Below are positions 1 to 64,000 of a stretch of 64,000 bases of DNA, in pieces. The translations under genes and the position numbers were made by a program. The first letter of the stretch is position 1. Each line of letters starts with the position of its first letter. Location: the NCBI RefSeq assembly GCF_041956535.1, contig NW_027192196.1, forward strand, positions 799,823 to 863,822. The letters are read 5' to 3'. A model generated the notes under the pieces. That model made no database searches. It saw only the letters and a program-made list of their open reading frames with translations, and was not told the origin of the DNA. The DNA is from Calcarisporiella thermophila CBS 279.70 (taxonomy: Eukaryota > Fungi > Calcarisporiellomycota).

Positions 1-1222
1 CCATCCTATAGCCATAAATGTATTCAGTATAACATTCTCTTAACACTTATATATTACACGAGTGACCAACCTGAATCGCAAATGTTAATGATTCTGCATT
101 ATATTCTTTCTCTATTACTTTGGCAACTGTTTGAGCTGAAACCCACAAATCAGATACCTTTAATCCATAAGCGTAATGCGAGCGTTAAATATACTGCGCT
201 TTAATGAAAAAAAAATAATGAACAGACCTCTTCCGAGGACAATTCCGTAAAACGAGGTACCACACGTCTCGAAATTACTAGTACATCTAAAGTGTAAGTG
301 CGTTAAGGAATATTCAGAAAAATTACAGTCAATCTGTAAAATTAACAGAGCCAAAAGGATACGACCCCTGACAACAATAGATCGAAAAAAATCAGCTATT
401 ATTATGGTGCAAAAACAAAAAAAAACTGACTCACGGGACAATGGGCTTTAGATTAACTAGTCCAAGAGAGAGCTGCAGATATATGTATTATTATAACTGT
501 TTTAGTAATTAATGCATTATTGCCACTTACTTTACTCTGATAAAACACTTCACTCTTGCGTATAACATGTGGTCCGAAAGAATAGGTAGACATTCTCATT
601 AAATTCATTGTATTTATCGTAAAACCGATTTGGCTAATCTACTAATTTAAATTGGCGCAGTTTAATATTCGATTTATTATAAAGGGTTGATTACTTTGTC
701 TATTAGACCGAGAATAGTATTAAATAAGTACATTTGTACTAATAGTGAACCTACTGTAAGAATATACACATTCAAAAGGTCTATCCGACAAGGGCTATCT
801 AAATATTATTATTTTTTGCTAAGTAAATATATAACCAACCCTAGCGCTATATCAAATGCATGGGTAGTGTTGATAATATTTTTCTATCTGTTGTAACACT
901 CTTCATCAATACTTTAATGTTAGAGGCGCGTATATAAGAAAATAATCGTTTCTCAGTATGCTTTAAATATTTTGGATTTTCTACACTGTTCTGAGGCACT
1001 ATAGAATTTGCCTTATCGATTTAGATTCGGATTCAGATTATTCCTGCTTGAGCTACTTTCCTAATCTTGGAATTTTCCCATTTTCTCTAGGGACTATTTT
1101 TGCAAAGCGGGGATCCTTTTAAGTTGTAAGTATGTATCATCTAAAAGAATAAGATTACGCAAATTTCATGAACATTTCATCTCTTGGATTTTTTTCAGCT
1201 TTTTATATAACGATATAACTAT

Positions 1223-2788
1223 ATGGATTACCGCTCGCCTGCAAAACTCTCCTCTCCAATTCATATATCGTCCGCGAAAGATCAACCCTGGGATGCTTCG
1301 CTCAATTCCACTGCCACGCCTAAAATTTTCAAAAGCCCTACATCAACTTCCGCAATCAAGGAACAGGGTATAGTCCTTTCTCCCTCAATGCTTAGAAATC
1401 TTTTGCTTCAGTCCCCAATCCCAGTGCTCGCTTCGCCTATTCGACGTCCTCTTGGACTGAATCGGTCCGTAAAGGTAGAGCAATCAGGTGCAAAAATCCA
1501 TAGTAGAAACAGATCAGATTCCAGTCCTACTCGCAAGGGAAGAAAAAAGACTCGCTCTACGCCGACGTTATCAACCCATCTTCAGGAGACAGATTCTCTG
1601 TTTGGTCAAAACCTTGATCCATTTGATAAATCTCATAAACACCCTAATACAACTAGGAGCCCATCGCGTAAATTTCCAAATGTAGATAGCCAATCGATAG
1701 ATAGGAGTGAGGATAATGAGTGGGAGGAAAAGCATGACGATTTCGATATGTCCGATGGCTGTTCAACTAAGCGAAGCCTCTTTGCTGACCAGATCTCTTC
1801 TCGCAGTAAAGATCAACCTAGAAACGATCGGGAGCCATTCCAGGAATTAGTAGTACTTACGGCACCATCACCCTTAGCCTCATCTTCGCCATTAATCCAG
1901 GATAATCTTGGTCCAATAAGTTCCAATGAAAGTGGATTTCAAATTTGGGAAGATCCGGAAGAGCTTGTAAGAGAAGATATGAACGTTCACACTTCATCCG
2001 TAACCTTCGAGCAGAATGATCAAGAGAATGAAATTCCTTCGGAAATCCGCTCGGATTATGATCAGCTATTGCGCATCAACAAATCGAGCAATTCTTTGAA
2101 GGAAAAAGGCTTTCGCTTACCTCTCAGCGAGATACATCCACTTGCGTTGCCGGGATATCGCGAAAAGAGAAATGCTTCTTCAAGCAAGAATAGCAATAAA
2201 TTTGGCGATACTATTTTTACACGTGGTTGTATAACACCGATAACATCCATACCTCCGATTCCACCTCCCTCTCCACATCCACACACCCACCGCCCGAGAT
2301 CTAACAAATCATTAAAGTCACATTTCACGCAGAAATCATCTACCGATCCTCGAATCATGCGCAGCACACTCCATGGCAATCCCGTTCTAGTGGAACCAGC
2401 GTCTTCCTCCTCTATCTCTTCGCGACGGAGTGGTAGATCTATTTTAAATACAAATGACACCAGCGCTAAACGATTAAAGACAGAATGTCCTGCAATATCC
2501 AAAGATGTGAAATCGCGCCGGGATCCACCAAGCCCAACCCCTGCCAAAATATATACGAAAACCAGCCATCACCCAGAGTTCGAAGCATATTCGAGTGCTT
2601 CTGAAGAGACGGACCAACCAACTCACGTTGATTCAGAAGAGAATACTGAAGAAGAGGAAGAGGAAGAGTTTGGAGCATGGACTAATCGAACTAATACATC
2701 GCTCATATCGGCCTTCCAACAAGCCGTTTCAGAATGCGAATCTCACTCTATGGTCCCCGAGTTTGAAACGGCGAAGAATTCTCCCTAG
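1223..2788 (+). CDS. Intrinsically disordered Ser/Pro-rich protein (521 aa) with clustered APC/C-binding motifs; Acm1-like candidate
   Basis: Single long ORF with many SP/TP sites. FQIWED (ABBA-like), DQENEIP (KEN-like) and RLPLSEI...GY (D-box) lie at 1937-2158. TATATAA at about 931 and a probable 5'UTR intron at about 1126-1198. Confidence 0.75.
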   Translation: MDYRSPAKLSSPIHISSAKDQPWDASLNSTATPKIFKSPTSTSAIKEQGIVLSPSMLRNLLLQSPIPVLASPIRRPLGLNRSVKVEQSGAKIHSRNRSDSSPTRKGRKKTRSTPTLSTHLQETDSLFGQNLDPFDKSHKHPNTTRSPSRKFPNVDSQSIDRSEDNEWEEKHDDFDMSDGCSTKRSLFADQISSRSKDQPRNDREPFQELVVLTAPSPLASSSPLIQDNLGPISSNESGFQIWEDPEELVREDMNVHTSSVTFEQNDQENEIPSEIRSDYDQLLRINKSSNSLKEKGFRLPLSEIHPLALPGYREKRNASSSKNSNKFGDTIFTRGCITPITSIPPIPPPSPHPHTHRPRSNKSLKSHFTQKSSTDPRIMRSTLHGNPVLVEPASSSSISSRRSGRSILNTNDTSAKRLKTECPAISKDVKSRRDPPSPTPAKIYTKTSHHPEFEAYSSASEETDQPTHVDSEENTEEEEEEEFGAWTNRTNTSLISAFQQAVSECESHSMVPEFETAKNSP

Positions 2789-3805
2789 CAATAGATTTGC
2801 TAATCTAACTGTTGACTGGAGGTGATACTTTCAATATTTGTGACGAAAACCTAGCATAGTAAGATGCTAGTTATAACATTTCAATCCTGGAGCATATGCG
2901 TAGCTGGTTTATATCTACGCACATGTGTCTCCATTTGGCATATTTTCCTAGTTTATGACGATTTTCTTTTGCTCTGACCAAATATCCTTTAATTCCTTTG
3001 AATTAAGCTGTAAATTTTATGTGTGCTTCATTATATTTCAAATATATTTTTTATATATAGCTTTGTTATATTTCTTTATAAAACAACTTGCTCATATCAC
3101 TTGAATTGCTAATCGATTATAAATTTATTTATTTGCACACTTAAGTCTATATATTCAGCTAACGTAGAGCCTATCTGGGAAAAGTAATTACACTGGGCAT
3201 TCTTATACACAAATTCCCTTGAGAATATTTCAATTTTTCATTTACAATGCATATCCTAACGCTGGGTCCTTTGAGTTGGTGGCAGTGTTAACCACCAGTG
3301 TTTGCAACTGTGCTAGTCATTTTCGAGTTTAAATTCCATATCGGTTAATTATCTTGGAGGTGTAGAACACCATTTGTCACTGATATTGTAGAGAAGAAAT
3401 AATACAGAGTGCCTCTGTGAATCTGAAATAGGGTTAAGAGCCAGGTTGATCAATTCTCATACAACAAATTTAACTCTTATCCTGCTCCATCATAGAGCCA
3501 CAGCTGACTGAAATTACCTCTGATGTAGTATATCCATCGACCATATTTATTTTGAACTGGTCTTGTTATCATTTAAGCTAATTTTGAACTTGTAAGAGTT
3601 GCATTAAACTCTAATCCCACAGCTATGTCAGTATCGAGATCAAATTTTTACTGTGATTTCATTCGAGCTATTTATTTAACTTTTCGGCCAGACTATCTCA
3701 TGTCTGATGAAGGGAAAATTTGTTAGTTACAAAAAGTCAAGCTGCGTAGTGTATAAATAAAATGAAAAGCAATTAATAATGAAAAAAAAAAGTTGGACAA
3801 TAAAT

Positions 3806-5132
3806 TTAATAGAGAAGTGCAGCCGTTAAAATCATGAGGGTTCCAACAAAGCCTGCAGTTAGAGTTTGAGAGGATGCCCCGTTAACAGAAGGGATACGAG
3901 CAGTCGAAGATGTCTTTGCGCTGCCGCTAGAGGGAGAGCCACTAGGAGATCCAACCGATTGGTAAATCTACAAGATAGATTATATATCGCATCTCATTTA
4001 ACACATGCAATGCAATTTTAAAATGAATTATTCGGGGGATGACTTACGTTTGGATCGTTAAGACATTCAGATAGTTTGACGAATTTTGTCACTTTCGAGA
4101 GTGCGGGGAGATGCTTAATGGCAATATCTACAGTGTCTTTAGAGTGATCATGCTCGAGCGAGATGAAGCCCTTATCAGCGGCAGGCGTTTCTTGAACCCA
4201 TTGCGTAAAATTGCCATCAATTTCTGCCAGAGTGATCTGCTTGGTCTGCAGTTTCCAGTCAAAACTACATGAGGATATCAAAGATAAGCATTTTTAAAAC
4301 AATATTGTGGAGTATCAAAAATACTGAACCTGTCTCGGTTCCAAATCACAACTCGCAATCCCATCGAAACCATCAGCGCGCGAACTCTATCGTCGATGTC
4401 ACCATAGGGAGGACCTGTCATTTAAACAAAAATCAGTATATCCGCATACCAGCAATAGTTAATCAACCTACGCATATATTTGGGTTTGACACCAATCGCT
4501 TGTTGAATTGCCAATTCTATATACATTGAAATGTAACTTTAATCATATGCTATTCTCTAAATATATAAACGAATATTACCAGTCCATTTCATTTCTGACA
4601 CGATTTGTTCATTAGTTAAGGAGGTAAGTGCTTTATGGCTCCACGTGTGGCTTGCAATCTCATGGCCTTCATCAAAAGCTCGTTTGAGAATGGCAGGGTT
4701 GTCGCGCGCTTGAGTGCCCAAGACGAAGAAGGTGGCTTTCATGTTATTTTGCTTAAGAAAATCGAGTAAGGGTGGTGTAAACTGAGTAGGGCCATCATCG
4801 AATGTCACTGCCCATTGGCCTTTGGGGCATGAATCGAAATCAGTCGTACGATTCACGCATTGTTCGCAACTCCAATTGCAGAAGCCTTTCGCTTTCTCAC
4901 ATTGACGAAGTTGGGATATGTCAGGCTGCAGGGGAGCATTGGGGACTTTTGTCATGTCAATGGCGGAGAGCCATTCGGGTTTTGCAGGAGGAGTGTCGAC
5001 TCCCAAGGGAAGCAATTCGCCTGTGCCTGAAGGTTGAGTGGAGCCACCAGTAGAGGGGCTTTGCGGGATTGAATACTGAGCGTAAACCCCAAGAGTGAGA
5101 TGAGCAATTAATGGAATGAATGTATATTTCAT
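3806..5132 (-). CDS. Chitin deacetylase (CE4/NodB), secreted, probably GPI-anchored; 5 exons
   Basis: Signal peptide MKYTFIPLIAHLTLGVYA. The CE4 motifs TFDDGP, HEIASHTWSH, RPPYGD, DSFDW and LEHD are recovered by joining GT-AG exons (e.g. 5132-4580, 4516-4472, from 4414). Ser-rich tail and hydrophobic C-terminus, stop at 3806-3808. Confidence 0.92.
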
Positions 5133-5823
5133 TTTCTCCCAGTGTATTGGCTAGATGAAAAGAGATCAATGAGCGTATTAAGTTAGGGGAAGAAAACAGG
5201 CAGCAGAAGGATAACTATGCTCAGTGAGATGAGATTTGCGGCGACGAGGGCAAATCGATCATGTTCTCTTTATATGTCTCCCCCTCTCTAGAAAAGACGG
5301 GACCTGTGGTACAATATGCACACCAAACAAAACGGAAATCAGTGTGTGTCTCGTATCCAATTGTCCCCGAGGAGCCAGTATTTTTAGGCTCGGGGACCTT
5401 ATCAACGAGTGCTTGTGGACTACGATTATCCTAATTTGGCTCTGTACTGGAGCCAAATATTAAATTATGACAGAGTCGAAAACTAGGCCAATGGCTTGGC
5501 ATGAGGCGAGACTATTATTAACCTTATGTTAAATATAGAAGCGAGATATTAATAGGTTAGGTTGGAAGATCTAGTCGAGCGGGAGCTATTGCTTTGGACA
5601 CTGGAGGCCTTGTGAGCATAAGCACAGATATATATAGCACAGGTATATTATTAAAGCACAGAAAACTACCAAGCTATCATGCAGCCATATATGTGCCTGC
5701 ATTCAGTGTGCTTCACTTGGAATCGCAACAAGATTAAAGCGGGTGAGATGTGACGTGGCTATCTATTTAAAGATTCAAAACTAGGGGAACCCTCTCAAAT
5801 CTTACTTCGATTCATTCCTCAAT

Positions 5824-6761
5824 ATGCATAAGCACATTCCCCCTCGGATCCATGTATTCTCTGATTTTGACGCAACCATTACCCTTAGAGATACAGGGAC
5901 TACCCTTATCGATCATCCCGAACGGGGCATGGGGAAGCAAAGAAGACTAGAGTTGGAGCATCAAGTCATGGAGGGAATAATTACTTATAGGTAAAATAAT
6001 TTCAGAATTTGTCCAAATTGCAAAGATTCTAATGTTGATGTTTGTTCATAGACAAGCGGTACAGGAGATGTGGGATTCTGTTACGTTAACTTGGGAAGAA
6101 GCAGATGAACTTTACAAAGGTATAGCTACAATCTCTATCAAATCGGATCGGAAGGATCAGCGCTCTAATTTCAAATATCCGTTTAGAAATTGAAGCAGAT
6201 CCTGATTTCAGTAATTTCTATCATATGTGCGAACGAACCAAGATACCTTTAACAGTTGTGAGTAGCGGCCTGCGTCCTATTATTGACATGTTCATGCATC
6301 GCTTTCTTGGAGAGGCGGCCAAAAGCATGGATATTATTTCGAACCATGCAAAGATTGGAGATCGGAAATGGCAAATCATCTGGAATGACGATAGGTATTA
6401 TTTTCATATTGACATTTACACTTTAGCTATGATTTTAATCAAAAGCCTCTATCTCTTCAGTGAATACGGTAATGATAAATCGATTCCGATAAAGAAAGTA
6501 CGTGAATCGCTTGGAAACGATGCGGTGATTATATTTGTGGGAGATGGAATCTCAGATGTATCCGCTGCTAAATCGGCGGACATACTTTTTGCTCGACACG
6601 GCTTGGACCTGGAAAAATGGTGCAAGCGTGAGCGAGTTCCCTTCCGAGGATTCAGCCGTTTTGGTGAGGTGGAAGAGGTGATTTTGGGACTGTTGGATGG
6701 GCGGTACAGGTTATCCAGGCCGGTTGACGGAAAAGGATTTTGTGAGCTTGTTGAAGCTTGA
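5824..6761 (+). CDS. HAD-superfamily phosphatase (MtnX/Pyp1-YNL010W-like)
   Basis: Exon 1 encodes MHKHIPPRIHVFSDFDATITLRDTG (motif I, DxDxT). Downstream exons give VVSSG (II), K of GNDK (III) and GDGISD (IV). Short GT-AG introns. Confidence 0.85.
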
Positions 6762-7076
6762 ATATTTATTATTTCTTGATATTTCATTCGATAGACTTAT
6801 TATTATTTCAATAGAGCGAGGTGATGACCGTTGTAGGATAAAAAAAGCCTAAAAAGCTCCAGTCCATTTATTTACACTTTAACTTAAGCAGGTTTTTGGA
6901 TGTGCGGGTAAAAATGCAATTGAAAACTATTTAGTTCAATGGCCACCTGAATAAGAAAAAGAGGATGTGACCTAATCTTAGCTCGCACCATTAAAAAGGA
7001 TTAAAGTCGAATTGAAAAAATAGATATCGAAAAATAGCTTTTAATATGGGCTATAAAAATACCACAGAGGTTGATG

Positions 7077-9239
7077 TCATTTAGATGGTCTCATTCGTGT
7101 TTCGATGGGCAATAGAACCATGCACACGCCAGCGAGACAGAAAAGGAGAGTGGAGAGATAGAGCGGAAAAATAATGCCCCAACTGAGCAAAATGCCCGTA
7201 GTGATAGGTGCTGCTATGCCTGCACTAAAAATAAAGCCCATCTGAGTTATACAATCCAAGCCCATTACCACATGTTTCGATGGCTTACACTCTTCCCAGC
7301 GCTGAACTGATCCCAGAGGCAGTTCCACGGAGCTTGGTTTCAAATACCTCGGGAGTATATGCATATATCACCGCATACAAGAGGGTGGCCAAGAAGCTTA
7401 CCATAGCAGATGAAAAGACCATAGTTCCGCGTGATTGCACAGTGGAGAAAAGAAATAGCCCAAATGCAGATCCAAATGAAGATAGCGCCATGGTTCCTTT
7501 TCTTCCAAGAGGAGTTTCAATAAGCCACGATCCAAACTATAGCAGGAGAAAGTCAGCAATGCAAAAAATCAGTCAAGCAATTGAAAAAAAATGCCAACAA
7601 TAGAACCGGGAACACCCGCGAGAGAATAAATTAGGTAGTCGCGGTAAACTTGATCAGGGGAGGGCGGCTCTCCGAACCCGAGTTTCTCCAGGTATTTCGG
7701 CAGGAACACATTAAACATGGTGTAACCGAGAGAGATCAGGATCCATATTGCGAATACCAGAAGTGTCGTTTTACACCATTTGGGGCTAAATAGTGGCCGG
7801 ATTGCATTCAAGTCAAAGCAAACAAAGCGTGAGGATATTCGCGACGTCAAATGGGTTGGTTTTGGAGGACGTCTTCGTGGGGACCGCGGACGAATCTCTT
7901 CATGCTCTGAGAGCTCTTCAGCTTCATCGTCTGATGAACGTTGAACACTAGAATAGTCATTGTTATTAACGGTGGATGGGAGGTCGTTGGGGTCAATATA
8001 AACATCGGAGCCGTTAATCTTGACAATTGAGCGTAGAACCATTACTGCATCATTTTTCCTGTTGTTAGACATAAGAAACTTGGGTGATTCTTGTAGTCGA
8101 AAAAGTGATAATCTAGCTGTGACCATAAGAAATGTCTTGTATTCCAGGTTAATATAGTATACTGAGATATCTGCGTAATCTCTATACACTTACCAAGACA
8201 CCCAGCGTAAATAACACATATCGCCAACCATTATTTTGCGATTCAGGATCGCAGGAGTCTTCTTCTGGGCAGCTATAGTACGGGAGTATGATCCACGCAA
8301 TAAATGAGGAGAGAACAGCACCAAACGAAAAGAACACCGACATAAACGTGAGGAGATATTGATTCTCTTTTGGAACAAATTCAAGGAAAAGTGCACCTAT
8401 TAAGAAATTAAAGGATGAGTGGCAAAAATAAATCAAACTAAAATACAAGTGGCTACCATCTACTGGCATATTTCCGCCAACGCCAAAACCCAAGAGAAAT
8501 AGCATAAAACACAGCCACCAGAAATTAGGCGCAAAACTTGCACCCATACCAAAGGTACAGGCAATAATAAGTGTCCACTTGTAGGCTATCTTGCGACCGC
8601 GAGAATCCGACAACACTCCCCAAAAGAGCGCACCAAACATCATCCCAGTGAAAATAGAGCTAGAAAGGGTGCCAATTAAGGTGTTTGGAACATCAAAATG
8701 CCCTATCAGATATTATTTTCGGAGGGTTATTGAGTTGTGTGGAGAAACGAAACAAGCAATAAGTTATACTTTGAACACGCGGCAAAATTGCAGCAATGCA
8801 CTTATTGAGAAATTATAGATCATTTAGCTAATAATAACAACTAAATTTATAAATGATTTACTTGTAGCCACATCTACACAAAGAATATGCCATTATTGAT
8901 CAGTTAATGAAATTTGATAAAAAATTAAACATACATTATCCGCCAGCCATCCAAACCCGCAGAGAACCTAGAATTATATTAATTGTTAAGATCACAAAAG
9001 CATCAGATAGTAAGAGAAGATATAAAGCATACGAGTAAGCGCCTCTGAAACTTCCCCATCCCAATCTTTGTAATCACAGCATCTAGTGCGATATTCTCGT
9101 CGCGTGGAGATGGAGGGAGAAGTTCATCGATATCGACGCAATTTTCGCTCGATAATTCATCTATTGTATCGTCGGCATTATAATGCTCAGAAATACTTAA
9201 AGAAACTTGCGCACGCGAGTCGTTAGAAGGCCGCCGCAT
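7077..9239 (-). CDS. MFS transporter, SV2/SVOP-like; multi-exon
   Basis: IGMGKFQ, LCGFGWLADNMWLQ, LSDSRGRK (motif A), GVGGNMPVD, LFRLQESPKFL and YAYTPEVFETKLRGTASG, with many TM segments across spliced exons. Confidence 0.9.
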
Positions 9240-9581
9240 CTCGTAATATATAAATGAGCAAATAAACTGTTCTAGCGTATAAATAAACGAATAAATTCAA
9301 GGGGGAAACCCCTGCCAATGTGACAACGATAAATGTACAAAAACTAGAGAGCTAATATGCCTGTGCGCGATGCGACACATGCGATTAAAAAAAGGAGGGG
9401 GGGGTAGAACTATACTTGTAAGATTTGACAAATCGAGGCTAGCTCAAAGAGATTCAGTATATTACCTTTATACTTTCTCCATATTTCAATTTCACGTAAT
9501 TCTGAGTTTCAACCGGGCAAATTAAGTCACAAAAGTTTACTTTAGCAAACTTCATGAAAAAATGTTACCTTCCCGGAACTA

Positions 9582-12500
9582 ATGGCGATAAAAAAAGCGT
9601 CAAAATCGGATTATTCAAGCACGATTGGAGAAAGAAAGCTTTCTTCATTTGCCAAAACACTTTTAAACTTATCTACGGACGTTTATACCCAACTTATTGA
9701 TAGACTTTACACACTTCAATTAGAAGACACAGAAGAGAGCTTAACTACTTTCGAATGTCTGTGCGAGTTATTGGAGGAGAGATTGAGAGATTCAGCTCTT
9801 GGTACTCTCGAAGTTAGTAATAATGTATTAGGGAGATTTATATCACTGTTTAATATATTTTTATTATTCAGAAGCATACACTTCTAACCGAGAAATTTCT
9901 ACCAATCGCAAACTCTTTTATGACAAGGAAGTCTCTGAGGAAAAGCGAAAACCAAAGTCTAGGTACATATAGATATTTTTTTCATATATTATAAACAGCC
10001 TTAACTATATAAATTGTATAAAGAAAAAGCACTAGTTGATAGTCTTGCACGATTTGCAATAATGGAGAATACTAAATTCGGACCTATGTTAGTACAATCT
10101 ATCGAATATAAGATAAAAGCATACTTAAATCAAGAGGGGCATTCCGAGAATTCGATTTCAAGCCAGGACAACAACGGAAACAAGACTTGGATCTTGCCGT
10201 TTAATGACATATCATTAGCATTAGATATATTGCTTCTTGTACTTAATCAGGCCAAAATTTCAAATGCAGGAGAAGTTTTTAATGCATCGTTGAAGGGGCT
10301 GTTTATTTATGCTGTTAATTTGGTTTCATGCGATGAACGAGAAATCCGCTCCAAAACGGTGAACTATATCTTGCCTGCATACTTTCATTGGGATGCTGCT
10401 CAAGGAAGAATGATGCAAAATGAATGGTGCAAGGTATTTTGACAATATTGTTTATTAACTAAGATGATAACTGATACCTGTTATTACATAAGATTATTTG
10501 GCAACAATGCTGTCATATGGTGTCTTTTCCGATATCAAATCCTGTTCGCCTATCAGCTGTGAATGTTCTTTCTCGCCTCTTGCCATGGTTCTTTCCAACA
10601 TCACAAGAGAATAAAATTGATCTTGATTTGCGAATGGATGAGCGATTTTTTATTATAATTCAAGTATGTTCACTGCTATAGATTATCAATAATTTCCTCC
10701 AAATTTCCCTCAATCCTACATATTTAGACCGGCCTAGGAGATGTTAATGACAACCGTAAAATTGCCATATATGTGTTGAAGCGTGTGATTAATTACACCA
10801 CTCAGCAGCGAGGACTCACTACCGAATTGCCCTGGACTAAGTACGAACATTGCTATAGATTCATATTCTATATCACTCATTTTCCATTAAAAGATATTTT
10901 CAGTGGGATGATGACAGATCCAAAGAATGGATAAGCATATGGGATTCCTTTTTCCTTCTTTTTGACTCGTTTTTCGAAGCAGCTGCTGTTCACCTCGTAA
11001 AGGTATTCATAGTCTTTATTTTATATTTGAATAGCTAGCTTAAATCGACTCTACTAAATTATAGCCACTTCTTCCGGCAATTGCCAAGTTCCTCAGCCCT
11101 GCCGAAGGATCACCTAACATTCATCCTTCTTGGTGGACTCTGATGCTAAAGAGCGGTCTAAAAAATGAAATCTTGAACATCCGCAAAACCTTGCTTCGCT
11201 ATATATTCTCACTTGAAGATAAGAGGGCGCTTGTAACCCTAGGGCGACAGCACGAGTTTGTGTTCGGTCAACTAATGATTGCATTGGACAACCCTGCTCT
11301 TTATCATGTACCAACTCTAGGTACATGTGTATGTGGAATGGGAGAAGCACTAAGGACCTATGTTGGACGTTCTATTGCAGCATTTGAAGATCTTGAGGAA
11401 TCAGTAAGAAATTAATTATCATTAATTAATATTCATTATGAAAAAATGTACTTATTGTGTGTATATAAATATCACAGGCTAAATTTATGTCCCTGCTCAT
11501 CCAGCAAATGGCTTTTAGAATAGGCTCCCCATTTCCTATCGTGTATATGATGGAAGCTCTAGCTGAGACAACAGCTATCAGGCCAATTTTGGGGAAAAAA
11601 GAATTGAATGCATTACAGAGTCTTTTGGAATATCATATGAACACGCAGTATGCTCGTCTTAATTTAACAAATAAACTGATAAATTTAGAAACCTTTTGAC
11701 TTTTTTATTTTAGGAAACCTAGTATTCGTGCACTATTGCGGAAATATTGCTGCAGTATACTCGCCAGGCTTGTGAATCCTGAATATCTATCTATTTCTCT
11801 GATATCTAGGTAAACACATCAAGATCCTAATCAATATAGATGCTACAGTATGGCCGTTTTACCAATTGTGATTAATTCTTTAGTATGCTGTCAACTATAT
11901 TAAGTGAGCTGACACCGCTTGAATACCCAGCTGAAATGAAAATGCTTCAGGCTTGGGTGCTGGGAACCTCAGGAGAAAATGCACAGGTATATAATGAAGA
12001 CATATTATTGTGCCTATTTAAAGAAAACTTACTACTTGAATTGTTCTTTTAAAGGAATCGAAAGCACGATGGATTAAACGAATTACCAAAGAAATGGAGA
12101 TGTATACTAGACCTATGGAATCAGGTAGCATTATATAAACCTAATGAAAAAATATTGATTGTTTTTGTCTATATTACTTGATTCTCTTTACAGAGTTGCC
12201 ACTCTACTTGGTGCAATCAAATACTCTAGACATTACTAGACTGGCACTGGTTGTCATTGGAGTGAAAAGTAACATCGATGATGTTGAGCAAATTTTGAAT
12301 CCCGTATTTGCGTCCTGGAAGGAAGTATATTGGTATGAAATAGAGGCTCTCACATTTCCTTAAGAATATAAATGATCCGACTATAATGGCTGCTTTTCAC
12401 TTATTATTAGCCATCATGGTACCAAGCAGAATTCTCGTGCAGATAGGACACTGGCTCTTTTACTATCAATTCTATATAGCCTGGAAAATAAATTTGAAAT

Positions 12501-15500
12501 ATCAGGTAGCGTTAGAAAATAACAATCCCTCCATCTATTATGGCTATCTCTTACTTTCTTTTAAATTTAGAAATTCAATATTTAAAGGTGAACTCTGTTT
12601 CCACCATGCAGATGCTTGAATATGTACAGTCAAACCTATTAGACGAAAATAGTGCTTTTTTGAATACTGGCAAGTCTTGACGTTTTCCCAATCTTACTTG
12701 CAATATGTTTACTTTTTATGTCATTAGAACCTGAATATGTTGAAGTTTGGAAAGGCATTTTCAACAAATTGTTACATTTATGTGTGCCCAATGACGATTA
12801 TTTTGGCCTGATATTCAATTCGCAACAGACGTGTGAGAAATGGTTGAAATTATGGGAAAGTATGTACAAGCTATTTTCTCTCTATCAAGCATGGATACTC
12901 TAATAACTACTCAATAGTTAACTCAGATCCTTCATACGAACTTTTCAAGTTCAATGTGCTCTACACAATTGATGCAATTTTTGGGTGTAGAGCTATTAAG
13001 ACTCGTGAAGATTGTATGAGCTATCTTGAACTGCTTTGCAACATGGACATTCGAAAGCCACATATCCAGTTATACAAGCCGTGGGGTGATATCCTAGGGC
13101 TATTTATTCAAATTAAGTGGCAAACTGTCGCTACATTCGTAAAATATGCGATTTCACATGAGGACAACAAGGAGAATAGAGAAAAGATGATTCATAGGGT
13201 ATTTTCAAAATGCCTTGATAGCATGGGTGATTCTACGGATATGATGACAAATTCTGCGCTGCAAGCCTTCGAAGCATTTTTGGGCTTGCCAGGATGGGAT
13301 AAAACTAAAGAATTTGTAATAGTTCTTTATTTTCAGTATTCATTTTATTTACTAATTTTAATTTCTACTGCTGTAGGCAAAATGCGTTGATCTTGGAATC
13401 GAAATGGTTGAAGAGAGTAGAAGCAATTCAAAACAATTCCCAATTGTTTCGGCGCATTTTATCGATATGGTTTTTCAGCCGTCCGTTCTAGGAGATCCAG
13501 CTGTATGCCAACCGAATGGCCCTCTGCGTAAAGTAAGATTTAAATCTTTATGAAAAATTTCAGCTTGAATAAATACTGAGGCCTACTGCTCAACCTCTAG
13601 GCGTTGCAATATATCGTTGAGCTGGGTAGTATCAAACCTTATATTGTTGCGCGCTGTTCTAGTCATCTTTATCGCTATTGGCGAGAGAACCCCCATTGCA
13701 TGTTTGGCTTTTGTTCGGAGATTATTGAGCTTCTGACGTTTGGGCCTATGCGAGATGACGATGAAAAACGAATGAATGGTGCATTATCCGTCAAATTAAA
13801 AGGAGAACAAAGCAAGGAGTCCAAAGGGCAAGTGAATTTATTATGTAAAATTTAGGTTTATTTTCAATAACTTTTTTCTGTATTTATAGCACTGTTGAGT
13901 ACAATTTTAGTCAAAACGACTATGTAGTACGCGTTCAAATGATATCTTTATTAATACGCTTAAATTTGCAAGATGAGAAAGTACAATCTTTTGCAGAGTC
14001 ATTTTTCCTACTATTGCTTTCTCGGACTATCGATGACAAGGAGTTACAAGAAGGTTTATTTCCAAATACATATAAACATCGAATTAAGGTGATTATTGCA
14101 TTATTGATAAATAACTGCAGCGATTAAATCACTTATTCTCTTTAAAGCTTCGTCTTTGGGCCGCAACACTTATCTGTGCTGAATTTGTGAGTGGACATAT
14201 GGCCGAGAGTGTGGTAAAACGCCTGCTGAATGCATTAAGTCTGGAGTCCGTTCCTTCAACTCGATGTTACCTTGAAGTAATTTTCTAGATATATTATTAT
14301 GTTAAATCGTACATTAACGTTTGTTTTTTATATAGTTAACTTTGATGCGTTTACTCATCAAATTCCCAAAGACACTAGATTTCTTGTGGAGGTAATATAT
14401 ATATGGAATATCAAAAGGCTAATAATAAAACTTATTATTCTCCCCTTGGTTCATAGAGAGTTAAACAACTTCAATCAAAAGGCATTCATAGTGATTACAA
14501 TTATGACCATTCTACTCTGCGTAAGACAGCACATATCATCAGACGAGAAACCAGGATACTTGAAAAAGGTAATTCAAGGACCATACTCTTTTTTTACTGT
14601 TTAGCTCAAAATTAAGCGTTCTCTGAAAATTAGGCACTCTCTCACTTGATGCCTTGGACTATAAGTAATCAGCACATGATCCGGATGGTTGCAATATGGG
14701 CTGTATATCAATTTTGGCGAGATGGCAAGCGGGAAAACATCCTTAGTACCGAGGATGCCGAGTCCCCGCATCTGCATTCTGTCATCCAGTTTTTTGAAAC
14801 GAATGTGGATTTGATTAGGTATTATTTATAAATTTAATTTTTGGCAAATATGATTGTTAACTTACGTTGCGTCCGGATAGATTCCGAGAGAAAACCGAAC
14901 TCTCCTATTTCCATAATGGACTTGATCCTATTGCTGATTTCAATCTGGAATTTGTGTTCCATTATTTACCTGCTCTCTTTGAGGTTACAAAAAATGAACG
15001 TATTTCTTGGGTAATTATTTCAGCATTGCACATATGTTTTACCCCCCTTTATATAAACAGTCTCAATACAAAAAGCGAGCTTTTGCTAAAGTCGACCCGA
15101 CGCCTTCTATCATTCCATTCCACGATTCCACCCGCCCCTTACCATTTAAACTCACTGGCGAAGGCGTTTTAGACACCGACATTGAAACAGAGGATCTTGG
15201 AGAGGACCCAGAAGAACCCACAGAACAAGCAGACTCAAAAGAGGAAATCCAGTATCAGAAAAAAATATTACCCTGGGAGATGATGTTTGAGTCGGATTTA
15301 GATTTGTCTAGAGTGAGCATGGAAAAGGTGAAGAGATATTATGACAGAATTAACAAACACGCACTAATTCTTCTCAACTATTTTCCATTTTCAAGAAAAA
15401 ACGTAATGAAATTATAGTGTGTGCAAGTTTGGTAGATCGAATTCCGAATCTTGCGGGTAAGTATTCATCATTTCTTTCGTTTAATAGCCATGCTTATTAT

Positions 15501-16060
15501 TGTTACCAATAGGTTTATGCCGTACCTGTGAAATATTTAACGCTTCACTACTTACTATCCCTAATATAAGGGTATACTCTAAAATACTATTATTTTCATT
15601 AAAACTCTTGAATTATTTAAATGTTTTTTTTTTTGGGGGGGGGGGGTCATATAGATTACTAAGGACCCACAGTTCACATCTATTTCCGTATCTTCAGAGC
15701 ACTGGATGCCTATAGAAGAAGTGAGCTAATAGAGCTAGCTTAAGATGCATTACCGAGAGATCTAACTATATTTACTTTCAGGTGCGTGAACCAGATCTTC
15801 CAGCTTGGCTACAGCAGAAGAAGTTCGAAGGCTACACACTTCTGGGCCTAGAACAGACAACAAGCAGTCAACTTCTTCCTAAATTTGTTTTCCCCGAACG
15901 ATGCGTGCTACTTCTTGGAAAGGAGCGCGAGGGCATCCCTGCACCTCTGTTGCAAATGCTTGATGAAACACTAGAAATTCCACAATATGGCTTGACACGC
16001 TCACTAAATGTACACGTGAGCGCAGCAATAACCTTATATGCCTATACGGCTAGCAAGTAA
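9582..16060 (+). CDS. TRM3: tRNA (guanosine-18 2'-O)-methyltransferase Trm3/TARBP1, highly intron-rich
   Basis: C-terminal SpoU domain: ASLVDRIPNLAGLCRTCEIF, LLGLEQT, LLLGKEREGIP, IEIPQ-like LEIPQYGLTRSLNVHVS. YQKKILPW precedes it. A long helical N-terminal region is spread over more than 20 short exons; the 5' exon structure is approximate. Confidence 0.88.
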
Positions 16061-17193
16061 TGGATTATATAGCTATAAAACATTATATGTTTAGTGCTAG
16101 GGTGAAGTCGGATAATTAGACATATAGGATCTTTATATATATTTATATAAAGCACCAATATGAGATTTATTATGATAATCGAAAGCTCGTAAAGTCCACA
16201 ATAACCTTCGACTACCGTATCCCGGTAAAATATGGCATAGAATTGCAAATAAACTGAGCTCATAATTCCCCCTAAATTGTAATGATGCACCTGATGTCAC
16301 TAGAAATTCAATGGTTCTCTTTTCGTAAAAGCAAATTGAATTGCTAGTAAGTTGTAAAAATTTCGCCTAGAGTTCTAGTCACTTTGAAGCAAAAGGTAAA
16401 GTCATCTTTTTCGCAAAGAAATTTGATAGTTAGTGTCTCGTATCTGCAATTTCGTTGAATTGGGTATATTAATTAATATAGTAAATAAGGCCTCCAACTA
16501 CAATCCAATCGTCAAATCCTGTTTAGATAGGTAAATTACAGAATCCGTAGCCATTTCAAGGCTTATTGAATTTGTTGTATTTCAGTAATTTAGGGTATAT
16601 GGCCGAACCCACCATGTAACTTAACATTAATTTGACAACTAATACTTTTTAAATAATATCAGAATAAAGTGACCTTCGAAATGAGTAGTGAATTAACTAG
16701 CAATATTTAAAGAGAGAACCCAGATAAAATCGGAGAGCAAAAGCTGTTCAGCTATGTCATTCGCGTATGCGAATGGAGAGGTGTTCATGATGGAGGCATA
16801 AGCCTTAGTATAATGCAATGTGGGCAACGTAATAATAATGCAGCTTTAAAGTCAAACTAGGATTATTATGAATGTTTCTAATTTCCAATAATCAAAAAGA
16901 GTAGTTGATATAGTTGTTAACTTATAAGAACTTTCACATTTATGGAGTAATATTTTATTTATTTATGTTCAAGGATGATCCATATTTTCTTTAAATCTAA
17001 CGTTTGGATTAGAATAAAACTTCCTAAGATTTTTTAAGATAGGATTCAGGATTTCAAAAAATCAAGTAAAATAATTCAAGTCCTAGGGTAGGTTGGCGAA
17101 TTTATAACTTTAAAAGTGCTCGTGGTATTTTCCCTTATCACTCTCTACTATACTTAATATATATTTTCCTCCATTGCAATCATTCAAAGGAGT

Positions 17194-19679
17194 ATGAGCT
17201 CTGAAAACTGGCAAAAAGTATCACGTCGGACAAACAGTCGAGTTCCAGGCAAAAAGAAGTCAGAAAAGAAAAACAGCCCTTCTCCATCTGAAGGTAAATC
17301 TTTTATCTTTTTCACGCGTCGAATCTCACAAAATTAAACCTATTTCGTTGCTAGAGCTCGTTAGCATGTCCTCCAATGCTTATTCCTCTCTTTCCCAGGA
17401 TCTACCCGAAACGAAGTCTAAATATGCACGTCAATCTTCTTCTCCGTCATCATCTTCTTCTATAAGTACAAGCTTTTCCGCTACCAGAGTCCACCGTCAG
17501 AGCAAAAAAAACCCAGCTTCAACAAAAAATAATGGAATGCCTACAGAAGAGCAGCTACGCAATCCTATATTTGGTGGGCCATCACAAGCATCGGAGGAGA
17601 AGCTAAGACAGACAAAGAGCTCTAGCAAGGTAATGAACAAGCAAATTTTTATTTAATATTACTGTGCGAAAATTTTAACCATATCTCTAATTATTTTCTT
17701 TTTACTAGAAAAACTCGAAGCGGAAATCTATCGCTTCTAGAACCGCTCGAAGACAGGTATTGAATATGGGCTTATAAAACCCGATATATGAATGTTAATT
17801 TATTTGTGATAAACTGATTTGGTAGAGAAAAAACCTGTCCTTCATTTGGAGATTCCCTTCATTCCTAATTATTATGTATCTTTTATATGCAACCTTCTTT
17901 GTGTGCCCAATGCAAAATCCAAGAAATATGTCGACTGTATGTCGCGGAATATCTCAGACAGAGAGAGTATTGAAGCAGATTATGGACCCGTGGTATGATA
18001 AATACGCAGCACAGTATGTAGACAAGGCGCAAAAATACTATGTTGAGTACGGCCAGTCTCGAGTTGGTCAGCTGATAGGAATGTATAAACAACATGGAGA
18101 ACCCCTCGTGGACCCATTGAAACCATATTTCCACCAGCTCAAAGACAAGGCCTTCACTTATTACCATGTTCAACTACAGCCGCTTCTGGCAAAGGCATTT
18201 GAACAAGTTACGGATCGTTACCATGCATCTCAACCTTACTTGGACCAAGCGACCAAGCATATGCTTCAACTGTACAATCAACATATTACCCCTCTCGTTC
18301 AGCCAGCTATACCTGTCGTCTCCCAGTTTGTCTCGAATGTGCAGCAGGGTATCATCTTTGCGCAAAACGTCTATCAACAACACATACATCCCCATGCTTC
18401 AGATATCTATTACAGCCATATATCACCATATATGGAGGTTCTGATAAAACATGGAGAAGAGTTCGTGCACCAACTTCCCGATCTTGCACGGGAGCACATA
18501 CTCTTCCTATCTCCCAAGCGCCCCACTGACTTCAAGAAGAAAAAGGGGAAACTATCAAAAGCAGAAGAAATACGGAAGCAAAAGGAGATGATTGAGAAGG
18601 AGCAACGATTTAAGGCGCATCTGGATGCGGAAATCAAAGGTGTGCGCGATGCCGCGGAAGAGCAGGTTGCTCAAGTTAAGCAGGCATGCGAAAATTCTTA
18701 CATCGATGTAGAGAAAAAAATAGAGACGGTAGCATATAAGGAAAGAAATCGGATTACTCAACTTTCGGATGAAGCAGTTACGCATATTCTTAGTTTGGAA
18801 GAATCGAAAAACACCCTATCGCCTAGCCAGTGGGTTGACACAGTCCGTAGTGAAGTCTACGCCGCATCGTCTCGCCTCGCTTCCGCGCTTATAATCAGTA
18901 GGAACTCTCTCGATAGTTTACTCGAGTCAGCCAAGGGAGAATGCAAAATGGCAAAAAAGCTGGGTCGCGAGCAACTAGAATCCCGCATCGGCGAGGCAAT
19001 GGAGCAAAAACCGGACATTAAACAATACGAATATGAACGTGAAGTGCAACGTGCAGCTGTACTTGGAAGGGCCAGTGTGGATTCCGTAATATCGGATACG
19101 TTCGCCCACGAGATGCAAAGACGTTCGCGCCAACAGATTGATGCACATATGAGTCAGTTGAATGATACTATCCACGAAACACGTACCAAGATGGAGAGAG
19201 TATTAGAAAATGCGCGGCAGGAGGCAGATAAGATGGTGCTTGAAGTTTTACAGCGATCAGAGCGATCTCGGGAATCTGATCTTGCGTCGACGGCAAATAA
19301 GAATATGGCAGAAACTCCTTCTCATAAAGAGGTAGCTTCAACCCCTACAGATAAGGATATATCTGAAGTTGTGGAGATATTTGGGAATAGGGAAATGGAA
19401 GGAAGCGCTGAATCGGTTAATAATAATAAGGAAAATGAAGAGGGAAGTGCGATGAGCGTGGAGGGGAAAGCCGCAGAAACGGAGAAGGCACATATTATTG
19501 AGCCGGAAATCCGTGTCGAGGAAGTCTTACCTGAAGAAACGGCGACTGAAGCATTAGCCGAGCCGCCCGTCGACATTACTCCCAGTGCATCACCGGGCGA
19601 GAAAGAGCAAAGAGCGGAACAAATTCTGCCTGCAGCCGAAGGCGAAGAAAGCACACTACGAATCCATAAGGAACTTTAA
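17194..19679 (+). CDS. Single-pass membrane coiled-coil protein, She10-like, ending in HKEL
   Basis: ATG at 17194 (MSSENWQKV...), basic/Ser-rich N-terminal exons, a TM segment followed by CP...VC, Tyr/Pro amphipathic repeats, a long coiled coil, an acidic tail and C-terminal RIHKEL. The family call is tentative. Confidence 0.65.
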
Positions 19680-19821
19680 TTAATTTTAGTCACAGCACTT
19701 TCCAATACTTCATCTTTGTTTTTGTCTGTTTGCTGATCATTGAGCTATTCTCGGGTTTTATCGGTTTTAATAAAATTGTAATACATCAATTCCCTGGTTG
19801 GATGGTGAGGAGTCCGTGCCC

Positions 19822-19827
19822 CACGTG
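19822..19827. promoter_or_regulatory. E-box CACGTG upstream of bHLH gene
   Basis: CACGTG about 115 nt upstream of ATG 19943, in a 263-nt intergenic spacer. Confidence 0.3.
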
Positions 19828-19942
19828 TTGGATGCCCGCAACATTTTAATTTTTTTTCCCTCGATGTTCTAGTGCTTCGATATTAGGCGGTTTATTTATT
19901 TAAGTAGTTTCTTTTTTTTTTTTCAATTGAGAAGAGCAAGCA

Positions 19943-21058
19943 ATGCATCCTCTTCCACAAGAAAAGTCAAAAGCCGATGATCGTCCTATGCGTCTTGCCC
20001 ATCCTACTCCATATCATCAACAGCAGAGTATGATTCGCCAGATGCGAGAAATGGCATTAGACGAAGGAGTCGATTCGGAATTCTTAAATCAATTTTTTCC
20101 GCCTAATCCCACTGGTTCTCTACCAACACAAGTAATCATAAATCCTACAGCCGAGGTTTTAGGAACGTATCCCTCCTCCAATATCGATTATAAACCTGTG
20201 CCCGCCGAGGATCAGTTATATGTTGACCAGGGCGCCGATTTCTCCTACTGCGAATCACCCTCAAACGAGGCGTTTTCGCCCATTGAATCCCAAACCCATA
20301 CCAATAGTGGTAACAATAGCATACCAATTCCCTTTACCCGCCGGCGTCCTCCGCAACATATCTCTACTGCGAGTGGGTCCTATGGCCAATTCCAACCAGG
20401 AAGTTTTGGTCTCGAGCTACATACGATGTCGCTACCCGCTCACGTTGGCGATTTTCCAGTCCATTCTTACGAGAGTTTTCAAGGAGACTCTTATCCAGGA
20501 AGCCCACTCTCCAATATTGCCGAAGGAAAGGGAGAGGATGAAAACGGAGTGAAAACGGAAGACGCAGAAGGAATTCTCAGACAGTAAGCACAAAGATTTT
20601 TTGCAATTTTATAAAGCCTCGCTTATTAAGATTTGGGCATTATAGACAACAATTGTTGTATGAGAGAAGGCGTCGTCGACGAGAATCTCACAATGCTGGT
20701 AAATACATAATCCTTCTCTAAGGTTAAAACTTGTAGCTAATTCATGGTAACTATAGTCGAGCGCAGACGTCGGGATAACATCAATGAGAAAATACAGGAG
20801 CTCTCTTCTTTGCTTCCAGAAGGCTTCGTAGAGACATCGCGTCCTAATAAAGGGATTATTTTGCGACGAAGTGTGGATTACATTCGCGTACTTCAGCAGC
20901 AACTTCATCAACAGGCATCTCGCAATATGGAATTGGAGGCACGCTTACGACAGTATGGAGAAGACGCCAATGAAACCATTGCAAACTCGCGGGGTTTTGC
21001 TGGTCCTAGTAGTTTTGACAACTTTGGGCAATACGGTTTGCAGCACCCGCCGGAATAA
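19943..21058 (+). CDS. bHLH-Zip transcription factor (MiT/TFE/Rtg3/USF-like)
   Basis: The spliced product contains EKRRRRRESHNAVERRRRDNINEKIQELSSLLP...PNKGIILRRSVDYIRVLQ. Introns at about 20584-20645 and 20699-20757. Confidence 0.9.
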
Positions 21059-21372
21059 TCGACTTAATATTGTTTCTATACCAAATATTTTTATAATTAT
21101 TATACAGATCCCCCCTTTATTTGCTAGTTTATTATATCTCACTTGAACTCGCTCTTTGTAATAGAAAACTTGTATTTTACCCGAATTTACGGTCCTTTTA
21201 TGATGGAGACATCATGTACTGATGCAAGTATATCATCTCTATCTCCCTAATCCCCTAAATGAAGATTGTATTAATTTAATCCTGCGGAACCAGAGCTAAT
21301 AAAACACAGTCACAATTTTATTGAAATAAAACAAACGCTTAGACGAGTGCCAAGTCAGTACGATCAAAATAA

Positions 21373-22147
21373 ATGTTTGCAACAAGAAAAGGACTCTATC
21401 AAGCGGTTGCTGCTACGCGGGTATCCCGCATTCCTTACTACCCGACCGCTTCGCTGCTCAACAGTCGCCGTGTCTTCTCAGGAAGCGGAATCGTGCGGAA
21501 TGATGCGCAAGAAAAATCTTCTGAAGTTAAATCAGAAGAAAAGTCAGCCTCTGCTGCATCTGAAAACAAAAACGTCCCTAAAGATGAGAAGAAAGAGGCG
21601 ATGGAGAAGGAAATTGCCGAATGGAAAGTAAGTGATATTGCCCATGCTTATATTCTGTTCCGTTATATTAATTTATAAAATCCATTTTTCAATTTTCTAG
21701 GATAGATACATCCGATCTCTTGCAGACATGGAGAACTTAAGACAGCGCACACGTAAAGAAGTAGAGCAAACGTCACAATACGCTATTCAAAAGTTCGCCA
21801 AAGATCTTCTTGATACCGTTGATATTCTCGGCCTTGCCCTGCGATCCGTTCCTGAAGAGGCTCGCTCTGATAAATCAGAGGCAAATTCTCATCTTGTCAA
21901 TCTCTATACAGGACTTTCTATGACGGAGACAGAATTGATTAAAACTCTTCGCCGCCATGGAGTGGAAGCGTTCGGATCGGAAGGAGATGCTTTTGACCCA
22001 AATATGCACCAGGCTTTGTATCAATCACCAGTACCTGACAAGGAAGTGGGGACTGTTTTCCGAGTGGAAAAGATCGGATACACCCTTAAAGGCCGTGTAT
22101 TACGTCCGGCGCAGGTCGGTGTAGTTGCTGAACCACCTTCTTCCTAG
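21373..22147 (+). CDS. MGE1: Mitochondrial GrpE nucleotide exchange factor
   Basis: Arg/Ser-rich presequence; DRYIRSLADMENLRQRT, YAIQKFAKDLL, FDPNMHQAL and GYTLKGRVLRPAQVGV. One intron, 21628-21700. Confidence 0.95.
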
Positions 22148-22380
22148 TCTGGGGGATACCGGCACATCCGAGTTGGATAAAAATTCTTTTTTTCCGCTCA
22201 ATTTTCCATCTTGTGTTGTCTGATTAGAGGAAACCGACTTTTAAAAGGAATACATAGAATACTGCAACATATAAACGATATTTATTATGTTTCACTAGTT
22301 TACATGAAAAATGAGAGCAATAAGAGAACAATATAATTGACCACTATAATAGGTGAAAAATGGGAGAAGTAAAACAATAG

Positions 22381-23037
22381 CTATTGCTCAGACGTTTGTC
22401 TCGTTCTAGGATCATTATCCACAACAATTCCCATAGGAACATCACTGCTGAGGATCACCTGTGGACCGGGGGATTCATCTACTATATGCTTCAGCTGCTC
22501 CACATATGAAGGGTCTGGCGTGAACCATTGTCGCTCCAAGTCATCTACAAGATCGCCTATTGCAATCCCACTATTTACAATAACTCGACGAAGGGTGGTA
22601 ATGCTTTCATCAACTTTCTCCACGCGCGCCCGAAGTTCTACGCGCACCTTCTCTGTACGTTTGTCGGGTGCGAAGTACGCCCACACCGTATCAATCCAGC
22701 GGGCTTCAGGATCAGCGTATGAAAGTAGATCGATTACAATCTCATTATGAATATGGAACGAGGAAGGGCGAGATTGTCCCGTAAACACGGCATTTTCCAG
22801 AACAATGTTCCCATGATGGCGCATCCATTCCAAGATTTCGGGACGAGTGCCTACAAACGAAAATTTGTTTGTGTTTTGCGAGGAACCAAGGCTGATCTTG
22901 GAAGAGAGCATAGGGGGGGTAACAATGCGGCCGGGTTGTCCGGGAGCGGAATCTACAGACAAAAAGCGGTTGACTTAAGCTACTGCGTGCGGGAAATCAA
23001 CATGAATGCACTTACCAATTTCATAGCCATACAGCAT
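22381..23037 (-). CDS. Hypothetical globular protein (about 197 aa), 2 exons
   Basis: Exon 1 ATG at 23037 (MLYGYEI) with a GTAAGT donor at 23015, spliced in frame to the 193-aa ORF at the AG at 22953-22954. Protein-like composition; no recognised family. Confidence 0.6.
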
Positions 23038-23315
23038 TATGTTAAGGTTTGTTTGTTCACGGAAAAAGGTAGTGGGAAAAACAAATCGTTAATAAATTGG
23101 TTTGTAAGTCGTATTTATGAAATTGGGTGAGAAGGGAAAAAATCAGGATCAACCTGGTATTTATTGATATTATGTGAAACAAATACATCAAAGAAAATAA
23201 ATATGAATGAAAAATTGTGGAAATAAATTCGGGTATGGTATATACATCGTTGCATATTGCAAACTATGCTTTGATATTCAATAACATATCAAAAAATATC
23301 ATTGAATATACTGCA

Positions 23316-25392
23316 TTAGCAGATAACGCAATCTCCACCAATTGTTTCACCCATTCGCTTTCCCCTCCTCAAGTTTTCTTCGTGATGCCGTCGCGTAATT
23401 GTACCAATGTTGCTTCGCTGGATTCTGACTTTAGCTTCCCCCACACCATGGGATGCAGCGATTTGGTACCAATGCTGTGCAACTAGGTTATCTTGTGAGC
23501 ATCCAATTCCTACCTCATGCATATATCCCATAGCAAATTCTGCCTGTGGTAATTGCAGTCCTGCGGCACGTTGACACCAGTGATATGCCAAGTTTTCATC
23601 TCGAGGAATAATTCCTTGATTTCCGTCCCCCTCCATGAACCACTGCGATAATGCAAACATAGCTTTCGCATAGCCTTGATTAGCGGCTTCTTGATAGTAT
23701 TGGAATGCAACTCTAAGATTCGGCAGGCGGCCAAGCTCCCCGTTCTCATAGATCTTACCCACTCGATAGAGGGCCGGAGGATAATATAAATCAGCGGCCC
23801 GAGAAAACTGGGAGAAAGCGGCATCATCGTCAGGGATGGCGATATCCCGGGGGAATGCGACTTCGTACTCATCAGCAAGAATCTGGCCTAGGACATAGGC
23901 TGGTTGGGGAAAGTCGGCCGAGGAAGCTCGCGCGGCAAGATTGAGGTATGTGATGGCCTGCTTAAAATTTTGGGGCTGGCGCATCTCACCAAACACATAC
24001 ACCATAGCCAATTTCTAGTTGACATAGGCATGACACGGAAAGGTTAGGAGATATGATTTTCAAATATGGTTACTCGATCACTTACAAAACTAGCCTTCAC
24101 ATCACCCAATGCAGATGCTCGATTATAATACGAAAGTGCCTTGCTGAATAGGTTCTTGTTTTCGTAGTACAACCCTAGCTTATAGTTCGCTATGGGATGG
24201 TTCTGTTTGGCAGCTGTCGAGTAAAAAGATTTGGCTTTATCTGGAGAGACGGAAAACCCAAAGTCTCCATTTTCAAGCCAAGTCCCCTTGATAAAGCAAG
24301 CCTCCCTGTGTGCTTTTGCTGCCAGCCTTTCAATCCAAAATATTGCCTCCATTTGTAGCTTTTCACGCAGAGCTATGGCATTTGTCTCCGAGGCTTGCTT
24401 CGTCTGCTCAATCAAAAACTTTGCAAAACTAAATTGCACGGACGGCTCATTTGTTTTTTCCGCCTGCTCACGATACATTGCCATCGCCCGATCATCGTTA
24501 ATCAGTGTGATGGAGGAGAGCCTAGAATTGTTGGATATACTGTTGTAAAGTCGAGTGATTTCTCCCGTAGATATACTGGCCATCGACATTGGCCGCTCGC
24601 TAGCCAGAGAGGATATATATGAAGCCACGCGCTCATCGGATCGGTATTGCGCTGAATGAAAAGAGTACGATGGGTTTACGGGAGGCGGAAGAAGTGAAGT
24701 GACGCGAGGTGGAGCTCCATTACCAGATGGATTGGATTCTCGATTGGGTGTCAACGTAAAAAATTCAGAAGCCCTGAGTTGCGGTGAAGTTTCTCTTGAG
24801 GAACTGGATTCAGAGGCAGAATAAGCAGAAGTTGGAGATGCGGATGAACTAGCATGCTTCCTTTCAGACGTCTGGTAGTATTGAGGATCTTTTTGAGGAA
24901 CTGGAGGGGGTGTCGGGGAGAGAATGGGCGACGTCTGCCTCGAGTTAGTGACTGAGGTGTCAATGGGATCAAGAGAGGTTACAAATTGGTATAAGTCATC
25001 CATGGTACAAATGAAAGTAAAGCTAAGCAAAACGTACCAGCAGTTGAAACGGTATTGGGAACCTGTGGCCATTTTTTCTCTTCATGGTAACCATAAGCTT
25101 CACACCCAAGAATCAATGTGCTCTGTTTTTCTGTGTTCGGTGGAGTGTAGGGCCGCTCACTCTGCTGACTTGATATTGTAGTCGGCGACTCGGAACTTGG
25201 GTTAGAGGGTGTGAAAGGATCGAGAGATATTGGAGAAATACAGAGCGGAGGTAGGAATTTGGGGGTTGCCTCGAGATTGAGTGTCTTCGCTCTTCGTCTC
25301 CCTGGAGCTTCTTGTAATGGAGTTTGGTGTGTGATATACGAAACTGACGGGCTCTTCTGCCGCAGTGTAATACAAGCTTGCTGCGCCGTCAT
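23316..25392 (-). CDS. Sel1-repeat chitin synthase activator (Chs4/Skt5-like)
   Basis: Disordered S/P-rich N-terminus, 'AMYREQAEKTNEPSVQFSFAKFLI', multiple Sel1 repeats (AEFAMGYMHEVGIG etc.) and a C-terminal CaaX box DCVIC. 3 exons. Confidence 0.88.
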
Positions 25393-26125
25393 CAGATATC
25401 AAAATCAAAGTTACAGTAGCGAAAGGCCAGCTCTCCTGGAGAATTGCAATGAAACAGAACAGCAATGAAAGAAAAGTAAGGGCAAGTAATGGGTGATTTT
25501 TGAAATGAAAAAGGCAAAGGATAAATGATAGGAGGGGCGCTAACCTATGTAGCCTTGTCTTGTATAGAGATATTCGAAATTTCGTGTTTTATAAAATATA
25601 TCCCGGAAAACCTCAAGGGTCTTGTACCACCAAATAAACACCATTCACCATTGAATAAATGAAGAATTCTTCCCAGCACTTTCTAATCAAGAACTGGAGC
25701 CGTAAATGGAACCCAGTTGCTTGGGCTCTCGACCAACTACGAAGTAGCTTTTCTCTATGAAGCAAAAACGCAGTTGCTGCAACACTCAACATCCAGAAAT
25801 GGGAGCTACACGGATTTTCAGCGACTGCTTGCTGCTCCGTTCCACGCAGGAATAAAAACAGAAAATGGCTGCCCACATAGCCAGAATTGCCATATATATT
25901 TATTAGTTCCGACGCCCCATCACCATATTAATATTACAATAATATGTCCAAAGGATTTAAGCATATACCATCATGGAGGTGGCATCATTATAGCTAGGAC
26001 TACATATGGCTTAGGAGAATGCTTTTCGATATTACAAGAGGATATTAGGTAGATTACTGTTTGATGCTAGGATTTAAGTGAAAGTGTTGAAAAAGATGCT
26101 ACCAATATAGCCAGCTCCAATTAGA

Positions 26126-28052
26126 TTAGATGTGAGGCAATGAGGAGGGACGGTGGGACATAGCTGCAGACTCCAAGTCACTAGAATTCGGATGCGTTGT
26201 ATAAATATCCGGAGGGCTTGTTACCCTGGAGGACAACTTGTTCTTTGGAGGGCTTACCAAATTCGAAACATTACCCTCATGCCAAGAGAAGGAGGCTGAC
26301 GATCGAGAAGAATTGGTGAACGTTTGAAGGGCAGACTTGCTAATACTCTCTTCATATTGCGCCGGCGTGCGAGAAGAGTCGGCAAGTTTAGAGTCAAGAA
26401 AGGCAGAAAACCAAGTCATAAGACCACTCTCGCCTCGGACTCCGTATGTATTTATAGTTGACAGGCGAAATGAAGGAATGCGAGGTGTGTGCCCAACTTG
26501 CATACGACTGTACGAGCTTTGTTGTAATCCTCTGTGAAGTGAAGCCTCGTTTTGGATATAGTCTGGAGGCATCCTTTCCATACCACTCATTGTATTAGAG
26601 ACTCCCAGTGTGTGTAAATTAGCTTGGAGAATCGAATATGGTCGCAAATTTTCTGGCTTAGGATCATCATCCCTCGGTTCGGCTCCCTGCATCCAAATAA
26701 ATCGCCTATGATCTCGGCCCTTTCTGTTATAGTAATAGCGCGCAAAAGAGAATATTCCTACTAGGACTAACGAGCCGGCGACGCTGCTCACTATGATTGC
26801 AGCGAGATTAGAAGAAGTAGTTACAGGTGATATATCAGAGGATCCACTCTTTGTTGTAGGTAAGTTTGGTTCTGGTGTCTTCGGTGGGCTTGGAGAACTG
26901 CTATTTGTAAACACAAGTGTAGGATTGAATGCATCCTCCCACTGCATTTTACCGATATTAAATATGTGTATCGAATCATCAGCGATAATAGACTGCCCAT
27001 CTTCCCCGAACGCTACAAGCATAGTGCCATTAAGATAAAGTGCGTTATGAGCAAACCGCGGGCTTGGAGCAGTAATGTTAGCTTTGACACCACCAACTCC
27101 GGAACGCCAAACCATACTAGTAGTATCGAGAATAGATAGATCCGCCGTTGCATTAGTTAAACTTGGGGAAATACTTCCGCCAAAAAGTATAATTTCATGA
27201 CGCTCAGTTATAACGGAGCTGTGTCGTGCGCGTGCCATAGGTATAGATCCGCCTGTTTTAATGGTTTGCCAGTTATTTTTCTGAATATCGTAGCTCCACA
27301 CTTGATCCAGCCCTTGTAATGTGCTATTGTTATTACGTCCTCCGATAACTAGGATTCGCCCGTCAGAGAGAACAACAGCGGTATGGTCAGCCGTTGGAGA
27401 AGGAATAGTACCTGTAGTGGTGAGATTGCGCCATCGCATATCTGCTAGTGAAAGCGCCCATAGCTCATTGGTAAACACTCCTTTGGCAATCCCCCCGACT
27501 TCAATTCCTCCAAAGAAATAAACCATATTGTCAATAGGGTTATATGTCATGGAAGAAGAGCGTCGGCGTGGGGGCGGAGTTCCCTTAGTTAGTGGCTCTG
27601 TCCATTGACCATTATGGACGTTGAATTGGTAGAGTAAGCTAGCATTAGCTGAGGAAACACCACCATATATGAGGAAGGATCCATTCGGTATAGCAACAGA
27701 AGAGTGGGCCGTGATGGGTGGCAATGGGATACTCTTGGTATTCACTTGTTGCCATGGAGCAGACTCTGCCGAGAAATTGGACGACAGGTCCAGAGAAAAA
27801 AAGTCTTTACTAATAACGCTCTGTCCTCCTTCCACTATCGAACCACCTTCAAGACCATGTCAACAAATCGTATCTCGTAAGCGCAAATATCCCAACAATA
27901 ACTTTCCACTATAAAATACAGTACTCACCAAACCACCAAGTTGCATTTTCTACAAGAACAGATGAGGCGAAGGTGCGTGGCTTCGGCTTGAACTCCTCAT
28001 TGGTGTGAGCAAAGGTTATAATAAAGAAGCAAACGAAGGAGCATATCCACAT
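26126..28052 (-). CDS. Type I membrane protein with extracellular Kelch beta-propeller
   Basis: Exon 1 encodes the signal peptide MWICSFVCFFIITFA and ...WWFG, spliced (GTGAGT donor) to the 569-aa ORF. That ORF has repeated YGG/FGG/IGG...W Kelch blades, the TM helix AAIIVSSVAGSLVLVGIFSFA and a Ser-rich cytoplasmic tail. Confidence 0.85.
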
Positions 28053-28508
28053 AAACACATGTGTCCTTGATATTAATAGCATTGCATTTAATGACTATAA
28101 TAAGCTCAACATAAAGAGGAAAAAAAAAAACAAAAAAAATAAAATGCATTTTTTTTTCATTTTCCTTTTCTGCTCTCGTTTATTGTCTATGGGTTTGCCT
28201 TCGGTCTTTATAATGCAATTTTGTTGTTGAGTGGTTTCCAGCTATTCAAGTGTAGAGGGGTGATTGTGTTACCTGTCGGTAAATTTTGTTGTTTAGTAAT
28301 TAAATGCAACGCTTAATGCGTATAGCATGACATAAAGTACTTATTTCAATACTCCACACAAGCAAGATTTACCATTTACAAGTGAAAACCACTCGTGTCA
28401 ATTATAATTTTCTAAGTATTTACCCGTCAAATTCAGTCACAACGGTGGGCGCAGCTCAACTTTTCATAATTCAAGGTGAAGGTTCCTTAGTACCCCATCA
28501 ACGTACCA

Positions 28509-28996
28509 ATGTCAGATGCCTATCAAGTTGCTGGTGGAGCTCTTAAACTTAAAGGGGGTGGTATAAACAAGTTGAGTATAGTTTAACATTAATCACTTTT
28601 TTTCATTGCTGATTGATCAATGCAACCTCATCGCTATCCAGGAAGAAAAAAAAATCAAAGAAAGAGAAAGAAAAAATCGTCGATGCACTTAGTACCGGTG
28701 AAAATTCAGAAAGAGAGCGAAGCGGGACGCCGCCGTCCGGTATTACTCTGGAGAAGACAGAAGCTGAACTGAAATTTGAGGAGATGCAGAAGAAACGAGT
28801 AAAGTTTTTTTTGTCTTTTTTTTCTGATGATTTCATAGAGATGTTAACTTAGATTCTCTTTTTTGATTGTCATTAGCTAAGAGATAAAGTTCAGAATCTC
28901 GCCAAAGTCTCTCATAAAGAAAGAGTTGCCGAGTTCAACAGAAAACTTGAAGAGCTCACAGAGCATTATGATATTCCAAAAGTTGGACCTGGCTAA
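28509..28996 (+). CDS. FAM32A/DUF1754-like small nuclear protein; 3 exons
   Basis: MSDAYQVAGGALKLKG...KKKKSKK...KTEAELKFEEMQKKR...SHKERVAEFNRKLEELTEHYDIPKVGPG*. Confidence 0.9.
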
Positions 28997-29852
28997 TTTC
29001 ATCTTTTCCTTCCTCCATCGCCATCGTTTTCATTAGTAATTTGTATAATGAACAATAAATTATATCTTCTCAATCGTTCAAATAAAATAGACAGGGGCAT
29101 AACGTGGGTTTGGAATTGCATCTGGTGTGCTGTGTCCGGTGAAGGACTAAAGGGCAATATTTATCCATTTGTTAGAATGAAATACACTCCACAACCAGGC
29201 TGTGCAAAGTTATCGCAATGGTCACATTTTTTCATTTAATCCAATATAGCGACTATGGCTCGAGTTTATTTAGCTATCTATTTTTAATAGACGGGGCCCC
29301 ATTTGTTAGAGCAGGACGATATCGAGGGCCCCGGTCCAGATACAAAAAGTCAAACTGACACGATCGGTGTTTTCGCAGTACACAAGCTCTCTCCGTGATC
29401 TCCATAGGTGAACCCGGCACTAGGATACCCGTGATCTTTCTTGTTCGAACGTTATTTTCCGGATTTTCACCACTGCCAAGAACCTCCCCAATGGTTTTAT
29501 ATTTATTTATTAGCGAGCCTCTCTATCCTGTGCTTCTCAAGCCGGATCATCGCTGGGTTAATCAAGGTGTTGCGTGCTTGTTAAAAAAAAAACCCCAAAC
29601 TAAAAGCAGACTAAAGGAAAAAGTATATCCTGTTGAAAATAATGAGATAAAGAAATGAAGCAAATTTGTTGGCCAGGTCGCGCGGTCTTCGCAATATTTA
29701 ATTGAAGTCGCACTGTCCCAGGCGATATTGCATTTGTTTGAGATTTTTTTATATTGTTTAACGTTCAATTTTCGATCTATATAAAGAGGAAATCCCAAAA
29801 CCTTTCGTAGCCCCCCACTATACACCCTTATTCTATTAGAGCCCTACTCAGT

Positions 29853-30462
29853 ATGAATCGCAAAATTCTCTTCTTCCTCTTTGCGCTCTGCGCTATGGTT
29901 CTTTTAGTCAATGCTCAAAGTAAAGAAGGAGGTAGGCTAGGCTAAATACGTTCGACGAATCTCTGACTGCTTTAAATAACACCCTTATTCTATAGCTACA
30001 GGAGGTACTGGTACCACTAAGCAAAAGAACAAGCAAAAGAAGGCACAGGCCCAAGCTCAAGGATCCAGCTCTGGATCCGTCCCAGAAGCCTCTGGCACTA
30101 GTGCTATCGGCGGGGTCGAATCGCAACCCAGCGGTAGTTCCATCCTCAGTGGTACCGAAGCTGCCACTGCGCTTCCCAGTCTATCCAGCGGTGCTGCAGG
30201 AGCCAGCACCTCCGGAAGTTTGGCCGCCTCTGCAACTGGCTTTTCATCCAGCGCCAGTGGCCTTCCGTCCGCTTCGAGTGGCTCGGCCTCTGTCCTCTCT
30301 AGCGCATCCATGACTGGCTCGGCTTATCCTTCTGCTGCCACCCACTCTTCAACAAAGGGTACTCCTTCCGCATCGGGCGCATCATCTTCTCACACTGTGA
30401 TGATGATCTTGCATACCTGTTTGGGGGTTTCGGTTGCCCTACTTTTTAATGCCATGATGTAA
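29853..30462 (+). CDS. Secreted Ser/Ala/Gly-rich, putatively GPI-anchored cell-surface protein
   Basis: TATATAAAG at about 29777, signal peptide MNRKILFFLFALCAMVLLVNA, intron at about 29920-29995, S/A/G/T-rich body and hydrophobic C-terminus. Confidence 0.8.
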
Positions 30463-31485
30463 ATTGTAGAAGTGGATTCACCACACCTTATTTGTGTTTA
30501 ATTACAACGTATATTTTAGCTTCACTTTATGATAATTCTATTACTTTTCAATATCAATAAACCGCGACTGATGCACAAAAGCATATTTCATTGTTTTTTT
30601 TTTTGCTGAGCCCTCATCACGGAGGATAGGCATCTCTAGAATAACGAGATGCCCCTTGAAAACTACTTCATTTTTTTCCTTAATTAGCACACATCAATTA
30701 CGTTTTTGCTGGCTTGACGTAACTCTTTCTTGTCGGTGTGCTATAATTAGGATGAGGTCCCCTTGAAATTCGCGGATCATTTAGCTTAAACGCATCATCA
30801 TTGTGCCACTGAACGTTTGCTAGTGGTAGTGCCGAATGATCGGTGTCCCGCTCGTCCAAACTTAGAGCGAGCTTAAATGGGGGACAAAGTACATTGTACC
30901 TCCTTGTCCGGCGACAAAACACTATCTTATCATCTCTAGGTGAAGACTGGGGAGGTGCAAGAGGATATTGAGGCCGCCACTATGAGCGAATTGGGCTTGT
31001 TTTTAGCCCCTTACAAGCACAAACGTTCCCGCAATATGCGACCGGGATGCAGATGGAATCTTCGATCCTTCTTCTTGGGCTCCCAAGCTGAAAAGCCTCA
31101 GAGAGATGTTAAAATTCCTCCATGCTCTCCCCCTTAAGTCTAATGTTCACAATCGAGGGGCGCGGCGCCGGTTATACACCAATTATCAGCGAAGGACTGC
31201 TGAAATCAAGACGCAAGTGGGGGTGGAGCTGAATCAATTTTATACAAGGCTGGAAAAATTGCCAAAATACGATCAATCACAAGCGAGCGTCCTACTGGTG
31301 TTACCACTAATACTAACTCCTACGCAAAATTCGGCCTGGGGATCGCCGGCCATGGAAAAGTTCGAAGTCGAACCTTTCCATGGCTTTTCATTATAAATAA
31401 GAGCCATCGTTCCGTGAATGATCCCATATTTTTATCCCTTCTATCATATTTTTTATTCATCTTTATCACTGTTAAGCATTACAAA

Positions 31486-31932
31486 ATGGCCAAGATCACC
31501 CGTATGATTCTCCTGATCGCCGCCCTTAGCTTCATGGTGGCAGTTCCTGCTCACGCTCAAGGAACCGAGAGCTCAGCGTCCGTCTCTTCCGCATCCGACA
31601 GAGAGGCACCCACCTCTTCCGCTGCACCAAGATCTTCATCGGCTGCTTCTGCAAGCCAGGCCGTCGGCTCTGCTGCTCCGAGTTTGAGCTCAAGCGCCGT
31701 CGCCAGCTCTTCTCCCGCTGGTGCTGCCTCCTCTTCGCCCGCTGGCGCAGCCCCCTCTGCTGTATCATCGAGTTCGGCCCAAGCGCCAGTGAAGCCTGCC
31801 TCTTCAGGAGCTGCCTCCGGTTCTAAAGCGGCCCCCGCACCTTCCTCCCCTAGCAAATCTAATGCCTCAGGTCTTCAGATCGGTGGCGCCGCTCTCGTTG
31901 CCGCCATGCTTGCTCAACTTGCTGTACTTTGA
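31486..31932 (+). CDS. Secreted Ser/Ala-rich, putatively GPI-anchored cell-surface protein
   Basis: TATAAATA at about 31392, signal peptide MAKITRMILLIAALSFMVAVPAHA, AASSSPAG repeats, and an omega-site-like SNA followed by a hydrophobic tail. Confidence 0.85.
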   Translation: MAKITRMILLIAALSFMVAVPAHAQGTESSASVSSASDREAPTSSAAPRSSSAASASQAVGSAAPSLSSSAVASSSPAGAASSSPAGAAPSAVSSSSAQAPVKPASSGAASGSKAAPAPSSPSKSNASGLQIGGAALVAAMLAQLAVL

Positions 31933-32243
31933 ACTTCCTCTGCACTCTTACATGCCAATAATGTTATTTTATCTGTTGAATCTATTTTTATCACATAGCT
32001 AAGAATAATAAAAAGCATTTGCACGCTCTTCTCTCATATGTAAATTCTTGTATCAATATTCAAACTACCTTGCCAACGTTTAGTAAATGCAGTTACAGAG
32101 TATACTAGAAATATTACTAGACAATAGATATGTACAAACAGGTGTTTCATTTACACTTTGAATAGGATATAGATCAACAAATAGTAAATGCATAATAATG
32201 CAGACCACCTGATCCTAGAGTGGAGGAGTGCTATGGGATATAT

Positions 32244-33212
32244 TTACATGGCCTCGCCCTTTTCTGCAAAGAAATCCTGCAGACTTGTATCGGTGGGAGT
32301 CTTAGGGAAGAGAGCAGAGACGCAATCCTGTAAGGAGGAAGCAGACATAGACCGCTCCATAGTCTCGGAGGAAGGCGGTGCGGACTCGAAGTGCAAATTG
32401 CTATGCTTACACTGATCGAGTGATGCATGCTGAAAAGGAAGGGGCATAGACATGGGCAGACTTAGCTCGCGCAACACACCCGAATCGTTGAATTTAGTGC
32501 TGATTGATTTTTTCCTCCAAAGGTCCAAAAGATCCTCTACTTGATAATATTCTACTAACCCGGTCTTCTCCATAATGCGCGCGCGCTCTTTTGCAGGCGA
32601 TGGACTGGATGGGCCTTGCCATACTATTTCTTCCTCCTCCCCATCCGTAAATACATCGTCGTTTTCTAATTCGATGAATTTGCGCTTTTTCGAGACAGCA
32701 TGAGTGGGAAGAGAGCTCGAGGATGAGTCCTTTGTTGAAGGGAATCCACGTGGTATATTCTGTAAGACAAACGCGTGTGAATCGTGTTTTTGTCCATAGT
32801 AAGGTAGCGTGGCGCGACGAGGGCGATGGACATGGGGAAGCAATGGAGGTGCTGTAGGAGGCTTCGATGTCTCGGGGGTTATCAATCCGTAATTTTGGCT
32901 ATTTTTCACATCCAACAATTGCTGAAGAAACGGCTTCTTAGGAGTGCGAATTTCATACAGAGTTTCGGACGAAGATTGATTAATCAACTCGGAAGGGCGA
33001 TTGGCTCCCAATTGTTGGCGAAGAGAAGTGGGTGTCCGAGGAAGCTGAGCGCAAAGTTGAGAAGGGTGCAAGTGTGAAGGGGAGGGCGTTGCAACTGGAA
33101 TCTGGCAAGGGACATCAGGAGTCGGCTCAAAAGGATTCTCTCGAGTCGAGTCGTTGTGAGTGATGCGTCTGGGTGAAGATGTTTCAATCGGTGAGCGGCA
33201 ATCCGCTGCCAT
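32244..33212 (-). CDS. Hypothetical disordered nuclear protein (about 322 aa) with CDK sites and phosphodegron
   Basis: Long ORF, probable start MAADCRSP at 33212. RTPKKP, LITPETS, RRATL and SKKRKF motifs. Confidence 0.65.
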   Translation of the reverse strand: MAADCRSPIETSSPRRITHNDSTRENPFEPTPDVPCQIPVATPSPSHLHPSQLCAQLPRTPTSLRQQLGANRPSELINQSSSETLYEIRTPKKPFLQQLLDVKNSQNYGLITPETSKPPTAPPLLPHVHRPRRATLPYYGQKHDSHAFVLQNIPRGFPSTKDSSSSSLPTHAVSKKRKFIELENDDVFTDGEEEEIVWQGPSSPSPAKERARIMEKTGLVEYYQVEDLLDLWRKKSISTKFNDSGVLRELSLPMSMPLPFQHASLDQCKHSNLHFESAPPSSETMERSMSASSLQDCVSALFPKTPTDTSLQDFFAEKGEAM

Positions 33213-33373
33213 GGCTGCTATAATACTTGGCTTAGTACGTGGTGGGATGGCGAATGAAAAAGAGAGCTGTGGAAAAATAAAAAGGTTTGTGCTCGAACAT
33301 TCATTATAAATACGCGGACAACCTTCGTTGGGGGCGTCCGAACACGAGAGAAAATGGCCGAATTTTACATCAT

Positions 33374-33403
33374 ACGCGTCTTCTGTATTATTTTCAAACG
33401 CGT
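33374..33403. promoter_or_regulatory. Two MCB-type boxes (ACGCGT)
   Basis: ACGCGT at 33374-33379 and 33398-33403, about 160-190 nt upstream of the minus-strand ATG at 33212. Confidence 0.45.
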
Positions 33404-33695
33404 TGATTTGTCCAGATTGGCTTATATACCAATCATCGGGGGGAGGCGTGCAAATCTTTGTGCACACGTCTCTTACCGTTACGTGATTTTGGGGAAGGAG
33501 AGGGGAACTAATGGGCGGTGCAGGTGCCCATGGCTTGGAGTGGCTTCTTTAAAGGGAAAAATTCATCGGGCTCAAGTTGAAGGCGAAACAGAGGGGACAT
33601 CGACACCCGTTAGATACTTTATTAATTAAAGACAAATGCTATCGAATCGGGCATGACGAGGCTTCCCACTCGACAAAGGAGTATGCCGGCTCGAC

Positions 33696-35094
33696 TTAGG
33701 GCAGGAGCAAGATTGCTAGAGGCATCATCCACATCAAGCCCTTCTCCCACCGAGCGGCAGCGCTTTTCTGCGACTTCTCCGCAGATTGCTGGCCTTCAAA
33801 GCCGTGCATGGGGGCGGGGCTATTGGCAGCAGTGGAGTGGGAGGCGATGTTAGAATTTGTCGTCGGCGCATTCTGGGTTGGAAGTGCAGAGGCCGTGCCA
33901 GAGGCAGGAGAGTTGCTCGCAGGCTGAGACGCAGCAGAGGAAACAGAGGCAGCGGCTGTCCCGTTTAGGGTTGGATAGGGGACGTTCTCCTGATAGGGAT
34001 GCGCGTCATTCATGCACGTGGCCACGGGAACGACGTTGTATGCCTTCTTCAGCTTGGGCAGATTGCGGATGGCGGCGTCAACGGTCCCCTGGTAGAGGTC
34101 ATGCTCAAGGCAAATGGGCCCGTATGGATATTGGTCAGCCTTGGCCGTCCACTCGGTGAAGTTCCCATCGATCCACTATCCATAGATTGCATCTTTAGAT
34201 AAGCCAGCCCGCGATATACATCATGGCAAGGGGCTCTTACCTCGGGATTGAAGCTCTTATCCTCCCCGACCATCCAATCGTTGGTGTCCAACTCCCATAG
34301 AACTATCTTGTAACCGAGCTGCTTCATGATTGCTCGCACGCGATCGTCAATATCGCCATAGGGAGGGCGGATATATTTGGGGGTCACACCGGTGCGCTCC
34401 TTGATAATCATTTCTGTCCATTTCACCTCGGCAACTAGAACGTGCGACAAAAGTGAGGATTAGAGGCCTGAATTCGGATATGGTCGCCGATGCTGGTTAT
34501 TAACTTACCGATCTGCTCGTTGGTAAGTGAGGTGAGATAGGGATGGGACCAAGTGTGCGAAGCAATCTGGTGCCCTGCTTGATACGCGCGTTTAAGATAA
34601 TCTCCGTGGTCAAGTGCCCGCGATCCGATGATGAAGAACGTGGCCTTTTGGTTGATCGAGTCTAAATAATCGTAGAGCTTTGGGGAGAAATCGGTGGGCC
34701 CATCGTCGTAAGTAAGGCCCCATACGTCCTTCTCAGGACACGAGCTTAGGTCTGTTTCATTGCGCATGCAAGTCGTACATGTCCACGCACAGAACGGATC
34801 TTGTCCATCTTTACACTTCGGCCCACCAGGCGATTTGGGCGAAATCGGCGCGTTGGGCACTTTGGACCAGTCAACGAGATCGACCCATTCTTTGACAACG
34901 GGCGGCACTTGATCGACTGGCGGGTAATGCTGGGAGAGGCCCTGGTTTGGATCATTAGCTGGAGGAGAGGCTGGAGCATCCTGCTTCTTCGCAGCCTTCT
35001 CCTTGCTAGCTTTATGGTTGGTCCCATCGGCAAACGCTTGAGCCGATGCGAGTAAGAGCAAGGGAAGAACGGGGAGAATTCTATTGAAATACAT
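33696..35094 (-). CDS. Chitin deacetylase (CE4/NodB) paralogue 2, secreted, probably GPI-anchored; 3 exons
   Basis: Signal peptide; TYDDGP, HQIASHTWSH, RPPYGDID, DTNDW and CLEHD motifs; Ser/Ala/Thr stalk and hydrophobic C-terminus. Confidence 0.92.
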
Positions 35095-36177
35095 TAGTAT
35101 TTCTAAATAACTTGGTTGGAAAAAAAGGAGCGGGATATGAGGATGCGGAAGAGAAGGAGTGGTTGTTGGGTATAACAGGATTTCAAGTAAATAAATAGGA
35201 GGAGTTAGAGTGGAAAAGAAACGTCTAAAAATATATAGCCCTTAAAAAATAAGACTAATATGTTTCTGAATCCTACACAGTGTAAACTCTTGGCAAGTTA
35301 GACATGTTTGTATTAGGCAGGGCTTGGCGGTTCAAGGATTTTTAAAAATAAAGCCTGAAAAACGTTTATGCTTGTAAAGGTTTATCCAGTAAGACTTGAA
35401 ATTCAAGCAGCTATTATGTTAGGTAAGGAAAAAGGGAAAAAAAAAATTAGTAGTCTAAAAATTCGAATGGAGATATAAATTTTCCTAAAAATCTTAAAAA
35501 AAATTATTTCACTTGAAAGAATTTACCGAAATAATCTTATAATGTCAAAAAAGGAGTTTTCAAGCTGATTAGAATAAGCCAGAGTCTCCTCGTTGCCTCT
35601 AAAAAAATGCTAAGATGATTTTTAGGAATCCACCGATGCCGTTTAGCCGTCTTCCCCATCCCGGCTCCAGTAATAGACAAATGGGATAAATAGGATATTG
35701 AAACGCCAAGGGCTTTTTCGCTTTGGGGGTGCAGTTGTTTAGTCACAAACTCTCACTATTGCAGCTCTGAGGCGGATTATAGGCCCATACGTAGAAGGTG
35801 ACGAATCTGCTAAGGATCATAGATTTAATAGCAGCATGAAACTAAAGCTACATTGCGCGGTTGCAAAACTGTGCCGCCTTGTCAGTGTATAGGCCTGAAG
35901 GCTGGTCAATTCACAACTTAACCTCGATCCCATCACCCGGTGAGATATTGCTATTGCGATATTGTCCAGTGATTTTGGACGCTCCATTTTACTTGTCCCA
36001 TTTGTCACTTGACCATTTATGGGAGCTAAGTCACCCACTTGGTTTTATTGTAGAAGTTTCCTTCCTACCTACATTGAATGTCATTTTGCATTGTCATATC
36101 CACAACATCCCTGAATCAGCATCTTATCTAGATTGAATCGATTCAAAACTTTACTGATTCCATCTCTATTTCCCATC

Positions 36178-36597
36178 ATGTCTAATCCATCCAATTCCAA
36201 TACCCCCAGCACAACGTCCCAGTCAACATCTTCATATTCGGCCTCTGATTTTTGGCGTCCAGGACCAGCCTTTGGCATGTTCATTAATCCAGACACTGGA
36301 AGGCCTGAATGTGGCGCTGTTCCCGAATCCTTATTCCACCAGAACGAGCCCCCTATTCCAATTCAACAAGATCATACTCTCCAGTCGCAAACCATACAAC
36401 CACAAACTGCTCAGCAGCAGCCAGAACGGCTTGGCCCTGAAGAAAAGGATAAAAGAAATCTCAATTTTAAAGAGGTTCTTTCGGGGTGTACGAAGGGTCC
36501 TCAATTTGTCATGTCAAGAAATCCTGAAACGGGCGCTATAGAATGCGGAATTCCTGCTAGGAAGAAGCTCGGCGAGTCGAAGAAAGACAATAAATAG
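36178..36597 (+). CDS. Small hypothetical protein (139 aa) with duplicated NP[DE]TGxxECG motif
   Basis: ATG at 36178. The internal repeat GPAFGMFINPDTGRPECG / GPQFVMSRNPETGAIECG is conserved at the protein level, which supports coding status. Confidence 0.7.
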   Translation: MSNPSNSNTPSTTSQSTSSYSASDFWRPGPAFGMFINPDTGRPECGAVPESLFHQNEPPIPIQQDHTLQSQTIQPQTAQQQPERLGPEEKDKRNLNFKEVLSGCTKGPQFVMSRNPETGAIECGIPARKKLGESKKDNK

Positions 36598-36851
36598 GTG
36601 GCTCCAAGTCAATACTACCGACGCCATGTATTTTTGGAACATTTCTCTTTCTATTCCCTTGCATGCATTATATATGTACCATATTTTTATCTGACCCACC
36701 ATCAAGCTTTTTCTATAAAGTGTGGTTTTCAAAAGCAAACTAGACAAGTGGCTCTATTCTAAATAAATGGATAGGCATGGAATTGAAGACTATACACACA
36801 GATTTGGGGAGATATAATTAAACTGATATTAAAGAGGGCAAGGGTAAAAGA

Positions 36852-37655
36852 TCATCGCCTTCTGGTATTTCGCCGTGGTACAAAATATTGCACAGGCCCA
36901 AAAAGCGCACGTTTGAATCGCTTAAACCAAGAAAATCGACGCCGGCCCGCTGCTGCGTCATGCCGTCCATGATAGTAATGCATGTCGCTAGTCCACCTCC
37001 ATTCTCCTCCACCCTCCTTCCACTCTTCTACTTCGTTGTCTTCTACCGCCTCCTCTGCCCGCGTGTGTAGATTTGCGGGGGCGGACGCGTTTGATCTAGT
37101 GCTAATCGATCCAAATCTGCTTTCCGTGGAATCCTTATGGGCCGCCTCCGTCTGAATGCCAAGCGACTGACTGCTTGATAAAACTTGGGGGTTCCAACTT
37201 CCTTTCCTCTCCCACGGAGTAGATATGGTCGAATCTCTCCTTAGCGTGCGCCGCAGTAGTGCTGAGGCCGAGCCGTGTCGTCCCAGTGATCGCAAAGACA
37301 ATCTGCTTGTTGATCGTCGCGTATTATGACTGTTGGATGGGGGTCGGGGGCGGATCTGATTTGGGAGGGGAATTTCAGCCATTGGAGCAAAGATGGAATC
37401 ATTATGATAAGGGAAAGCAAGGGGGCGGATACGTGGAGGGGAAGGGGAATTGCGCGTGTGCGAATAGAAGGTGGAGAAATCGAGTTCTTGGGTAGGGGAG
37501 GGATGGGAGCGCGGAGTTGAGATATGATTTTTGAATGGCGAGGTAGAGTTGCGGGAGGTAGATATTGCAGCCTGCGCCCATGTGGTGGTTGACGCGTTCT
37601 CGATGGTGGCAAGGGTGGAATCAGATGATGTTGAGGTTCTAGATGCTGATTCCAT
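36852..37655 (-). CDS. Hypothetical Ser/Thr/Arg-rich protein (about 267 aa)
   Basis: Long ORF, probable start MESASRT at 37655, disordered composition, aromatic/basic C-terminus. No recognised family. Confidence 0.55.
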   Translation of the reverse strand: MESASRTSTSSDSTLATIENASTTTWAQAAISTSRNSTSPFKNHISTPRSHPSPTQELDFSTFYSHTRNSPSPPRIRPLAFPYHNDSIFAPMAEIPLPNQIRPRPPSNSHNTRRSTSRLSLRSLGRHGSASALLRRTLRRDSTISTPWERKGSWNPQVLSSSQSLGIQTEAAHKDSTESRFGSISTRSNASAPANLHTRAEEAVEDNEVEEWKEGGGEWRWTSDMHYYHGRHDAAAGRRRFSWFKRFKRALFGPVQYFVPRRNTRRR

Positions 37656-38239
37656 TACATAAACTATTTCAGTGCGAAGGTGACCATGAAATTCCAACCA
37701 TGTGAATAATATTAGAGTTAACTTGCAGTGGAAACAGCACCAACCATTAAGATCGAGTATAAACAAGCCGCTGAACCATAAACAGTCACGCCTCTTAGGC
37801 CAATAAGGAAGAATTTAATAAGCGATAAGCGGATGAAAAAAGACAGATCACTAGCTCTGCTTTCTTCCTATCGAACTTAATATTCAATAGAGCAGTAAGC
37901 GAGGGATACCCAAAAGGGATTTAGGGGCCTTAAATCCTCCATGCCTACAGCTTTTCGTGGGTATAAACACATTTCAAATAAGATATTAACAATAACCTCA
38001 ATTATAAGGACAAATATTTTATTTCTTTTTCCCTAGACTCAACGTGTTGAAGTTGCTACTGGGAGTAACTCGAGTAAGGTTAGAATAAAATATACATATA
38101 GGCTTAAGTTTAAATTTTATCAAATGTAAAAAAAAATGTATTAGAGGCTAAACTTCCCGTGGAATATAAATACGTGGAAACTATGCTAAACTATTTGCAT
38201 GTTGAATGCATAACTTACTTGACCCTTACTTACTTAAAT

Positions 38240-39747
38240 CTAATAGCGATAAAATTCAGACTTGAATGGTCCACATTCAGAAATCCCTAGATAAGCGGCC
38301 TGCTGCTCTTTTAGTTGGGTAAGGTGGTTGTCTGTCGAGCTAAGAAGAATCCTAGCCAGCCGTTCTTCGAGCGTCTTAGGAATGGTCTGAACCCCGGCGC
38401 CAATATCAGAATTCCACATAGCCACAGCCGAAAGTACGTGTGCTAAATGAGCGTAGGAAGATATGGATGAAGGCACCTTACCAAACGAAACTGACTGAAA
38501 AAGAGGACGCCCCCTAGCTAGGAGGAAGACATGACGCGTTGTTGGAAGGGTATATCGATCCACATTCGGCTTAATATTTGTGCTCTCAACGGCATTCTTT
38601 TCCAACCACGCGACATCAATTTCATTGCCGTTGCCCACGCTTAAGAGAACCGCATCCTCTCGCATATTCATCATATGATCACCCCCAATAACGGATGGAC
38701 ATCCCGTTGTAACGACAAATATATTTCCTGTGCTCATAACGTTTTCCAAAGTCGTCACCTTGTAACCTTCCATCGTGGCTTGCAACGCGCATATGGGATC
38801 AATCTCGGTCACCACGATTCTCGCTCCTAAATTTCGTAGAGCGGCAGCGCAGCCTTTGCCTACATGCCCGAAGCCTAGGATTACACACAATTTGCCCGCA
38901 ATCATGATGTCGGTCGCACGTTTTATGAACTCAGCAATCACATCGCGGTGCGAGTAATATGGAATTATTTTGCCCATGATGACGGAAGACGCGATGTTGA
39001 TGGCGGACTGGGTTTGCAGAGTTTTAGTTTGGAAGAGCTGGGTGAGCTGAGCATTACCTGCAGCGGTATCTTCAGATATTCCTCTGAGGCTTGGAAGAAT
39101 TTGGGGGTGATGCTCACAAACGAATTTGAGAAGATCACCTCCACTTTCAATGAGCAAATTTGGAGGTTGATTGTTTTCAAATGCAGTGAGCACCTACGGT
39201 GTATTCGGTGGATCATGATAGAGCTTTCTGCAAATATGATGTCAAGAAAGCAATATGAAATGTTACCTGCTCCATACACCACATATATTCAGCGTCGGTT
39301 GCACCCTGTACAGAAAAAAAATGTTTCGAATAAATATTGGAAGCCTCCATTATCAGTTTACTTGTCACTATTACCCGAAATGCAAAAACGGGTACTCCTT
39401 CAGCTACCATTGCTGCAGCAATCTCATCCTCTATTCCAAATCCATAGTTCGAAGCCCATGCAACTTCCGCTCCAAGATGGATAAGAGTTTCGATCAGTAC
39501 TGCATATTCGCGTTTTATAGGCAGGCATACTGCAATTCGAGCGCCCTTAAGTGAATTGACTAGTTCTTTAGAGGTACCTAAATTGAAGAGACCGGGCATT
39601 TCTGCCCGCGCAAGAATGATTTCGCGACGTCCAAAGGATGCGAGAGTTGGATCGGCTATTAAAATCGTGCAAGGATGATGAGCAAGAAATCATCGGCAAC
39701 TAGAAGAAGTAATGCGAACCAATTTTATATTTTGAAGGCGGCAACAT
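38240..39747 (-). CDS. S-adenosylhomocysteine hydrolase (AHCY/Sah1)-like protein, catalytic residues degenerate (probable pseudoenzyme), 433 aa
   Basis: Exons 39747-39720, 39655-39375, 39305-39267 and 39193-38240. Colinear with AHCY: YKIAD, EMPGL, LKGARIA, VLIETL, IKRATDIMIAGK, GFGHVGKG, VTEIDPICALQATMEGY, IKPNVDRY and GPFKSEFYRY*. Confidence 0.92.
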
Positions 39748-40130
39748 GGTTTTGCTTAAATGAAGTAGAAGAATCCTGAGGATATTATATACCCTCCTTT
39801 GATTACTGACTCATGCAGTTTTCATTAAGAAGGATTAATTTTCTCACAGTCATTTCACCTCAAAAGCATCGCCACAATAAATGCGATTTACCCTATTAGG
39901 AAAAATTGGTAAAGGAGACATCCAGGTCACAATGAGTGATAGGAAGTTCGACAGTTTGACGACATTTTAGCTTCGGATATTTCCTCGGGATTTTTTCCTC
40001 ATCAGGCCAAGGAGAGATTCTGTAAATATATCCAATAGACATATTTATTTCTACCACAAGATATGAGTTTGCACAGAAGTAAATTGATTCATTTTGGAGA
40101 GTAGAAAAAATGTTTGTTTCTCGTGAGCTT

Positions 40131-41219
40131 CTAGATCTCGTTGAAGGAGGTTTGGCTGTTCTTGGTCACCACTTGAACCAGCTTGCCACTTTGAGGCACA
40201 AGCTTACCAGAAGCCCAGTTAAAGATTTGCCTGAATTAAACGGGTTATTAAAAGTTGACGAAGTCATGTTGAAATAAATGCGACTTACTCTGCCAGAACG
40301 TCCAACGGAGTCCACGTGGAAAAATCTGCATCTGGCATAAATTTACGGTTCATGGGTGTGTCCAGGGTAATTCTATGAACAAGGGCTTATTCAGATTATT
40401 TCAGTCACATAGGAATCAAAGTCACTTACGGCAAAATAGCATTTACACGAGCGCCCTGTGGAAGCCCAGAGCCTGGCGCGGCCAAGCTGCGAGTAAGATG
40501 GTGAACAGCTGCTTTGGACATGCCATAGCCAAGAATACCTATTCAATATTAAGGGCAACGGGTGATATCATTATTCATATTCAGGAGGATTGAAGGTATA
40601 CTTACCAGGAGTTTCATTCAGGGCTCCATTGGCACCTGTGAGCGTAAGCAACCCTCCCCTTTACATCATTTGTGTGAGTGTTAATACAACAAAAAGATTT
40701 CACAATAATAATGCTGTATACTCTTTAAGAAATTTTGCAGCAAGCGATGCTGCGATGACTGAGGAATGTACAGATTGCTTCAACATAAGATCACACGATT
40801 CCAAAAACTCTGAATTCAAAGCATACGAGAAATGAGAATAACCAAGAGCTTAGAATTCCCACAATGTATTTACCATTGCTTTGTGCATTTCCCATGGCGA
40901 AACCACCTGCCACGCACACAATTGCATTCACCTTTTGGTCATTCAATATTTTGGCAATTCCCGAAGCAGCAGTGTCACCCTGCGCAGGAAGGGAGGCTTT
41001 TGGATCAACGAGAACATTATGATTGGCCTCCTGGTTCGGCTTAAGGTCAATGCTGCTCACTAACTTTAGCGGGTTGTTGCATTTGACGCGTTTAAGTCAA
41101 AAGTGAGCTTTCGAACCCTATTTATTACTTTGTATACTCACCCAGCCATTTTTTTTGAAGACGGAGACAATTGTTTGACCAAGGGCACCAGCCCCGCCGT
41201 AAACGATTGCATGAGACAT
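40131..41219 (-). CDS. QDPR: Dihydropteridine reductase (QDPR-like SDR); multi-exon
   Basis: [53 protein letters not shown] (YxxxK), SGLP and [21 protein letters not shown]. Confidence 0.9.
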
Positions 41220-41778
41220 AATGGAGTGTATTCGAGGATGCTGAAGCTAAGAAAAAAGAATGAAAACACGGGAACAAAAAGAATAGCGAGAGAGAAACCT
41301 TGATATGCTAAAATATCCCCCTATCGCGTGAGAAAAATTCGCCCGGTAGGGATATAATGGATGGATATACATCAGAGTGATGTCAGCGGATGACGAAAAT
41401 CGTATTTTCTTATTTTGCTGAGCGCGTCCCCCTTATTTCAAATGTTTTCCTACCGCGACATAAGATAAAAATATCAAATGTCATTTTTATTTTAACATTT
41501 GTCTAAAGTTTAGATTTCTCCATTTTTTCATATATATATAACATAAACTCTTGTTTTGACTTTGCAATCTCCCATAATCGCCATCAAGATTTTATATGCT
41601 TTCTCCCCTCGCTTACCATCATACCACATCATTGAGTTGATCTCTGCCGTCTTTTTCTTATTCCTTTGTTGAATTTATTAGATCTATTAAGGTTTGCCCG
41701 ATAGATCAAGTAATCTATTAAAACATCTTGTGTTCGCGACTATCCACCATCCCACTCTCCATATAGCCTAATCGCAAG

Positions 41779-44627
41779 ATGGAGGTGGATCAAAACATTG
41801 TTCTACTGCGCAACTACTGGGAGTTTGCAGCGGTTTCACAGTTTTTGCACACTTTCTATGAGGTTTTTGGACTAGAAACGTTCGACACAGAGGTAAATTT
41901 TACATTGATCAGTCCTTTCAATCGAATTATCTGGATTATTTATTTTTCTGGAAACCCTAGACATTAGAACGAGATCTTGCGTCTAACAGTAGAGATTTGA
42001 CAGATCTCTATATTCGGTTAATGAGAACACTCACCCAGAATCGGTTTATTAAGTGAGTAAAACTTGGGCTATCAACACTGTTTGACGAAAATAGATTTAA
42101 GAATATTTCTTTTATAGCACGGATAATTGGCAACATTATCTTGCAAAAGAGCATATGAAGCGGGATGCAGAATGTCCCTTGGGTACCCCAGAGGACCTTA
42201 CCGATTTCTATAACTTGGAGGTTCGCTCAAAGCTGACAATGCTTCACAACCTGTGCGAAGTATATATCCCCTAGTGCGTGAACCACAGAAATAGGATGTT
42301 TAATTTCCTTTTACTTTAGTGGCAACTGGATGACCCGGAGCGCTTTCGCCAGCATGTGAAAGACGAAGAAGAGGCTTTCCAATGGGTAAATCAAACTATA
42401 AGGATACCTAGAATTGAATATATTCACAGTGCCTACTCTACAGCGAGTGGATCCGATCGGATGGGACGCCAAGGGAAATACATATTGGCTTTTCGATGGT
42501 ATGTTTGCACTCAGCCCACAATGCAACTACTGCCAAAAGTATCTCACCCCTTATTACAATAGACAACAGATTATATCGCGAACTACTGCCCAAACCCAAA
42601 AGCACTCCCAAGTCAAAATCAAAGAAAAGTCGGCGGCGTAGCACACGATCTTCTGGACGGATCAAGTCTAACGGCACATTAAGCGAGGATGAAGGCGATC
42701 AAACAGAGACTAATGGCCATGAAGATAAAGAGGAGCTTCTCTGGGAGACTGTAAATGTTTTATCGCACGTAATTCTAAGACGCACTTTCTGACTACTCTT
42801 GTCGTGTAGCTATGTTGCACCATTACAGAGTGGGAAACTTTTCCCGAGCGGTTTCAGAACTCGAAGCACAGCTATGAGAAGTCTCTATACCGGTATTTAA
42901 GGGACGACATCCGCCCGAAAGTCTTGGAGGTTCTTAGGGTGAGTGACCTATTTATCAGCTAAGGCTTATTGTTCGCTTTTAATTTATTAACATTTTGGAC
43001 CTCTATTTAGGATCGGGAAAAAACACGGAAGATGGAAGAGGCTCTTCAGAACCGCAAGCGAAGTTCCCGAATATTAGTCCGAGAACTGGAGCGAAAGGAG
43101 CAGCAAAAGCAGGAGGAGCAACAACGTCGAAATCTTGAAGAGCTCGAGGCAAAAAAGAAAGAGGAAAAAGAACAAGCCGTAAGATCCACATGGACATTCC
43201 CTTCATTTGATCTCGTGATGATTGAATGGCCATTTTTGATTATAGCAACGTCAGAAGCTTGCTTTAGAACGGGAACAACGTTTGCGGGAACGCGAGCTTC
43301 GTCTGTTCAAACGCGAGTCTGCCAGTCAGACACCGGAACCAATTACACCCCAACCGGTTGTTGTTGAACCTATCGAAAGCACTCCACCCGCTAAGGTTAC
43401 TCAAAACTCAACCAAAAGTGGAAGCACTGGCCGTAAATCGTCAGGCAAGAAGACTGGACGAGGACGTGGCCGCCGGAGAAAGACTGAGACCAGGGAAGAG
43501 AGTTGGAAGTTCGATTGCGTGTGTGGTCTGCGTGGAAAGAATATCGTTAGTTGCATTTGGCTTAGCTTTTTTACGCACCGCACTATTAACTGAGCTCTTA
43601 TCATGATCAATAGGACGATGGAACTCCGCTTATTGCATGCGAGCAATGCAATGTGTGGCAGCATATTGCATGTTTGCAGAAGCAAGAGGCTGAGATGGGA
43701 CTTCCTATCACTCAAGACTGGGAGAACGTAGACTATATCTGTCGTCGATGTAAGCGAGCCTCTATGGTGGACAAGACGCCCTCGCGGTCTTCGGAATCAA
43801 AGAAGCCGGTAAAAATAAAACTTAATATGGGATCACAGCGAGCAAATGAGATCTCCCCCGGTGCGATCGTCAATCATTCGCCGACCAAGCGCCCGAGTTA
43901 TGACGGCCTCAATTTAATGAATGGAGCAGGCGAGAAGAGACCGCGCGTGGATATCAGTCCTATCCGCCAACCGGTCGTCAGCCATTCGCTTCCCCATTTA
44001 TCTGCATCACCATATAGTGGGATGGAAATGGCATCAGCACCCCTGGTACCTGATGCAGCCCACTTTTCAACGATGCACGCCCGCCCCCCAATGTTATCAC
44101 CGATGCAGACCCTTCAAACTCTAAGCCCATCCCAGCGCTCCAGCCCAATTTTTCATCAGCACTCTAGCCCTTTGCAGCTGCAGCATCAGCAATCTCCATT
44201 TCCTCCTCAACTCCCCACAAACCCTCCGATGAACTATGGCATGTTACCTCACGGGATGCCCAGTGCCCCAAACTGGCAGAATTTTATGCCACAGCACCAG
44301 CATAGCCCTTTGCAAAATACGTCACCGCCTCCGCCACCCATTTCTTCACAGCCTCATCTTCAACCTCCTCCCACTTTCTCCTCTTCACCCCTTGCCCCGC
44401 TTCTGCCACCGCTCGACCCTGGGTTACCGCGCCCTCCCATCATGATTGGATCAAGATTATCGGCTCAATCGCCCCATTCAACCGGGCCAGAACACCTTCC
44501 AAGGTTAAACTCCGCTGTAAATCCTCTAAGCCAGCCACAGCAACAGATGCCTATGATGCCAAGGCCGTTTGGCGCAGACAATGAAAACAGATATTCTCCT
44601 CCTAATGCAAGATGGAATCCGCGCTAA
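41779..44627 (+). CDS. RSF1/CECR2-like ISWI accessory protein with DDT/WHIM motifs and PHD finger
   Basis: LRNYWEFAAVSQFL (DDT-like), KLTMLHNLCEWQL (WHIM1), RVDPIGWDAKGNTYWLFDDNRLYRE, WET.CCTITEW, and the PHD CVCG...DDGTPLIACEQCNVWQHIAC...YICRRC. Pro/Gln-rich tail. Confidence 0.85.
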
Positions 44628-45374
44628 TTATAAAATTTACAGTTTGTATTTTGCTTTTCTCGAGTCTTCGCTATAAACTGTTCTTTTAGGCTTTATATAA
44701 TAAAAGTTTTGTTTTGATTTTTTTTTATAATGACCACGTGTCTTTTCTTTGGATTCGGTGGAGTTTATGGGTTAAGTAACCCTTTTATCCTAATAAATTA
44801 ATGTGCAATAAAAATAAATAGATATGGCTATCCCAATAGGAAAAGTTCATAGGCCTGATTATATAGGTGACTGTGCTATCTAGCATAAGTAGCGTATGTT
44901 TTTGAAGAACAAAGGGAATAAGTATACTATCTGTCTAGGCCAAAATCAACTATAATTATTGGTTAGTTAAAGGGTAGGAATCAGTAGGACCTGGGTATTA
45001 AGTTAAAAGGACGACTAATGGGATTTGGAAAGTGAATCGATATCGATAAATAGTTATCGTCCATATTTATCTTCTGAAAAACTTGCGCAGCAATTCCTGA
45101 TGTCATATTTAGAGTAATAACGGGATAATATTAATAGAAAGTCATTTTTAACTAATCGTTGATCAAACCTGCACTTTCTGTTAGCATTGCCATAAGCTGA
45201 TTCTGCATCCAATTTCTCCTGATGCGATCTTATTTCAATAAATTCGCAATATGATTTAGGCTACGCAAGCCCTAGCAGATTGTGGCCAAAAATTATGCCA
45301 ATTCAGTGAAATAGTTCCATACTTTTCTTTTAGCCCTATACTTTTTCTCAATTATTGATATTAGAAGGAAATTT

Positions 45375-47156
45375 ATGGCAGATCGCGACGAACTTATCTC
45401 CCAATTTGTCGGAATCATATCTTGTGATGAAGATAAAGCGCGTTTTTTCCTCGAGGCTAATCAATGGGATCTCAATGTACGTGTATTCTTTTGAAATTGA
45501 CTGAAACCATTTTATATACTTTTTTGAAATTCTCATCGCCTCATGCACTTTACCAGGCCGCTATGAGCGACTACTACGAAAATGCCGAAAGTGGGAACAT
45601 GGAGCACGAGAGCAGAGGTGAAAGAGCAGAAGCGACTGCACCAGAGCACTTCAGTGAACCAATTAGATCGACAGGAGATACCAGTGCCGGTAGGAGTGTT
45701 GGTTCAGGGTGAGTTGCCTTTATTTATGTTAACGGTTTTTCTGAAAGTACTAACTCGGATAATCTCATTTTGATTAGTTCAAGGCGCATTGCCACTCTTG
45801 GAGATTTTGGAAATAAAGAGGAGGGAAGCGATGACGATGATTTGAAGCAAAATTTCTTTGCAGGAGGAGAGAAATCGTAACTAATAAACGCCTGTTTAAT
45901 GTGTATTACATGTAATGAATTAACTATATTCTGTTGTTTATTAGAGGTGTGGTAGTTCAGGGGCCTTCAAGCAAAAAAAAACCGCTATCGCTTGTGGACG
46001 ATATTATCCAAAAGGCTGCTAAGTAACTAGTTTGCATCATGACGATTTTTTTCTTCATTTTACCTACCATTAATTCCTGCGTAGACATGGACCTGCACCT
46101 GAAGAAGAGGCACAAGCGCCGAAAAAAGCCAACTTTTTTACTGGCTCGGGTTACAAACTAGGTAGTGAGGAGGTTCCATCCACCATGATCCCGTCCGCAT
46201 CTTCATCCTCCAGCCGACAGACTGACGAAGATTTGTCCCGACCAGTAACTTCATGAATGCAAAATTCACACGGTTTATATTTGAGCTAAATGAATGCCTT
46301 TTAGGCCGTCCGATACTTGACATTCTGGCGCAATGGGTTCAGCATCGATGATGGACCATTGTTGGGCTATGATGATCCTAAAAACCAAGAGTTTCTAAAT
46401 GCAATCAATAGTGGGTGCGTACTCTCGTATATTGACTGCACCGAGACTACTTATATTTATATTTTTTTTACCTAGGCTCGCACCTACTACGCTACTTAAT
46501 GTACAAATGGGACAACAGGTTGACTTACGAGTAGCACGTCGTATGGATGAAGATTATCAGCCACCACCGAAAGCTCCACCGAAACCGTTTGGTGGCGCTG
46601 GGCATAGGCTGGGAAGGTAGGAAGTCAATTGTCATACGATTATGTTTCTCGGCCAATGTGTAGATTTGTTCCACCTTTGCATTTCTAGCCCTTCTCCGAC
46701 GATTGTAACCAGAACAACCCCTTCGTCTTCTTCGACCCAGTCGTCCACTACTAGCAGTATACAAATTGATCAATCACAGCCGATCACTTCGTTGCAAATT
46801 CGCTTTGCAGATGGCTCGAAGTAATCTATTTTTTGGACTGGTTTACTTCTCTGTTCACAATTATGAAACGACGCATTAACTATACACACTCTCTATTACT
46901 AGAGTTGTAGCCAAGTTTAATCACACTCACACTATTCGCGACGTTCGTCAGTTTATTGATGAGTAACTATTGTATATCAGCCATACGTCAATGTGGTACT
47001 TACATAAATATTACCAAAAAAATATCTAGGCGGGGTCAATCTCAGCGGCAATACGTCCTACAGACGACCTTCCCTACTAAAGAGCTTAGCGATGATACGC
47101 TGACACTTGCAGGGGCAGGTCTTTTGAATGCTGTGATTGTGCAGCGTTATTTGTAA
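45375..47156 (+). CDS. SHP1: Cdc48/p97 cofactor Shp1/p47 (UBA-SEP-UBX); multi-exon
   Basis: UBA-like 'LISQFVGI...[13 protein letters not shown]', [21 protein letters not shown] '[15 protein letters not shown]', SHP box [12 protein letters not shown] '[10 protein letters not shown]...TTFP...LLNAVIVQR'. Confidence 0.93.
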
Positions 47157-48166
47157 TTGTTCCGATGGTTACGCACGCTTTATTATTTGTTTTTTTTTCC
47201 CTCTTTATCAAATAAAACCAAACTTTTTCTGTGGATTAAAGCCATATACACTCGCTGTTCTAAGCGAATCTGTTGAAAATAACCGATTATGATTTACCCC
47301 ACGGAGATAAGCTTGGACCGAAAATGTTCGCTTTTTCGTATTTTCTTAAGGGGGACGCCTAACGGATTTTCACAAGGACGGTGAAAATTCGGCAACCGTA
47401 CCATTGTATTCCGGATCGTAATTTTGGAGGTCATTATAGAAAGTTTGTACGACTCTTTCTCCTCATGTATATACCGAAATTCTATTTTGAGGTTGCGGAG
47501 TAGTAGCCGCAATGATTCCAATGCAGGCTGATAATACTGGACTTACCCAAAGCAGTGGGAGGCTTTGGGAAAGTTACCGGAAACTAACGCAGGGAATCTG
47601 AATTATGGCCAAGAACACCCTGTCCATTACGCAAGAAACCGTCGAGCAGCTCCGAGATAGTTGTTGAGCGAAGAGGGATTCTCGGCCAGCCGGTGATTTA
47701 CCACAACAACCATTTACAACCGAGAGGTATTCGTGTATTGTCATGCAGGATAGTGTCTGGGGCCGGTTAGTTGCGGGGTTAGCTATTATACAACTACGAC
47801 CGTGATGATTGCAATTTGCTCCAGCCCCGCACACGCTGGGCCGAAATCATATGGGGGACACAATTTTAAACTAATCAATTTTTTAAGGTTTCTCCGCGTC
47901 CATTGTGTACGGGATGTGGGGAAGCTTTAGCTAATAAAGGAGAGAAAGCTGTTATCAGACTCAGAAAAGAACTTCCTTAGTTCTCTTCTGCAAAATCTTC
48001 TGATATTCTCTTTCCCCTCCCCCCCTGCACAATAAAAGGCCCAGTTCCTTGCCACCTTGCTCACACTTGCGTTTCTCTCATTCTCTTTCTCCTAATTTCG
48101 TCATTCCCCACTCCATTCCTTCCTCAATTCCCCCTTCCTACGCGAGCGTGGTATTTATCCCTTAAC

Positions 48167-49271
48167 ATGAAGTCCTTGACATTCTTTCTCCTTGCCCTTG
48201 CCTCGTCCGTGATTACGGCTCAGGCACAAAACCAGCTCAGCCAAGTCCTACGCTCCATCCCCACCAACAAAGACTACCATGACCTGGACAAGTCACAAAT
48301 TCATGCCTGCGAGCAGTACACCAAGCTCGCATCCATTGCACTATGTCCCTCCCTCAAACCCGGCAAGCCGTTCAAATGCCCGGCTTACTGTGACGAATTC
48401 CCGGACACCACAGTCATCCATACCTTTGAAATTAAGCCCGAGGATATTGTAGGCTATATTGCACGAGACGATCGACGCAAGGCTATTGTTGTTTCAATCA
48501 GGGCGACTGCATCTCTTCCCAATATCCTAGTCGACTTGGACTTCGCACCCGTCCCATACCGCCATCCCAATTCCAAGGGTGCAAAGGTGCATGGGGGCAT
48601 CTATGCAGTGGCACAAAAGTCGATCAAGATTGTCAACCCTCAGCTGCGTAAGATTCTCAAGGAGTATCCCGACTATGAGATTGAGGTCGTCGGGTGGAGC
48701 TTGGGCGGAGCAATTGCGACCTTCCACACGCTTGATGTGCTCGAAACCATGGATACGTTCGACCCCAAGAAACTATTGCTGGTGACGGTAGGGGAACCAC
48801 GTGTTGGTGACGAGAATTTCGTGAAATACGTTGAAAGCTTCGACATCACAACAAAGCGACTCGTTAACAACCTCGACATCGTCCCGCATTTGCCTCCGCG
48901 CGTCATGGGGTTCGAGGTATTCAAGAGACTGCTTGGAGGAGGATTTGCTAAGCAAAGAAATAACTTACTTTTCTCTTTTACTTCACAAATAGCATCGTAA
49001 ATATGAAATTCACTCCACGAAACTCTTGGGCGAGGTAATCCAATGCAGACGAGGCGAAGATTTCAAGTGCTCCAACAAGGAGCCCGTCTTCCTGCTCAAC
49101 ATTCTCTCCCACACCAGGTTCGGCCAAGTTGATCTGCTCAAGTGCGCACCCGAGTACGTAGAACACTTGCTGGACGAGTGGTTCAACAAACTTCCGAAGA
49201 GCTCTCTTAAGAAAGCGAACACTAAGCCAACCTCCAAGAACAGGAAGCTGAGGAGGATGGTCGAGCATTGA
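48167..49271 (+). CDS. Secreted class-3 (fungal) lipase; 2 exons
   Basis: Signal peptide, IVVSIRAT, KVHGG, nucleophile elbow GWSLGGA, GEPRVGD, DIVPHLPP and a His in SHTRFG. Intron at about 48917-48991. Confidence 0.88.
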
Positions 49272-49873
49272 TGGATGGCGGTATTATTCTGAGCCAAGCA
49301 ATTTCTAAATCGACCTATATACCGTATTATATATTCCCAAAATTATTAGTTATTTAATTAGTGATATTTTCGGCTTTTTCGCCATGGTTTTCTCGGTTTT
49401 CTGGCCATATGTTCTGAAAAACTAGGGAGTAATTGCTCTATTGTTAGTCAGCTATCTTTCTTAGAGCTTCTTTAATTAAAATTCATGCTCTAACTTAGTA
49501 ATGAGTCGACCAAAATAATGATGGGCTTCCAATATTGATTCATCTTCACAATTTCACTAATTCAGTAATGATTAATAAGCCGATGATTGGTGCGTGACGG
49601 CTGGAATTGGAGGGTCCTTTTCTAGAGAACCTTTCAAAATCCCAATTTTTCACTCGGCTATTCGCCAGAAACCCTATTCTGTCATTTCAAATCATAATTG
49701 CCCTCCACAAGAGAGTTAAGAGTTCGTGTATGCATTTCCCTTTTAGGTGAATTTTTATTTTTATTATTTGTTTATGGAAGGCCTCCTTGAAAACAAGCGA
49801 TGCTGGCAACGTATATAAATATATATATAGGTTAAAAGAATCGTAGACTAATTTGCCACAAATATTAACAACA

Positions 49874-51525
49874 ATGGAGCACAATTCGCAGAGCGATACT
49901 AATCCAGAGGTGACTTCTAAATCATCTACTTATGTCGACAACAATGAAAACCCTTCTACACCGTCTCGAAAAAGACCCATATTTTTCAAATTCCGGTCAT
50001 CGCGACACCTCGTTCTCTTCACAGTAGCATTGGGGATTTTCGTGGATGTAAGTTAATTTGCTACGTTTATCTAAAGCACCATGAATTAATTGAGGTTCCA
50101 CATGTAGATGTTTATATACAGTGTTATTGTCCCTATTATGCCTTTCCATCTCAGAGATCATTTGGGATTTGTAGAGGACAACATTAGTAGCACCATTGGC
50201 ATTTTACTTGGGCTTTATGCGGTTGGGCTCCTAATCGGTTCTCCGCTCTTCGGCTACCTGGGGGATCGTTGCAAAAAGCGGCAGTATCCTATGGCATTAG
50301 GTATCCTTGGAATGATCGCCAGCACGATCCTCTTCATGTTCTCGCTCCAGTTTTGGGTGCTGCTCGTTGCCCGTTTTCTGCAAGGTAAGCTCTGGTGTTT
50401 AGGTTGCTGATGTTAGGGGTTTTGACATTTTTATCTGTACCAGGCTTGAGTGGCGCCTGCATCTGGACCGTTGGATTTGCCATGCTCTCGGACAATTTCC
50501 CAGATGAAATAGGATCTGCCATAGGCAAGGTAAGGGATGCATTTCAGTCAGTGCAAATCCTTAATACGTATGCCTAACGAAGATCCTCTATAGGTGGTGC
50601 CATTCCTCTCGCTTGGAATGCTCTCAGGAAATCCAATTGGCGGTAGCTTGTACGAAGCCAAAGGTTACCATGCTGTCTTTGGGCTCTGCATTGCGATGGC
50701 CGTTATCGATCTTTTAGCGCGGCTACTTCTCGTTGAAAAGCGTGGGAGTCCACCGGAATGGTGGCCAGAGAATTCCACTCCCAATGAGAAGCCCTTGGAA
50801 GATGAAAACGTACCGAAGAGAAGCCTAGCGAGCGTGCTCTTCAGCCCTCGCATGTTGGCTGGATTGCTCATCACGTTTTCGGAGGCGTTTATCTTTGCGG
50901 GACCCGAGGCAACATTCCCCGTTCACCTCCACCAAACCTTTGGCCTAGAATCGACACAAATCGGCCTCGTCTTTATCGCAATTGTCTTCCCAACCTTCAT
51001 CTTTTCCCCCATTGGCGGCTATCTCTCTGACCGATATGGATCGAGACTGATTTGCGTGGTCGGGCTGTTGCTTGCAGGGATGTGCACTATGCTGCTAGGA
51101 GTGCCCAATAGCCTCGCGACCTTCATCGTTTTGCTATTCTTTTTTGGCTCGTTTGGTGCAGTGTTCATTGCCCCTATGATTGGCGAATTCTCATTAATTG
51201 TGCGTGTGCCTGGATCAGATCCCGACACGGCCATCACGCGCTCCTATGCCTTATTTAATGTAGGAATCCATTTGCAGTGCATTTCCCCTTCTCTTTTTGT
51301 ACTCACGCTATCTTTCATATTTAGATGGCTTTTGGTCTCGGGTTGGCAGTTGGCCCCATTGTCTGCGGCAGGCTTTTAGACCAGATTGGATTTTTCTACG
51401 TTGGTATCTTCATGGGTGCTATGTGTTTCTTTGCAGCTCCGTTTGCAGCTCTGTGGACTGGAGATGGCTGGTTCAAACCACAAACCTCCACCGAAAATGT
51501 TGATACCTCCACCGCCGATGTCTAG
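49874..51525 (+). CDS. MFS transporter, SLC18/VMAT (DHA1)-like
   Basis: LFTVALGIFVDMFIYSVIVPIMP, GYLGDR, ARFLQGLSGA, GYLSDRYG and SYALFN.AFGLGLAVGP across GT-AG exons. Confidence 0.88.
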
Positions 51526-52572
51526 ATCCCCCCAACATTCCCATTCAGCATCGCTTGTATATTATTTATTGGCGCTCGTTCAAGATTCTTAATGCATCCA
51601 ATATTTATTTAATTTAAATTATATCATAGATATTTATCCTAGAATATGGACGCTTGAGGTCCTAGGCTGAAAGTTTTTCACCTATATATATATTCGATGT
51701 GAAAATGACACGTCTTTCATCCCTCCTTTTTGTGTCGTGACAATATGTATAAATATATATCGAAAGATATAATGCATTATATTGATTGATGATGCTTAGA
51801 TCAGCATAGGAAAATAAAAATCAAGATATCCTCTTTTTTATTATTTTATCTCATCGTTGATGTATCAATTGCAGACTTGAACTATATTTTGATGTAAACA
51901 CAACTGTTGCCACAAATCACTAAAGCATATAACTGTACAATGAAATAGTGGTTCTGAGAATAAAACTCTAAACTACATTGACTCTACCTTGGAATGTTTC
52001 AAACCACAAATATCAACAATTACACTTGGATAGTCTGTTGAGGTAGATGATTGCAAGGCACTGCACATTTCATTTTTTTATCTATTTATCCTAGGCGAAT
52101 TACTCTACCATATATCCCGAAAATTCAGGATGATTGAAAAGTAATGCTATCGACCTCTAATAATTCGGATCCTTCAAATAACCTGGTTCGGCTTCCATGG
52201 GCAAAATGTCCTGCAATAAGATTTAGAATAGAGAATTTAAAATAAGGTAAATCAAGAAACTTTCCTTTCTTCGTAAATTAGGGGAGGACAAGGCGATACA
52301 AACATGAGAGGAACAATAGGGACCCGTGCTCGAAAGAGAACAATAGGCATTGTTCACAGTAACTTTGGCTAACAATATTTTTAAGCAGAATCGCTCTAGA
52401 GCTCCTTCAACCCTTCTTCTTGCCATTGCCCCGAGCCTGCTAATCGTCAAGAGCAGAAGCATACTTGTCCTTCATTTCCCACTGCGAATTCTCTCTCATT
52501 ACAGCAGCTTAATATCTGTATTGCATCATCTTTATATTTTAATAACCTCTTCGACAGCTGAACGTAAAATAA

Positions 52573-53696
52573 ATGCCCGGTTTTCCTTCGCTTGCTCAGT
52601 TTTATATTGCGTTACAGGTGATTGCCATTCTTCTTGGTATCATCCTACTCTTAATCCTCGTTCAGGCACGCACCTCTCTTTCTCTTGTGGGCCTGACGTT
52701 TACCACGATCCCCCTTGCTCTTGTTGAGCTCATCACCATACTTCCCTATGGATCCAACCTCAATCAAATCAGTAGATATCCCGTATGCATTGTTCAAGCC
52801 TATCTTGAAGATTATTTCCATCTCTCTGTCACTCTGTGGGGATTTATGGTCACATTCAACCTGTGGCTCGTGCTTGTGCGAAAGTCGCAAAAACACGAAA
52901 GCCTGCGATGGCCCTATTTCGCGCTGGTAGCATGGGGCCTACCATTTGTATTTATCGGATTAATGGCTCTCTTGGGGCATTCTCTACCGAATTTTGGCGT
53001 GTTTCCGGCTGTGTACTACTGTCTGGTAACCGACAAACTCAGGAATCCGGTGATTATGATCCCATCTTTCACGATAGACATTGTGGCAACGGCTTTCGCA
53101 AGTAGTTGGTTAAAGCATCGTAATAAAATATGTCCTTATAACTGATATCTTTTTTGGTGTCAGTCATCTGCACTGTTACCGTTATCCAGCAGCGCCTGTA
53201 CTTACAAAAAACATTTGGCGAGGTCGCTAGTTTTCCCACTAGTATCAAAATCAGGCATAGAGCACGATTTCTTTTACAGTTAGGAGTGACCAAAAATTTA
53301 ACTTAGATATTTTTTTATTTTCAATAGTATTCTGATACGACTGGTTGTTTTCTCCCTTATCTATGGATTGCTAGGCTTTTTGGCACATAGTAAGATTTCT
53401 GACCCATACTCTACGTCGATGATTTATATATCATATTTATTCTTTACTTAGTGACAAAACTTGTGAATCCTACCGATAGCTCGGAATCGGAACACGGCCG
53501 TCAGGCGAGTCTCGAAGAGTTCTCTGGTCCAATGGTTATTGTTGGACTCTTTCTTGTATTCGGTATAACGAGAGATACCATTCATACGCTGAAAGAATGG
53601 GTGGGCCGACGCTGTTGGAGTTTTAACACCAGGTTAAAGTCCTTCGGAGGCATAGCGGATTCACGTAGAATTCTCAGACGCGCCAACGGATATTGA
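52573..53696 (+). CDS. Putative 7TM GPCR-like receptor (cAMP-receptor/Git3-like)
   Basis: Successive TM helices, a CIVQA...W...FNLW TM3, AWGLP TM4, and the extracellular loop-2 Cys (YYC). The spliced 3' exons encode further TMs ending FLVFG. Confidence 0.65.
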
Positions 53697-54066
53697 GTTG
53701 CTTTGAAATGCTGCGTGAATTTGCTACAACAACCTCGCTAAACAGCTCGCACCCACGAATCCTTATTGACTATTTGTTCTTTAGTTTATTTGCAATAGTT
53801 AATATGCTTTTTAGTGCTTATTTATATTATTAATTTCAAGGGCTTTTTTAATGCATAGTTATGTGTTTATTGTAATCGGAGGTAGATGTGTTGATATGAT
53901 CTAGGCGACCAATACGTGCTGATTAGTTTTTTATTCAAAACGATTAAATGTCTGAGGGCGAAAAAAGTGGAGAGGCAAAAAGTTTCCAAATGCGATTGAG
54001 GATTAAATATATTCAAATAAATTAATACCCACCTATTATACAACAAAATGAAGATTATGGTACAAT

Positions 54067-55067
54067 TTACAGTATCAGAGAATCAGTGAAGTTGTGGGAG
54101 CGGAAGAGATTTAAATAATAGTGCAAAGTTTGTCCTAAGTAAGTAGGCTTCTCTTTTAATACTGGAAGCTTATCTCGGTACTTCATGGGGATGGGGCATT
54201 CGAAGCTGAATTTCCCTTCCCATGAGAGGTTATGGAGACAGAGAGCGCCGTTGGCAGCGTTGAACTTGGTGACTAGATGCGCGGCCAATGAACTTACGGA
54301 TACGCCATCATGATCTCCATTCAGCCCGCAAATTGTCAAAAGATCGTTATACGCCCAGGTGCTCGGGCTGGTGACGGTGGTGATGTTGTAAGTAAGGATG
54401 ACGGGTAAGTTAAAGCGAGTGGTAGCGTGCGCTTGAAGAGTTTGGGCATGGAGAAAACCTTTTCCTACTAGAATTAAGCCGCTGCCGATGCTTGAGTGGT
54501 CGGGACAAAAGAGCTAGCAGATGATACATTTATGAGGAGGACGTATGAATATTTTCATTCTTATCTTATGCATACCTCAACCGTGATGTTACTCAAGTCT
54601 GTCTTAAGCCAGTTGGGACTCGTCACCTCCAGCTCGAGCTCTGTTGCCACGGACAGCAGTTCATATCCCTCTGATTGAACCAGCTCGATTCGTGTTGACT
54701 GTGTTTGGTGCCTTGGGGCTCCGAGAACGCGGATATTCGGCCATCGGGGTGAAAAAAAGAAGCACACCATAAAGGTACAAATGATTAACACAATGGTCAC
54801 GGGTATCACCAAAAAGAATGTGCGCCTAAATCGACGACGTTTTATCTTTTCCTGCATCTGTTTTGGCTGCTCATCTTCGTATCTGATAAAGCGACCAAGC
54901 TCAACCTCGATCTTATTAGCTTCGAGCTTTGTTATAGCCTCTGTCATATATTCCTCGGTGATTGAAGCAAGGGGCTCATCCTTGTCTTTCTCCCAATCAT
55001 TATTATCGGCCTTTGCTAATAACTTTTTCATATATGAGTGGATGTGATTACACCCGAGGGAAGGCAT
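54067..55067 (-). CDS. Type II membrane protein, LEA_2 (NDR1/HIN1-like) domain; 2 exons
   Basis: A basic patch (RRRFRR) precedes a TM ending FFSPRWP. It is followed by beta-rich 'LEVTSPNW...LSNITVE...VGKG...TRFNLPV...LLTICG...FECP'. Confidence 0.65.
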
Positions 55068-56794
55068 GGTCGCCTTTGTGATGATATCCAAGGTGCGAGG
55101 GAAAGGGAGCGAGTGTAGAAGGAAGGAGAGAGTAGAGGTAATGTATTTAAATGATGGCCAAAACAACTACGGTACCTAGTGGAAGGAAAAAAGGGGAGAA
55201 AGAAAACAAGAGTTTAAAATGATTATTACTGTATTAAATACGAGGATCGAATATTGGGGAAACACACCCCTTAACAAAAACAAATCTCTATACTCGGCAG
55301 CAAACTTTTAATATTGATTCTTAGCGTGGGTGGCAATCTGAGGATTTCCAGCCCTTCCATCCCCTGGGAACAGCCTTGATTGGCCCACGCTGGGCCAGCA
55401 TTAATAAACAAGTGGGGTACAAACTGGCCAGCTTTCCTGTTTGAGATTGCCCCTGAAAGTTCGCCTTAAGTGCCCTGAAAACAGTTTGCTAGTCTTAGCT
55501 CACTGACCCTTGAGCCGAGTTTCATTGTTGAATTCCTGAGAGTGCGCCAGCCTGACTGTCCCAGTGTGCACGCTAGCAATCGTAGACACTTCAAAGGTGC
55601 CTCTTGGAGGTACAGCCGGGTATCTTTCTCTATGGACCCTCGAATCGAGGATTCAGTGTGTGTGTGGTCGTTGCAGTCCCTCCATTAAGCCTACGCCAAG
55701 GTCAATGCTTCCAAATATTTTTATTGTTCCTGGTTATATTTTGCTATTATTGTTATTAGAAAACCCCTTGGTCGAGGATCCTAAGTTTAACACGATTGGC
55801 ACAGGATTCCAATTTGTCGGTTTTGTTAACCCGGAAAAACAAGCAAGGGGGACTGTGTGTTCAGGACAATTATCAGGGATGTCAATACTATTGGAGGTCT
55901 AAGATTAATAGCATACAAAAAATTCTATATCAGCTTGCTTTATTGATCAGCCAGATTGATTATTTTGTTTCGACCTATGAGGAAATGGAAATGAGGGGGT
56001 CTTTATATCTTAAGGCACACTAAAACTATGGTAATACAGAAGGCCCTTTGTGGTAAGGATAGAATGGTTTCGAACCATGAAAGCAATCGCCTAATAGCAA
56101 GCAAGTGATCAAAAAATTGAGGAGCTATTTGCCTTCCAAGGGTTCGCCTTGTAATATTCTTCAGTGGCACAATAAGTGTAATTGCATATCTGAGGTTCAT
56201 CTTTTGCTTCTGTAATCTCTTCTCGGGCATTTTTCCATGAGCTGGGAATTTGCTTACGTCTACTGAGTGGCTTAGTAATTTATCGGACAGCTCATTTTTT
56301 TTTCCTTGAGGAAAAACTTCCCTCTACTTCAATCTCTTCTTGAAAATAGCCCTACTTGTTGCGAGCACTTCCACCCCCCCCTCCAAAAGATTGTTCTGTG
56401 TTGATTCTCGTCTCCTCTTATTACCACTCCACCTAACCATTCCGAGAGAAAAGAGATTATTGATCCCATTTGGATCGGAACTATTCTTTAATCAATCGCT
56501 TCTTTTTCTCATCTTTTTCTCCTACAAAATCCCCACTCGCCAAAATATCTCCTAATCATACACTTTTAGTGACCAGAAAAGCTTTTCTAAGAGATCAGAC
56601 CACTATTGCCTTAGTGTAAGTGTTTCATTATTATATGGCGTTGCTAAATTGAAGGCTGATTTCACACCATGTCCTTCACATATCAAATCAGGATAGAACA
56701 ATAAAGCCCATCACCATTCCGCAATAAATACAGATTTGCTAATAGAATCACCAGCGTGCAAAAATCCCATCGGATTTTTTTTTTCCTAGGTCTG

Positions 56795-59700
56795 ATGTCA
56801 AGTTCCTATAGCTCTACGGGATCGGTTGGGAAATCAACCAACCGTCTCCCATCTCCTGACGAAGGCCTCTCGCATCCACCCTCTGATGTGTCTTCTCCGC
56901 AAACTGACCCGCACATAGATCAAGAAGCCGCAGACGATATTTCTCCCCCGGTCGAAAATTTCCCACATTCTCTCGAACGTTCGCTTTCAAAGACAAGCGA
57001 AGGGCCTCCCGCAACCACTACCACCATCACCGTAGTAAAAACTACTACCACTACCACTACCACTACCACCACCACCCGCACAAAACAGCCGTCATTTGTA
57101 TTCAAAGCACCCCCCTTGGTATCGTTTGACTCTCGACGGTATCCACTTGCGCTGATTCCCACGCCTTCATCTCTACAACGATTCAGCTTTGAAATCAATG
57201 GCCACCGAGTTGTGTTTGAGGAAAACGAAGTTGACGGGACAATAGTGAACGTGAGTTCATCGAGTCATTTTATACCTACACTGTAGATTCAAATTTATGC
57301 ATACCATATTTATCTAGCAGGTACAAAGGACTCATGGCGAGATGGAGCCCACCGTATCGTCCATGTCGTTCACTACGACTTCATTTGGTGGCGAGGGCAG
57401 TAATTCGACCCCCGATTCCCCCAGTGCCACACGCAAACGAGCCGCTTCGCCTGCTGAAGTGTCTCCAAGAGAGACTTTTGTGGAAGACGGTGTCGAAGAT
57501 TCTACACCCTCCAGCACCAACTCATCCTCCCTAGCCCTTTCCCCTTTCAAAAAGCGTCGCGCTCTCGTGGAAAACCCTTTAGCCAAAGACATGGAGTCGA
57601 GTTCATCTGTGGCTTCGTCTCCTGCCCTACATCGTCTTCGTACGGCGAAAAATAAGCGAGACAGATCCACCTCGTCGGATTTACCCTCCCCCTCTCTCTC
57701 ACCCATAACTTCTTCTGTTGGTCAAGGCCTATCTGCCGACTCTTATTTTTCTTCTGGAAGCACCTCCACCGTATCCACAAAAAGAGTGGCTGAGAATGGG
57801 CCAGGTGCCCAAATCAGCGACGAAAGCAAGCTTGGGCAGGAGGCCAATCCATTGTTCAGCATGCCCTCCATTGCGGCCATGTTCGATACTCTACCCGGCC
57901 AGTTGCAGTCCTACCTGCTTTTCCAACTCTTACGCCGGTCGTCTACCCAAACGCTTCAGCTGGCTAACTCTGTCATCATGAGGGCAATGCGTCGTGACTT
58001 CTTGACGGAGCTCCCCTTTGAGCTGGCGCTTCATATTGTGCAGTATCTTGATGTGCGTAGCATGTGTCGTGCCGCACAAGTATGCAGGCGCTGGCGCTTG
58101 GTGATCGATTCTGACTCTCATGTGTGGCGGCAGAAGCTCGAAGAGGATGGTTTCATGGTTTCGGAAGAGGAGGAGGCCAGGGCGTTCCAGGAGGGTTGGT
58201 CGACCTATGGACTCAGCTTCAAACTCCAGAAACGTACGCCAAAACTGGCAGATAAGCGAGCCCCTGGCCTGGCCTCCCTCCATACTCCGGAATTTCGACG
58301 TGAAACGAACCCGGAATTGTTGAAGAGTCTGTCCAGTAGTTTCCTCAGCACTAGACAAATCCTGGAGCTCTTGGACCAGAAGGCGGAATCCCAAGGCAAG
58401 GAAGCGCACGCATCCCACAGTGCCTCCGAGCAAAATCAAGTAGGACAAGGATCAGACCCCGCTCTACTTACGCAGCACAGACACGCCATGTTGCAGGCAC
58501 TCATTGAACGACAGAAAGCACAGCTGGCTCAAGAGAAGAGAGAGGTGGGCTCGTCGAGCGATATCTCTGAGCGGATTTCAAGGCTCCGGGATCAAGCCAT
58601 GGATCTCACTCGAAAGCTGATGACTCCGTATAAATCGGAGGAAGATCGCCGCCAATCCTCCTTGTTTGACGGCTTTTCCCCTTTGAAGTCGGACGCTACA
58701 GCCGATACCTCCTTGGATGAGGACACGAAGAGCATCTGCAATTTTGAGGAGGCTGACACTTATGTGGGATTGCACCCTCGCACGGTCGACCGTGGCGAGG
58801 CGCGATCTGTAGGGCAGTCGAAGCTCCGAATGGAGATCTCTGAGAGCATCCGCCAGCCCTCAGCTGACTATGTTTCGGAGGAAGACTCATTTAATGACAA
58901 ACCCGATCTGATCCTTAGTCAACGTCTCCCCCTTCCTCCCTCATCCCGCCATCCATATAAAGAGCTCTATCGACGCCACCACATCCTTCGTCGTAACTGG
59001 GCTCTGGGCCGTGCCAAGCGCTATGCTTTCCACGGGCACAGCAATAACGTGGTGACCTGCCTGCAGTTCGACGATGACAAAATCATTTCTGGGTCTGATG
59101 ACAACTGCATCAACGTGTACGACACCTCCACTGGCCGTCTGCGCAAGCGGCTCGAGGGCCACGAGGGCGGAGTATGGGCTCTGCAATACGTTGGGAACAC
59201 GATGGTGTCGGGCTCCACGGATCGGACCGTTCGAGTTTGGGATATTGAGCAGGGCAAGTGCACGCATGTGTTCATGGGCCACACAAGTACCGTGCGCTGT
59301 TTGATGATCATCATGCCATCAGAAACGGTGCGCACCGATGGAACCCGGGCTGTGGAGCCTTCTGTGCCCCTGATCGTGACCGGCTCGCGGGACACCACGC
59401 TCCGCGTATGGCAGCTGCCAAGCCCCGAGAGCGAACCCTGGATCAGAAAGCAAGAGTCGTCCGAGTTCCCCGTCGTTTCCGACCCGTACTTGCTGAATGT
59501 GCTGCGAGGACATTCTCACTCGGTGCGAAGCATTGCTGCCACCGGCAACACTCTCGTCAGCGGCAGCTATGACCATACGCTGCGGGTGTGGGATCTTGCC
59601 ACGGGCACGTGTCAGTTTGTGATGGAGGGCCATAGCCAGAAGGTATATTCGGTCGTGATTGCGCCGGATCGTACAAGTTGCATGAGTGGTAGTATGGATG

Positions 59701-60227
59701 GGACTGTGCGTGTGTGGAGTCTGCTTGACGGGTCATGTCTCACGATGCTTGAGGGGCATATTTCGCTCGTGGGGCTGCTTGGGCTCACTCCAAACCATCT
59801 GGTTTCGGCTGCAGCAGACTCCACGCTACGTGTGTGGGATGTGGAGCGCCGCGTGTGCCGCCACGTCCTCGTGGGACACCCCAGTGCCATCACATGCTTC
59901 CAGCACGATGACACAAAGGTGATCTCTGGAGCCGAGGGCGGTCTCAAGATGTGGGATCTCTCCACAGGGCAACACGTGCGCGACCTTTTGACTGGGGCTC
60001 AAGGAGTGTGGCGCGTGGCTTTTGATGAGCGGCGATGTGTTGCTGCCGTACATCGAGGCTTGCATCGTGAGAGGCTAACGTGGTTCGAGGTGCTTGACTA
60101 CGGGGTCTATGGAATTGAAGAGGAGTTTGCCGATGACCCAGCTGGAGCCGGCGAGGAAGACGAAATGTGGTCCAACATGGTAAAGCCTCCACCCATGGAC
60201 GACACCATGTCGGATCTGGAAGACTAG
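56795..60227 (+). CDS. CDC4: F-box/WD40 SCF substrate receptor Cdc4/Fbw7
   Basis: Exon 1 has the fungal Cdc4-type poly-T/YPLA..PTP motif; intron from about 57251 to 57317/57320. D-domain (LLFQLLRR), F-box DFLTELPFELALHIVQYLD, and WD40 repeats (VVTCLQFD, GHEGGVWAL, SGSTDRTVRVWD, GHTSTVRC). Confidence 0.95.
57014..57076 (+). repeat. ACC/ACT trinucleotide run encoding poly-Thr
   Basis: TTTTITVVK followed by T12 (57041-57076), made of mixed ACT/ACC codons. Confidence 0.9.
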
Positions 60228-60782
60228 AAACTGGATTTGCTTTGCTTTGTTTTTTTTTTGAGAACATTCGACGTGAAGCACCCTGTGCGATTCAATTATC
60301 ACCCCATTCTATTTTTCTTTTTCCTTTTTCTGATAAAAGTGTTTCCTCATTTTGCATGGAAGCCATACCTTATATTGTTTTGCGTCTTTTATTGGTACAT
60401 TTTTCCATCTTCCATCTCCCTCCCCAACTCCCTGCTTATTTTGTCTTGAAAACCGAATGTCTATAAAGTACTTTTTTGAACAATTTTTAATCACACCGCC
60501 TTTTATTTTTCCCCTCTTCTCATGATTCTCCTTATAACTTTGTTTTATTCGTTTTTGTGAATTCTATTTCTCCTTTTTAATGTCTATTTGTTATTTTACT
60601 TTTTCTGTTGTTTATTAAAAGCAGTTTTATATATTGCAAGCGTTCTGGCAGAGTGAAGAAAACCTTTATTGGGGGAAAACCCGTGAAGCACTTAGCATCC
60701 CACCAGTTGGTGGCAGCAGCCCATTGAGAGTGCGGGCTGCTTCATTCCAAGATCGCCTCACCTATGGGCCACGCCCATCATG

Positions 60783-61920
60783 CTATGAGCTTTTCTCCTC
60801 TGTCTTCGTCTGCGTTTCTTGTCTTTCTCCCTGACTCTCCCGGTAATACGCATTATATATCCGTTTTGCTAGCTCTACCAAATTCTTTCGTCGTTGCACG
60901 GCCTCTCGCAGCACAGAAACTGGGGCGTGAGAAGCAAGGATGGTGTGGAGATGAGCAAAGACGATAGCATCGAGCAAGGTTGGTTTGCTTTCAAAGGGGA
61001 AGCGGACGTGTTAAAGGGGCGTGGGGAGATTGAAGATAATTCAATTTCTTGCCTACCTTCCAAAGAAATAGTCGCCTCCCTCGCTAAGCTTTAATGACAG
61101 CGCTTCCAGCGCCTGCTCTGCTTCATTGTATATTTCTTCACGCGCAAGGACATCCCGGTAGGCAAGTAGTTCCGATACGACTGCACTCTTCAGCTGGTAG
61201 AGTGCCACGCGATCTATAGGACTTGCGCAGTGGGCGACATAGCGAGAAGCAAGGCGCTCGAAATTTTGAGACTCGCAAAATATGTTATATAGCTATTCAA
61301 TGAATGAAAAATGATCTCGGAGGTTAGGCCGATGGGCATAGGGAGTAAAAAAAGTTAGGCCTTTTAGAGGATTCGGTCACCTACAAGTGCAGGTCTTAGT
61401 TTTGTCTCGACCAGAGCTGAGAAAGCTTTGTTTAGCGATTCTTGAACCTTGTCTAAAGGGGGGAGCTTATTCTCCGCCTGTAATAACTCAAATATCCTCT
61501 CTTTATCTAAACAGTCGCCGTTTGGGAGGGCGAGGAATGGAAGTTTGCCTTTGAAGAAAAAGAAATTAGATCATCAACTCATAGAAAGGCCGTGGCGGAA
61601 AAGAAAAATATACCATTGGGTGACATCAATGGTTCATTGCCATTTTTTACTTGAAAATCGTAGCCACAGAATAAAAGATATGTCTGAAAAGCAAAACTCT
61701 CGTTCAGTATAGCTAGAATTTTGTATTGCTACCAAGGAGCACTGACTTGTAATGTTAAACAGTCGGCATCAAATGAAGGAGCATCTGATTTCCACCCAGG
61801 ACCGTATACGTAGAGAACAGGTTTCACGGGGTGCACGGGGGTATGAACAGGATCGTATGTTTTTAAAGGAAATGTGGCAAAGAGCTGTTTAATCGCGGGA
61901 GGAATTTCAGGAGTCGACAT
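60783..61920 (-). CDS. Metaxin/Sam35-like mitochondrial outer membrane SAM subunit; multi-exon
   Basis: P..IKQLFATFPLKTY, PSFDADCLTLQTYL, SPNGKLPFL, LSLKLSEGGDYFFG.KPTLLDAIVFAHL (GST-like metaxin N and C motifs). Confidence 0.85.
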
Positions 61921-63102
61921 TTTGAACTGATATTGAATAGTAAAATAATTCGCGATGTTAACTTTATAAGCATCCATTTTACCAGTCACGCTTTTTTTTC
62001 ACACCTATGCTCTGGTTCAACTCTCATGAGCGCAAATAGTGAGACGCTATCAGTTGCTACACTGAAAAATGAGTTTTTGGAGTATATCTTTCCTCTTAAG
62101 ATTCATTTTTGAGGTCAGAGCTCTTCCTGTTGTACCTCCGGCAAAGGTATAGGGGCTATGCTACATTTTTTTATAGCTGATCGATAAAGCAGGCTACCCA
62201 TGCTTTAATGAGAGGATTTCTTAGCTGCTCTCTCGGATCATTATGTCTTTTTCAATCCTTTCTAGTTGATTCAGTCTCTTGAACAGTTTGTATAGAGAAG
62301 GAAGAATACACTTCAGGATAAGCTAAACAAGCATGCGTTGTCAAGGTGCTGCAAGGACACTTTCCTTTATTCTCCATTTATTGGGAAAGGTTTCGATAGC
62401 GCTTTTCCTCGGGGGCCCAACCATTGCTGGAGTCTGGATGCGTCATTCCACCACATCATTCCACTATACTAGTCATCCGCTGGTCGCCAAAGAAAAAACA
62501 AAAGGTGGTCATGAGTAAAAACAATTAGTAATATGAACGGGGTAGGGCTATTTTGTTTTCATTCTATAGAGGAGAGGATGGAATTGTTTTCTGGTAGCCA
62601 GCCCAATCTATCTTATCAACATGCAAGTTGCATCTCTGCCACGCCAATCTGGTGACGGAAAACAAATTAAAGGCAAACCGCAATTCAGAACTCTCCTCAA
62701 ATTATCTACCGATGACGTGCATTTCAGCTAGAGGAAATTCTTAAATCGGCTGCATTCAGAAGCTCACGTCAATGTGTTACAGTTTGAACTTTATGTATTT
62801 CTGCAACTTAAGGATCCCGCCCGAGAATCTTCATTTGCCGCTAATAGGAAACAGCTTAAAGGGCTCTATTGACCACTTGGTCTCAAAACAATCCCTCTTG
62901 TCCTTTCTTCATCAGATTAAACAGCGTCGTAAATGGTGCAAAGGCGTGTATGATGGAAAGCCTGATATAGTTGAGGGGCTGTTGTAGAAGCGGTGGCTTG
63001 TTTTTTGCATGAATTATCCTCCAAAATATAAGATGATCTAGGGGTTAAAACGTTTTCCCTTGCTTTTCCTCCATCTTTCTTAATGATTAAAGAGCTGTGC
63101 CC

Positions 63103-64000
63103 ATGGAATCACAGCCGCTATTTAATATCCTAGAGAATGTTTTTGGTACCATTGGGACTATATTCTGGTCCTTTCAGCTGCTTCCACAGATATGGAAAAA
63201 CTGGAAGAATAAGTCTTCCAAGGGACTATCGGTAGGGACTCTTTTGCATTTCCACATTCGGTCCTGCTTTTCCAACCTGTTCACTGCTTCCTTGAAACAG
63301 GTCATGATGATGATCCTCTGGTCGCTTTCTGGTGTCTTCTTTGGTGCATATGCAATTCTACTCGATCTCTCCATCCCACTCATCGTGCAACCACAAGTGT
63401 TTGGTTTTTTGGGCATGATATGCGTGATTCAACACTACTACTATGACTGTGGATTGTCCAGAGCTAGAAGCGTTTCGCTTCTTGTAGGCTGTATGGCCGG
63501 TTTTGGAGTAGTGGAGTATGGGTTTGTACGGTTAGCGTGGCTCGCCGTTGGGAACGGGGCCCATTGGATGCTGGATGTTGTGGGTTCGATTTCCGTATCG
63601 CTGCTTACTCTGGGATTTTTGCCACAGTATATTGACATCTATCGTAAATAGCAGACGATGAGTGTAGAGTGAGTCTGGGCTATATCGCTAACCTTCTGTT
63701 TTATAGGCGAGAAAAGGGTATACGGGATTTCCCTCGGGTTCCTGGCGGTCGATATCTCGGGGGCTGCGTTTTCAATTGTGAGCCTTGGCAAGTACACTTT
63801 TCTTGGGCTCCTCATTCTTCGTGATGGGAAGCTATCTGTAAATAAAGGGCAACGTTTCCTAGTAAGTTCTTGTTTTCATAGGGTTTCGTCCTCCGCCATT
63901 TGATGTGTTGGCGGCCTTCAACTACATCTCCGTGTTGGTTCTGGACCTAGGCATTGTTCTTTTCTATTTCGTCACCAATTACTGGTATAAGAGGTCAATG
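63103..64000 (+). CDS. PQ-loop repeat transporter (3' end beyond window)
   Basis: ENVFGTIGTIFWSFQLLPQIWKNW...KGLS and a second PQ loop GFLPQYIDIY...VYGIS..FLAVDISGAAFSIVSL. Confidence 0.9.

Follow-up and report, generated by a model that had tools for sequence, protein, structure and literature searches.

What does a protein do that has kept the fold of an SAH hydrolase (SAHH) while its active site has been taken apart? SAHH is among the most conserved enzymes known, and all SAM-dependent methyltransferases are inhibited by their product SAH. To our knowledge, SAHH provides the only route for SAH removal in eukaryotes, and the only inactive paralogues described so far are AHCYL1 and AHCYL2, animal proteins that function through an added N-terminal domain and whose contact with AHCY is disputed. 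A literature search for a fungal SAHH pseudoenzyme found none. The question is raised by VTP21DRAFT_10075, a gene at positions 38240-39747 on the minus strand of a 64-kb stretch of DNA (the window) from Calcarisporiella thermophila, a thermophilic early-diverging fungus.

The gene comprises four exons with 433 codons. Its exon translations occur in order and with 100% identity in a public 433-aa protein ('uncharacterized protein VTP21DRAFT_10075 [Calcarisporiella thermophila]'). The database record of this protein served as the sequence for all full-length analyses, and the locus itself was searched exon by exon. In window coordinates, the gene and its motifs are laid out as follows:

39785..39791, minus strand: TATATAA, 38-44 nt upstream of the ATG, a candidate core promoter element read off the sequence
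39720..39747, minus strand: exon 1, with the ATG at 39747; 9 codons and 1 base, matching residues 1-9
39656..39719, minus strand: intron 1, 64 nt, GT..AG, phase 1, interrupting the Ala codon that follows the motif YK[I/V]
39375..39655, minus strand: exon 2, residues 10-103, the N-terminal part of the substrate-binding domain; holds H55P, T57K and the altered C79 motif
39306..39374, minus strand: intron 2, 69 nt, GT..AG, phase 0
39267..39305, minus strand: exon 3, residues 104-116
39194..39266, minus strand: intron 3, 73 nt, GT..AG, phase 0
38240..39193, minus strand: exon 4, residues 117-433 and the stop; remainder of the substrate domain, the two hinges, the Rossmann cofactor domain and the tail at the C-terminus
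38942..38998, minus strand: remodelled N-terminal hinge, residues 182-200; N181A, K186M, D190I, N191P and C195H in human numbering
38852..38875, minus strand: Rossmann glycine motif GFGHVGKG, retained, residues 223-230; carries D223H
38468..38512, minus strand: C-terminal hinge with the adenine pocket, both remodelled, residues 344-358; L344P, N346F, L347Q, H353K and a one-residue insertion
38243..38272, minus strand: C-terminal tail motif GPFK...YRY, retained, residues 424-433; K427/Y431 correspond to human K426/Y430

Intron 2 is in frame and free of stops, and its retention would add 23 residues. Exon 2 matched PF05221 (E=1.5e-21), and exon 4, which alone encodes 317 residues, matched PF00670 (E=1.4e-59) and also PF05221. 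Domain scores amounted to 201 bits for PF00670 and to 86.6 and 77.3 bits for PF05221, all above cut-off. The original prediction had described the spliced 433-aa ORF as uninterrupted and colinear with AHCY, in agreement with the open frame, the three GT..AG introns and the matches to both domains seen here.

Residues were mapped by HMMER alignment to human AHCY (1LI4), which we checked residue by residue. In human numbering, the replacements are H55P, T57K, C79N, D131S, E156D, T158A, T159A, N181A, K186M and D190I, and further N191P, C195H, D223H, N248C, H301N, N346F, L347Q, H353K, M358S and F362H. Kept are L54, E59, D134, E155, T157, G220/G222/G225, V224, E243, D245, T275, T276, K426 and Y430. 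Every motif substitution that had been quoted against human AHCY was present in this alignment, as were the features said to be retained, i.e., the Rossmann glycines, TEIDP with E243 and the C-terminal K426/Y430.

The adenine pocket of mammalian SAHH is built from L54, T57, E59, L347, H353, M358 and F362 (Kusakabe et al. 2015, PMC4647836). The adenosine 2'-OH contacts E156 and D190 and the 3'-OH contacts T157 and K186, with H55, D131 and H301 placed at the 5'-OH or the catalytic water; H55 acts as the general base, D131 donates a proton, and the acid at O3' is K186 (PMC4647836). In the paralogue, L54 and E59 alone are left of the adenine pocket, T57, L347, H353, M358 and F362 having become K, Q, K, S and H. 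The catalytic and ribose-binding set H55, D131, E156, K186, D190 and H301 now reads P, S, D, M, I and N. Five invariant Asp were lost from the cleft (human D131, D182, D190, D223 and D303), K57, K355, H198, H226 and H365 were gained, and the ribose site is now filled by Met, Ile, Pro and Phe. We infer that the paralogue would be unable to oxidise or hydrolyse SAH. A still-active SAH hydrolase that makes use of substitute residues could point to the predicted intact fold, to the preservation of E59, E155, T157 and L54, and to the conservative exchange of E156 for Asp. However, K186, D190, H55, D131 and H301, whose parts in proton transfer and water activation are structurally established (PMC4647836), gave way to the non-equivalent residues M, I, P, S and N, N191 and N346 are lost as well, and a fully canonical gene is found elsewhere in the genome, so that we regard continued hydrolase activity as extremely improbable.

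This canonical gene emerged from a profile search of the genome (28 Mb, 116 contigs), which returned exactly two SAHH loci. PF05221 scored 92 and 81 bits at the paralogue and 243 and 205 bits at the other locus on contig 12. The question of a second, canonical SAH1 in this genome is hence answered: contig 12 carries an uninterrupted, intronless ORF of 440 codons in which every catalytic motif and all catalytic residues are present. Paralogue and canonical Sah1 are 50% identical (219/442). Third codon positions differ in GC content as well, GC3 being 0.46 in the paralogue vs 0.75 in the canonical gene, which suggests low expression of the paralogue at best. In a search for RNA sequencing runs for this stretch none was listed, which does not mean that the gene is silent.

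How unusual such a departure is within the family was assessed in an alignment with 98 canonical SAHHs, in which 175 columns were near-invariant (at least 98% identity). The paralogue had changed 68 of these 175 columns, i.e., 39%, vs 8 in the most deviant canonical sequence and 2 in the canonical copy from the same genome. With the adenosine-contact list taken from PMC4647836, changes affected 11/12 of the invariant contact columns and 57/163 of the other invariant columns (odds ratio 20, Fisher p=1.5e-4). Conservation was inverted at residues 76-90, 181-210 and 346-375, which are conserved at 0.93-0.99 in the family yet kept at just 0.2-0.47 in the paralogue. At the N-terminal hinge, identity to the consensus was 0.33 at a family conservation of 0.99, and the Rossmann core (residues 226-255) was 0.8 identical. 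Ten of 12 key residues are lost, the most extreme case among about 170 sampled family members, all of at least 330 aa and with 50%-identity cluster representatives included. Identity to fungal SAHHs was 47-51% and about equal to all of them, whereas canonical fungal enzymes share about 80-85% with each other.

No orthologue was found with exon 4 among 5.8 billion proteins, where the next best sequence was 48% identical, or by HMMER in 1.84 billion cluster representatives, where the paralogue formed its own cluster. Paralogue-specific peptide patterns in metagenome contigs gave only 40-41% matches and no orthologue. In the collections searched, the paralogue is a single-species orphan of C. thermophila.

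The cofactor site is affected unevenly. On the nicotinamide, ribose and pyrophosphate side, NAD is presumably contacted by T158, T159, N191, N248, N346 and H353, and all six are replaced in the paralogue. Full NAD binding is doubtful because these contacts are gone. The glycine loop, D245, T275/T276, K426/Y430 and E243, the acidic residue at the adenosine ribose of NAD, are kept, so that contacts to the AMP half are preserved in cis as well as in trans. The adenosine ribose and the pyrophosphate of NAD are bound by K426 and Y430 from the adjacent subunit (PMC4647836; 2026 AHCY review, PMC12955632). The mutants K426A and K426E are monomeric and lack the cofactor, and K426 is paired with D245 (PMC4647836, PMC12955632). 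In a genuine SAHH, the tail extends into the adjacent subunit, lies over the AMP half of the NAD bound there and keeps the oligomer together. It is thus probable that the paralogue still binds an adenine dinucleotide or the ADP portion of one. The earlier designation as NAD-binding stands for the adenosine half of the pocket, with its glycine loop, E243 and K426/Y430, but does not extend to the presumed contacts on the nicotinamide, ribose and pyrophosphate side.

An AF2 model calculated from a 44-sequence alignment showed the SAHH fold with pLDDT 85 and pTM 0.82. Both Rossmann-like domains and the helix-loop-helix tail were present in this prediction. Confidence dropped only towards the two termini and within the rebuilt C-terminal hinge, where pLDDT fell below 50 at residues 350-355. 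In Foldseek, AHCY structures matched the predicted model at TM 0.88-0.95. The model is closest to open-form AHCY structures.

A two-chain model of the paralogue with canonical Sah1 scored 0.63, 0.63 and 0.02 in three runs (median 0.63), vs 0.00 for the best of three controls. The 0.63 mark was reached by 51/78 solved complexes and 2/108 mismatched pairs, and among eukaryotes by 39/65 and 2/126. In these runs contact agreement was at least 0% and partner pLDDT at least 82. As AHCY tetramers have already been solved, however, the pass may have been learnt from these structures: the score shows likeness to the tetramers rather than binding by this copy, and it does not tell a homo- from a hetero-oligomer. 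When interface positions were taken from the same two-chain model, columns conserved at 0.9 or more were kept at 28/34 predicted interface positions vs 128/226 elsewhere (p=0.0045). This fits continued selection for an SAHH-type interface.

Such retention bears on whether the gene is maintained or decaying. The distance to the canonical copy corresponds to a dN of 0.447 (NG86) with saturated dS, and first, second and third codon positions are identical at 58%, 75% and 36%. Starting from an ancestor the size of exon 4, we let sequences drift neutrally until the observed 49% identity was reached, with kappa set to 2 and base frequencies taken from the local introns and flanks. None of the 400 runs stayed free of stops (mean 9.3, minimum 2), vs no stop in the 433 codons of the paralogue. 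The mean BLOSUM62 score at differing sites was +0.03 as observed vs -0.66 +/- 0.13 as simulated (maximum -0.31). A relative-rate count gave 165 changes unique to the paralogue and 9 unique to the canonical copy, and in a quick tree the terminal branch of the paralogue ran to the program's ceiling (median 0.16). From the simulations, together with the intact splice sites and frame, it follows that most of the divergence arose under selection for an open, foldable protein. Most of the paralogue's history would hence not be neutral decay, although a very recent loss of function would still fit, and at the active site constraint appears to have been lifted, or even reversed.

A decaying duplicate, against which the original prediction had set its own reading, is thus not what the stop-free frame, the conservative replacements and the saturated NG86 dS describe for most of this history. 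In a milder form, the gene may be a long-constrained duplicate, perhaps a subfunctional SAHH or a pseudoenzyme, that has now become unexpressed or dispensable and is starting to decay. Its confinement to one species in the searched collections, its low GC3 relative to the canonical gene, the change of 39% of family-invariant columns and the low-confidence C-terminal hinge would all agree with such a relic. Neither stops nor frameshifts have accumulated, however, the three GT..AG introns are intact and the frame is kept, drift never left the frame open in 400 simulations and produced far more radical replacements, and interface and Rossmann positions were selectively retained. A relic would require that function was lost in the very recent past, and we consider it unlikely.

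Catalysis lost and the assembly and dinucleotide parts kept, the paralogue would act by binding. We therefore lean, with some reserve, towards a species-restricted and selection-maintained SAHH-fold subunit that is catalytically dead, oligomerises via its swapped tail and exerts its function by binding. The paralogue would still form SAHH-type dimers or tetramers through the C-terminal tail, and its most likely mode would be that of a non-catalytic subunit pairing with itself, with the canonical Sah1 from contig 12, or with both. The role as a regulator of Sah1 is a modelled one.

Alternatively, the paralogue could be a neofunctionalised enzyme or ligand sensor, in which the dinucleotide is kept and the cleft was rebuilt for another, probably anionic or more polar, ligand, and which would work as a homo-oligomer independent of Sah1. 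Not only losses but also gains speak for this, with five cleft Asp removed, K57, K355, H198, H226 and H365 acquired and the ribose site refilled with M, I, P and F; replacements are conservative, the ORF is maintained, and Rossmann core and tail are kept. In contrast, we find no recognisable catalytic constellation of any known family, only SAHH families match strongly and other dehydrogenase families score weakly, and the loss of the residues that should hold the nicotinamide ring speaks against redox chemistry. Nor is there a conserved partner gene or orthologue that would point to a pathway. On balance, a new enzyme or sensor of this kind seems rather unlikely.

The surroundings of the gene were inspected as well. 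An intact multi-exon gene for dihydropteridine reductase (DHPR) runs on the minus strand at about 41218-40131 and ends 384 bp before the ATG of the paralogue. One of its exons matched rat DHPR (1DHR) with E=2.3e-11, the YGMSK catalytic motif is present, and the gene is single-copy in the genome. An adh_short gene neighbouring SAH1 in Parasitella and a 233-aa neighbour were considered as DHPR candidates, and both turned out not to be DHPR. The other neighbours of the paralogue encode a polysaccharide deacetylase, a class-3 lipase, a kelch protein, an MFS transporter and orphans, and none of these suggests a pathway. Among the SAH1 neighbours in Parasitella and Ambispora, none was common to the paralogue locus or to each other.

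With respect to origin, intron 1 coincides exactly in position and phase with an intron in SAH1 of the glomeromycete Ambispora gerdemannii. Placement of the paralogue among fungi was unsettled in the quick tree, with its long branch at the ceiling. A tree constrained to join the paralogue and its own canonical copy as sisters was 1.96 lnL better than the free quick tree and was not rejected (p-AU 0.57). Shared derived residues were examined as a link to the canonical copy and comprised only V93, which is uninformative. Retroposition of the contig 12 copy was likewise considered, and only a short A-run downstream was seen, which provides no evidence for it. The simplest reading, and a likely one, is that an intron-bearing SAH1 duplicated in the Calcarisporiella lineage. 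After the duplication, the rate of change would have risen roughly 18-fold, with its focus in the shell around the active site.

A more specific history can be proposed tentatively, namely that an AHCYL-like regulator arose independently in a fungus after the intronless contig 12 copy had taken over catalysis. The ancestral intron-bearing SAH1 locus would have been freed by this take-over and reshaped under selection into a non-catalytic subunit that holds the dinucleotide. This subunit might co-assemble with Sah1 via the swapped tail and so set the methylation potential, or its de-acidified cleft might sense a new ligand. We see in this a possibility of limited probability.

If the paralogue is indeed a binding subunit without catalysis, a bare SAHH-fold pseudoenzyme would offer a cleaner system for studying what the SAHH scaffold does when it does not catalyse. 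Such a subunit might poison or stabilise Sah1 tetramers, buffer NAD(H) or bind something new. The gene also illustrates the selectivity with which an active site can be removed, with fold and interfaces apparently staying under selection. Its status as a single-species orphan limits how far these considerations reach.

Compared with canonical AHCY/Sah1 (PF05221 and PF00670), the paralogue shares length, colinear domain order and predicted fold (TM 0.88-0.95), as well as the Rossmann glycine loop, E243, D245 and the K426/Y430 tail. It differs in being only about 50% identical, in its 68/175 changed columns and in the rebuilding of both hinges. Loss of key residues is also found in divergent metagenomic SAHH-like proteins (e.g., P0257, P0266 and P0199), in which 7-8 of 12 are replaced, and this points to a recurrent loss of the active site in the SAHH family. 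Unlike the paralogue, however, these proteins have no alignable eukaryote-type C-terminal K/Y tail, and their identity to the paralogue is just 27-30%; nothing indicates a relationship beyond the family level.

The closest functional parallel is provided by AHCYL1/2, which have been reported from vertebrates and arthropods and carry an N-terminal IRBIT domain (PMC12955632). Both they and the fungal paralogue are intact AHCY-fold proteins in organisms that also have an active AHCY, with their own inactivity either predicted or known, and both have been suggested to form hetero-oligomers with AHCY, although the evidence that AHCYL1/2 bind AHCY is weak (PMC12955632). In contrast, the known functions of AHCYL1/2 are mediated by their IRBIT/PEST extension of about 100 residues or more, which is absent from the paralogue; like AHCY, it starts 5 residues before the YK[V/I]AD motif. 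It is also closer to human AHCY (E=6.7e-117) than to AHCYL1 (3mtg, 1.3e-82) or AHCYL2 (3gvp, 3.2e-80), and it is confined to one species. Finally, its active site is much more degraded. Human AHCYL2 keeps H55, T57, D131, E156, K186, D190, N191, H301 and N346, in line with the original prediction that the animal proteins retain most catalytic residues. The missing extension, the closer similarity to AHCY and the lost residues together argue, as had been proposed, for an origin independent of AHCYL1/2. By its sequence, the C. thermophila paralogue is best described not as a member of the AHCYL family but as a more radical instance of this phenomenon that arose independently.

The first intron of the pseudo-SAHH gene coincides in both position and phase with an intron of the SAH1 gene of Ambispora gerdemannii (locus L006), and the intron that the two genes share is probably of long standing in fungal SAH1. 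The second SAHH copy of the C. thermophila genome, the canonical SAH1 on contig 12 (locus L001), may be a retrocopy.

L006:8019-8099, intron of A. gerdemannii SAH1, phase 1, within the Ala codon after YKV
L001:1480-2802, canonical SAH1, G000 contig 12, intronless
Window 39306-39374, minus strand, intron 2 of the pseudo-SAHH gene, 69 nt

Intron 2 of the pseudo-SAHH gene is in frame and free of stop codons; its retention would therefore yield an uninterrupted protein carrying a 23-residue insertion, predicted to lie between the equivalents of K103 and G104.

GC3 is 0.75 in canonical SAH1 versus 0.46 in the paralogue. The canonical gene lacks introns although the C. thermophila genome is intron-rich, and its stop codon is followed at about 90 nt by a short A-run. 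Its product has five extra residues directly behind the conserved AAA motif, an insertion absent from all other sampled SAHHs.

Upstream of the pseudo-SAHH gene, the window contains:

40131-41218, minus strand, intact multi-exon gene for a QDPR-type dihydropteridine reductase (DHPR)
41300-42450, about 1.1 kb of AT-rich sequence, GC 0.38-0.41

The DHPR gene has one exon that matches rat DHPR (1DHR, E=2.3e-11) and contains the YGMSK motif. This gene, present as a single copy in the genome, lies in tandem immediately upstream of the pseudo-SAHH gene, 384 bp from its ATG. Between DHPR and the next gene, the AT-rich stretch contains no ORF of at least 90 aa.

Loss of key active-site residues is also found elsewhere in the SAHH family. 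P0257, P0266, P0199 and P0207, distant cluster representatives from public (meta)genomes, likewise lack 6-8 of the 12 residues scored, and from these sequences inactive SAHH-like proteins seem to have originated more than once.
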